From Podarcis bocagei (Eukaryota): a DNA stretch of 64,000 bases. The notes under the pieces are model-generated. The model searched no databases and was not told the DNA's origin. It saw nothing but the letters and a program-made list of their open reading frames with translations. Numbering within the stretch: position 1 is the first letter of the stretch; each line of letters opens with the position of its first letter. The DNA lies in assembly GCA_964188305.1 (NCBI GenBank), contig OZ076894.1; one strand, 5' to 3'. The translations under genes and the position numbers were made by a program. Below, one piece after another: positions 1 to 64,000 of the stretch.

Positions 1-2049
1 AAAATATGCAACATGCCAAATGGGATTCCTGTTAGCTCTTGCCATGAGTTGAGACTTTTGCTTCATCCAGCTATAAATGAGAACTTTAGCAGTAACAGTG
101 TGAATTCCAAAATACTTACACAGTCTGCTAGAGTTACTTACCCACAGCAAGCCTATAGACGTGGGAAAATTGTGAACCCTTGCATATGCGTTTCCAGTGT
201 ATTTTACATCCTATAATAGTATCCTAGTAAATTGACTACATAGGAGTATCCTCTGTTATATTATTGGGAAATTCTGGCAAAAGAAAGCTAGAGAAAATTA
301 TTAACACCTGTAGAAATTTTACCAGAAACATTCCTGTAATTGACCCATTTTGACTTTCAAACTGAATTTTAAATAAATGAAATAGATACCAGTAATTTTA
401 AATGAGAACATTAGTGTAATTAAGACAGAAAGATCACCAAAGTACAGAATAAAGTGAAACTCTCAAACATCTGCATGTAAGTGCTGATTTTAAAAGTGCA
501 TTGTGTACCAAGCTACAGACACATGTTGTCAGAATTTATAAACATGTTCATTATCTGTTTTGTTTTATTTTAGCTTATCCTAGTAGTCATCTTATTTTAA
601 TTAAAAATAAAATTCTTCTTCGGAAAGCTATTAGACCACTGAGAATTGAATGTTAGTGCATATGTTGTGTATTAGAATACTGTAGGTAATTTTACTGCTG
701 CTAACTTAAAATCCTCAAGGGGGAGTTAATTACAGGAAAACCTTTCTAAATATCAGCTGCATATTTTCCATGACAAGAGGTTTTTCAACTCTCATTGAAT
801 AATTCCAGAACCAGAGTTTTGTTTAGTTATATCTACTGGTACATTTGAACGAAGAAAAAGAAAGTGTGTGTGTGTGTAAAATTCTCTTCCCCTTTGACCA
901 GTAGTGTAAACAAACATTTACAAATAAATTTTAAAAGCTGTTTGTTTGTAGGAAAATGTGTGACATAAAAAATGGCCTTTTATTGCAGATTAAACTTCTG
1001 TCTTTTAAAAACTGAATTCTTAGGTACCCAAATGGTTGGTTTGGCTATTGTGCTAATGTAAAGTTTTACTTGAAATTTATGTTCACATGTTTACAGAGAC
1101 AATTAAGCTTTATGTATGGCCACTAGGGATTGCTTTCCTCTGTAAATGTTTGCAGATTAAAGGTTTTTTAAAAATAAGCCCCTGGAACCTCAAGCCATGT
1201 ATGGCAATAATCAAAAAGTAATGAGCAACGTGTTGAAACTGGCTAGCCGGGATGTGTTTGGCATGATTCCAAAAGGAGACATAGTCCAATATGTTGCTTT
1301 TAAGGCTACCCAAAATTATGCACAAGTTTGCAGCTCTTTTGAGTAATAGAAATCTGAATACATTTCCTATGTTCTCCAGCTGCAACATGGAGAGTAATAG
1401 TGAGATAAGTAGTGAATTGCTGCCTCCTATCTGTTTCTTCTTGTCAGTTTAAAATAAGAAGAAAATGCATTTAAACATAGAAAGACAGCATAGTTTGGAA
1501 CAGAATAGGAGTGTGTGTGGTGTTCTCCTGAAACTCAAGATGCATTTAGTCCAAATAAATAAACACACAGTGGGTTTATGCATTTTAAAAGAGTTGGTAT
1601 TGATAGTTATCGTTGCATTCCTGCCATGTACCCTTGATTAGAATGTGTTACCATTAAAAATATTCTGGTTTTGGTTGGAGAGTCTGAGATTATGCTGGAT
1701 TCTGTGTTGTTGGGATGAGAGAGTACAAGCTTGCTGTAAATTCAGCCCAGTCTGTCAAGCGTTTGCACAGAAGTAAGACCCTGGTTCAGTTGGGCTTTCT
1801 TTCCTGGTAAGTGTGATCAGATTGCAGCCTTGTACGTATAGTCCAACGTAAATGGCACTGGATAGAAGATGGTTGCTTTCCAATTAGCGTAATTAAGCGT
1901 CCATAGGATTGCAGCCTTGGTAACCTAAGCACTCTCCACTAGCTTGAGCCCCTGTAGTGTTTAAAAATTCACAGATCTCTTAACGCTGATAACCTTTCCG
2001 TTCACCTCCCGCATCCTTTGAAGGTGCAAGCTTCTGTGTAAGTCTAGAG

Positions 2050-4100
2050 TGACTTCCTGTGCTGGAGGGGTGGCGTTGGCGCTCCCTCTATACAGAAGGG
2101 GATGCTGTGTGTGTGTGTGTAGTAAAGCTACCCTCCTCCTCCCCTCCTGCCAGAGCGCGCATAGCCAAATCTATTCGTTTGTACTCCAGGGAGTGCGTGT
2201 GCGTCTAGAGGACTCGTCCCTTTATTGGTGCGAGGGAAAGTCCCCGTCGATGCTGAAGCGCCTGGTAGCCTCTCTGTACATATCATTCACTTGCGCTCTC
2301 TAAAAGGCTGGAGTCCTCCTGCGCGCGCTGCCTCGCCCGCAAGTGTCAATGAATTCAGCGGTGCTGAGTAAACAGGCAGAGGGGCTCTGGCTCTCTCCAT
2401 GTCGCCGTCTGAGCATTTCAAATCATGTGGCAGTCTGGCATTTATCGTTCTGCACAGGATTGTTGACGATCTTTTTTTTCTTTTTTCTTTTTGGAAAAAA
2501 ACCACACAAACCGGTAGCGCATATTGGAGAGGGACCACTGGACGGCCCCCCCCCCCGGCGCCTGTTAAAAATAAAATAAATAAAAGAGCTCAGCTTCTGC
2601 GGCCCGGAGCTGATTTCGTAAAATTATCGACGGTTCCTGCTGCCTTAAGACTTTGAGCTCTTTTTATATATATATAAAGTGAGATAAAAACAGCTACTCT
2701 GGTTTTGTTGTTGTTGTGCAGACATGTTCTGGTTAAAAGGGGGAGGAGGGAAAGAACTATGAATCCCCCTTCCTGATTTGAAAAAGTTGGCCTGACTCTG
2801 TGTAACACAGAGACACAAAAGGTGCGGCCGAGGTTGTTGCTCGAAGTAGCTTTTATCGGACGAAGTTTCCGTAGAAAATGCGCGCTAGACAAAAGAAGGG
2901 AAAGTCTGTTCAGCTTTGGGGTAGAGTTATATGGAATTTGGAAATGCTGGTTCAGTTCTGCCGTGGTGTGGGTCTTTTCTCCCGCTTGCCCTTCACTCCC
3001 CCCCCCCCCCAAAAGAGAAACATTCAGGGCAAACAATGCCGCCCTGCTGAAAGATTGCCTTGCTGCTTCTCTCCGTGTTGCAGGTGCACCTTTTCGAAGC
3101 TTCAAAGAGGACAGGCTAAAAGGGGGCTTAGTGTGGATTTGCTGGATCCTGCTCGCTGTCGAAGAGCGAAGCGAGCGAGGGAAGGTCCTAGGACGACGTC
3201 CTAACGCGATCAGCTTCCCTCGGAGTAGAGCTGGGAGACGTAATCTGGTTCCCCAGCCTTGAGCCACGTAGCTCTCCTACCTTTCCAAGCATAGGCGCAA
3301 ACGCCCAGGGGCCGAGGTCCATTCGCGCCCCCTCAATAAAAAATTTGAGGGGGCCTCCTCTCAAAAAAAGGTTGATGGTCTGTTCAAATGCTGTGCATGC
3401 GCCGCATCTTGTGATCACTTATAAGGGCTACTCCCTCCCCATTTTTTATACAAGTTGGCACCCCTGTTTCCAAGTTTATCGCGCAGAAAAGAACTTTCCA
3501 AAATTCCTTAAAGGAAGCTTCGCCAACCGTGCACGCCCCCCCCTCCAAAGCTGCCCTGTGCGATTTCCCCTTAACGGCGCCGTCCTCTCATACTGAGTCC
3601 GAAGGCAGACCTGTGAGCAGTGGGGGTTACTCCCGGGTAAATGAGGCACAGGATCGCCCCTGTGTCGCAGGCATGCTGTAGCCCCCGCACGTCCGAAGGG
3701 GCTTCCCTCGGGCCGGTGCGCGAAGGACGCTACTGGCTTGCCCTTTGTAGCAGCCCCTCCACGGCTGGTGGCAGCGGGTTGTTTCAGGCTCGGGGCCGCC
3801 TTGGGAGTCCGGCTGCGTTTTGCCTGTGGCTGCCCAGCCAGAGAGCAGCGAGGGACGTCCCTTGAGGACGTGGCCGGCCAGCTAGCCTAGAGGGCGCGGC
3901 CGGGGCTGCAGTGCGGCCGGAGCCCCCGTCGGGCAAAGCCATCACGTTCTCAGGCTTCGAGAGCAGTAAGGCGAAGGAGCCCCTTCCAGGAGCTGGCAGC
4001 CGGCGGAGTCCACAGCTCCGAGAAGCGGCCGAGGCAGCTGTGGGAATCTTTATTAAGTCCTCAGATGGGAGAATCGGTGTGAGTTTGGAGTGATGTGGAA
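2050..4100. promoter_or_regulatory. Intragenic CpG-rich island in LRBA intron (candidate internal promoter/enhancer)
   Basis: CpG and GC density rise sharply against AT-rich flanks. Contains CCTTTATTGG (2219-2228), GGGAAAGTCCCC (2234-2245) and a TATATAAA-containing run (~2666-2678). Boundaries are approximate. Confidence 0.6.
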
Positions 4101-4880
4101 GGCGTTGCTGTGTCTGGGCTCCACCAGGTCTGAATTGGCTCCCCCTGAATAAAGAATATTCCTAGCCATAAAGCAGTTAAACCAAAGTGGTTGGGGCAAA
4201 AAAGAAATAATTTTTAAAAATCGACAACCCCACCAAGTGCTTCCTTCCTTCCTGAGTTAATCAGAGGTGCTGGATTCCGTCGCTTGCTTTGCTGGTTTAT
4301 GGATCGCATCCCCTCCCCACATAAAGATGCTCGATCACATTTTACAGCTGGGGGTCATTCATGTGCCCCCCCGAAGCAGGTCCACTGACTCCAACGGGGC
4401 TTGCTGCCTAGTATAGACTTGCAGTCTTGGTTTCTTGAGACGCACCCAACTAGTTCGTTCCCTTTTCCTAAAATCTCCGATTTTGATTTAATTTATAGAG
4501 GTATAAGTTTGCTATCAGGGTGAGTTGTGGTTTATTATTATTATTTTGGGTAGGGATATTTGCCGTTGTAGTAGTAAAAAAATTAAAAATACTGGAAGGG
4601 GGATGCTTGTTTCAAATATCACGTAAGTAGGGCTAAAAGTTCTCAGTCCTGGCTGTGTTAATCGGTTTACAAGTAGCTCTGCCGGCTCACTCGCTTCCCA
4701 AGCAGCGTGGGTTAGAGGCGGCTGGCTGGCGGATTTATTCCCAGCTGAGCCCCTCTTTGCTTGAGTCTCCGGCATGTGTGCAATAAGCAAGGTTATTCCT
4801 CGCCCCCCTCCCCGACCTTCCTTCCCCGTAACTGTTGCCTCTCCGAGTTGATGGACAGCCGCGTTTCTCTTTCATTTCAG

Positions 4881-5027
4881 CTTCAGATGAAGATGTACTT
4901 GTTAAAGGAAAGCAGTCCATCAAGAGTCAGGCTTTAGGAAATCAGAACTCTGAGAGCGAAATTCTCCTGGAAGGCGACGATGATACCTTGTCATCCATCG
5001 AAGAGAAGGAACTGGAGAACTTAACTG
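4881..5027 (+). CDS. LRBA: LRBA internal coding exon (linker before PH domain)
   Basis: Acceptor tttctctttcatttcAG| and donor |GTaact. 147 nt, phase 1/1. Encodes (A)SDEDVLVKGKQSIKSQALGNQNSESEILLEGDDDTLSSIEEKELENLT(G), matching recalled LRBA rather than NBEA. Confidence 0.93.
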
Positions 5028-5233
5028 GTAACTTCAGCTGTCTATTACCTGCTCCTTCCGACTTGGTTCCCCCTCCCCTTACTCCTTTACCTCCTCCTTG
5101 GCAACATCTTCTCTGGAAGGGGGGGAAGACATGGGGCGGATGGCTCTTTCCCATAACTGTATTAATGAAGATAAATTTTTGAATAGGGGAAATGACCTTT
5201 ATATTGCCACTTAAATTATTAATTTTAACCGGG

Positions 5234-5256
5234 ATATATATATATATATATATATA
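5234..5256. repeat. (TA)n microsatellite
   Basis: Direct atatat run. Confidence 0.85.
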
Positions 5257-7562
5257 TGAATGAAAGGTCAGGCCAGATCCGGTACAAAAGTAGATTATGC
5301 TAACTTCCCCCCTCCCACCTCATTGACACTAGTGTTACGGCGCATTGGAACAAGAAGGCAATCTGAACAAGTAAATCTGAACAAGTATTTATATATTTGT
5401 TCAAAAGCAAAACACCTCTCTGCATCAAAGGCAATCATTCCGTAATTCTTTTAAGCTAATTGTTCTGCCAGCCTCCTTTGTGTAAGTCTAAACCTTCATT
5501 TACTCCTTTTTTAAAAAAAAAACTGAGAAACAGGTTATTCTTACCATAATAGATTGGCTTGGTTGCAAACTGAACAAAACAACGTTTTTCTGCTTTAGAG
5601 GTTTATAGCCAAGCCCCCTATGCACTGGACTGGAATTGCAATCTGGGGGTGAATAGTGTAGAATTTTGGGTCTAGGTAAATATCACTTGGTCCGCTCCCA
5701 AAACAAGAATATCCCTTGTGTTTAAATTCTGTTTTGCTGGAAGAAGTGGAAATGGGGGCTTATTCGTTTTTATTAATGCACAAAAATCTAAAAATCTCTG
5801 TTTCAGTTCATTGCCTATTGCATCATCTGTTGGCTGCCTTATAATAAAAACTAAACATGAAAATATAGTCTGCTGTCAAAGCACTGCACCAATCAGTAAA
5901 ACAGCAACATAATTTAATAGAGAAGCTCTCCATGAACCTGTTCTTCAACACCCCTGCAAGAGCATCCATTCCATGTCGTCCTCTTCTCCACCCCCTTCTA
6001 CATTTGTTGCTTCTGCTAATACATTCATACTGTAATAGAGGTGAAAGGGGAGTTTAATTATATAATCTTGACAATGGCAATAGGATTAAGAAGTAATCCT
6101 TGCTAATAAAGTAGTGTGGGTTACGAATGAAGTTGAAATTGTCAGGGGTTTTCAGCGGGACCTGAGCTGCCCTGGCTTCTGCAGCTGTCTGCTTGCCCTG
6201 TAATTGAATGTCTGAAAGTGATTGAAAAAATGTTATTTCTTCCCTGGATTACATGCTAATGTACAGAGGGCAAAGGGAGACAGCAAAAGAACACATAGCT
6301 GCTTATTTCATCCATTTGTGGGAATGAGCTTTGGGAAATCATGGAGGTAGTGCAGCTCTCGGATGCCCATCTGCAAACACAATGTATTTGTACGCTGGGA
6401 ATAGAGGGCAAAGCTGCTCTGATCTCAGCAGAGCATCTCCTCTATTGTGCTACTGGCACACATTGAGATTGATGCAAGATTAAAGACCATCACACCTCCT
6501 AACAATTGACAGAAATGACAATTCATCTGAATTTTTTTGGCAGTTATTCACCCATTGATTACCTAAGCGTGTGCACCTCATTTATACACACTTTATTAAT
6601 GCAAAAGGGAATGTGTCACACATGCAGTTTACAGTATTTTTAAACAAAGGCCTACAGCTGACAAATATGCCCTTCTGTGGTCTCTGTGTTCCCTGCTTTT
6701 TAATGAGTTGGATGACAAATATAACCCACTTTTCTGCTTTATATAATGGCCTGCATATTGTTAGATCTGTACCCAGCCTATTGTTTTGAGTAGTACACTG
6801 ATCTGCCTCTGTGATAAACCCTGTGGAGATGTGATTATTCCAATAAAAATTCATTCAGTTGGAAACCAACGCTCCAGCTGTTTATTCCCACAGTCCCTAA
6901 GCTGCACTAACACTGTGTGTGGATTCCTTGAAAAATATTTAAAAGGCAAGCTGAAACCACTTCTCAAATGCTATATGTCTCAGTCTCTAGCTATGGGCAG
7001 CATTTAACTTCTGAACAATAGATCCCTGCCATGCATGAAAATAAAAACCCATGTACAGAACTCATAAGCAACTTTCTAAATAAGCTAATCATCAGGAAAT
7101 CTGGGTCAAATTGGTTTGCCACTCCCCCCCAAATCTACACACACATATGTGAAACTAATATTTCCCATCCAACCTTCCTTTTTATGCAATTTGCATTATT
7201 GTTTAGAACATGAGGTATTCGGTTCTGAAATATTTCTAAATTTCTGGAAGAAGGAAGCTCGATGATATAATAGCCACCTAGATGGCATACATAATTGTTT
7301 GCATTGTTTGCAGCTGTAGTTGTTCAAATGTCTGGCAGTCCCAAGTGCAGCAAATGCATTGCATGTGTACTTGCGGGGGACTGGGGACTTATAAGAATTT
7401 AATTTCTAAATCCAGTCCTTTTTGTGGAGGGTGTCATTGGATTAAAGCGAGCTAATAAAAAGAAGAACATACACTTATATCTGTGCAACATTTTGTGCTT
7501 GTTGCGGAGACCACTGTTAACAAGTTTTTGGACTGTGGTTTTTGTTTCTTTCCCTTTGGTAG

Positions 7563-7699
7563 GTCCTGTTAGTCTGTCTACACCAGCTCAGCTTGTGGCC
7601 CCTTGTGCAGTAGTGAAGGGCACACTTTCCATCACCGCCTCTGAACTGTATTTTGAGGTAGATGAAGAAGAGCCGAGTTTTAAGAAAATTGACCCCAAG
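7563..7699 (+). CDS. LRBA: LRBA coding exon (start of BEACH-type PH domain)
   Basis: Acceptor tttctttccctttggtAG| and donor AAG|GTAAGA. 137 nt, phase 1/0. Encodes GPVSLSTPAQLVAPCAVVKGTLSITASELYFEVDEEEPSFKKIDPK. Confidence 0.96.
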
Positions 7700-10600
7700 G
7701 TAAGAGATCATTGACCCCTCTTGTACTAACCCTTGTGACAAATTACAAGAAGCCTTTAATTTTTCACCCAGTACTTTCTAAATCCATTGGACACAAGTTT
7801 TCTCATATTTGTGAGTTTGTAATTTGCGGAGTTTTTGTGCTAGTGGCACTCATGTAAGTATGAAAAACAATTCACCCCAGTTCCAGCGCTAATTACTTCA
7901 TAGGGCAGAAGCCTCCTGGGAAATGCTTTGAATAAAACTGCATTAGAGCAAGAGGATGTGTGAAAGTTTAGTGGTGTTGTCTATTGAAGCCTTTGTTTTA
8001 CCTCAACTTTTTTATGGTGCTCACTGATTTCTTGCATTTGCTTTATATTACTTTGTAGCATGCTGAAGAGTTTGCACATGCTTATTCAGAGAACATAATT
8101 GCCACTTGATACTATATATTTTAATAATATATTTTGTGTTGTGCTTCAGTTTCCCAACTCAATGCTTTGTTCAGATTATAATGATCTTTAAATGCAAGGG
8201 TAATAAAAGTCATTCCTCCCATCCCCATAAAACTGTTTTTGCTCACAGTGTTAATGACTACTATAAGAATTTCACTTAGGTAGTTTTCATAATACTAAAA
8301 TGTCATTACTTGAGTGTGCCTTTTCCTCCTAAAATGTGTTATGGTAGATAAATGTCTCCCAAATTTCACTAAAGCAATTGCTAAAATACAGTGCTTTCTT
8401 CGGGGAGAAAAAAGACAAAATTGTATAATGTATTTCTATTAGTGGGTACTTTTTTGTTGTATCTCTGTTCAATTTTATTTTTTTGAATACATCTTTCTGA
8501 AAAGGTTAATGGACAGTGGGGACTTGAACTAGACCTTTCTTAATGTTGCAGTTGTTTTTTAAAGCTTTTATTTTACTTATAAGAGTAGCAAATTAAAACT
8601 TTGAAGTTTTCTTTGAAGTACATAAACTTTCAAGTATTAGGGTGAAAGTAAAAGGTTTAGAATTGAGAAGTAGCTGCAATTTGTTTGCATGTTGTTTTGG
8701 TGCTGTTTGATATTAAAATCGAAAAAGCAGTCATCAATGATGACGTACTGTAAAATACTAACGCAGCCTATTTCTTAGAACTCATTACAATACAGGAAGC
8801 TACAGTATATATTAATCAAATGTGGCTGCATCATTGTGCATCATTCAAGGAGTAATGTAGGGTGAGATCCCTCTGCTATCTTCCCCCTCCCCTTTGAATG
8901 ATACAACTATTCCTTTTCCATCTTAAAAACGAAAATGAACAGGCATCTTAAACTGACTGTACTTTTTAACTTTGCGGTAGAGATAGGGATCATCTAAAAG
9001 TAGCCAGGTTTATTAATTTCATCTTGAAGACATGAAATGTTAGAGAGAGAGAGACTCCAAACTATTTATTTCCTTTGGTGAAAACTCTCAAAGCTTACTG
9101 GTGTTTTGGTTATGAAGTCATGCAACAAGGCAACATCATTCTCTTACAAGCGCTGGCGTTTCCCCGTGTTTCCCTTTCTCTTCTCCCCCAGCCCTTCCCC
9201 AGAAGATATGGGGAACTAGAGCTTGAGTAACAACATCTCCCCTTTGAATACCAATCCTGCGTTTGCTCAGATGCCTATTTAATGGGCCTTCCTCAGTTTG
9301 ATAAATTCGGCTTCTCTGTGTGTTTTTCTAAACTCCTGGGAAAGAAAACATTATGACAGGAGTTTTGAAATAAAACCTGAACTGGATGCTGCATTGATGC
9401 TGATAACATCAAAGTTTATATTCCTACTACAAGGCTGTTTTTAACAAGCAAGCTGTAGTACTTTGAGCTCAGACTTGCTCTTGGAGTGAGGCAGGGGAGC
9501 TCCTCAATTTATTTGGAGCCATATTTAAATAATTTGTCTCAGAAAAAAAGATTTTGAATATGAAGCCACATTGCACTAGGAAAAAACAAAACAAAACAGA
9601 GCTGTTGTGCAAGTAGATGTATTTATATAAAGGTAGAAAATATGTTTAGTTTTCTAATGGTATGAGATGATTTGTGAAATATGGTAGGACTCTACCTCTT
9701 CAATTATAGGTTTGTCTGTGTGTGAGCACCTACTTCAAATAAATCCTCAATAAATTTAAAAACACACTTTTTTTGGGGGGGGGATTCATTCAAATAATAA
9801 AAAAGGTTTTCTGGAATAATAAAATACCCATAATGCTGGGGCTCCTGTTCACTGCACACAGCTCCATTGAAGTAAATGCTACTTACTGCCAAGTAAACAT
9901 ATTTTAGAATAGAGTTTCACATTTAGAGAAAACATGTTGGAAAATATCCTAGCGGTCTAAATAGTTTGTGTGTGTGTGTTTGTGAAAATCTAAACTTTGT
10001 TTGTATAAAGCCTGAAGCCATAATGTGGAAGTATTTAAATAAATAAAAAAGGGGAACAAATTCACTAGAACAATTTGAAAATCCTTTTCTCAAATGCAAA
10101 TCATTTTAATATGGAAATGCATGGTCCTGGGGATGCTAGCATAACATAAAAACCCCTGTTAAGGTCTAGTTCCCTTTTGTATTTTGCTCTATGTCCTTTC
10201 TTCCTGAGCAGGGTCTACATAAAAGCCAGAGGAAACCAAATGTTTGCAGCAAATAAATTGACTAGTTGTAGGGTATTAATAATTCAAGAGTAAATCTATA
10301 TGGCCTTGAAATTCAAAGTCAAATTGGACTTGGGTACTTACTCAGCTTTAATAAATGAGAAGCCCACGTGCAAAGAGAAATTATCCTCTCCTTCACATAA
10401 TGAATGTATACTCAATCTCATAGCCACTGTTAATGCAGCCCCAAATATTACCAAATACATAAGTTGTTGTTTTTAAGTATAAATGCTTCTTTCCCCACCT
10501 GAATATTTACATATCTTCTGTAAGAGAAAACAGAGATGTTAAAAAGATATTTACTGGGGGGTTTCCCCCCAGAGATCTCCATTAACATGGTGTTATTTTG

Positions 10601-10733
10601 TTCCCTTCCATCCATACATATTTGTGTGAGAGAGATATCCCTTCTTTACTGAGAAGTGGAAATAACAGCCTACCCGTTGCCTGAATTTTAGAATAAACCC
10701 ACACGAAGGCAATGTAAAGTTAAAACCATTTTG

Positions 10734-10746
10734 TTTATTATTTATT
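10734..10746 (-). terminator. MAB21L2: Probable MAB21L2 polyadenylation signal (tandem AATAAA)
   Basis: The + strand has TTTATT at 10734-10739 and 10741-10746. On the - strand a GU/U-rich stretch (TTCGTGTGGGTTTATT) follows. Located ~600 nt past the stop codon. Confidence 0.6.
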
Positions 10747-11347
10747 ATTATTATTATTACTGTTTTGAACAAGTCAGCTTAGGGAAAGGGGGAGGACGCA
10801 TGATCTGACTTGGCACTGAAATACATTTAGCATCAGTAAACTTTCCGTGTGTGTCTGGGGGCTTTCTGTTCGGTTCTCTTCCCCCATCCCTTTCTTTCAA
10901 AAGAAAAAAAAAAGTACATATAGTTAAATAATTCTGGTTTCTCCCCCTCCCCCACTTCGTGACAACATTCAGGCAGACGAACGAGAGAAAGAGAAAAGCG
11001 GGGGGGACGAATGACATACACTTAATATGGGGAGTGGAGAGGGAAGAGAAAAATGAAATGTACCTCGGGTTTCGTTTGGCTGTCCTAAAGTTCCGCCGCT
11101 GTTTTTTAAGTGTCTTTTTAATTTATTTATATATATTTTTTTAAAAAAAGGGGAGAGGGAGAGCGCCGGTGCCCGCTGCTAGGCTTGGAGTCCTTTTTGC
11201 GCTTTGGTGGGGAGTGGATGCCCGCTGCTCCCCGTTCCTCTTCTTGTTTTTAAATAAGAGTTTTGTCTTAAATTCGGGTTCTGCGCAGTCTTTGATTTCT
11301 GCCCCCCTTTCTCCCGGCCTTTTCCAACCCCTCCCCCCCCCGCTCCT

Positions 11348-12427
11348 CTATAGCTTGTCGAGGCTCTTGGGGTTGGTGAGGATCTCCCTGGCCAGGCGCC
11401 AGGTCTGCTTGGCGGCGCTCTCGAGGGCCGAGTGCGGCTTGCCTTGGAAGAGGTCGAGGTTGGGCAGGAAGTAGTGCGGGCAGCGCCGGCACTGCAGGCA
11501 CGAGATGAGCTGCAGCAGGATGCCGTTGAGCCGGTCGCCCAGGCACGCCTCGTCCCAGTCGGTCTCCCGCGGGTGCTTCTCGCACTCGTAGAGCAGCAGC
11601 GTCTTCATGTGGTAGTTGTTGAGCGGCTGGCCGGGCAGCTCGAGGTGCCGGTCGCGCAGCGTCTTGAGCACCGACAGGCACTTGTTGCGGCAGCCTCCCA
11701 GCAGCAGGCGGTTCTCGGCCTCGCCGAACTGCAGCACCCAGGCGTCGCTCTCGGCCGAGCTCTGCTTGCCCGTCAGCGAGTAGCACTCCTTGGAGAGCAG
11801 GTTGAAGCCCTCCGCCTTCACCTCGGCCACGCGGTTGGGCCCCGGCCAGGGGATGTGCGGCAGCGGCCACTGCGCCGCGCTGCGCGGCCAGATGCCCGTG
11901 CACTTGAAGGCGGGCGTGATCTGCACCACGTAGCGCTCTCGGATGCGCAGCTTCACCTCGCTGGTGTCGGCGATCATCTTGACCACGTCGCGGTAGCTGC
12001 ACTTGTCCACCGCCTGCGCCACCAGCGTCTGGAAGCGCGAGCGGATCTTGCGCGCCGACAGGTAGCCCGAGGCCGTGATGAACTCGACCCAGAGCGACAT
12101 GCTGCGCTTGCGGCCGTCGCTCAGCTTGAGCACGGCGCAGCCGGGCAGCGAGCCGTCGTCGACGAAGTTGAAGACGCCCATCTGGTTGAGGTAGAGCACC
12201 ACCTCGAACTCGGTGGGCGAGATGACCTCCAGGCCCTCGTAGCGCGCGTCGATCTCGCTCAGCGAGCTGATGAAGCGCGGCTCCTGCACCTCCACCTCCT
12301 TGAGCACGTCGGACACCACCTTGCACACCTCGCGGATGGTCTTGGCGATGGCCGCCTTACGCGCCTGGCAGCGCTCCGTGTAGTACTTGTTCAGCTGGTA
12401 CACCAGCTTGGCCTGCGCCGCGATCAT
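11348..12427 (-). CDS. MAB21L2: Protein mab-21-like 2 (single coding exon, 359 aa)
   Basis: ORF MIAAQAKLVYQLNKYYTERCQARKAAIAKTIREVCKVVSDVLKEVEVQEPRFISSL...LTNPKSLDKL, with ATG at 12425-12427 and TAG at 11348-11350. L2-type residues (VYQLNKYYTERCQ, SLDKL) and the nested position in LRBA distinguish it from MAB21L1. Confidence 0.98.
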   Translation of the reverse strand: MIAAQAKLVYQLNKYYTERCQARKAAIAKTIREVCKVVSDVLKEVEVQEPRFISSLSEIDARYEGLEVISPTEFEVVLYLNQMGVFNFVDDGSLPGCAVLKLSDGRKRSMSLWVEFITASGYLSARKIRSRFQTLVAQAVDKCSYRDVVKMIADTSEVKLRIRERYVVQITPAFKCTGIWPRSAAQWPLPHIPWPGPNRVAEVKAEGFNLLSKECYSLTGKQSSAESDAWVLQFGEAENRLLLGGCRNKCLSVLKTLRDRHLELPGQPLNNYHMKTLLLYECEKHPRETDWDEACLGDRLNGILLQLISCLQCRRCPHYFLPNLDLFQGKPHSALESAAKQTWRLAREILTNPKSLDKL

Positions 12428-14300
12428 GTTGGGGCACACGTCCGGGCTGTACACCGGGCTCTCGCAGTACGTGGACGGATCCAACGCCGCCGCCGCGCGC
12501 GCCCGCGCACGCCAAGCCTGCTCCAGACGAGCACCGCAGCGCCAGTGGGCAGCACCGGGCAGCACCACCACCCCCGGCGGGCAGGCAGGCGGGTGGGGGG
12601 AGGCGGCGGCAGCAGCAGCAGCCCGCTTCCTCGGGCGGCAAAGTTTGGCGGCCGGCTCCTTTCCTTGTTCACATTGGAGCTGCGCGCAGCCGCCGGAGAG
12701 GGCTTCAGTCCTTCATGGGGAAACTTCTCTCGCACTCGCGCAACTTGGCTTCCAGCGGGAAAGAAGCGATCGGCGGCCAAGGAGAAAACGGCGGCGATGA
12801 GGGAGAGCTTGCGCCCGGTGCCCAGAAGCAGAAATCCGCTCTCTTTCTCCCTCTTTCTCCTCTCTTTCTCTCTGGCACCGGCGCTTCTGGCCGCCTCCTT
12901 CCTCTGACAGGGAGGCGGCGGCGATGATCGCTTCTTGGAGGCCTGGTCCGAAGAAGCCACCGGAGTGGAAACCTATTGCTGCCGGGCGCCCCTGCTTCTT
13001 ATTTCTTTATTATTAAACGCAAGCCAGTGAAAGCGCGTTGTGATCATTTCTTCCCGCGGTTCGATTTTGTTTACAGGCGAATCTCTCTTTGGAAACGTAT
13101 CTTCTCTTGGAGCAGTGGCAAGGTTGGCGAGTTGAGCTTCTTTGCGCGCGCTGGTATGTGTGTGCGCGCGTGTGTGTGCGTGTGTGTGTGTAGTTTTCCG
13201 CTTTCCAGGATTTCGCCCCCCCTCACTCCTCCTGTTTTCCGCTTCCTTCCCCCTCCCACCTTTGGAATTGGATGCAGCCGCTCTGGTTACTTTCCTGCGC
13301 CTCTCCCGGCCTGGACGTCTGGAGGTCTCTGGGTTTGCGGAGAGTGTTGTTTAGTTTATGAATGGTCCGAAGGTCCTTCCGAACGGAGGCGGAGCTCCGG
13401 AATCCTACAATCGCGGGCCGAGCTGTCAGAGGGCCAGCCAATCGCATGGCCGGGCGGTGTGCACGTTCTGCTGCTGGGCCCGCCACTACTGCGTATTGTA
13501 TTGGGAGTGGGGCGGGGGAGAGAAGGGGAAGACGCTGGAGAGATGCTTGAGGCACATGCACAGATTGCGCGCACGCACACACATATGTGGCAAACAAACA
13601 TGAAGCTCCCTTTCCCTGGAAAGCCAGGGAGGAAGAGCCATAGCCCCTATAAGAACGATTCCATGCAGCAATTTGGCGGGAATTAAATATTGCCATGAAA
13701 CACACCACGGCAAGCGCTCTGGCAAGATCTTTGCGCCTTTTGCAGTGACGTTCAAGATCAAGGTGTACCTGCACGAACTGAAGCGCCGAGGGTGGTGCGT
13801 GCGGGTGTGTAAAATTCGCTTCCCCACACAGACTATCTCTAGTAACGTTGAAGTATTGGAGGGCAAGGGGGGGGAGTAAAATAAAAAAGGGGGAATGTTC
13901 AGTACTTCTGTGCAAGCATAAATCTTCTGTAGCTGCTCCGCAGACCCAACATTAGTGAAAGTGAGACAGTTATTGGAACGGAATAGTACACCTTGTTTTA
14001 CAACCCTAAATGAGGGTTCTACTTAAAAGTTATAAATCCTGCGCCATGCAGCTGGCCTGTTGTTGTGAGATCATATGTACCCGCTGTATAAAAGGTCTAA
14101 TATTCCATTTACTTGCGCGGGGAGGCAGGAAGAAACTCTGCATTTTGGAGAGTTTCGGCGTATACACAGTTCGGTGTTTACGAAAGTAACAGGAATCTTC
14201 CCTTCAGCCCCAGCGGATTTCGGCTGTTGAGATTTTGTGTGCACGCAATCGCGTATTTCTCTGTGTTAAGATAGACACCAGCCGCAGCTTAATCGTTTAC
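12428..14300 (-). promoter_or_regulatory. MAB21L2: MAB21L2 5' leader and CpG-island promoter region
   Basis: CpG-rich and directly upstream of the ATG on the - strand. CCAAT at ~13438 and ATTGG at ~13500, with a GC box (GGGCGG) at ~13510. The exact TSS cannot be determined from sequence. Confidence 0.6.
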
Positions 14301-16124
14301 ATTTAATTGGTAATTGCTGAAGTGTCAAATCTTCTCGATCCTCAGTATTTGTGCTGGGGAGGAAAACAGTAAAAACTGAAACAGCGGCCCTTTCCCTCCG
14401 AAATTTAAATATTCTTATAGATCTCTTACAGAATCTTAATAAGTAATCCGCTTCGCTAACAGTTTGCATTTCTTGAAGCCTTTTGCTTTAATTGTGTGAT
14501 GAGACGGGCTTTTGTTGGTTGTTTTTTTAACACGGACAAGTGCGCTTCTTTTCCCTTTTTAATCGTGTCTGTCATTCCGTTGTTGATTATGATGATGATG
14601 ATACATCTCGTGCGATGCTTCAAGTCAGCAATTATATTCCAGCCTCTGGGAAGCGAACTACGAACTCCGCTGCATATTGCTCTCATGACCAGAAAGAAGA
14701 CTATGGCGAGCCTCGCCTTATCTCTTCTCCTCGGTCCCCCCGCCCCGCCAACTCCCAGCCTTTCTAAATTGAATGTGATATTTGCCCACAGGGCTTCTGT
14801 GGATGTATTCCACGTGCCAGGGAATAGTCAAGTTCCCCGTAGGCTTGGAAAGGTCTTTAGAAGCTCAACAGTTGCTTGGAACAGGTGTGTCCCCCTTGCC
14901 TTCTCCTGTCCCGTCGGCCGGATCCTCCTCCTCTCCGAAACAGGCTCCATCCACGTTGCCTGCCAGATGCCTGCCTCGGGCGAGGAAAGAGAGCCGACCG
15001 AAGCAGATGAGGCTAGATATCTTGGAGGGAAGATGCCACTGCCGCTGAGGCGGTGGAAACAAGCCGTCGCGGGACAACGGTGGAGAGAAGCAAATCTAGG
15101 CAAGAAGAATTCCCTCTCCAATCAATGCCTCCCGTCGCAACCAGGAAGGCTGACGCTGCTTTGGAGGAAACAGTTTTCGGCTGCAACTCTGAAGGCACTT
15201 ACAAGGGAGTAAGCCCCATCGACTACCGGGCGGCTGACTTGAGTCAACTTGCTTTGGCCGGCTGCGGTCCTGCCACCTGGTCGCCCTGACCGTGATGGGG
15301 AAGGCTTACTTCCAAGCTCCAGGATTGTTTTCAGCATGCATGCTCCCATCCTAAACAATGTCCTTAACTTAGATGCTCGATTCTGAGAGATGTTAGGAGA
15401 TTGTTCGAGGTCGGAGCACCTGGGGAGGATAGAGGAGGACGTGACACGTGTGTGTGTGTGTCGCCTTCTGTTTGCTTCTCCGCGGAACTGGCGAGAGCGC
15501 AAGAAAGAGCCCAGTTGCCCAGAAACAATCAACTTCAAGGGCAGACGAGGCGATAGTGTCGCTGCTCAGTTTCGTCCTCGCCGTGGCGCCCAGTATTCTC
15601 AAAATTGCTCACGTATTTTGAGAACTGGACGTGGCGGTGGAGTTGCAGTCCTGGAGCAGCAATCGCACAACTGCACACCCCGCTCCATTTCTAGGTCTTC
15701 GTCGCTAGCCAGCCAGACTCCTGCTTGGCAACCACCTACTTCCCTGCTCCCTTGCTTGGCGGTGTCCCCTCTGGGGCCCGTTCACCTTGACGTCTGAGAA
15801 ACCCACGCCCATCCTTCTTCGCCCTCGACCGGCTGCCGAGACGCGCCCAGGGCGCGCGGAACCCCGACTTCGGCGAGTCAGCTTACAAAGCGACTCCCCT
15901 GGGTCAGGGCTGCCGCCCAGGTGACCCTAAAAAGAGAAAGAAAGGCTGCCTGCACGGACTGGGCAATTCCCTCGGTGAGCTGAGGGCTCCAGCCTGGCAC
16001 CAAGCGCCTTTTCTCTCCGTGGGCAGGTTTGTGGCCCGGAGGGAAGGCTCGGAGCTTCCTCACCTCCCTCCTCCTCCTCGTTTTGATTTCCCAAACAATT
16101 CGTTTACCATCTCTCTCTCTCTTT

Positions 16125-16125
16125 T

Positions 16126-16185
<60 letters not shown>

Positions 16186-16187
16186 TC
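16125..16187. repeat. (TTTC)n microsatellite
   Basis: Long perfect tttc tandem run. Confidence 0.95.
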
Positions 16188-18619
16188 CACTATTCCCCTC
16201 CACCACCACCCCACCAGACTGAGGTCGACGCTCTAGTAAATAATAAATCAGTTTGAAACAAAAGCCGCTTCGGATTTATGGCCCGGAGCGCTAATTAGAA
16301 ACATCATTTGAGCAATAAACTTAAACACTTTCTAGCAAATAACGCCGGCGAAAAAGCTTGCGCCTCGCCTTCTGCGGCTGCCTTGGCTGCTTGCGAGAGA
16401 GCAGCAGCAGCGTTCTCGTCTGTGGCGGAATTTGCTTTTCCCCCTTCTTCGAGGGGAAGGATGGGGGTGGGTGGGAAGAGAGGGATGAATAATTGAAAGC
16501 AAGTTGTTGTTATTTTTTTTCTGTTGGGGGGTGGGAGAAGCGGAAGATCCGAGGCGAGCCTGCCATAGAAGAGCCCCTGTCACTTCACCTTGGCTGTCTG
16601 GGAGTCAAGGAGTCCATCAGCAGCTCCTTGATGGGGTATTAAAGCGAAGTGGCAGCCCCTCCAGGAGCAGGAGATACTGTATTCTATTAAAAGGACCCAG
16701 AGAGAGAGAGTCAGAGAGACTGTCTGGGAGGGGAAGCTCTCAAGGCTAAAAGCCACTTGAAGGCTTCAGCCCGATTGATCTGTATTCTCCCGTTATAATC
16801 CGTCTCATCATACTTGAGTTAATGAGGCAGGGGAGGGGGGTGGGGTGATCTGATGGGCCTTGACAAATTCATTAGGGAGGCTGCGGGACATTTTATTTGA
16901 CTGTTAAACATCGTGTTTGTTTGGTTTAGGCAGTGCCAACATCAGCACGCCGCTGCCTGGAGCAAGGAAGAGCGAGGTTGTTAGCAGAGGGCTTCTCCAA
17001 AGGAGACTTTGCATGGGGAGAGTCTTGCTCTTTTCTTGGCTTGCCCCGCTGGCTCCCCTTGCCTTCTCCCAGGGATCCTTTTCCTCCCTTTTTTTTTGCG
17101 CTGCTGCTAAAACAGGTTAAGAATGGGTAGGTATAATCACTGGCATTTAATTGGCATGAATGAACTGCGAGGGAGAGCTTCCTTTTTTCTGTTCAGGGAG
17201 TGAGTGTGTGAGAGAGAGCTTGTGCATTTACAGGAAAACAGCTTAGTTTGAAAGTGGGTCGTTTTTACACATCTGGAATAAAGAAAATGGAAGATGGGGA
17301 ACTAGGGTGGTCTTTCTGTAGCTAGAGTAAACTGGAAATAGTTAAAACAAAACAAAAACGCAGAGCTTGACAGCCACTCAACTTTTTATTGGCTTTTAAT
17401 TTTATTTTTATGCAATTGCTTTGTGAGTCCTTCTGCTTAGACAAGCTAACATTTCTGTGGGCTATTTCTAAGGAACTTCTGGAAGAGGATTGACTTGAGA
17501 TCATGGACCTCTTTGGCACATTTTCTTGTCTGCTTTTGAATTTTCAAGAGTTTCAGACCCTCTGTAATCATGGATGATGAGACATGTCTTTTTGTGTGTG
17601 ACTGGGCTCTGCAATAAATAAATAAATAAATAAATAGAATGATTATTATGTATCTCTGGAAGCCCATAATTAATAAATGCCATCGGTTTACTTTAAATCC
17701 ATTTTAAGGACAACGGCGTGAAATGTATCCTACAGTCAACTTAATTTTTCAGTTCATCTTAAATTTTTCAGGCGATATTTTAACCAAGTTAGCTAAACAT
17801 TCTTTGTGGCAGAATTCTGTGCTTCCATTTATAGAAGAACAGTCTGGGAAAAGAACTAATGCCCTTTGCCTGTCATTTTCATACATTCCTGCTCTGCTGA
17901 TGAAGCTTGAACTGCTGCAGGGAATGTTTGAATTTGAAAAGAAATGATTCAGGAGTGGATGTTGTGTTCCTCAACAGCAAAAATAAGTCAATGGGTAAAG
18001 TAAATGCATCTGGAGGAATGACAGCTATAATCCTGTTTACATTTCCAGGATCTTTTCTTTATAAATTTGTGGGCGGATTTTTATTTTGCCTTTTTCTCTT
18101 CTGTTTGAGAGCTTAGTGTTGTAAATTGTCCTGTGGTGTGTACTTCCTTTATGTCTCGGAAGAAAGGGTTCCTTTTACTTAATTACTACAGAGCTTATAC
18201 ATTTTTAAAGAGCAATACTTGTATCTTAATTTTGTTTAGAAGGTTGAAAGGCACAAGAGTTAACTAACACATAAATGGCTATCTAGTGATTTACAAGGCT
18301 GTATTTGGTGTGTAAGTTTTTTCTCCTTCCTCCATCCACTTCAGCTACTGCTCCCCAAGACTGCCCTTTCCTCTTACTTCTTATTTTCTAGATGTATGTA
18401 AAGGTATACGTCAGAAAAGGGAAAGCTTCTTTGATCTTTTTGGGCAGTATCACAATTACTTTTATAATTCACTGTAATAGTTCCCAGTGTGTTCATTTAA
18501 CAACTTTATGATCTAAACCACTTTACTTGGAAGAGAGTTTTATTGAAATTAACAGAACTTGCATGGAACCATGGTTTGAATCTGTTCATGAATGCATTGA
18601 TGCATATGCATATATTTAT

Positions 18620-18830
18620 ATTTATTTGTTGCATTTATATCTCACCTTTTTCTCCAAGGAGCTTAAGGTGGTGTACATGGTTCTTCCTCTCCTCATTTAA
18701 TCCCCTCCCCGCCACAACCCTGTGAAGTAGGTTTGCTGAGAGGCAGTAACTAGCCCAAGGTCACTGAAGCGAGCGCTTCATAGCTGAGTGGGGATGTGAA
18801 CCCTGGTCTCCTGGGTCCTAGTCCCCCACT
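18620..18830 (-). mobile_element. Old tRNA-derived SINE (Squam3-like)
   Basis: Shares motifs with the 44451 copy (cacaac..tgtga..gtagg, gctgagag, gcccaaggtcac). Has a B-box-like gaaccc on the reverse strand and a (ttta) tail. Confidence 0.65.
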
Positions 18831-21800
18831 GTTACTGAAGTAGTTCAGAATATGAGAAGACTAACTATAGTTGTATGATCTGTATTGTTTTATTGGTCCT
18901 GTTGCTGCAGGTTTGTCATGTCCTTTGGCGAGAACAATAAACTTATACTGAAATAGGAACGATCCATTGCTGAGACAAGCAGCTACTAGAACCGAACACC
19001 ACAGCAGTAGTGGAACTTTAGTTGTATCAAAGGCAAATAAAAATGATTTTTTTTTTCTGCTGCTTTTAGAATGTTGCAATTGTACTAGAAAAAAGTTGAT
19101 TTTATTGATTATGGTGAGGTTATATATATCTATGCTTCATATTTATAGTTTATTGAATCATTCAAGGTGGCCCTCTGCAATTCAGCTAATCTGCAAAATC
19201 TAATTTTAAATTCCCTAATCTATTTGAACCAAATTGGGTTCCAGTTGCCCCCTTTCTATAGCATTGCCTGCTGTCAATTCATTGTATGCATTGGATATGT
19301 GGATTATGGATCTCCTGAGGTTTTCTGGTGACTTTATACAGCAGAAAATGTAGATGATATTTTACAAGCAATTGCAGTGACACATGTTGAACGTGCTGTT
19401 TGTAGTTTCAATATATTTTTAGTAAATTTGTCATGGCCTCATTTTGGCATTTTCCAACCATACTCTATGAGAATCCTATTTCCACAAGAAGGAAGGATAT
19501 GCAATCCTTGTGATTTGAGTTTTGGCATAGACAGTCTCAGCTGTAATAAGTAGCATTTATAGTAAGACACTTATTTAAACCCTAACTTTAAATCCTTTAT
19601 ATCCCTGGTTGAAGTTCAAGGTCATTTGTTTGTGAAGTGATATAAAACTGTGATGTCACTTTTGAAAAATACACTGTCTGTCAACCTCAGTTTTCTGGTT
19701 GCTGTTCCATAAAACCTCTTATAGCTTTAATATTTGCAAAGGAAACAATGAGTCAGTCAATGTAGATTGCAAGTATGTTTTTCTAACACTAAACATTGGA
19801 AATCATTTTCTAAGTTACCTTTCCTAAAGGTGATGGAACTACACAGTATCTTCTCTAAAATGTGATACAAAAATTATCCATTGTGAGAAACAAAGTTTAA
19901 TAAAAAATGGCGGATTAGGTGTTGAAGGCCCACTGAGTGATGAAAGAAGAATACCTGTTCGCATGAATAAAATACAGAAGCTGTATGTGCCAGTATAGCT
20001 GAAATAACATTTGGCGAACAAAGGATTGGTGGTAACTTTTCTCCCTCAACATTCTGAAACTAGGATGTAAAACAGCTGTCTCAGGCTATGTATGCACTGG
20101 TTATACCTGTCTGTTTCTTCTCTGTGTCTCTCATCCCCTGCCCCACACTCCAAATCTTCTTTTATTATCTTTGGATTCTATGGAGTCTTGTTTTCTAGCT
20201 GGCTTTGTCTACAGCAAAACGCTGGGTTGGTGTGTTTAAATCTGCCATGGATAGAGCAAAAAACCTTTTGATCTATGACTATGGCTGTTTCCAAATGATT
20301 TGCTTGCTGGGACTGGACACTGTCCATGCCCTTTCTCTTCCCTATCTGATAGGCACAAACAAAGGATGTGACATGCTACCAGATGCATAGTTAATCATCA
20401 CTTTAGGCCTGGAAAAGGGGGAGAAAGAAGGAAAGATGCACCCAGGCTCAATTAAATCTACTATTCTTGTATTTACTGTGCACTGCAATACATCACTGTG
20501 ATAAGCACTTTTTTATTTTAATGTGAAAGTCAAGCATATGCTTCACTTTCTCCTCCTTTGAAATCAGTAGAACTTAAGAAGCACTTAACTTTGGTGGACT
20601 CGCGCCTTCTGTGCTTATGAATGCGGGCCTGCAATCAATTAAATTCTGTAATATTACAGAAATTATATCAGAATTTGGTTATTGGTTTGTTAAATTCATA
20701 TCCTACTAAATGGTGAAACAGTCTAAAAACAAACAAACAAGTGGCACAATACGGACCGAAAAGCCACAGCTGCAATACACAGTAGATCATCCTTGCCTCC
20801 AAGCATGTTGCAGTTCACAGGAGAGGAACATAAATCACCAAAGGAGTGTACTGCAGGTTTCACCGTGGGCCATGATCTATCAAGCTGCAGTGGGGTGGGA
20901 AGGAGAATACAGGAGACTGATGAACTCAGCATTGCTACACATGTTTTGCTCTTTTCTAACACTAGGGCATGGTCCTAGAAATTCATATTCCTACTCAGTT
21001 GCCTTGGGATAATTTTTCTAGCACAGTCCTAAGATCTCTCCTTAATCTGCAGCTCCTCGCCTAGATTTGACTTTGTTCAATACTTTCATATTTTTTATTT
21101 TTGTACATACATGAGCACAGAGGTTCAATATGCTAGATAGCACAGAGGCTTCTTAACTTAGGAGGTGAGGCATTGAATAGCTGCCCCCTGGTATTATGGC
21201 AGATGGGGAAAAGGAGTAATCAGCACATGTTCTGCATCCAGATATATATATATCTGCTTCTTCCAACTCCTGATGTACTTAGGCACCTGATTGCCTTCTC
21301 AGTATGCCCTCTGTATGTCATTTGGATGATGAGAGGGCTTGGACTATGCCCAGTCTTTTCATGAAACCACTAGCATATTTGGGTACGGATTACAAACTTA
21401 GTTTATATTATTACTTTATTTACATATTCAGTAATACTCCTTTTTTTTTACTTCTGCTTCTTTAGCTTTCAAAGTTTATTGACATTCCAGTTCATAATGG
21501 TGGCTATTGGGTTAGATCAGCAAAGAAAAGCAAGATTTTTGGTAAAGACATTTCAGGCGCTCCATAAATAATTTCCTTAAAGTACATGGCTATTGGTATT
21601 GAGCAAAGTTGAGAACTGAACTGCCAAAAAACTACTCATAATGTTTGCAATGTGAAATAGTGCTACTATTTTTTAATTTAAATTTTCAGTAAAATTAAAC
21701 TGTAGATGGAAAAGTTTAAATATATTTACTGCCAGCATCTTTGAACATGCCAAAACATTTACGTGAACAACTACAGCTTCGATTACAAGATTCACTACTG

Positions 21801-22745
21801 ATACAAGTCTTTCAAGGAAAAATGGGTAATTAGGAGAACATCTCTTCATGTTCTAAGGCATTATACTTCTGAATACCAGTTCCTAGGCACAAACAGGTGA
21901 ATATTATAGCCTGCAAGAATCCTCTTGGTCATTGCAGGAAACAAAATTCTGGATTAGATGGGAGTTTTGTATCATCCTACAGGGTTTGTATTCTGACTAT
22001 GCAATTAGTGGGCAGGGCAGAGCTGGGTTCTTGCTTTGCTTTTACTAAATCATACTGTTTTTAATATGATCATAGATGATATGCTTTGTTTTTAATGAAT
22101 GAAGTCTTCCTAATTTGTTACTAATCCTGAGCTAAGAGAGTTATAGATCACATTTTTAAAAAGCATAAATATAGTATATACCATCTAGAGGCTAAAAAAA
22201 ATATAATTGTATTATTTGTAGTTCTGTTTGAATTAGGCATGTGTGCAGACCTATTCTGGTGTCCTGTCTCTGTTAATTTAGGAAACCAACCCCTCTCGAA
22301 CTCTGAACTGTACAGAATAGTTAAGCAATGAAAGTTGGAAGCCCATCATTAATGACCATTTATTATAGTTGTGCAATCTTGGGATAAGATTATTATGTAG
22401 TTTGTCAACTTCCAAAATGCAGACTTGGAAGAAAGGAACTTGAAGTAGTTAATACATTTGTGAATTTATGTTTTATCTCGCTTCACTTGAAAATTTATGA
22501 GGAGGGCAACTAAGGGTTGCTTAAGTTGTGTGTTCCAGGGCTTGCCCCCACTGATAACACCCTTGTTGGCGTGAAAGTGCAATGCAAATTATGACAGTTA
22601 CAACCTTCTGTTTTGTTTAACCTGTCACTGAATTTCCTGACTCAGTGCGGAGGGCAATGGTGTGTTCAGCTAGTCCATATTCACCTAAACTTAAAAGGTC
22701 AGGTTTCTACAGGCAAGCCTAGTCAGAGCTTAATTGATGAGGAGG

Positions 22746-23005
22746 NNNNNNNNNNNNNNNNNNNNNNNNNNNNNNNNNNNNNNNNNNNNNNNNNNNNNNN
22801 NNNNNNNNNNNNNNNNNNNNNNNNNNNNNNNNNNNNNNNNNNNNNNNNNNNNNNNNNNNNNNNNNNNNNNNNNNNNNNNNNNNNNNNNNNNNNNNNNNNN
22901 NNNNNNNNNNNNNNNNNNNNNNNNNNNNNNNNNNNNNNNNNNNNNNNNNNNNNNNNNNNNNNNNNNNNNNNNNNNNNNNNNNNNNNNNNNNNNNNNNNNN
23001 NNNNN
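22746..23005. other. Assembly gap (260 N)
   Basis: Run of N. Confidence 1.
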
Positions 23006-23619
23006 CTCATATTTCCTTCAACACTGACAGTATGCATCCAGAAGTGGTCAATAAATTGCCCAACCTTTTACTGACAAGTGACTTGGACAGGCTGGGGGTT
23101 GGGAACCAAAGAGCTAAACTTCTTCCCCTGAACTTGACGTGGAAGCCTAGGAGGAGGGAAGGAGAGGGAGAGGATCTTAGAGTCAGCACTTGCAGTTTAT
23201 TAGCCTAAATCCTTTATGGAGCAGATGTAATAACACTGGCAATGAATTCCAGTATCTCTCTGCAGATGACATTAATTTATCATGCCATTTTGTGCTTTAC
23301 AGAATATCAAACACTAAATGGGGAACAATAATTTAAATAGGTTGTTTTTCACATAACAATACAATATGCGGGAGTAGTTAGGGTTTTTTAAATAGAACCC
23401 CCCCAATATAATAACTATATATTGCATAAATGTTATGTTGTCCTATTATTTATTTGGCTGGTCACTGATAATAGTTATTTGCATTATTGTCCTTAGGACC
23501 TGATTTCAGAACACTGTACATAGTACAGTGTTTTAAATGTCTGTCACTGCATTCTTTAAATCCAATCTGTTAGGTGAGATCCCTGCCAAATAAATGTGCT
23601 TTGGTTCCTGTTATAAACT

Positions 23620-23713
23620 GAGGATGCAATCCTAAACACACTTCCTAGGGAATAAGCCATTTTGAATACAATAGTGAGACTTGCTTCTGGGGAAAAATGC
23701 ATAGGATTGCACT
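23620..23713. repeat. Short imperfect-palindromic interspersed repeat (tgcaatccta...taggattgca); related fragments near 1770-1830, 15195-15250 and 54765-54850
   Basis: Terminal inverted motif tgcaatccta/taggattgca and an internal taagcc...gacttg core that recurs in the window. Family not identified. Confidence 0.45.
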
Positions 23714-26700
23714 GATAGTCACATATTCAAAAAATTATATGTGCGCATGAGCACACACCACACACACACAAAGAGAGAGATGAATATTGCTTTTTCAGTT
23801 TATTAGGATAGCAGAAGGTAATGGGGTTGACAAGTCAAACTTTTGTAACTCTGACTATTGGATTTTAAAGAGGAAAGGCAATTCAAGTTTATGGCACAGT
23901 TGACAAATTAAATGCTTGTAAAAGTACACTGTAAACACTAGCTTGATTGAGAAGTTTAACATTCTTATAATTACAATGTTGTATTAAAATAATTTTCAGT
24001 GGTTACTCTTTAATCTTCTTTTTCCAAATATTGTCACATCACTTAACTAATGTCAGTTATATCATTTGTTTTCAAAAGTCAAGATCTGCTCAGGTTTTAC
24101 GCTATGCACAGATGTTAACAAAATAACACATGCTTATAATTAAAAGAAATCTTTAAACAAATTGAAATAAGGCAGAAGAGTAAATGTTTTGAAAAATGGC
24201 CTTAAAATAGCACAGCAGTGAGTTATCTTGTTTAACAAATCTATATAGTGTAAAATTAGAAAGGCAGACTGAATATTAAGAATCTGTTTAGTAGCTTGCA
24301 TGTTTTTTTTATTTGTTTTCACTAGATAAAATAATTTAATTTAGATCATGAGCCTGCACACAGAATTTTTATTTATTTTTATTTTTTGCCAGTGGAAGGG
24401 GAACATAAGGGCATATCCATGAAAATGGTTTTTTTAAAATAAAAAAATAAAAAAATCTGTTAAGTATGCATTTGAAATTAATCTTAAAAGATGGCTTTAA
24501 GATAAACATATTAGGACTGACTAGAAGATACAGGTTAAACATTTCAAGGGATCCCTCCACTCTTGGAGTCAATTTAGAGGCTACAGACATTCGAAGCTAG
24601 ACTAAGTTGTTCATAGACCTTTTTGTTAGCATAATATCGCGCTGGTTTTGAACCAGAATATGTTGCTTCATTTGCAGCATGCTGCTGGCACGCTTTGTTA
24701 ATGCTGTGAAAATGTTTAAAGGAGATGCGGAAAGGCAACAAATTAAATTTTCATGAAAGAAAACCCTAATCAGCAGTGACAGTGTAAGAGAAAGATGATT
24801 GCCACTTGGTCATTGTAGAAAGGCACTTAGGTTTGGTGTCAGTGCTTCTGTTAATGATGACTAATGTCTTTCTCGCAGCAAACACATGCTCAGACATTGT
24901 GCTACTGCAGTCTAGGTATTGGGCTGAAGCATAGGCACCAAGGATCTTAAAACAAAGGTTCAGGCCTTGAATTGAGCGACTCAAAATGCAAAAATTTCCC
25001 CACAGTTATATTGTAGCTGCAGTTTTAGAAATTGTTCAGATTCCTGTTTTCAGAAGCAGAGAGATGGAACAGCGTGTTTGAATAGCGTAGGCTGGATGAA
25101 TGATCAAGGAGGATGACATGTAGTGGTGTGAACGTATGGGAAAGAGTATTTCTATAGTAAACAAATGAATAAAATGATTTTTAAAAAACCCTATGGAATT
25201 ATTTCTAGTCCCCATATTGTATTCTACACAAATCCTTTAAACTTAAAGCAGAGCGACTCTCAAGACCTTTTCATATCCTTTGGCTTTAGTTGTTTAAATA
25301 TATTGGCAAACAGAGAGGTGGCATGTGTCAGTTCTTTAGCTTTTCCCAAAGTGAGACCTTTCAGAAGGGCATTTGTAATGCTTGTCATATTTTTTCATAT
25401 GCCTCTTATTGGCTTGACAAGTCTAGAGGACCATGAGAACACAGATGTCATTGGATTCAGACAACACTAATTACTCTGGGATTTTTGCAGCCTCAGTAGC
25501 TGTATGCAGCTGTCGATTATGAGTGTTTATGTGGTATATCATGGGTATACTCTCCAATCTCAGATGCTGCCACTGGCCTTTTTGTTTCCTGTTGTTAAAC
25601 AATAGGCTTTCTTATATATCCTGAAAAAGAGAGACAGGGATCTAAAGGGTGCGTCAGTATTTTTATGCTACATATTAATATTAGTCCTAAGATTAATTGA
25701 ACAACTATATTTATATTTAAAATGTGGAAGCACTTGCTTTACAGTTTTCCAGCACAGGAGTTTCTTGCATCCTCCCTAAGGTATAGCTATAGCTATATTT
25801 TTATCTGTCCCCCCCTTTCTTTCTCCCTGTATCCTGCCACTCAAAATTAAAGCTGCTAGATCACTATTAGCATTGATTTAGCCCACTTGAAAAATGGCCA
25901 TTCTTTAATGTCACATCAAAGACGTTTTCCTAATTTGGATCAGAGTTTAGATAAAAATTGTTAACCAGGGTTTATAAAGCAGTTGGTTAAGACTTGTCTC
26001 CGTGTTGAATTTTGTTTGCAATATCCACCCCCCCATCTCTTTGTTCTGTCACAGTTCATAGTGCGTAAAGCAGCTGATTCTAACAAAAAGTTCAAATGGT
26101 GGTCACAGCATGAATGACATTAGGGTTTTTTAAAAAAGAAAGGGAGGGAGAGAAAAAAAAGCTTATGTTAATGTTCTGTGCATTTCCAAAGAAGTGCAGC
26201 CTGTGTTAATCACAGATCGGAAAATGAAAAGCACCAATAATGTTAACTTTACATGCTGATGATGCAGAAATGGTAGCAGCTTTATCAAAGATGCATGATG
26301 AGATGAAACTGCAGTCTCTGCTGTACAGTTATAGTAATTATGACTAATGAACCGTCCAGTCTGGATAAAATGGCATGTCCTTAGGGACTGTGTCCAATCA
26401 GTTGTGACTTATGCAAGCTGTAGAAAACACTGGTAGAGTAGATTCAATATTGTAATATGAAATATACTATGTTATCAATTTCAGTTTTTCAACATTATTT
26501 CCATTTAGAAATATCTAATATTTTTCTTAGCTGGGGGTTGTTGTTGTTTTGTTTTGTTTTGTTTTTAATAACCTGTATATTGAATTGTAATTCCTGTTTT
26601 AATAGGGTGAGTGTGCGCTATATTGTCATTATAATCCCAGAACTGCACTCTGGATGCAATAAAAACAAAAGCAGATTAGTTTTCTGCAGTTGTTAGGAAT

Positions 26701-28615
26701 GTTTCTGTGAGATTTTGTAATCATGCCACCTTTTGGTTACATTCGAAACAACCTGAGAGTTTTCCAGAATAAGACGATGGCAGCCAAAAGTGTGTCTAGA
26801 TTTGATGCATAGCAAAATTAAGCTATTAAAATGCATTTAACAGTTAGATAACATCCCATATTTTTGTCTTACTTCCCTGTGAATTTGTTCATTGGTTTCT
26901 CGTGGCCCTTTCTGCAAAAATGGGGAGTAGTGACACCTTCATAAAATTAAGAAGGGCCAAGGGAAGTTAGTATGGTGTTGAGGAACATGCAACTTTGCAA
27001 ATGAGTAATACTTTGCTATTTCATATACTTTAAAAGTTTTATTGATATACAACTGAATTGTTAATCCTAGCCAAGCTTAATTGTTGTCTCATTTGGAAAA
27101 ACTGTGATTAGGTTTTGGTTCCTGTCACAAGTTTCCAAAACTGGAGGACATAATTAACCCCCAGGTTCAGTGGGGTTTTAGTGCTAATTATGGCAACTTC
27201 AAACTGAAATGTAGTCTTCCTTCTCTCTCCACTTGCACCTCCACAGTTTACTCATGCTTCATATAAAGCTTCACTGTTTAGATTCTCAGTTACTTTGTCC
27301 CATCAATTCTTCAGTGTCTGTGTGATTTATGTCTCTGAATTTTATTTCTCTTTCCATATGTCTTCTCCCATTCCCTTGAGTGAGGTTATCCTCTTAATAA
27401 AATTTGGTTTGAACTTGGGGTATTTGATGGATCATGGAGAGAAGATGTATCCAAGTTGCTGGAAACCATACAAGGCCATTAGGAGCACAATAAGCACATT
27501 CATATATATTATGGATCTGGAAGTTTTGATTGAAAGCAAGGCTTTCGTTGCCGTCTAGTGTTAGAAGCCCAAGCCTCAGCATGGGACCACATTGCAGGGA
27601 GGGAGATTGTGAGCCACAGGTATATTGATAAGGATTAATGCAAGCTGTGCTATCCTAAATACACAGTACTGATTTATTTTTATTTCATATCCATGCCTAT
27701 CATTAACCATAGTCATGTGAATGTGATATGGGCATTAAAATGGGTAGTCTGGGATGCAAGAATAAAGATGCCTAAAACTGTGGGAGTGGCCACTGACATC
27801 TAGGTTGCTACGGAAGGCAGAAAACAAGTTACTGTTCCTTCTTCTCTTGCTAGCATGAGTATCTCCCTTTAACCTTTCCTTTAAAAAATCACCCTTGCTC
27901 TCAAGTTTTGCACCCTTGGTGGTGTCCATTTTGCCCAATTCCCAATTGTCATTTCAGGTACCTTCCATAAAACAATTTTTAAAACAAAAGCACCTGACTC
28001 ACATCTAGGTTGAAACACATTTGCGTATCCATCAAGTGTGCTCAGGATTCCAGCCAAAGGGTTGCATCCAGTTCTGTCTCTCCATTGATGGAAGGCTCTT
28101 TGATCCAGCAGACTTCGATCAGCAGAACAAGGAGGGAGCATTTTCATCCTTCCACCCCCTCGATCTATTCCATTGGACTGGAGATACTTTAGAACAGTGT
28201 GAAAGGTGATACTGTGGGATGGGCAGGGAGCAGGGAATGCAGGGAAGAGAAAGCCTTGGCAGAAATCACATTCACTGTTTTGCTTATGGAAGCTTTCCAT
28301 CACCAGGTGAGCTTTACAGAAGAAATCTATAAATATATTTTCCTAAAATTATTTGTGCCTTTATCCAAAATTAATATATCTGTGTAATAACTCAAGTGTG
28401 TTTGGTAAATGTGTGCAATTAGTCATATTAACTTGTTGCCCTCTTTCTTTCCCTTTTTCCTTTTCTGAAACCACAACTAAAGAACAAAAATATTTCATAA
28501 TTCTGTTTACTGTATCTTGGTGTTGATTAACATTATAAAGTGGTGTTTGATACAAGATTGATGCCTAATGGAGACTTTATTCTGCTTCGCTGATAATTAA
28601 CCCAACTATTTAAAG

Positions 28616-28753
28616 CATGACTGGTTAACCTGTGGTCCTGCAGATTTTGTTGGACTACAACTCCCATCACCCCCATCTAGCATAGCCAGTGGTCAGGAAT
28701 AATGAGAGTCGTAGTCTGGCAACATCTGGAGGGCCACATGTTAGCTACCCATG
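28616..28753. mobile_element. Older palindromic hAT-type MITE (related to 47838 element)
   Basis: Core ggactacaactcccatca...tgagagtcgtagtc...catctggagggcc. Near-identical 8-bp flanks atttaaag/agttaaag. Confidence 0.7.
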
Positions 28754-31700
28754 AGTTAAAGGTCTTAAGGGAAGTTAAAATAAAAGACTTTTTTTAAAAA
28801 AAAATGTAATGTGTATGTAATATAGGAACAATGCCAAGACTTAGTAGCTGTTTTAAAGTTTAAATTTTAAAGTTATTAAGATGCTAAGTTTTAACTAAAT
28901 ATTTAAAGTGCAAGGCATACCAGCATTGCACTTTTGTTTTAAAAGTTTTCCTCTGAATGAAAGCAATTATTGGAATTGCTTTTAAAAGCTTTGCGTGGTA
29001 CAATAAAGTATGATTTTACAACGTATTGTACATGTCTGATTGGTGATGTTAGATGGGGCTGATGGGAGATGGGAGACCAACAATGTCTACTAAGCTGAAG
29101 GTTCCCTAGCTCTGATGCAAGCAAGCACTTTTCTAATAACTGCATATAGCAGGCACAATATCAGAAGAAGTATTCACCCTTCACTTCAGCACAAAAGTGA
29201 GTCTCTTCATGCTTGCTGCAACATATAAATACTCTATATAAAAGCAAAGAAAGTATTGCCTCATGTAATACTTAGGCTTAAGGATCATTTGCTGATGTGC
29301 TGTTTATGCAGAACTATTATTGGTTTGATAATGAAACTTTTACAGACATTTAGTTTGCTAGAATTTGCTCTGGTAAATACCTGAATAGGAAGAATAGGTC
29401 TTTCAACAACTAGAGTTATGCAACCAGGAAGCCATGGTTGCTATGATACCCTACTATTCCTCATACTCCAGGTGTAAATAACATTGGTGTTGAAGTGAAG
29501 TTTTGACAACTAAGCAATATATACATTAATTTAAAAAATAGTACAGTACGTGTGAATCAAAGGTGATTCCACTAAAGGGGAAGTCCTTGGCACCCTCTCT
29601 TATACCTCCTTGGCCAGAGGACATGGCTCCCCCATCATCATATGCCGAGGTTTACATGTTCCACAGCTATGTAGGAGTATGCAACTGGTGCATCAACAAC
29701 AGGCCTTTTCAGGATTGCAGACAGCTCTTGAGGGGTGGGAGAAGTGGAAATGCTGGACTGTCAGGCCCTTTTTAACTCTTCAGATGACTCCAGTTCTTTG
29801 CCAAGACAACATCTTCCTACAGCTCAACTGGATGCTCACTCAGAGCTCTCCATGGTCCTGGCCACTGTCATAGAGAATCTGTCATAATTGAGCTAGTATT
29901 GAACCTGGACATACCTCATCCTTACTGACCTACTCAACTGGACCTGATCTACCATAACCTGGCCCATTCTGATCTGCTTTGTAACCTGACTTACTTCCAC
30001 CTGAATTTCTGCAACTCATTACCTTCACTTGTGGACCCCTTACTTAAATAAAAGGTAGCTCTAGTGGTGATGACACTACAGTTCTGTAAATAAAACAGAA
30101 TTTTAGATCTGCACTTTGAAAAGTCTTTGTTTGAGGGATGTGGCAAAATCTACTGAGATATTTTCAGATTGCTTCTTTGTTTCTCACTTCTGTCAGACTG
30201 AAAAAATCTGGTTGAAGCAGCCTGAGCTGCACACAGTTCTGTGTCTCTCTTTTTGTTTCGTGATTCCTGCACAGTATAAATGTCACCCTTAACATTACTT
30301 CTTTCAGTTTCATAAAAGACAAACCTTTTGTCCTACAGCTGTATTTTTTATTACTTGCTAGTAAAGATTACTATAATGAATTGTTGCAAGATGGTAGAAA
30401 AGTAGAATAAAGTAAGTAGAATACCCAGCAATTTTCTGTTCAGGGTTTTCTGTCACATTAGTAGAAATAAATCATTAGAGACTGGTAGAAGGGCAGAGTG
30501 AGTTGATATATTGGCATAAACATTAGATAGATTTAAACATGAGGCATTGCTATCTGCAGATCTTCTTCTAGATAGTCATGAGAACTTTAAACTGTGTGTC
30601 TAGATATATTTAAGACCAGTTGAGCCTATATGGTTTTATTAATGTGCTGTAAATCTTATATTCACAAGCAGTGTTTACTGCAGTGCAATATATTTAGAAG
30701 GAAAATTTACACCCAGGAGAGGAAAATAAGATGAGTAAGAAAATACAAGGGTAGATCTGGAACATTTATTCTAATCTGACAAGTGTTTGTGAAGAAGTTA
30801 CTCAAAAGTGTAAATTGCTTTGGGTTATGGGCTTTTTTATTTTCTTTTTTGGCATTACACGATGTTGGTGCCAATACTGGAAAACCCTGAACAAGTTCTA
30901 ATATCTAAAATAGAAGGGAAGATATTGGGAAGGTTCTGCATAAAGTAGAAGAAAGCAGGAAGGCAAAGAATAAAGAGATTTTATTTTTATTTTTTTAAAA
31001 GCTAATATTTGAGCCCAATGCATTCTACAGAAAATTTCCTTCTTCCGGGATAATTTTGAGTCAGTATGCTTCTTAGCTCTAAATAAAAGCACTTGCCTGT
31101 GTATTTCCGGTGATAAAAAAGCAATTATTGTACATGTTTTTGGATAAAATTATTTATTCATGCCCATCACATTTCTAGTACTTCAGGGTTTGTTTGTTTT
31201 TCTTGTTACTGTTTCCATATTTTGGTGAAAATATGTGTTGGTACTGTGTTTTGGGTTTTTGTTTTTAGGTTAATATAGTCTGACTTAGAGCAGGACTTAT
31301 TAGGTCTCCTGAATCATTTAAAAGCACATATCTGGACCAATTTTTAAATGCATTTTCATCATTCAATAATTTGTTAAGTAACTCACAGCTCGAATATTTG
31401 AAGGAAACATTTTTGCCGTACTTTCCAATCGAAATGTCTTCTAGATTGGTTTCCAGGTCAGTGAAAAAAGTAGAACAGTACCTGTTCTCAAGCTTAGAAT
31501 ATCTAAAAGATGTGACAAAAAACAAAAAAGTGATGAGGAAGGAGGAGGGTGAAAGCAAACTCAGGTTACAGTTCTTATAACAACCAGCTGGAATAGAGAC
31601 TGTTCAGATGGAATGGTTACTGCTAGGTGACTGAGAGAGAGAGTCAAAGGCAGCTGAACTCTTGGTAGAGCCAATGCAATTCTCTTGTTACCATTCTCCC

Positions 31701-32170
31701 ACTGTGTTCTGCAGCCTGATGGCTCCAACTAAGTGATGTTAGAAGCAGAGCCAAAGGCAGTTCCATTTCAGCAGAGCGGATGGAAATGCCCTCCTTCCTT
31801 TCTCTGCCCGACAGCTGGATGGAATGCCTACTAATAATGTCGCTTCCACTGAAAAGTGTTTTGCTTAAAAGAGTGTTAAGGAATAGATGATGTATTTATA
31901 ATCGTTTGATGTTGTAGTCACATTAAGCCCTATCAGGAGTTCAGCTTCTCATGCAATTAGAATCAGGTGATGGGAAGAGGGAGGTTGTGTTTGCTGATCT
32001 CTTCTCTCTCCTCCCCCCACTCTGCCCCATCTCTAACAGTCTTGCTGCCATCCATGTGTTGGGGTTGAAGTTCTGAAGAGGGTAACCTGCTGTGTGCAAA
32101 TAGCCTCCCTGTGCAATTAAAAACCCCAATCCTGTATGGTTCTAAATTGCACAGGGAGCATATCCACATA

Positions 32171-32394
32171 CAGTGGTACCTTGGTTTAAGAACAGTCTGG
32201 TTTAAGAACAATTTGGTTTACAAACTCTGCAAAACAGAAATAATGTCCCGGTTTGAGAACTTTACCTCAGTCTAAGAATGGAATCCGAACGGTGGAAGGG
32301 CACCAGCGGTGGGAGGCCTCATTAGGGAAAGCGCGCCTCGGTTTAAGAAACGGACTTACGGAACGGATTAAGTTCATAAACCGAGGTACCACTG
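32171..32394. mobile_element. Tc1/mariner-pogo (Tigger-like) MITE
   Basis: TIRs CAGTGGTACCT(T/C)GGTTTA / TAAACCGAGGTACCACTG, flanked by TA duplications at 32169-32170 and 32395-32396. Confidence 0.88.
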
Positions 32395-32885
32395 TATAGC
32401 AGACTCTACACTTCAGACCTTTAGCTTTGATATGTGAGTGGCATTGGGGCTGGACCATCAGGCATGTGATGGAAGGAATGGGGCTAGCCAGGCACACAGC
32501 TTACTGTCACACTCCTCATGATTGCAGCTTCATGTGCCGCAATGCCTGAAGAGGGAAACTGAGTGACAGATGTGAACATCCTTCTCTCTAATCCAAAATT
32601 CAAGAGTCTGAGTGCCTTTCAGTTTGGAAGCAAAACAGGGCCATCCAAAAATGGGGTGATTTTTGCATAGTTGGGAGTATTCTACAGGTATGTGGAAGTA
32701 TAGGAATGTGTATGTTAAAAACTTGGTTGGATACAATTTGGATTTTGTAAACCTGAAACCTGAACAATGAACTCACTTCAAAACTTATACCTTTAAGGGG
32801 CGAAGAATCTTGAACCTCATTCAGGGAATTGCAAAGGAAATATTGAGTGAAGAAGAAGAAAGTTTTGCCCATAAGATTATTTTGT

Positions 32886-32913
32886 ACACACACACACACA
32901 CACACACACACAC
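32886..32913. repeat. (CA)n microsatellite
   Basis: Direct run. Confidence 0.9.
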
Positions 32914-34228
32914 TCCAGTCTGCCAGCTAAGGATGACTCATTACAGTCTATTAAAGGGAAATGAGTAGTATGTATTGGCAAGACAACAAGAGAAATCCTG
33001 CCATGTATTATATTTTGGAGTAGATCTTGAGTTTTTGATAACTTCTATATGATTTTCTTATATAGTGCACTGCAGTTTGGTGCCATAATTTCTGTATTTA
33101 AATATTCAGATGCTCATAGCTATGGGCAGACATGCTGTTATGCCACTGCTCACAGAAATTTAAGAAGAATCTAGCTGACCACCTGAATACTATTATGAGA
33201 TTTCAACATAGTTTGGAAACAGTAAACACACCTGGTACTGTAGTTACAGTATAATTCACATTACAGCTTAGTGTGACGTGGATTTCAGTTGCAATGCTAA
33301 CAGCGGCAGAAGTGTGGAAACATTTTAAAATCCTATCAGTTTACACACTGGAAATAATTACTGGCCTGGCTGTTCTTTCACTGACACTTTTCCCTTCTGC
33401 TGGTTCAAGAGAAGAGAACATCTGTTTCAGTAAATGCCTTTTGCTCTTTCTGATCTTTCTAATTATTTTAGTATCAGAGAGAGGCTAGTGAATTGAAATC
33501 TGTGTAATGCCATGGTTTCTGACTATGCAGACAGACGGATATTAGAACAGGCAACAGGTCTGGAGTAATGAGCAAGGGCAGAAAGTGGTGGTTAAGCTGT
33601 GGACACTTAATCAGCAGTTGGTAATTGGAATGGAAATATGTTTGTGTAGGTCTGGAAAATAGAATCTGGGCTGCACTCAATGTGAACATTTATTTCTTTA
33701 GAAGCCAGATTTGCTTTCTGTTTTGGTCTTGGTTCTAGTTATTAATCATATATGGTAATTACCATAACCAGCATTAGCAACGACGTGTGCAATCACTTAA
33801 GAAAGGCGGATGTCAAACCCAGCCATGTTGATCTTGCTAGAAAGTATGGTTAAAATTTGCTTCCAGAATGGAAAGCACTGGCATTTTGCCACAGAGGCAA
33901 CACAATGAAAGCAATTAAAGATGTGTGTCTAAAAGGTATGAAAGGTTTGCAACTATGAAATATCCATCACCAGAAAAACTTGCGCTTTTGCGGGATGTAG
34001 TCGTCTATTTTCATCTGTAGCGCTGCTGCGTCTTGTCTGACGTTGTGTGGTCCACTACTTGCCACAGCTTAGGGATTATCTGCCCCAAATGGATGACTTT
34101 CCTCAGACTAATTTAGTTCCTTTTTTATTTATAAAACTATGTGACAAAGAGGTTAACCTTTTCTATTGATAAAACTAGATTTGATAAAATTTACAGCTAG
34201 CTAGAGAGAAACAAGAATTTAAATTGTG

Positions 34229-35256
34229 TGTCCAGGTGCAATTATGCAAGGGGGGTTAGGGGGGAGCAACCAGGAAACATAGTGAGCAGAGATTTGTGAT
34301 GGGTTCAAATCAGGCCATACCTTTATTGATTACAGATGAAAACAGGTTTGGTGCAGGCATTGGCCATCTATCTGATGATCATTCAGCCTGCCTGCTGGTT
34401 GACACAGTGAAGGAAAACCAATATTAGGATCTGTCTGCGGTGTGAACGACATCCAGTGAATCCCAGCTAGTCACTGGCAGGGGCTACTATGGCCCTAAGC
34501 ACCTGGGCATCTAAACAATAAATGCCACACCCTGAGATCCCTTAGGGTTGATCTTCCCAAACTGTGTCATGACACGTTGGTGTGTCATGCGAATGCTCCC
34601 CACGCTCCTCCCGGGGCTGGAAAGGGGTTAGTTTAACCTCTGGTTTGCTGGTAAAACTGAATTACTGTGTCGCGAAATGATGCATGTCTAAAAAGTGTGT
34701 CACCAACATGGAAAGTTTGGAAAGCTCTGCCTTAGGGGGATCCCTCTTATCTCCTGGGCCAGGGTGGGAGGGGGGAGCCTTCTCACCCATTTCAACCAAG
34801 GTACCAGCACAATGCGCCTTCTGCCCAGAAGTTGTGATAATTGTTATGAGACAGGCAAAAGCCCCAGACTCAGCTAATCAGATTGGAGGGAAAACTCCTT
34901 CCTGGTCCAAAAAACAGCAGCTAACAATTTTTCCCAGCAAGGTCCATAAGTGGGGTTGATACAATCCCCTGAAGGACCCCCAGCCATAACAAATTAGGGA
35001 GGGTGGGAGGAAAGCAAAGACTACAATGCCCTGCTGCACCCCATACTCCTTTAAACTCTGCAAGGGCAAAGTCTTCTTTCTGGTCTACTTCCAGGCCCCA
35101 CCCACCCAGCAGCTAGGTGAACAGATCACATGCCACTTTGAGAACTTACAAGTGGCCAAGCTGTATGGGTGGGGCCTGATTAGCTAAAGTCTTTAAAAAT
35201 CGACATCTCTTTTCTCCTGGAGAGAGTGATGTGATTGGCTCCACCCATGTGAAACA
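34229..35256 (-). mobile_element. Putative solo LTR-like element
   Basis: GC-richer ~1 kb block bounded by TG...CA. On the - strand, CCAAT lies near the start (35234-35238) and AATAAA near the end (34322-34327). No clear TSD. Confidence 0.3.
34548..34729. mobile_element. hAT (Charlie-like) MITE inserted in the LTR-like block
   Basis: 8-bp TSD ccttaggg (34540-34547, 34730-34737). Right end aagtttggaaagctctg, with a degenerate left end ..cttcccaaact. Confidence 0.7.
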
Positions 35257-38200
35257 TTTGGACTCTGCACCTGCCTATATTAAATGCACTCATCGGGTGT
35301 GCATCCTACATGACTGGTTGAGTGTTTAAAGAGCATATATGAGAGAAAGAGATGTATAACACTGCTTGTCCAGAAGGAGCAACTGCATAGCATTCTCAAC
35401 TATGCCTTGTATCTCTGCTGCAGGATTCTCACAACCTAGATAGGCTTGCACCACCGGGGCAGACTTTGGTTTTTCAAATTTCAGTAGCGCCCTGTGCAAG
35501 GCCAAAATTCAGCGCCCCCTCCTCCTCTTGCCTTCTGTTCTGCTCAGTTCACTATGTCATAATTGTGATGCCCTAGGCTTGGTGCCCAGTGTGGCAGAAC
35601 TGGTCGTGCTGCCCTAAATCCACCTCTGGCACCACTCTGTATCTCATCCACTGTTCTATGTAGAATGCTGGGATGAGATGTTGCTCTTGTTGTATGTGGT
35701 GTTCCCTTATGTGACATATCTGTAGGTGTTGTGTGGTGCTATGTAGCACATAAGAAGTGGTACATAACAAGCTGCTTGTCAAGAAGTATCTGATTCTGGT
35801 ATATATATAAAAATAAAATAAACCAAAACTCTTTCTATATAATGTACTACCACCAGAACCACATTTTCTTCTTAAACGAGAATCTTGATTCTTTCCCAGC
35901 CTGCTGCAGTGAAGTCGATACGATAACAGAGACTGCAAGGATTTATTAACTGTGTTGCAACTCTTTTAAGAGGCTATCACATTTTTAAGTAAGGAAAGTG
36001 TTCCTTTAAGTTGTTTCATTACTAAAAATGTACATAGGAGGAGAAGTGGGTAATTTCTAGGAAAATACAGGTATTCTAATGAGTTTTGGCTTCTCATATA
36101 TGATTTGTACTGTGCAGCAGATGATAGGGACTGACTTGCTTGTCTTGTAGCTACAATAAATTCAGGTCAGGGCCAGCCCTTCCATGCAGTAGGGTGAAGC
36201 AATCAGCTTCAGGCAACACCATGAGGTGGGACAGATGAAGACATGAATTGATGGCTGAATGGTGCTGTAAGACTTGTTAAAAAGCTGGCCTGAGAGTGCA
36301 GTGGTGCTCCCATTCCTCCCACTTAAAGAAATAAGGACAACAGTATAGATCTAATCTGGTGTGGTAGGTTTGAGTAGCTGGTCTGTTCAGCACCACCAGG
36401 GGATTTCTTTTGATCACTAAAGGCTTCTAGATAGGATCCTTGTAGACCTTCAGTAGGTTTAATTTGCTGTAGCAAAATCTGTGTTTGATGTCAGCAACGT
36501 TTTAGGAATCATATCACTCTAGAATCATGGCATGTATCTTTCTGCTTGAGAATTTAAGAACAGTATGTCCATAGAGATCAGTTTCACCACCGTGAAGATT
36601 CAAGATAATGATGTATTGCAGCAGCCTTTGAGCTCCATTGAGCCACAAGAGCAAGTGCCCATACATGCCAAATGAGAGGAGCACAAAAAGCGGCATGGAA
36701 ATTGAGGGTGCCAGGTTGCTTGTCCTCTTTCGCTGGCTATGGGATAACTTCCATAGTGATAACCAATAGGACTCTGATGACAAAACATTCAGACTTCCAA
36801 TATAAAGTAAATGTTAAGCCTTATTAAGGAAACCTAGGTTTATAGCCATGGATGTATCGGTGACACTTAGTGTCAATGTGGCTCTTAATATAATAATGCA
36901 TTTGTGACAAAGTGACTTCCAGTGATGAGGATATTCATCAGGCAAACGTTTCCCAAATATGCTGAAGCTAATGCTACTTAGGCCATGCTTATATGTGCAT
37001 ATAGGTTTTGGCTGTTTTTGTGTCTGTACAAAAGTCTAGAGAAAAGAAGTAACTTCTCCCACCACCTGAGGGTTAGAGTAAGGGAAAATTCTTCTGAGTC
37101 ACCTTCAGAAGCTGCTTTCAGTAGAAACCTAAATAATATTTTTTTTAAAACTGTGTAATAGCCATTTTGAAATGAAGATATGCTGTATCTTCCCTATAAC
37201 CTTCTTTCAGGTTCCAAGAAAGGGTGTATTTTGCAAATGATGTTATTCACTTGTTGGTAATCTAGTTAAGAAATCAGGTAACAAATCAACATTTGACAAA
37301 AAAAAATGTACAGGATTTACGCAGATGAACTTATTATCACAGTGTCTGATTCTTTCTAGAGTAGTCTGTATTATTTCATTTTATTTTTACATGCCACCAC
37401 ATGGTGAATTCTTCATGACAATGTCTGTATAACAAAGTCTGACTTTATGTTCCTCTGTTATACTTTTCAGGAATCCTGAGCTATGAATGTTTAGTTCAAA
37501 AGCTCCACTCTGGACGGAAGCTTTAAATTTACTTCAGAAAGGCATTTGTGTATAAATGTGGTAGCTTAGCTGAGTATATCATTTACACTTCGGTCTCCAG
37601 GTCCTAGTAACTGTTGCCTAGATGTTTATTTAAAAGGGAGAGAGAGAGCCTCCATTATTCTTAAAAGTTGTGATCAGAAGCAGGCATGTTAGATGCTAAG
37701 CCAATTTTATTTTCAATTTACTTTTCTCTGTTTTGATATACCGGTTATACTACAAGGCAGAGTCCATTTATTTAGAAAGTTACCTGTTTAAGGAAACAAT
37801 TCATTATGTGTCGTGGAGCTGATGAGTTCAGTAGAGCCACCTTTTAATCCTTGATTCCCTGTGGATTTTCTTTCACAATGCTTTTTCCCTTTGAGTCCCT
37901 AAAACTACAGTCCTTTTGACTGAATAGAGGCTATTTTATACACCACCCTGCTCCCAATCCAATTAAGGGTTCAATAATAGACGGATTATGGAAAGTTTAC
38001 TTCTTTGCAGAAGTGAAGCTTTGGAAAAATAGTATGTTGATAGCAAGAGGGAATGTGAGGGAAAGCGGAGAAAATTAAGGAGATAATGGTCAGTAATCTT
38101 ACCTTGTCTGATGTTTGCGCTGTTCACAATATAGCAGGCCCTTAGAATAAGAGGGACAATGATTCAGATTCTTTAACCATTTTGTTGCTGGAGTTTAGCT

Positions 38201-41200
38201 GTCTCTTCAATTTTCTTCACTCTTGCTTTTGTTATCTGCATCTTGCACAAATACCATCTAATCCTTTACTTCAAGTCTGAAGTTGTGAAGGGTCTTTTTT
38301 TGGGGGGGGGGGCGGTTGGCATTTTCTCTTTTGGAGGAAGAGGTTAGATTGTGGAAATGGTAATTTCAAGAACAATCTGCTGTTTCTGTTTTGCAGGAGT
38401 TAAATATAAGTTCACTTAACCATATGAGATTTGTTTATCTCTCTGTTTTAAGTAAACAAATTTATTGAAATGGTTGTGTTCCAAAATATGCTACAGTTGC
38501 TTAATTATAAACACTTAAAGTGGTTACATTATATATCATAATGTATCTATTATGTAATAAATGAAAATAAAATGCAAATGATAGTTTTAACTTGTTTATT
38601 GAACTGCTGGGATTTCATATTGACTTCAGTTGATGGCATTTTACTCAACATCTTGTCCCTCAAGTAGCTGTGTTAATACATTGTGATCACATATCTGCAC
38701 TTCACTGACTATTTAAAAATGACATTCTGGACGTTTTGCTCAGTATCCTTGGTTAACAAAGTGTTAAAACCATTCTGTGATGTACTGAGCTAGGTAGTTG
38801 ATCTGGAAATGTTTCTTTGTACCGTCAAACCATTTTTTTTGGCAGATAAATTAAGCCTTCTCCATTTTGTAGAACAACCAGTAGTCATTATTTTCAGCTA
38901 CTTTGCCACCTTATTATTGTTAAGATCTCTACAGAGTCTTTTTCTTTGCCTAGAATAGTGGATTTTTGTGGGCTAAATGTTTAATGAGTCAACGCGTTAA
39001 AGGCTTCACTTTTCTTCCAATTAACCCCGGGACCACTCTGGCATTTTTGTAAATCCACAGAAGTATTTTGTGAGGCCTAAAGGGTAAGCTGCAGGCAGGC
39101 TGTAAAGAATGTAAAAAGACTAACCTGCTAACCAACACTATGCAGTTGGACAAAGAGAGTTTAATCCGTATTATGGTAAATGCAGGCTTAGTGTCCCAAA
39201 AGGGCTTTGCAAAGTGGAACGAAACAAAGAGGGCAGCGTCAATAAAAATCCAGTGCTTTTATTTTTATACACAAAATTGTTGCAAAAAACCCCACACCTG
39301 ATAATAGCATTAAGAAAAGTTTTGAATAGTGGTTTTAAATATGATACTAAACATTGTAATTGTCCACCAATTGAATGCTGTTTGTTGTACATAAAGAAGC
39401 CTGAAAGCAACAAAGTGCGCTCAGGTGGCTGAATATTCATGAGAATAGCCAGATGAGTACTTCAGTATAAATCTGAAAGGAATAGATCAGTTGTTAGAAG
39501 AAGGCGAAGGAAATAGCGTATAGAGTTATTTGTATGCCTGCATCTGGAAAGATATTTATAAAGGAATGAAAAATAAAATTACATGGAGCCATTGGGCAAT
39601 TTCACATCGGTTTCCAAAGGGCCTTAGCACTCTATGCTCACTCAGTGGTTCTTCAAGATTGTGTTCTTTAAATTATTATAATCAAATGTATTCTTCTCAG
39701 TACAATTGCATTTCCCCAGTTCTCAAACCTTAAATTACTATTCCCAAGTAAGTAAAATATTTCCACAATGTAGCACTCCCATTGCAATTGTGAGTGGTGT
39801 ATGGACTGAGGTTGTTTGAGTATGATGAGCACCTACTGGCTAGCGCTTATGCAAACCCCAGCCCCACCCATGCCTGTATCACATTGCATTTTCTTTGTAT
39901 TTTCCCCATCTCTCTCTCCTAGAGCCTGAGAAACCTAGAAGAACTGAGTCTTTTTAAGACCTAAAAAAAATTCCTGATAAATACCAGGAAGGTAACTTCT
40001 CCCTCACAGAACTGTTATTTTTAGTGCATTGTGTCTGTGTGGTGTGATTTTGCCCTGTGCACAACCAGAGCATGCATGGACTAGGCCCCCTTTAACAAGA
40101 CTATTCACATTCAAATAAATGACACAATAAATAGTACGGGTAACCCATATAGGGTTAGAGATGCATTAGTGACATTTTAAGTTACAAATAACTGCAGATT
40201 TTCTTTGCTCCTGGAAAGGTCCCATGAAGTCAGTCATAAATCAGTAAACAGTTTGCTGTGTTATAAGCTTCTGGAAATTGATGAAGATCACAAAAATGAT
40301 TGTGTGTGTGTGTGCGCGCGCGTGCGCACGCGCACACACACAAATATATATAAATATACAAACCTTTTTTATCTGCTCTGAAGAACTAATAAAGAGGGTT
40401 GAATCCAGAAGAAGTTAATAATGCTTTTATCAGGGGAACTTAAGTTAGTCATGAAGCAACTTATGCCGTAATTTCAGTTAAAATAAAATTGGACTAACTT
40501 CCTCTGCATCGAGTGAAGTGTTGTATTTTTCCTGTTGTATTTTTCGTGTTCTGAATTTGATCCCTGCATTGAAATCAGCAGTGGGGCAGGGAGGTGAATT
40601 AGCTTCAGCAGTTCCAGACTGGTGTAGTTGGTGGGCCTGATTCTGGGACCTATCTGTGGAATAAATAAGTTTTGAATATAGTGGTTCAAAGGCTGCCCTT
40701 CACATGCCCCTGGAATCTGTGGCACAGACCTTTTTGTAGGAATCCTCTGGTGGATTCCTCCTCTTTTCACCTCAGAGGAGTACTTCTACCACATCGGAGA
40801 CACCCTCCAGCCAGTGGGTCTAAAAGTTAGGAAAGCATTCTCACTCTTTGCTGGCTTAGCTCTGGCATCGGTGCTTTCATAGCCATTAACCACTATTTGT
40901 GAAACTCAGGACAAGGTAATAATTGTGTGGATTGACAAAAGTGGTGGTTTTTTAGGGGAAGAATGTTTATAATCAGCTGGTTCCCCGAGGCACCAGGTTT
41001 TGGCCAATTTTACGATATGTCACTTAAAAATCCCCGGTACCTATATATTTTGAAATAAATGAACTTAATATATTCATTAACTGTATAAATTAATGTCTGT
41101 CTGCTACCTCTTTTACCGTATTGCCACACATTTAATGAATAAGTATGCCACAAATCCTGCTGCAGGAAGCTGCACCCAGGGACCCACAAAAGGCTATTTT

Positions 41201-42278
41201 AGCAATACTTGAAGTTATCATTGAATTCCGTTTCAAAACAGGGAGGGAAGGCATACCACAGAAAGCCAGATTCCTGTAATTGCATTTATGCTCTTTCTGA
41301 AAATGTAGCATGGAAAGCAGACAATTGTGGTTGTTAGTCTCGCAAGAATCTCTTGTGTCTGCTACTGTTTCACAAAGAAATGCAAGAGAATGAGAAATGC
41401 TTGTAATAAGACGGAAGCAGAATAAACATAGAATCAGACTGTGGCATCTGCACTCATCATTGGAAGAAGAGTAGCATAGTTTTAACCACAAATAACATAC
41501 TGGTTTCTTTCAAATTGGTTGGAATGATTCAGATGAGAAAAATGAGAAGCACTCTGGATTTTTGACTGGCTATTTGCTGGAAATACGTTTATATGACCAT
41601 AATGCTCCTTGCACAGTTGTGTAAGGCATACAGTAGTTAAACTAGCTTTAAGAAGAGTGACAAAGCGGTTTCCTGTGGTTATTATTTGTGTGGAATAGCA
41701 AAGAGTCTTGTTGGAATTAGGTGTTGCCCTGAGACATTGAACAAATTCATGATGATATTCCCTAGACAGCCAGGCAGCCTGCTAGCAACGTGATACAGGA
41801 GTTCAATGTGTAAACAGTGATAACGGTGATACGTCATTTGTATAACAATTTGGCTGTTCATTGTGCTGGAAGCTACAGCTTGGAAAAAAAACACCTCTGT
41901 ATAATTAAGAGTGTATAATTAAGGATAATTTTTGATAGAGAAAGGTTGTGATGTGGTCTAAAATTTAGACCTGCCAAAAGTTTCTGGATGCCAGTATATA
42001 CTTGGAAATAACTGATTTGTATTGCACTTGTGTGTGTTAGGTGGAAAGAAATGTTTGTGTCTTTTTTAGAAACACATAAAATGGTAACATATTTGCATTG
42101 ACATTGGGGAGGAGTGGTACTCAAAGATCCTTTGTATGTGATGAGATCTGTGAGCTACAAGTGACATCCAGAGAGTATAAACCTTACAGGCAGTAAAATG
42201 GATGGATTCTTGTTCTGTGTGTCAGAGGCAGTTCCAGTTTGTCCTTTTACAGAGCAAACTATGGCAGTTCATCTAAAT

Positions 42279-42720
42279 CAGGCAATGTCCAAAGATCGTT
42301 TCAGGGGTCTAATCTGGCCCCTGTGGCAGTTTATTTCCTGGGGTAAAATCCTAAAACAGGGGTCAGCAAACTTTTTCAGCAGGGGGCCGGTCCACTGTCC
42401 CTCAGACATTGTGGGGGGCTGGACTATATTCGGGGGGGGGGGGAATGAACAAATTCCTATGCCCCACAAACAACCCAGAGATGCATTTTAAATAAAAGGA
42501 CACATTCTACTCATGTAAAAACACACTGATTCCCAGATTGTCCGCGGGCTGGATTGAGAAGGTGATTGGGCCGGATTTGGCCCCCAGGCCTTAGTTTGCC
42601 TACCTCAACCACTTCAATCCTAAAAAAAGGTCAACAACTTTGGTTGGCCCTTTGGTTGGCCCTCATGGCCCTTCACTTCATCAAATCTGGCCCTCTTTGA
42701 AAAAAGTTTGGACACCACTG
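42279..42720. mobile_element. hAT MITE (outer element of a nest)
   Basis: Perfect 8-bp TSD atctaaat (42271-42278, 42721-42728). TIRs cag...tgtccaaa / tttggacaccactg. Confidence 0.8.
42357..42617. mobile_element. hAT MITE (inner), same family as 51805-52055 in opposite orientation
   Basis: Starts caggggtcagcaaac. Flanked by tcctaaaa (42349-42356, 42618-42625). Reverse-complement similarity to 51805-52055. Confidence 0.82.
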
Positions 42721-43959
42721 ATCTAAATGAAGTTTTAAAAATCTCATTCTCTATAAAAAAAAACACACCCCACAAAAACTCTAACATTCTGAATGTTACA
42801 AGTCACTGTGCTGAAGAATAGGGTCCAAAAGTAAATCATGAATCGTACACAAGATGTCTGACAGACAGAATGTCGACAGGTGAAGCTTTCCCCATAATTG
42901 CATTTCCATAATAGAAAACGCTACCCTGTTTAAAGATAAAAGGCATCACTCTTTTTGTTCCTGTACATATATATTATACAGGAGCAAGCTGCTGCTGTTG
43001 AAAGACAGCACATCTCTTCAGCAGGGAAGATACAGGAAATGCTTCACAATTTCTTTCTTTTGATTCCTTAGCAATGGTGAATATGTGAATAAGCATCATG
43101 AGCAGCAGCAGCACCTCCATAGCTGCCTAATAAGCCTCAGAACATTTCCTTCACTTTTGCTTTCTAACTTTCTTTATAGATGTCTGATTAACTTACTTTA
43201 AAAAAAAAATGAAAGCTAAGAAGTCAGATCCTCCTGGTAGGAGGTGCAAAGATTAACTAGAAATCATTCAGAATTCTACTCCAAAAGGAGCTTAATTCAC
43301 CTTTTGTTCACTGCACTGAACAATTACGGAACTACTTCAGGTACATTTCAAATATTTTTGAACTAGTGCAGTTGAACTAATTCATTCCAAGCACTAGTTA
43401 GATGACAACTAAAACAATTATGACCACGTTCTTGTTTCCTTGCAGTATTTCAAATGACTTTTTCATTGCAAATTTTGTATTTGAGAAGACATACGATTAA
43501 GTAAGCATTTGGTTCATCAGGAAAACAGTCAAAGTATTGAGTACAGCTTATTTAATTACTTAGTGTTAGTCACCTGATAGACACAGATATATTGGTTCAT
43601 AGGGGCAAATCCATAGGAGGAGTCTATAGCACACCAGATAATTTGATGGCATTCCTTGAAGCATCTGGCAGCAATTTGCTAAACGTCTGTGACATAATTA
43701 TAAAAGTTCAGTGGAGTGACAGATGTCGCATCCAGATCGCCCTCACATATAAAAGTTGAAATTGGCTTCTAAACATCTGAGTGTCTGACAAAAATGGCAA
43801 ATATAAGAGAAGGTGTATATTTTTGATAGAAAGGGAATGTATGCAGGAATGTAACCAGCTATCAGGTTTTCTGAAGAAGGGAAACAAATAGGCAATGGCC
43901 TTAATAGCAGGGATTTGACAAAATAATGGTTAGAGGAAAGAATACTGTTCCCAAAGATA

Positions 43960-44300
43960 TTTCACTTCACCAGTTGCTGGAAAGAGCAGGAGGGGCAAGT
44001 TCTCTTGGTCTCAGGTCCTCCTTGTGGGTTTTCCATAGGCATCTGGTTGGCCACTCTAAGAAAAGGATGTTGGACTAGATGGGTCATTGGCAGTGGCGTA
44101 GCGTGGGGGGTGCAGGGGGGGCCGGCCGCACCGGGTGCAACATCTGGGGGTTAGGGTTAGGGGGCGCAAATCCATGGGTTAGGGGGCGCAAATCCACGGG
44201 TTAGGGGGCGCAAATTACTTGCCTTGCCCCGGGTGCAGACAACCCACGCTACGCCACTGGTCATTGGCCTGATCCAGCAGGCTCTTCTTATGTTCTTATG
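43960..44300 (+). mobile_element. CR1 LINE 3' end fragment (interrupted by MITE)
   Basis: Typical squamate CR1 3' UTR ggcatctggttggccac...ggactagatgg..ttggcctgatccagcaggctctt, followed by a (ttcttatg)n tail. Confidence 0.75.
44091..44259. mobile_element. Young hAT-type MITE with internal TTAGGG-containing 22-bp tandem repeats
   Basis: Perfect 17-bp TIRs CAGTGGCGTAGCGTGGG / CCCACGCTACGCCACTG and perfect 8-bp TSD gtcattgg (44083-44090, 44260-44267). Confidence 0.9.
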
Positions 44301-44450
44301 ACCACCCTTTCTGCTTAATACTCATCCATGTTTCCTCTAGTTGAACTTGGCCATCATGAATAGATTACATGAACATGCCTTAAGTCATCTGGCATGAACA
44401 CAAGCTGCTGGTGCAACAGTGATGTCCTGTATGGCCAGCCCTGCTATTAA

Positions 44451-44686
44451 GAGAAGAAGAAGAGTTTGGATTTGATATCCCGCTTTATCACTACCCAAAG
44501 GAGTCTCAAAGCGGCTAACATTCTCCTTTCCCTTCCTTCCCCACAACAAACACTGTGAGGTGAGTGAGGCTGAGAGACTTCAGAGCCCAAGGTCACCCAG
44601 CAGCTGCCTGTGGAGGAGCGGAGACGTGAACCCGGTTCCCCAGATTACAAGACTAACGCTCTTAACCACTACACCACACTGGCTCT
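44451..44686 (-). mobile_element. Squam3 SINE (lacertid-type, CTT tail)
   Basis: The - strand reads AGAGCCAGTGTGGTGTAGTGGTTAAGAGCG (tRNA A-box) ... GGGTTCAC (B-box) ... GGGATATCAAATCCAAACTCTTCTTCT. Short TSD tatta. Confidence 0.85.
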
Positions 44687-45035
44687 TATTAGGCAGAACA
44701 AGGTTACCACTTCAGTGGAGCTGGGGGAGACCCCTATCTGAAATCCTGGAGAGCTGCTGCTGGTCAGTATTGATAGTGCTGAACTAGTTGGACTTGCTAT
44801 AAGGTAGCTTCCTATGTACTTGTGACAAACAGCCATGAGTCAGGCTACCCTAATAAAGGAAAAAAGGGAACTCTACCCCTTCTCTTGAAAGTGTCCACAT
44901 TTTGTGGGGCCCTACAACTTCAGGAGGCTGTAAGAGGTTGGCCTCAGAGGTCAAGTGAGCCCCACAGCCACAAAGGCAGGTCTCGGGACTATACCGTTCA
45001 TCTTTAAAGGTTCCTAAGAGTATTCACCAAACCTT

Positions 45036-45386
45036 AAAGGTAAAGGGACCCCTGACCATTAGGTCCAGTTGTGGCTGACTCTGGGGTTACGGCGCTCATC
45101 TCGCTTTATTGGCCAAGGGAGCTGGTGTACAGCTTCCTGGTCATGTGGCCAGCATGACTAAGCCGCTTCTGGCAAAGCAGAGCAGCGCACAGAAACGCCT
45201 TTTACCTTCCCACTGGAGCGGTACCTATTTATCTACTTGCACTTTGACGTGCTTTCTAACATCTAGGTTGGCAGGAGCAGGGACCGAGCAACGGGAGCTC
45301 ACCTTGTTGCGGGGATTCAAACCGCTGACCTTCTGATCGGCAAGTCCTAGGCTCGGTGGTTTAACCCACAGCACCACCCGCGTCCT
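45036..45386 (-). mobile_element. Squam1/Sauria SINE, full length
   Basis: The - strand reads GGACGCGGGTGGTGCTGTGGGTTAAACC...GGTTTGAATCCCC...GGGGTCCCTTTACCTTT. Flanked by aacctta on both sides. Confidence 0.9.
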
Positions 45387-45800
45387 CTCAACCTTAACTG
45401 CCTGTAAATTCCCACAGTTACCTGACATAGCATTGACCAGTATGACCGAAGTAGCCTATTTAACAGCTGCAACCAACTATAGATCCCTGCTGATATATCA
45501 GTGCAGAGTAGGTGAAAAAAACCCCAGTCAACTTGGTCAATTTGCTAACAAGCAAATTTTTTTACTCTGCGCAGGCAGCACACTGCCTGTTCTGAGTATA
45601 GATAGGGTGGAGATGCTTCGTCTCCCTTCCCTGAATGGCCACAAATGGACAGTAGTGGAATTCTGTTGCCAGCATTGAAGTAAGATCCAGCTGCCAGTTT
45701 CTGCCCAGGGAATGGTGTGTGCGCACATCATGCTGTCCTTCCCCTCTCACCATAGGTTGGCCCTGATGCACTTGCACATACTGTACTTTTCTACTAGTTA

Positions 45801-46178
45801 GGGATACGGGTGGTGCTGTGGTCTAAACAAGCAAGCCTCTTAGGCTTGCTGGTCCTAAGGTCGGCAGTTCGAATCCAAGTGGTGGTGGGAGCTCCTGTTG
45901 CTTTGTCCCAGCTCCTGCCAACCTAGCAGTCCGAAGGCATACCAGTACAAGCAAATAGGTACTGCTGCGGCGGGGAGGTAAACGGCGTTTCTGTGCACTC
46001 TGGCTTCCATCCCAGTGTCCTGTTGTGCCAGAAGCAGTTTTGTTGTGCTGGCCACAGGACCCAGAAAAGCTGTCTGCAGACAAACGCTGGCTCCCTTGGC
46101 CTGAAAGTGGAGATGTGTGCCGCACCCCATAGTTGAATACGACTGAACTTGCAGGGGTCCTTTACCTTTACCTTACCT
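45801..46178 (+). mobile_element. Squam1/Sauria SINE, full length (different subfamily)
   Basis: gggatacgggtggtgctgtggtctaaac...gttcgaatcc...ggggtcc followed by (tttacc)n. 12-bp TSD tacttttctact (45784-45795, 46179-46190). Confidence 0.88.
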
Positions 46179-47837
46179 TACTTTTCTACTCTGTGGTGTT
46201 TCTATCTGAAACAAAATTGACCAGGATTTTTCTTCAGAACAAGTAATGATTTCTTTGTAATGCATATTGGTAATGGGCACTCTTTTCTCTTGTTTTGTTC
46301 TGGTAGTTACATCTTTCAGTTCAATAACAATTAGGAAACAACCTAAGAGACTTCTAGTTTTCAACTTACAAGAAAAGATAAATCTGCTGTTGGGTTTTGA
46401 TGAAAGTGACAGCATTGTAGCTTTCTTGAAATACTCCTTGCCTTATACGAAATTACATTGATTGGTTCATAAAAGAATAAGCCTTGTTTCTTTCTTTTTT
46501 GGAAATTCCTGTGAAAATTCATAGCAAGGGAGACTCCCCCCCCTTTTTTCCACCATACTAAAAGCTGCTTAATTATGAAAATGACCTTGAAGGAAAGAAA
46601 ACAAACATTGCTGAAAACATTTTTACTTGTATTGCCAGAACAGCTGAACTGAAAAAGTTGGATCTTGCTGTATACGTTGTAAATACTATCATTTAATGTT
46701 AATGAGATGTGCGAGAGAATGCTTTTGTCATAGTTTCATCAAACTGATTTTGTCAGCAGTGGTGCAGAACCCTTGACACATCACTTTGAGTGCTCATTAG
46801 GCAGCCGATTCCGTTGAATTTTCATTAAATTGATGAACTCATTTATCTATGGGCAGTGACATCTTATGTTATGTAGATATATGTTTTGATATGAGAATGC
46901 TTGTTTGCTTATTATTTCTTTCTTTTGTGTTCCTGCAATATGTTGTCATATTAGAGTTATTCCCAGCAACACATGTATGGTTGAAGCATAAAATCAGCCA
47001 AAAAACTAACCAGCACTTCAAAATATCTGTTGGATGGTTCTCCATTTCCCCTTTGTTCTTTATCTGTCATGTTTAATTTTTAAAAGTCAGAATGTCTCAA
47101 ATGATGTGAATAGCTTTTTCATGCTAAAAATAGTTCAGGTTAGGTAAAGATTTTGAACACTTAAAAAAAAAAGTTGGGGGAGTTAAATAAGAGAACTGTA
47201 AACTTCCACTCCTCAATTATCCTATACCTTTCTAAAAAAGTATAGTGGTGCTTGGAATAATAATGTATCTTTCAGATATTGGCTAGGTTTAGACAAGCGT
47301 ATCTTAGTTTAATAATCTGAGGTATGAACAACCTTTTGCTCCACATGTACAGGCACTTCATACAAGCCTCAATTAAACCAGGAATTCTCTAATCATAGTT
47401 TCCCTTTTCACCTAAACCAGAAAACTAGGTTCAGAAGAAACCAAGACCTTAAACCAACTTCAGATAATAGTTTAAGATCCTGGATTATTCTAAAGTGTGT
47501 TACCACTTTCCTGGTTCAGATAAAATGGGTAAAGATGGTTGGTTAAAATTGTCTTGGTTTAAACATAGATTCATGAAAGGAGGAGTCAAGGGGCAGAACC
47601 CAACATTTGATCGTCTGAACATAGACTCTGTGAACATTTCTTCTGAGTGTACCGGTCATCAATCAAGACAGTTGGATTAAATATTTCTGTTTCATAGATT
47701 TAAGGATTTAGGCAGTGCAAGCATTTCCCCCCCACAGGGCGCAGGATCCAAAGGGGCATCTTCCTGCCTCCTTCCTAAAGCCTAGTAAGCACTGGGCTTT
47801 GGGAAGGAGGTGTCAGGGCTCTGACAGGGTCCTAGAG

Positions 47838-47973
47838 CAGGCATAGGCAAACTTTGCCCTCCAGATGTTTTGGGACTACAACTCCCATCATCCCTAGCTA
47901 ACAGGACCAGTGGTCAGGGATGATGGGAATTGTAGTCCCAAAACATCTGGAGGGCTGAGTTTGCCTATGCCTG
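47838..47973. mobile_element. Near-perfect palindromic hAT MITE (136 bp)
   Basis: TIR caggcataggcaaact / agtttgcctatgcctg, with arms complementary for ~57 bp. Perfect TSD tcctagag (47830-47837, 47974-47981). Confidence 0.92.
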
Positions 47974-49819
47974 TCCTAGAGTCCTATTGTCTCTTTCCCA
48001 AAGCCAAGCTAGTGCTTTCACAGCTTTGGGGAGGAGGTGGGAGGGGTCTAGGACCTTGCCAGAGCCTCACACCTTCTTCACAAAATCTGGTGCCTCCCTT
48101 ACCCAGCACTGCAAAGGCTGGGATGGGCATCAAAGTTTGACATCACACAGAGCATCTTATTACCAAGGTTCGCTGCTAGGTTTAAAGTGGTGGCAGCTGG
48201 TGGAATGAGAAAGTACTAGGTCCAAAGTACTAGGGCCAGAGTTCTTGATAAAGATGGAGAAGCCTTTGGTATGGTCCACTTAGGCCTCCACAGTACATCC
48301 CATGGGAGCAACTTATTCAGAGGTGAGACCACCACTGAAAATATTTTCTCTTGCACATCACCTTTCCATATTACTTTACACAACGGTTTTCACCCTTCAG
48401 ATACTCTTTCCCCTTCAGAATTTATCATTTTTAGTAGCTCTTTTCACACACATACCCAAACAACGCCTTGCTTTTTAAGTCCATGGAATAACCAGGTTAC
48501 TAAAGAGTAAATGGGTATATTATTCAGCAGCCTGATAACTAGAGCAATGTATGATAGTCACAGGGACGTCTTGGACAGTAAGTAATATGAGAACAAGGTT
48601 GTTACAGGTGTGTTCCTCTTTTGTATGATTTGTCAGGTTCCTTGCTGTAAGTTATGGTAATGACATTCGTTGAGAGGAGATCTCAGTGACTGTCTGCTCT
48701 GCATTTGTGAGGGAAGTAATATATCAGGTGGTGGGAAGAAAAAGAGCTAATCACTAGGTGTCTGATCTATATTCAAGTTGGGATTTGCTGGAAATGATCC
48801 CCACAATTTAACAATAACAATAAAAAGAGAGAAACTAGGCCTAGCTCTCTGCTAATATGACACTGTAAATTGGTGATTAGTGCCTTTAAATGGTGAACTC
48901 TAATATCCCCTTGGCTTCACTATCTCCAAGTCTTCTGACAGGTATAGACTTGCTTTCTAATAGGGTTTGCATCTGAAGATAAGCTTGCATGTAAACAAAT
49001 TAACTTCTTGAGAGCATTTTCACCTGTGACCATTCATGAAATATTAAAAATAAAATAAAATGGATCATTTTGTAAAACTCTGTTTTGGGAGATAAGTCTT
49101 TCGCATTACATTTCAATAAAATGAGGTAAGGTTTAGTATCTGAGATAAAAGAACAGCTGGATATATTTAATAAACAAACTGAGAAATACTTAATTTTAGT
49201 TTTAGCAATACAGAACAAATTCCCTGTAAAACAAATTGCACTTTTCGAATATACTTTAATGTGCATTCAACAAAGGAGAAAATGGGGTGATTGAAGTTCA
49301 ATTTGTACCATGTTATTAACCATTTCCGCTTGACTAGATGAGTAAAAGGATAATGGATGAGGGTTTTATTATTTCCTTTCTGCTAAAATGAAGTGGTATA
49401 GAAGATAAGGTAATGAGATTAATGAATATAAGGTAAAGCAGTAATCAATCAAACTCAAGGAGGGAGAAGAGATGACAGTACACAGAAGCTGCAACAAAAT
49501 AATTTTTTTATAAGTAGACCCCATCAACACGAGCAGAACTTTCAAAGCTGTCATTTGTTGTCATTAGCTGCTTAACCAGCTGTACACTGGATTCCTTAAT
49601 AATAAAAAAATCCAAATACATAACTAAGTAACTAAATCCAAATACATTCTGGAATTGTTTACTGCAGGTTATGCTTGTTTTTCTATTTTATTTTTTGGAA
49701 ATAATAAACTATAATCAGCTTTGAAGTACATTAGAGTTACAACAAAAAATTTAAAAACATTTTCTTATAAGCAGTTCAGAATGGGAAATACTACGACATC
49801 TGGTTTTTATCCATAACAC

Positions 49820-49945
49820 CAGGGCTTTTTTTCATCTGGAACTCACCGGAACTGAGTTCGGGCACCTCTCTGGTGGGCGCCATTGCCTTTATAAGAGAAC
49901 AAGGGAGGTGTTCATGGTGAGTTCTGGCACCTCTTTTTCTAGAAA
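49820..49945. mobile_element. Short non-autonomous DNA element, same family as 60455-60589 (3'-truncated, followed by Squam3-like fragment to ~50020)
   Basis: High similarity to 60455-60589 (gccattgcc...aagagaa..gggaggtgttcatggtgagttc.ggcacctcttt). Confidence 0.7.
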
Positions 49946-50159
49946 GAGGTATCACAACCCTGTGAAGTTGGACTAGGCTGAGAGATAGCAACTTAATCAA
50001 GACTGCCCAGTGAGCTTCATTGACTTCACTAGAATCGGGCAGTTCTAAGTTGTATTCAGCACGCCAAATATTTATAACAAAAGCTTTTATGCTGTAGCCA
50101 TGGAACATTTTATATAATTCTGGTCACTCCATGTCTAAAAGGGTATCCTGAAGGGGAAA

Positions 50160-50560
50160 TGTGATAGAAGTTTATAAAAATTATGAATGGTATAGAGAAA
50201 GTGGATAGAGATCACCCCTTTCTTTTGCTAAAGTGTTAGTAGACCCACTGAAATTAGTTAGCAATAGATTCAGAACAGCAAAAGGAAACACTGATTTATG
50301 CAACAAATGATTAAATTATGAATATGGAATTCATTGCATTAGGGTAATGATGAATGGCTATTTGCTTAAATAACTTTATTAAATAGTGAGACAAATTTAT
50401 GGAGGATAAATGTTCCAAAGGCATGGAACTTCCAAGTTTAAAGGCAACTGCTCCAAATTCCACCTGTGAAAGGGCAAAAAAGGGAGAAGGACTGGTGATT
50501 CAATTTCCTACTTGCAGGTTCCCTAGTGTATCTTGCTAGTCACCGTTTGAAATGTTGGAG
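50160..50560 (+). mobile_element. Degraded CR1 LINE 3' fragment
   Basis: gatagaagtttataaaa.ttatgaatggtatagagaaagtggatagaga...tggaattcattgc...gacaaatttatggaggataa resembles the CR1 ORF2 C-terminus. Confidence 0.6.
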
Positions 50561-51093
50561 AAGAGACAACCATGTGTATAATTGAATCTCTGTATTGCCT
50601 ACTGAAGGTGTAATTAGTCTGCTCCAACACCAGGTGGAATTGTAATGTTTCTTAGTTTACTAAAGCTTACTTGCTTCTCTTTCCCTCTCTGATGAAAGAA
50701 ACTTTTTGGATAACTCCCTGTTTCTGTTTTTCTGCTGACATCAGACTATACAATGCTACTTTCAGTCTGCGGTTGCAGCAAAGGATTTCCATGCAGTACT
50801 TCCACTGTGTCTGAGGCTGACTGATTTTCTCAGTAAGATTCTTGTACCTTGCTGCCGGGAAACAGAATATTAGTATAGTTGCTTTGATTCAGGAGGCCAC
50901 TTGTTATAATGTCATGTCAGGAATTGCTTCTGGCCCCTGTTTGGTTCCACCTGTGCTTGGAGGCTTGTCATGGCAATTTAACACAGCTATGTCCTAAGAA
51001 GAGCCTTGCTGAAACAGGCCAAAGGCCCACCTAGTATAGTATTCTATGCTCAGCAGTGTCAGGCAGGACCTGAATCCAACAGTACCCTTCTCC

Positions 51094-51379
51094 CTGTCCC
51101 AGCTCCTGCCAATCTAGCAGTTCGAAAGCACGCCAGTGCAAGTAGATAAATAGGTATTGCTGTGGCAGGAAGGTAAACGGCATTTCCGTGCGCTCTGGCT
51201 TACGTCATGGTGTTGTGTTGCACCAGAAGCAGTTTAGTCATGCTGGCCACATGACCGGGAAAGCAGTCTGTGGACAAACAACAGTTCCCTCGACCTGAAA
51301 GCGAGATGAGCACCACAACCCCATAGTCGCCTTTGACTGGACTTAACCGTCCAGGGGTCCTTTACCTCTACCTTTACCT
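51094..51379 (+). mobile_element. 5'-truncated Squam1/Sauria SINE nested in CR1
   Basis: gctcctgccaatctagcagttcgaaagcac...gtagataaatagg...ggggtcctttacctctacctttacc. Confidence 0.85.
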
Positions 51380-51804
51380 TCCCACTTGTGATTCCCAGCA
51401 ACTTGTATACCTAGGCATACTTTCTCTGACAGTGGAGGCAGAACATAGTCATCATGGTTACTAGCAACTGAGTGCCTGTTCGTCATGGATTTCTCTAATT
51501 ATTTTCTGAAAATCATCCAAGTTGGTGGCCATCACTACATCTTGATGGAGCAAATTCCATAGTTTATTTATGAGCTGGATGAAGAATTACTTTCTTTGGT
51601 CTGTCTTGAATCTTCCAACATTCAGCTTCATTGCTTGGCCCCAGGTTTACTATTATAATGAGGAAGAAAAACTTTCCTATAACCAATTTCTTGACACCAG
51701 GCATAACCTTACATCCCTCTATAATGTCCCTTGCCTGCATTATTTTTGTATTGAAAGAAGCTTCCAAAGCTGTAACCTTCCCTCACAGGAGAGTTGCTCT
51801 AGCA

Positions 51805-52055
51805 CATGGGTAGGCAAACTAAGGCCCGGGGGGCTGGATCCAGCCCAATCACCTTCTAAATCTGACCCTCGGATGGTCCGGGAATCAGCATGTTTTTACA
51901 TGAATAGAATGTGTTCACTTATTTAAAATGCATCTCTAGGTTATTTGTGGGGCATAGGAATTTGTTCTTCTTCTTTTCCAAAATATATTCCGGCCCTCCA
52001 CAAGGTCTGAGGGACAGTGGACCGGCCCCCTGCTGAAAAAGTTTGCTGACCCCTG
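51805..52055. mobile_element. hAT MITE nested in CR1
   Basis: TIRs catgggtaggcaaact / agtttgctgacccctg. Perfect TSD ctctagca (51797-51804, 52056-52063). Confidence 0.88.
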
Positions 52056-53436
52056 CTCTAGCATCTTGATAATTTTGGTTGCCCCTTTCTGAACCTTTTC
52101 CAGCTCTACAATGTTTTGGTTTTTGGTTTTAAAGATGATGCAACCAAAACTGTACTCAGTGTTCCAGGTGTGGTTGCACCATAGATTGTTATAACACCAG
52201 TGTGATATTGGCAACTTCATCAATTCCTTTCTTAATTATCCCTAGCATGGAATTTGTCTTTTTCACATCTGCAGCACACTGGGTCAGCCTCTTCATTGAG
52301 CTATCCACTATGTCCCAAAGGTATTGGTTCTGGTCAGTCACTGCCAGTTCAAACTCCGTGAGCATATATGTGAGATTAAGATTTTCCCCCTCTGACTTTG
52401 AATTGCATTTTCAATCTTAGTGCCCATTCACTCAGTTTGGTGATATCGTTTGGACTTCTTTCAATCCCTTTCTGTTTTCACCCACTTGAACCATTTAGTC
52501 TCATCAACAAATTTGTCTACCTCACTGCTCACCTCCAACTCAAACAAGTTAAAAAGCAGAGGTCCTAATACCAATCCTCGGGTGACTCCAGTTTCTACAT
52601 CTCTTTACTGGGAAAACTGTCCACTCATTCCTCTCTGCTTCGTGTTCCTTAACCAGTTTCTGATCCATAATAAAAGCTCTCCTCATTCTATAATTGCTAA
52701 CCGTAAAAGCTTTAAGAATGTCTACTCTTCTACTAGTGTTCCGTGAAGAAAAGTCAAAAAGAGACTGCTGGCGGTTCAGTTATAAATTTCTTTATATTCC
52801 TGCCTGTTCCTTGCTCTCCGTTTTTTGTTATTGCCTTGATTTTTAACTTCTTTTGTGGCTGTGGTTTTGATTATTGATTGCACTTTCTAGTGACATATTT
52901 TAGATTGCCTTGTACAGTTGGCTTGCCTAGACCCAGCTCTTAGCCTCTTCCAATTTATCTGGATTTTGCACGACTTAGCTTTTTTGTTGAGGCTTCTACT
53001 CTGCAAGTAACTATTGGGCACAACCAGATGCCAAGCATCATTAAGATCAGGTGTTCATGGGTGCCATGTAGTTTATGGAGATGATATCAATTGCCTGGAT
53101 GCACCCATGCTCTCTTCCTCCAGTTAGTCTTTGAAAAGTTGCTCGAAGGCTGTACATTTCAGAAAAGCCAACATTTTGTCATGTTGCTTTTTTTTTTTAA
53201 GAAAAAGTTTGAAAACAAAATAGATGGAAAAGGGATTAGAAATCAAGAAAGGTCTATCATGAGAGTCAATGAATAATTTACAGGCCATGGGCTTTGAGGT
53301 GCGTCAGGTCAGCACAAATAATGCATTATGAAAAAGGAATTTCAGTTTGCTGTAAATCTGTCTGCCACAGCAGCTTAAAATAAAACAGTTTTACCCATCT
53401 AAGGCAACATCAATTTGTTAGTCACTGCTTCATGTA

Positions 53437-53592
53437 NNNNNNNNNNNNNNNNNNNNNNNNNNNNNNNNNNNNNNNNNNNNNNNNNNNNNNNNNNNNNNNN
53501 NNNNNNNNNNNNNNNNNNNNNNNNNNNNNNNNNNNNNNNNNNNNNNNNNNNNNNNNNNNNNNNNNNNNNNNNNNNNNNNNNNNNNNNNNNNN
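53437..53592. other. Assembly gap (156 N)
   Basis: Run of N. Confidence 1.
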
Positions 53593-56500
53593 ATTTTCAC
53601 AATCTTCAATGGGAACCAGTGAAATATGAACTTCATTGTCACCTAGCCCCAAAGCGATAAGATAAAATGAGCTGATACATCATTTGCTGTGGTTTTATCA
53701 TCTCCTGCAGTAATTGGAAGAGAAAACATAAGAGCTTTTTTCCCAAATCGTCTTGCCTCCTTACTCAGATCTAAACCATTTTATTGTGATCGATGCAAAG
53801 GTCACATAGCATTTATTTATTTATTTATTTTTAATTCTTTGTGCTTTCTAAGATGTCTATGGAAACATTAAAATAATGAATATGTTTAATTGAGTTCGTC
53901 ATCCATGAAAGAAGAGAATGAGATTGTGTATCAGTCTGCAGTGGGAATAAGGGGCAAAAGGATGCTAGGATGCTAGATTCAGTAGTTACATGAATAAACA
54001 TTTGACAATTAAACATTGTTTGAAATAAGAATGCAACTGATGTCTGGGATACCTTTCCTTTTTTTCATTAACATCACTGCCTTGCTCTATATATTAGATA
54101 TGTTTAGGTACCTATAAGGAAGAAACACATAAAAAAAATTCCTTTCTCTCTTGTAAAGAAAAAGAGAATTAACAGATGTTATAGCGTACATACATAATTA
54201 AGTATAAATTGCATGCACATTATAATGTGACTTTTCATAATGTTTGCATAGAATAAATGCTCTGCTGGTGGCGTCATGAGATTTTAGAGAGAATACTCTA
54301 TATTTCCCAGAGTGTACTCTATATACTCTTTTATTCAAAATTGACGTTAAAAAATAACTTTAAAAGCACAGATTAAATATTCTGCTTCGGTATTCTTTAA
54401 ATATGTAATGGATGGTGTTTTAATCACTTTTATTCTTTGAAAAATATGTTTGCTTCAATAATTTGTTTTTGAAATTTTGCTTCCAGTATTTAGTTCTTTG
54501 CTTTGTGGCTTACATTGCGTAGCAGATAAAAATGATGAAGTGATTTAGTTACTCATTTAGTTCTGTAAGCTATTTGCAGATTTAATTGCTCGTGTCCCCA
54601 AGATAACTAATAATTTAGCAAATATACTACAGATATAAGTCCCATTAAAATCGGTAGGAATTTCATTTCATGTGAAGACCATGGTGCTTGTAGCTTATAC
54701 CTGTAACTGTTTTATTCTGTTGCTCCATTGGAATATTATGCTTTTTCATACTTAATCGTGACTTAGACTGCAGTCATATCTACTGAAAAGTAAGTCTTAT
54801 TGAATCCAATGAGACTTACTCCTAGATATGTGGAGCAGTGAGGGCAGCTATAGTCAGGTATCACCCAGTCAGACTAATTTATGCTCCAAGTATTCCCATT
54901 AAAATCACTGCTTAAGTTAGTCATAATTTTGATTTCAAAGGCTGTACTCTGAGTACAACTTAGTTCAATACTGCCCACAATCTTTTTAGACAGCATTTTG
55001 AAAGTAAAACTAGGAGGAATGTGATGGTCCCATGGGTCACTGGGTCAGTCACTCCTAACTCCCACTAACCTCCCCACAAAATATACCACTGCCACCACTT
55101 GTAAGGTCATGCTATTTGTTGACCTAAAATTAATAACCCCTCCTAAATACAAAAGGGCAAATTGCACATTTTCAGGAATAGACTAAAGAGATTTGGGATA
55201 TTGTTTTGAAGTCTAAGGCATATAGTCAGTAGATTACCACTTCAGAGCCTTTTTCATTAAAATAATACAGAGATCTTTATCACTTTACTGCTTCCAAATG
55301 GTTAAACTGAAAATGCATACCTGTTTGATAAAAATATAAGAACAAAAGAAGGTGCAGCTTTTTAAGGACACCATAAGTAGCATACTCTGAATCAGTGTGT
55401 GTGTGTGTGTTCAGTATCTTTCAAACTAATATGCCTGGTGTGATAAGAGCGGAGCTGTGGTAATGATGCAGTTTCCATAGCAACTGGTTCATTGGAGGGC
55501 TAGACCTCTGTCTAGGGTGCTGTCAGTATGTGTGGAGTTTCCAAGAACAGAAAGTCCCAAAGAAGGTTTGCTTTCACCTAATCCAGTTTTAATTGAACTC
55601 CAGAGACTTTGAAGTGAATCTACAGACCAGGCAGATACTGTTCCAACGAGAAATGAAGGCACGTTTTAGTTAGGCCTCAGCTGCTTCTAAACTGATAACT
55701 TCTAATAGTTGATTCATCGGGAATTGTTCAATGATGCTTATTAGAGTTTCTGTGGTTGCATTTGGGGTCCTAATATAAATCTAGTTGTAATTCTTATCAT
55801 AACCAAGTTTTGTCCATTTACTATGAGCTGTGAACTTTTCATCAGCCCTCTGTTTGCATTACTGTGTGTTGCTGGAAAGATCAAGGAAATCATGGGTTTT
55901 AACTCTGGTGTTCAAAGAATAAGGGTTTTATTTGTTGATAAATTAATTCAGAATCCAAGGGGGCATATCCACTGCTGAAAGCAGCCCCATGTATTCTCTG
56001 ACTCCTACCTTCCTTCTAACATCTTGTGATATAACATGCATAGCGAGGTGACCCCCATTGCAGTCCCAGCTATGTTCTCCTCTAGTCAGTTTAATTAGCT
56101 TCAGCTTCCAGGAGCACAAGAGCTCAAGAATGCAATGATGTAATGTCATGCATTTTGTATTACTTGATATTGCTGAGGGGGAAAAAGATGAGAGGCCTAA
56201 CATCCTCCTTAGTTTTGCCCTAAGAATCTCAGCACCATGATGAGTTCCAAATGCAGATTATGAAATGCAATGCGTGAAGGAGCTTTGCTGCTCGAAGGGT
56301 GGGGACTTGAAATCATACGTGGGTGTCCTTGGCAGGCGTTAGAAACTCTTTGAATCCTGGCGTGTAACTCTAAAAAATTTCATGCTTCTGTAAAAATTCT
56401 TAATGGTGTAAGCACTGACTCAGGTCAGTGCCTGGGTTAAAAAGACTGTGTACTTCAGAGCAGAAATCTAGACCACAAGATAGAAATTATGTAAGCCAGT

Positions 56501-57632
56501 TTTGTTCTGTAGCGCAACAGCGGTGGCTTGTTTGGTGGTACAGAGCCACAGCAATAGCCGCCTGGCAGTAGCATCCGTGCGGCTTACCAGGGCAGTGGGA
56601 GAGGCATCATCAAAGTCAGGGCTGTTGTGGTGTCACACTGGAAGAAGCAGTGGATTGCCAGGAGGCTATTGCTCTGGCTTCAGCCCATTGGGCAAGCTGA
56701 TCCTACTAGTACTTATTTTAGTGTAAGTACTTACCCACAAGGTTATTACCCACAATAACTTGTCTCACAAACAAGTAATAAGAAATCTTAAAAAAGGTGG
56801 CTTAGAAGCACTTTTAATAAACAGATAGCATGCCTCTATTTTTCACTTCACTATAGATAATGTTGCCTTTGCTTATCTATATTAGGCAAACATTATTTCA
56901 TGAAGGCTATATTAATAATAATGATAAACTGCTTTGTTGTTTCCTAAAATGAGTCTAGTATTCACTCATGGCTGCAATAAGAGAGGAAGTTTTTACTTCC
57001 ATTTCAAATTAACTATATTTTAATGTTACGTCCAAACCACAGTGTCATTAATCTTAACTATAGTTTATTGAAAGAAGCCAGCTTCCTATGCCACAGTCTG
57101 AAGTTGGCTTGCTTCAGTATACCATAGTTAAGACCAACCACAGTTTGTCCAGGTTCAAACAAGGTACTAAACTGTGGGTAGTCAAAACTGGATGTGAAAA
57201 CTTCAATTTCTCCCCATTGAGTTTGTCTACTACAAAAGGGGGACTAACCATTTTCTCCTCCATCTCTAAGAATGAGCTTTGTGCAGTCATGTGCATGAGG
57301 GAGGAAATTAAGCAGGAATCTACATTTAATAACAGTTTCTCATTATGGCAGAACCAAGAAACTATGGTTTCAAACAAGATAGCACATTAAACCATAGCTC
57401 AATATGTTGTCTTGTTTGGATACCATTAACCATAGTTCCTTAACCCTAACAATAAGAAATTGTAGCTAACTGATTTCCTGGATTGATTTCCTGCTTGTGA
57501 ATACTTAATTCATATTTTAACTTGTTAAGACAATATGTGATAGTCATGCATGGCTAATATGTTTTGATGTCTGAATAGTTGCTTACATTGTTTTGAGTTG
57601 ACTAAGTGCATCTCTTATCTTTCTTTAATTAG

Positions 57633-57750
57633 ATACTTGCTTATACAGAAGGACTCCATGGGAAATGGCTGTTCTCAGAGATTCGATCAGTCTTTTCTCG
57701 GCGGTATCTCTTGCAAAACACAGCACTGGAAATCTTTATGGCAAACAGAG
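57633..57750 (+). CDS. LRBA: LRBA coding exon (PH domain)
   Basis: Acceptor ctttctttaattAG| and donor GAG|GTAATA. 118 nt, phase 0/1. Encodes [39 protein letters not shown]. Confidence 0.96.
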
Positions 57751-57807
57751 GTAATACTCTACCGGAAATAGTACTGGAAGGCTTGAAGTATCAGCCTGTT
57801 TGATTGG

Positions 57808-57872
<65 letters not shown>
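57808..57872. repeat. (ATT)n microsatellite
   Basis: About 21 perfect units. Explains the poly-Tyr ORF in the track. Confidence 0.97.
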
Positions 57873-57873
<1 letters not shown>

Positions 57874-57904
57874 TCTATGGATTGTATTTTAAAATAGGAA
57901 TCAT

Positions 57905-58095
57905 TTTTAGTTTGGGCCCAGTTTTCCAATCTGTTAAGGTAATACTGCTCCCGATTCTGTCTTTTGCGGCATTAGCTACCCTTCCCAGTTTGCTGACATT
58001 TGCAAATTTGATGAGCATCCCCTCAGTTCCTTCATCCAAGTCATTTAGAAAGACAAAAATGGGCCCAGGACAGAACTCTGTGGCACTCCATTTCC
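57905..58095 (-). mobile_element. CR1 reverse-transcriptase fragment
   Basis: The - strand reads ...GMLIKFANVSKLGRVANA..., a degenerate form of the CR1 motif KFADDTKLGG. Confidence 0.65.
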
Positions 58096-58638
58096 TGCCT
58101 CTTACATGTGAATAGCCATTTCATCCTTTGGTTGTAGTGTTAGAAGGTTATATTGCTGAAGAACGCAATTAGTCCTCTTTTTCACTTCCCACTAGAAACT
58201 TGTATCATTAGTTTGTGTGTTCTAGGCTCAAGCTGCAATAATTGTTCCAGACTGATCTTATTTCTCCCCAGTTCCTTTTGCTTCTGTGCCACACTGAGCT
58301 AAGCCAAAGTTAGGCTTCATGTAGCTTCTAAACCAGGACTCATAGTTAAACTCTCTCCTCACTAAGTATGAGCTGCAGCCAAGATTTGTCCTTGTAAAGA
58401 AGCAAAAAGGACAGAGGAGAAAAGTAAAGCAGCTGTGAGCTGCTATCCAGGAGCCCATACATTCATGTGGTCTGGGTAAGCCATAATTTGGCTTACTTTT
58501 TCATGCAAGTCATGCCATTATATCAGGGAAGTAACTTAAAGATATATGCATTGAATTTCCAGAGTTCTGTTATTTTCATTATGCCAAGAAACCCAGCATA
58601 ATTGAAGTGAATAATGTATCAATTCTTTTTATCCACAG

Positions 58639-58741
58639 TTGCTGTCATGTTCAACTTTCCAGATCCTGCTACAGTAAAGAAAGTGGTTAATTGTCTACCT
58701 CGTGTTGGGATTGGTACTAGTTTTGGATTGCCCCAAACTAG
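58639..58741 (+). CDS. LRBA: LRBA coding exon (end of PH domain)
   Basis: Acceptor ctttttatccacAG| and donor AG|GTATGA. 103 nt, phase 1/2. Encodes (V)AVMFNFPDPATVKKVVNCLPRVGIGTSFGLPQT(R). Confidence 0.96.
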
Positions 58742-59403
58742 GTATGAAGAATCCTCTAGCTCTAGGAAACAAAGCAAACAAGCATGATCTGAAACACAGG
58801 AAGGAAGTGGAAACAAGAAAAAGAGAGCAGTTTCCACTGCCTTGTTTCAGTAACACTGTCCTTTTCTTTGCTATCTTCAGATTGCCCTATGCAGGCACAA
58901 TTGTCTTATGCTTACTGTCTACTAGGAAAATGAAATAATACTTAGAAGTTTGGATGATGCAGATATTAGCAGATAACATGATAATTGTAAGATGTGGAAA
59001 ACTGGAATAGAATGAATAGTTGTCGGATAAAATCAGTGGTCTATGATCACAAAATGAAGGCTGAATTGGAAGGCATACATGTTGTTCTCAGTGCTGTATG
59101 TGATATGAGAATGAGGCAAAATACTGGTAGAAGGGAAAAGGCACACTCTGATTGTGATGGGCAGAAATTGTGCCAGATCCAGAATTAAAAGAAAGTGGCT
59201 GCTTTATAGTGAAGTGGCTGCTTTTCTGAAATGATCCCATGTATTAAAAGGGAATCACATGGAAAATTAACTACTAAGTTAAGGAGTGTGGCTTCTTTAG
59301 GCCTCCAAGATTTGAAAATTGTATTTAAATTCTGCAGCACTTGAAATTTGTGACAAATTAAAAGTGGATGTGAGGAGCTAGCAAGCAGTTTTGTCATTGT
59401 GGT

Positions 59404-59828
59404 ATGGTGTTGTAGTTGATTGCCCACCTGCAGGTGATGACTGGAGAATGCACTGGAGTGAAAGGCAAGGAGGCACCCGAGACCAGATGTTTTGCCTTGA
59501 AGCTGGGCTGGGATGCCTTGAGCCTGATCTTTCACTTTAACTCTCAGTTTGAGATTTGTGAAGATACTAGGACCATTGTGTGTAACTCTAAGGCATCTGA
59601 AGAGTGCGGTGAGAAACATCAAAAGTTGGAGTTCCCCTTCCAGCAGGGAGAAGAGACCAAGATATGTGTCTCATTTGAGGTCAAGGAGGTTGATAGCAAA
59701 GCTGTATAATGGGCTGGAACTTAAGTTCCCAATTTGGCTAGGGCTAGAAGAGCGCTTATAGTACCTCTTTGTTGCTGGTGATCTTGATGTTACAGTTTTA
59801 ATGTTAAAAAACTGTCAAGTTTAAATGA
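59404..59828 (+). pseudogene. Galectin-1-like processed pseudogene (prototype galectin, resembling avian CG-16/LGALS1 type)
   Basis: Translates as MVL*LIAHLQVMTGECTGVKGKEAPETRCFALKLGWDALSLIFHFNSQFEICEDTRTIVCNSKASEECGEKHQKLEFPFQQGEETKICVSFEVKE, then after a +1 frameshift (~59689) LIAKLYNGLELKFPIWLGLEERL*YLFVAGD, ending KTVKFK*. Colinear with galectin-1 motifs GEC, HFNPRF, TIVCNSK, FPFQ, FPNRL and GDF. No introns. Confidence 0.88.
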
Positions 59829-59888
59829 TGCTCTTTGGCCTCATCAGTCTTGTATCAAGAAGGATAACTTCTTAAAAGGAGAAGATGA

Positions 59889-60080
<192 letters not shown>

Positions 60081-60183
60081 TAAAGGATAACTTGGACAAA
60101 TAATTCATTTTTGCATAGTATGTTGCAGATATTAATAACAAGAATTCTGATGTTGCCTCTCATAGAAGTATTGTTCTTCTTGA

Positions 60184-60348
<165 letters not shown>

Positions 60349-60454
60349 TGATAATACTGTACAGTAGGTCTTAGTATTTTGTACATGTGTTTTTCATGTT
60401 TCTTGTCAGTAGATACTTGTCAGTTTGACAGTTCTGAAAGAGAATAGTGGTGGG

Positions 60455-60589
60455 CAGGACATTTTTTTCAGCTGGAACATGACAGAACTCAGTTCCAGCA
60501 TCTCTCAGGTGAGTGCCATTGCCATTCTAAGAGAATGAGGGAGGTGTTCATGGTGAGTTCCGGCACCTCTTTCTAGCAAAATAGCACTG
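60455..60589. mobile_element. Short non-autonomous DNA element (family of 49820 copy)
   Basis: Imperfect TIRs cag...ttttt / aaaatagcactg, and similarity to 49820-49945. Confidence 0.65.
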
Positions 60590-61476
60590 GGGGGGACGGG
60601 GACGGACAAATGCTGCTACAAAATGTATTTTATGTATTCAAACAGTGTAGCCCAGCAACGTTGATTTGGATTCAAAAAAACATATATAACTACAAAGTTG
60701 ATATATTTAGGCTTAAAAGATTTCAGCTTCACTTGAAGACAAGGATGCACATGATGAGTAGACTAATGCTTTAAACAGTAAAAATAACCCCTCATGCCAG
60801 CCCTGCTAATTTTCTCCTGAAAGAATAGCAATTCATTCTAGAAGAGGAGGCAGGCCGCAGTTGGTGTGCAGTTCTATAGTACTGAGTACCCCTGCTGGAT
60901 GCACCTGTACTGGTATTAAAGCCCCCAAACTTTCATAGTCAGTAGATGTTATGCATGTGGATATGAGTATAGAAATATGAACTCCTAATTTGTCTGTCTT
61001 CAGTAGAAGTTGAGTATAATACATGAAATTGCCTGCACAGGGAGTTGTATCCAAACCTGTATTAAAAACCAGGACCTGGTCCTAGAATGTATAAAATTAT
61101 TATAAGTGTGCCTTTCTTGAACGTATATACCAAGTAACTTTTCTTTATTACTACCAAGTCTCCATTTGCCTGGGATTAAAAGAAGAAACTTCTTGGGCAA
61201 ATGATGTCCCTGTTAACTTATCATACATTTCACATAAATTATGAAGTTTTTTGTAAAGGTTTCTTGTAAGAAGAAGTGAAGGAGGACGCTGGGCTTAATG
61301 GATCCCTAGATCTGATCTAATAGGGCTACTATTTGCAGGAGAGATGTAAGAAACTGGAGATACCCAAAGCAGAAAGGAGATCTGAAGCATCCATTCCCTG
61401 AAGTGTAAATCAAAGGCAGTTGCCTAAACTACCTATGGATTCAATATGGATTCAACTACCAGTAGACTGAATAAAC

Positions 61477-61821
61477 CGGGTGGCTCTGTGGGTTAAATCA
61501 CAGAGCCTAGGACTTGCTGATCAGAAGGTTGGCGGTTCGAATCCCCGCAAGGGGGTGAGCTCCCGTTGCTCGGTCCCTGCTCCTGCCAACCTAGCAGTTC
61601 GAAAGCACGTCAAAGTGCAAGTAGATAAATAGGTACCACTCCAGCAGGAAGGTAAACGGCGTTTCCGTGCACTGCTCTGGTTCGTCAGAAGTGGCTTAGT
61701 CATGCTGGCCACATGACCTGGAAGCTGTATGCCGGCTCCCTTGGCCAATAAAGCGAGATGAGCGCCACAACCCCAGAGTTGGTCACGACTGGACCTAATG
61801 GTCGGGGTCCCTTTATCTTTT
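61477..61821 (+). mobile_element. Squam1/Sauria SINE
   Basis: cgggtggctctgtgggttaaa...ggttcgaatcccc...ggggtccctttatcttt. Near reverse complement of 45036-45386. Confidence 0.9.
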
Positions 61822-63044
61822 AGTGTCTTCATAGCTAGCCTCAAAATAGGTGTTTTTTATATGTCAAATATACATAGTCTGTGATGCTCACAGATGTTTC
61901 CTACAGCATCTCTCTCATGTCCAGAAAAAGCTCCACATCTGGCAGCACCAACTGAGTAAGAGATGAAATAAATAAAATGGCCTGCTAACCAATCACGTTG
62001 CTGATGCTGTTATGCCTAGCTAATGGCACTGTAATGTGTGTATGCTGCTATTTTCGTCGGAGTTGTTTAACTTTTTGTAGGCTCTGTTGCTGCTGTTCTA
62101 GCCATAACTGAAGTCACTCATTTATACCTCCATTTTACCATTTCCCTCTCCAGTCGTGATGCTTCGAAATGTAGCTGTGTTTCATTTCTATGTGCAAGGT
62201 GAGCTCCTTAGGATTCTAGCAAATCCTTCCAGAGGGCAAAATAAGATAAAGACTGTAAAACAGGTAGTGGAAATGCTTTAAGACCTGTAATGTTGAGCAC
62301 ACACAGAGAGAGAATCCTCCATTCTCACAGCTGAAAAATAAAAGTGCAAAGATTCTACTGGGCTACAGTACTTAAAATTTATGTTGTAGCTAAGCATACA
62401 GTTAAAAAAAAAACACCCCAGGCTTTTGTATGTATTTTAACCTCTAGTGCATTATCTTAGCAACGTTTCTGTCTGAGTGTTGATTTATTGCTGCTGTTGT
62501 TCTCCAGGCGCTGTTTGTGTATTGAATTGAATGTTTGTGTCTTTGCAATCTGCATTTCACCTTATGATCCATTCTCTCTGCATTTAATTGCAGTTGATCA
62601 GACAGCACTTCTTTTATCTGCTGCATTTTAAGTGCGGTTTCCGATTAATGCTATCTTCTTGTCAGTGTCCATTTTTCAGGGTTTGGTTACTGTATGGAGT
62701 ATTCGAGCTCCATCACCCATAACTGTGTTTTGTTCTTCCTGCTGAGCTTACATTCATTATCTGACCCAGTGTTAAATGAAATCAAGTTTGAAATCCTTAA
62801 CACCGATACCAAATGCTAAGTCCCACTGAGCTCTATGGGATTTAGGGGGGAAGTGGGGCAGATTGATGCAGAAAAATTCAATCTCATATTGTATGTAACA
62901 AAAAGGAGTCAAATAAATTTTGTTATTATTTTTTTGCTTTATGCATGGAATAACTAATCAATATTATAATAGCAATCAAAAGAACCATTGAAGTTAGAAG
63001 ATAATGAGAATATAAGGACTTGAGTAAAAAATGGGTTTGTATTA

Positions 63045-63700
63045 ATCTGCCCCACCTAGGGGGCACTTTGATACCTTCGATGGGGCACTTTGATACAAAG
63101 CGTAAATTGCATGAGAATGGTAATTATTTACAACCATTTAATGAAAAAAACAATTTTTATTGTGAGAGATCATAATTAGCCTTACAATTTGTTACTTTAA
63201 ATTATGTATCAAAACTAACAATGTTTCACACATATCATAGACTTTATGGCAGGTTTTCTTAACAAAACTTCAAAACTTATATTTATCTTTCCTCAAACGC
63301 CTATCCATTAAAAAAAAAAACTTTGGAAAAATGTAAAGAAGTGTAAGAACTCACATTAGGTAGTAAAAAAATAGTAATTTAAACAAATTGCTTATTAAAA
63401 ATTAGATAATTACTTAACCTTTAGCTTCTATTGCACATTATATCCACTTAAGTCAATAGAAAAAGTATAAAGAGATGGTGTTCGAGATGTGCCCTTTGAG
63501 ATTTTGGTTTTGGCGACTGCAAAACAACATCCTTGAAATCAACACTTGCCTTATCTTCTACAACGGAGAAGACAAACATACAAGATCCTGGTTTCCCCCC
63601 TGAGATATGACACTTGATATCGGTTCTTGACACCTATGGCTAATGGCCATAGTGGATGGAGCCAATACTAATCCAACACAACAGCCATCACATAAACAGA
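63045..63700 (-). mobile_element. Possible DNA-transposon remnant (pogo-like end)
   Basis: Direct repeat ggggcactttgatac occurs twice (~63060, ~63083). A - strand peptide FVFSVVEDKASVDFKDVVLQSPKP resembles transposase C-termini. Not confirmed. Confidence 0.35.
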
Positions 63701-63754
63701 ATAACTAGTTTAGAGATTTCATGCAAACTTGTATATCGGGGCACTGTTGTACAC

Positions 63755-64000
63755 TGTTGTTGTTTAGTCGTTTAGTCGTGTCCGACTCTTCGTGACCCCA
63801 TGGACCAGAGCACGCCAGGCACTCCTGTTTTCCACTGCCTCCCGCAGTTTGGTTAAACTCATGCTGGTAGCTTTGAGAACACTGTCCAGCCATCTCGTCC
63901 TCTGTCGTCCCCTTCTCCTTGTGCCCTCCATCTTTCCCAACATCCAGGTCTTTTCCAGGGAGTCTTCTCTTCTCATGAGGTGGCCAAAGTATTGGAACCT
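63755..64000 (-). mobile_element. BovB/RTE LINE 3' end (runs off window)
   Basis: The - strand ORF end DSLEKTWMLGKMEGTRRRGRQRTRWLDSV...WRALVHGVTKSRTRLND with a (CAA)n tail is characteristic of BovB. Confidence 0.93.

Follow-up and report, generated by a model that had tools for sequence, protein, structure and literature searches.

A probable processed pseudogene of a squamate galectin in an intron of LRBA in Podarcis bocagei

Introduction

How does a galectin come to lie inside an intron of LRBA, and what has become of it there? The question is raised by a short segment of the 64,000-nucleotide stretch of Podarcis bocagei DNA that is analyzed here (GenBank assembly GCA_964188305.1, contig OZ076894.1; hereinafter the window, with coordinates given on its plus strand unless another contig is named). 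A reading made from the letters of the window alone, hereinafter the sequence-only reading, had described this segment as a hidden, galectin-1-like retrocopy. The presence of a galectin remnant in the LRBA intron is confirmed by the present analysis. The explanation that we favor, with a probability of roughly 0.9, is that of a processed pseudogene: a spliced galectin mRNA would have been inserted into the LRBA intron by an L1-type mechanism and would have decayed neutrally ever since, with no demonstrated function.

Results

The host intron and the galectin remnant

The gene that harbors the segment is identified as LRBA by the exon at 59945-60060, in which 36 of 38 residues are identical to those of the human LRBA PH-BEACH structure 1t77 (E 2.7e-20), the corresponding neurobeachin structure, 1mi1, being a weaker match (E 2.7e-17). 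The galectin copy and LRBA are on the same strand, and 116 nt separate the end of the coding remnant from this exon. The placement given in the sequence-only reading, namely, in sense orientation within an LRBA intron of about 1.2 kb and 116 bp away from the next exon, is thus upheld in every respect (Table 1).

Read over three frames, the segment is a complete prototype galectin that extends from the ATG at 59404 to the stop codon at 59826-59828. The 97-aa piece encoded by 59416-59706 matches the Pfam family PF00337 (Gal-bind_lectin) with an E value of 4.5e-10; the top match among solved structures is chicken CG-16 (PDB 1qmj, E 8.4e-23); and the nearest proteins are squamate lectins annotated as '16 kDa lectin / galectin-1-like', with 55-57% identity (55-56% for those of Anolis and Pogona). 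On these scores, the similarity to galectins is well above chance. Both the full-length frame ending in KTVKFK that had been proposed previously and the match to the galectin-1 family that had been suggested as a check of it are clearly seen.

Frame 1 runs from the ATG to ...SFEVKEV with a single interruption, the TAG at codon 4. Past position ~59692, frame 2 reads IAKLYNGLELKFPIWLGLEERL, a stop, and then YLFVAGDLDV, where the C-terminal end of the relatives reads ...GDLD(I/V)KS(I/V)KF(D/K) followed by the stop codon. The window copy contains no intact open reading frame of ~134 aa: there are two in-frame stops, a +1 frameshift, and insertions of 3 and 16 nt. Most of these lesions had been noticed before. 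Both stops are present where they had been reported, each of them a TAG; the frameshift, previously put at ~59689, agrees within a few bases with the position in Table 1; and the small insertion described near 59785-59810 corresponds to the 16-nt one. The inserted CGC codon is a lesion absent from the earlier description.

The sugar-binding residues have fared no better. H44, N46 and N61 are retained in the codon alignment, and the remaining four of the seven are lost: R48Q (CGA>CAG), W68C (TGG>TGC), E71K (GAA>AAA) and R73Q (CGA>CAA), exactly the pattern of retention and replacement that the sequence-only reading had listed. R48Q and R73Q fit CpG decay, as had been stated there, and together with the change of R111 to W, they make three Arg codons lost through CpG-type transitions. 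As translated, the window copy is no functional galectin.

Table 1. Features of the LRBA intron, its flanking exons and the galectin-derived insert (window coordinates)
Feature	Position	Strand	Evidence
Upstream LRBA exon, encoding ...AVMFNFPDPATVKKVVNCLPRVGIGTSFGLPQT and the AG of a split Arg codon	58639-58741	+	Translation; splice signals CACAG/ and /GTATGA
LRBA host intron, 1203 nt, GT...AG	58742-59944	+	Flanking exons match the LRBA PH-BEACH structure 1t77
5' copy of the candidate target-site duplication, AAAAGTGGATGTG, with TT before it	59360-59372	+	11-nt exact repeat
Presumed 5'UTR-derived sequence, 31 nt	59373-59403	+	Location between the 5' duplication copy and the ATG
Galectin coding-sequence remnant, without introns	59404-59828	+	Translation, Pfam and PDB matches, codon alignment
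Premature stop TAG, codon 4	59413-59415	+	CAA or AAA in relatives (codon alignment)
+1 frameshift, one extra base	59692 (placed to ~3 nt)	+	Frame 1 ...KEV passes into frame 2 IAKLYNGLELKFP; Anolis has EEVIVKLPEGQELKFP
Extra codon CGC (59753-59755) and premature stop TAG (59759-59761)	59753-59761	+	Codon alignment
16-nt insertion, breaking the frame ahead of the final six codons (KTVKFK) and stop	59792-59807	+	Translation, codon alignment
3'UTR-derived sequence, with a decayed poly(A)-signal block at ~59872-59890	59829-59900	+	Aligns to the Pogona 3'UTR
3' copy of the candidate target-site duplication, ATAAGTGGATGTG	59901-59913	+	12 of 13 positions match; 11-nt core exact
Last 31 nt of the original intron, with pyrimidine tract and AG acceptor, intact	59914-59944	+	Read from the sequence; branch point presumed
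LRBA exon opening the BEACH domain	59945-60060	+	1t77, E 2.7e-20; Pfam PF02138

Absence of introns

Was the copy made from a gene or from its mRNA? Exact exon models were mapped for the galectin genes of five relatives (Anolis, Pogona, Phrynocephalus, Candoia and Elgaria). All five consist of four coding exons, with introns of 0.8-5.1 kb located after aa 3 (phase 0), 28 (phase 2) and 84-86 (phase 0), and the intron positions of the lacertid lectin P0010 are identical to these three. The window copy is unbroken at each of the corresponding sites (59412/59413, 59489/59490 and 59661/59662) and contains no residual intron sequence; it aligns without gaps to aa 1-96 in one frame and then onward to the stop. 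At the last of the three sites, contigs of a functional paralogue (from runs X13 and X6) match 59624-59661 and diverge into an intron starting with GTGAGC exactly at 59661, whereas the window continues directly into exon-4 sequence.

Because it is continuous across all three intron positions of its relatives, we conclude that the window copy is a retrocopy. The processed pseudogene proposed in the sequence-only reading is supported on each of the points that bear on it, that is, the strong galectin match, the introns of the relatives and the lack of co-duplicated flanks. That reading had itself raised two objections. One was that the parent gene might be intronless, which contrasts with the three introns found in every one of the mapped relatives and missing from the window copy; the other was that flanking genomic sequence might have been duplicated along with the gene, whereas the similarity to the relatives ends at the 3' end of the mRNA.

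A contig of 141 nt from organism E (X13 record 3), which matches the window at 59628-59663, has the end of exon 3 (...FPFQQGEETK) fused to the start of exon 4 (ICMSF, a frameshift, then DDKEV) without an intron. This contig may stem from another intron-less galectin copy, distinct from that of the window and located at another place in the genome of organism E, or from cDNA in a run of uncertain type.

Boundaries of the insert

In a repeat search, an 11-nt sequence, AAGTGGATGTG, was detected as an exact direct repeat, with copies at 59362-59372 and 59903-59913. The 5' copy is preceded by TT, which yields a TT/AAAA site, the motif of the L1 endonuclease. Among 20,000 control pairs of segments with equal geometry drawn from the window, 0.8% share a word of at least 11 nt, so that the chance of encountering such a flanking repeat is ~0.008. 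The repeat is a candidate target-site duplication, which could have arisen by chance with a probability of ~1%.

The 5' boundary of the insert is set by this repeat alone because the 5'UTRs are too divergent for alignment: the similarity between 59373-59403 and the Pogona 5'UTR is weak, and the 5'UTRs of the five functional genes cannot be aligned even with one another. At the opposite end, the 3'UTR of the window copy aligns to a block, (A)ATAAA/TAAAAT-GAGAAC-GAT, that is conserved in the five functional genes. The similarity stops after this poly(A)-signal block, and the genomic sequence downstream of the functional genes has no counterpart in the window. No poly(A) tail survives, with at most 1-2 A between ~59899 and the 3' repeat copy; given that the copy is old, the loss of the tail is to be expected. 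The purine-rich stretch 59874-59890 was considered as a decayed tail and rejected, the alignment identifying it as the parental poly(A)-signal block. Tandem repeats were looked for at the copy, and none was found.

Delimited in this manner, the insert spans 59373 to ~59900 and consists of a presumed 5'UTR of 31 nt, the full coding sequence and ~70 nt of 3'UTR, altogether ~530 nt, a size that fits a galectin-1-type mRNA. It ends 42 nt before the acceptor of the LRBA intron, the insertion point being located ~32-45 nt upstream of that acceptor. The picture drawn in the sequence-only reading has to be modified here. The insert had been estimated to take up about a third of the intron, and with the UTRs included, this fraction becomes ~44%. 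Neither a poly(A) tail nor a target-site duplication had been recognized; the former is indeed missing, but a candidate for the latter has now been found, complete with the TT/AAAA site. The copy had also been described as ending close to the branch-point region, and it does end close to the acceptor, but the final 31 nt of the original intron are located downstream of the insert and are not interrupted by it.

The parent lineage

To which of the squamate galectins did the parent belong? A profile search yielded 234 relatives, the best 120 of which were examined, and a maximum-likelihood tree was constructed from 44 rows, with the pseudogene entered as a read-through containing an X at each break. 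In this tree, the pseudogene belongs to a clade (97/94) together with genes from snakes, one from an anguimorph and the iguanian 134-aa paralogue, and a quick tree built earlier agrees with this placement. A clade that would unite the pseudogene with the annotated lacertid lectins P0005, P0006 and P0010, from Zootoca and Podarcis, is rejected (AU p 0.002), and these annotated lectins are thereby ruled out as the parent. The position of the pseudogene as the sister to the toxicoferan genes, which is the expectation from the species tree, is acceptable (p 0.33). In the 44-row tree and the AU tests, the pseudogene shows no significant grouping with any lacertid gene.

The affinity with the 134-aa paralogue (Anolis P0002, Pogona P0014, Phrynocephalus P0013 and the snake genes) is apparent in the proteins as well, which have the same length and 55-57% identity and share both the start, M-A/V-L and then Q-L-V/I-A-H, and the end, KS/T-I/V-KF-D/K followed by the stop. 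The genes of this paralogue are intact, with four coding exons and the H-N-R...N...W-E-R residues kept; the window copy, by contrast, is intron-less, is disrupted by two stops and three indels, and no longer has R, W, E and R. The likeness to avian CG-16 that had been pointed out in the sequence-only reading holds at the level of motifs, GEC and FPFQQG being shared with the chicken protein (galectin-1A; 1qmj), which is also the best structure match. The closest kin, however, are found in the squamate paralogue clade, and the orthologues of CG-16 (among them Lacerta agilis P0120 and Anolis P0111) belong to a clade separate from that of the pseudogene.

Has the parent lineage left any other descendants in lacertids? 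Podarcis raffonei possesses a further tandem galectin gene, unannotated by all appearances, upstream of P0010 (L003:1-5865). Adding this gene to the clade of the pseudogene costs 0.13 lnL (AU p 0.44), and for a sister relationship with the pseudogene, the test gives neither support nor rejection (p 0.105). Given these placements, the parent lineage may survive as the tandem gene, which, because it contains introns, is a possible descendant of the parent; with the best 120 of the 234 relatives examined, it is the only lacertid gene found that possibly belongs to this paralogue lineage. Compared with the pseudogene, it shows 69% DNA identity in exon 3 and differs by a deletion of four codons and a C-terminal extension.

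Exons of the tandem gene are located at L003:3806-3964 and 5689-5832, the second being also delimited as 5689-5865. The deletion affects the core (NPRFE----TRD), the extension goes beyond the usual stop to give a product of 141 aa, and H-N-R...N...W-E-R is retained. The galectin clusters of P. raffonei and Pogona adjoin PRY/SPRY (TRIM-like) genes, not LRBA, and within the window, there is no second galectin match. One member of the 134-aa clade, Elgaria P0088 (L006), evolves fast, with as much change at the first two codon positions as at the third; both E71 and R73 are replaced by Q in this gene, which is nevertheless intact and consists of four exons. Elgaria P0088 may be a non-lectin galectin.

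Decay, age and distribution

At sites that are invariant in the five functional genes, the pseudogene shows differences in 12.7% of first, 16.5% of second and 25% of third codon positions. In four of these genes, the figure for first and second positions is 1-9%; the fifth, that of Elgaria, evolves fast. Three-taxon estimates for the pseudogene branch give a dN of ~0.21 and an omega of ~0.4-0.7, compared with ~0.12-0.2 for most of the functional branches; the dS of this branch, 0.3-0.8, is saturated and noisy. C>T or G>A account for 35 of the 71 changes, and the differences between close species are about as dense inside the copy as in the rest of the intron. The substitution pattern of the copy, accordingly read at the level of codons and nucleotides, appears close to neutral.

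By a two-phase argument, of the time that has passed since the copy and the toxicoferan genes diverged, roughly 30-65% would have been free of constraint. This corresponds to an age on the order of 50-150 million years, and a rough figure of tens of millions to ~100 million years is retained here; it is given as an order of magnitude only because dS is saturated and noisy. The estimate uses 130 codons, with split times and neutral rates taken from general knowledge.

How widely is the copy distributed? A contig of organism D that covers 58725-59917 is 98.6% identical to the window, with no indel and no change at any of the lesions, and the Logan contig L001 shows ~99% identity to the window copy, with a 16-nt indel at 59916. 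The galectin stretch is present in sequencing runs under five organism labels. The copy is fixed in several closely related species and, because the lesions are shared, was already dead in their common ancestor. In two bulk RNA-seq runs of organism E (X23 and X24), no reads at all map to 58725-59960, an interval that includes the exons as margins of ~17 nt; this result is uninformative on expression and exonisation.

Contig L001, which comes from a related species, carries its 16 extra nt at 59916/59917, that is, 28 nt upstream of the LRBA acceptor, and therefore the presumed branch-point neighborhood tolerates indels. A contig of organism E (X13 record 1) tracks the window up to 59101 and turns into unrelated sequence, CAGTGTTCTCCAACCTTGGGCCTCCAGCTG..., from 59102 onward. 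This break within the LRBA intron could reflect a species-specific repeat insertion or an assembly break at a repeat.

Discussion

Origin of the copy and competing explanations

The scenario that we consider the most plausible starts with a spliced, polyadenylated mRNA of a prototype galectin of the galectin-1/CG-16 family that would have been reverse-transcribed in the germ line. The parent gene would have belonged to the clade of the squamate paralogue that is represented by the 134-aa '16 kDa lectin' of Anolis, P0002, and by Pogona P0014. An L1-type LINE would most likely have inserted the copy at the TT/AAAA site by target-primed reverse transcription, sense to LRBA and within the 1.2-kb intron just ahead of the first exon of the BEACH domain. 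Since the insertion point precedes the acceptor by ~32-45 nt, the 31 nt at the end of the original intron were left in place, and with their pyrimidine tract and AG intact, LRBA splicing probably tolerated the insert, which would have been neutral for the host gene. The copy would have arrived without a promoter of its own and would have decayed neutrally afterwards.

Could the copy have been generated differently? A duplication at the DNA level, segmental or through capture by a transposon, with the introns lost later, would be in line with the absence of a poly(A) tail, and MAFFT did set the LRBA pyrimidine tract against a T-rich region downstream of the Pogona gene. This match, however, is of low complexity and belongs to the LRBA acceptor, a conserved element that must be older than the insertion; moreover, all three introns are gone precisely, with no residue, and the similarity ends at the 3' end of the mRNA, so that such an origin appears extremely unlikely, more so than any other alternative considered here. 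The choice of the machinery is less clear-cut. Squamate genomes harbor many LINE clades, and with the tail gone, a retrocopy made by a non-L1 LINE or by the reverse transcriptase of an LTR element can be envisaged. Nevertheless, the duplication of ~13 nt at a TT/AAAA site combined with a full-length mRNA copy is the classic signature of L1, and across non-mammalian chordates, retrocopy counts track the L1 content (PMC3136929); we regard a non-L1 origin as improbable. Does the remnant, whatever its origin, serve a function now, whether within LRBA as an exonised cassette or poison exon, in regulation or as an expressed non-coding RNA? The sense orientation 42 nt from the acceptor, the acceptor- and donor-like strings, such as ...CCCACCTGCAG/GTGATG at 59433/59434, and the long retention with few large deletions might be taken to suggest so. 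Against this, the copy has no Rfam match, its antisense ORF of 145 aa matches no Pfam family, the substitutions are near neutral, and the close-species differences are as dense as in the rest of the intron. A present function is accordingly given very little credence.

The remaining alternative concerns the parent rather than the copy. An intriguing possibility is that the parent paralogue went extinct in lacertids, leaving an orphan retropseudogene as the fossil of a lost gene. The clade of the pseudogene otherwise consists of iguanian, anguimorph and snake genes only, grouping with the annotated lacertid lectins is rejected, and no lacertid member of the clade is found among the best 120 of the 234 relatives. 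This extent of the match list is itself a reason for caution, and the tandem gene of P. raffonei, at a cost of 0.13 lnL, may join the clade. The loss of the parent is possible but is not sustainable on this evidence, and we deem it unlikely, even if the least so of the alternatives discussed here. A bolder version, under which the copy is an orphan fossil and the sole lacertid trace of the paralogue, was inserted ~100 million years ago and maybe gave the LRBA intron splice-relevant sequence, is more doubtful still, about on a par with the non-L1 origin or slightly ahead of it. If this were true, the copy would be a rare genomic change that marks the Lacertidae as a whole (or the Lacertoidea) and might have supplied LRBA with branch-point surroundings or a cryptic poison exon.

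Comparison with known retrocopies and implications

The processed pseudogene that we favor has much in common with the L1-type processed pseudogenes of vertebrates: it is an intron-less copy of an mRNA from the presumed 5'UTR to the 3'UTR, flanked by a repeat at TT/AAAA, its locus is probably unrelated to that of its parent, and it combines frame-breaking lesions with near-neutral substitution. Unlike typical members of this class, it has a wholly eroded poly(A) tail, and the distance of 42 nt that separates it, in sense orientation, from the acceptor of a conserved exon in a large essential gene is unusually short. The window copy is a textbook processed pseudogene, in which the defining features are present except for the poly(A) tail. 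New with respect to the sequence-only reading are the candidate duplication with its L1-type site, the 3'UTR, the size of the insert, the identity of the paralogue and the age.

Taken alone, one such copy matters little: a few hundred retropseudogenes are expected per genome in this lineage, and in Anolis carolinensis, ~404 retrocopies have been catalogued, 187 of them retropseudogenes (PMC3136929). The copy nonetheless has modest uses, as a cleanly bounded presence/absence marker for lacertid phylogeny and as a neutral, 'frozen' record of a galectin paralogue in its ancestral state, which helps untangle the duplications of galectin-1 in squamates. It also indicates that a 0.5-kb sense insertion at a distance of 42 nt from the acceptor of an essential gene can be tolerated.

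For annotators, the locus holds a caution. In a public assembly, the longest open piece of the pseudogene is reported by an ORF caller as a 91-aa 'galectin' with a GTG start (P0001; Logan contig L001:72-347). This 'galectin' is an artefact of annotation and could lead homology searches astray.
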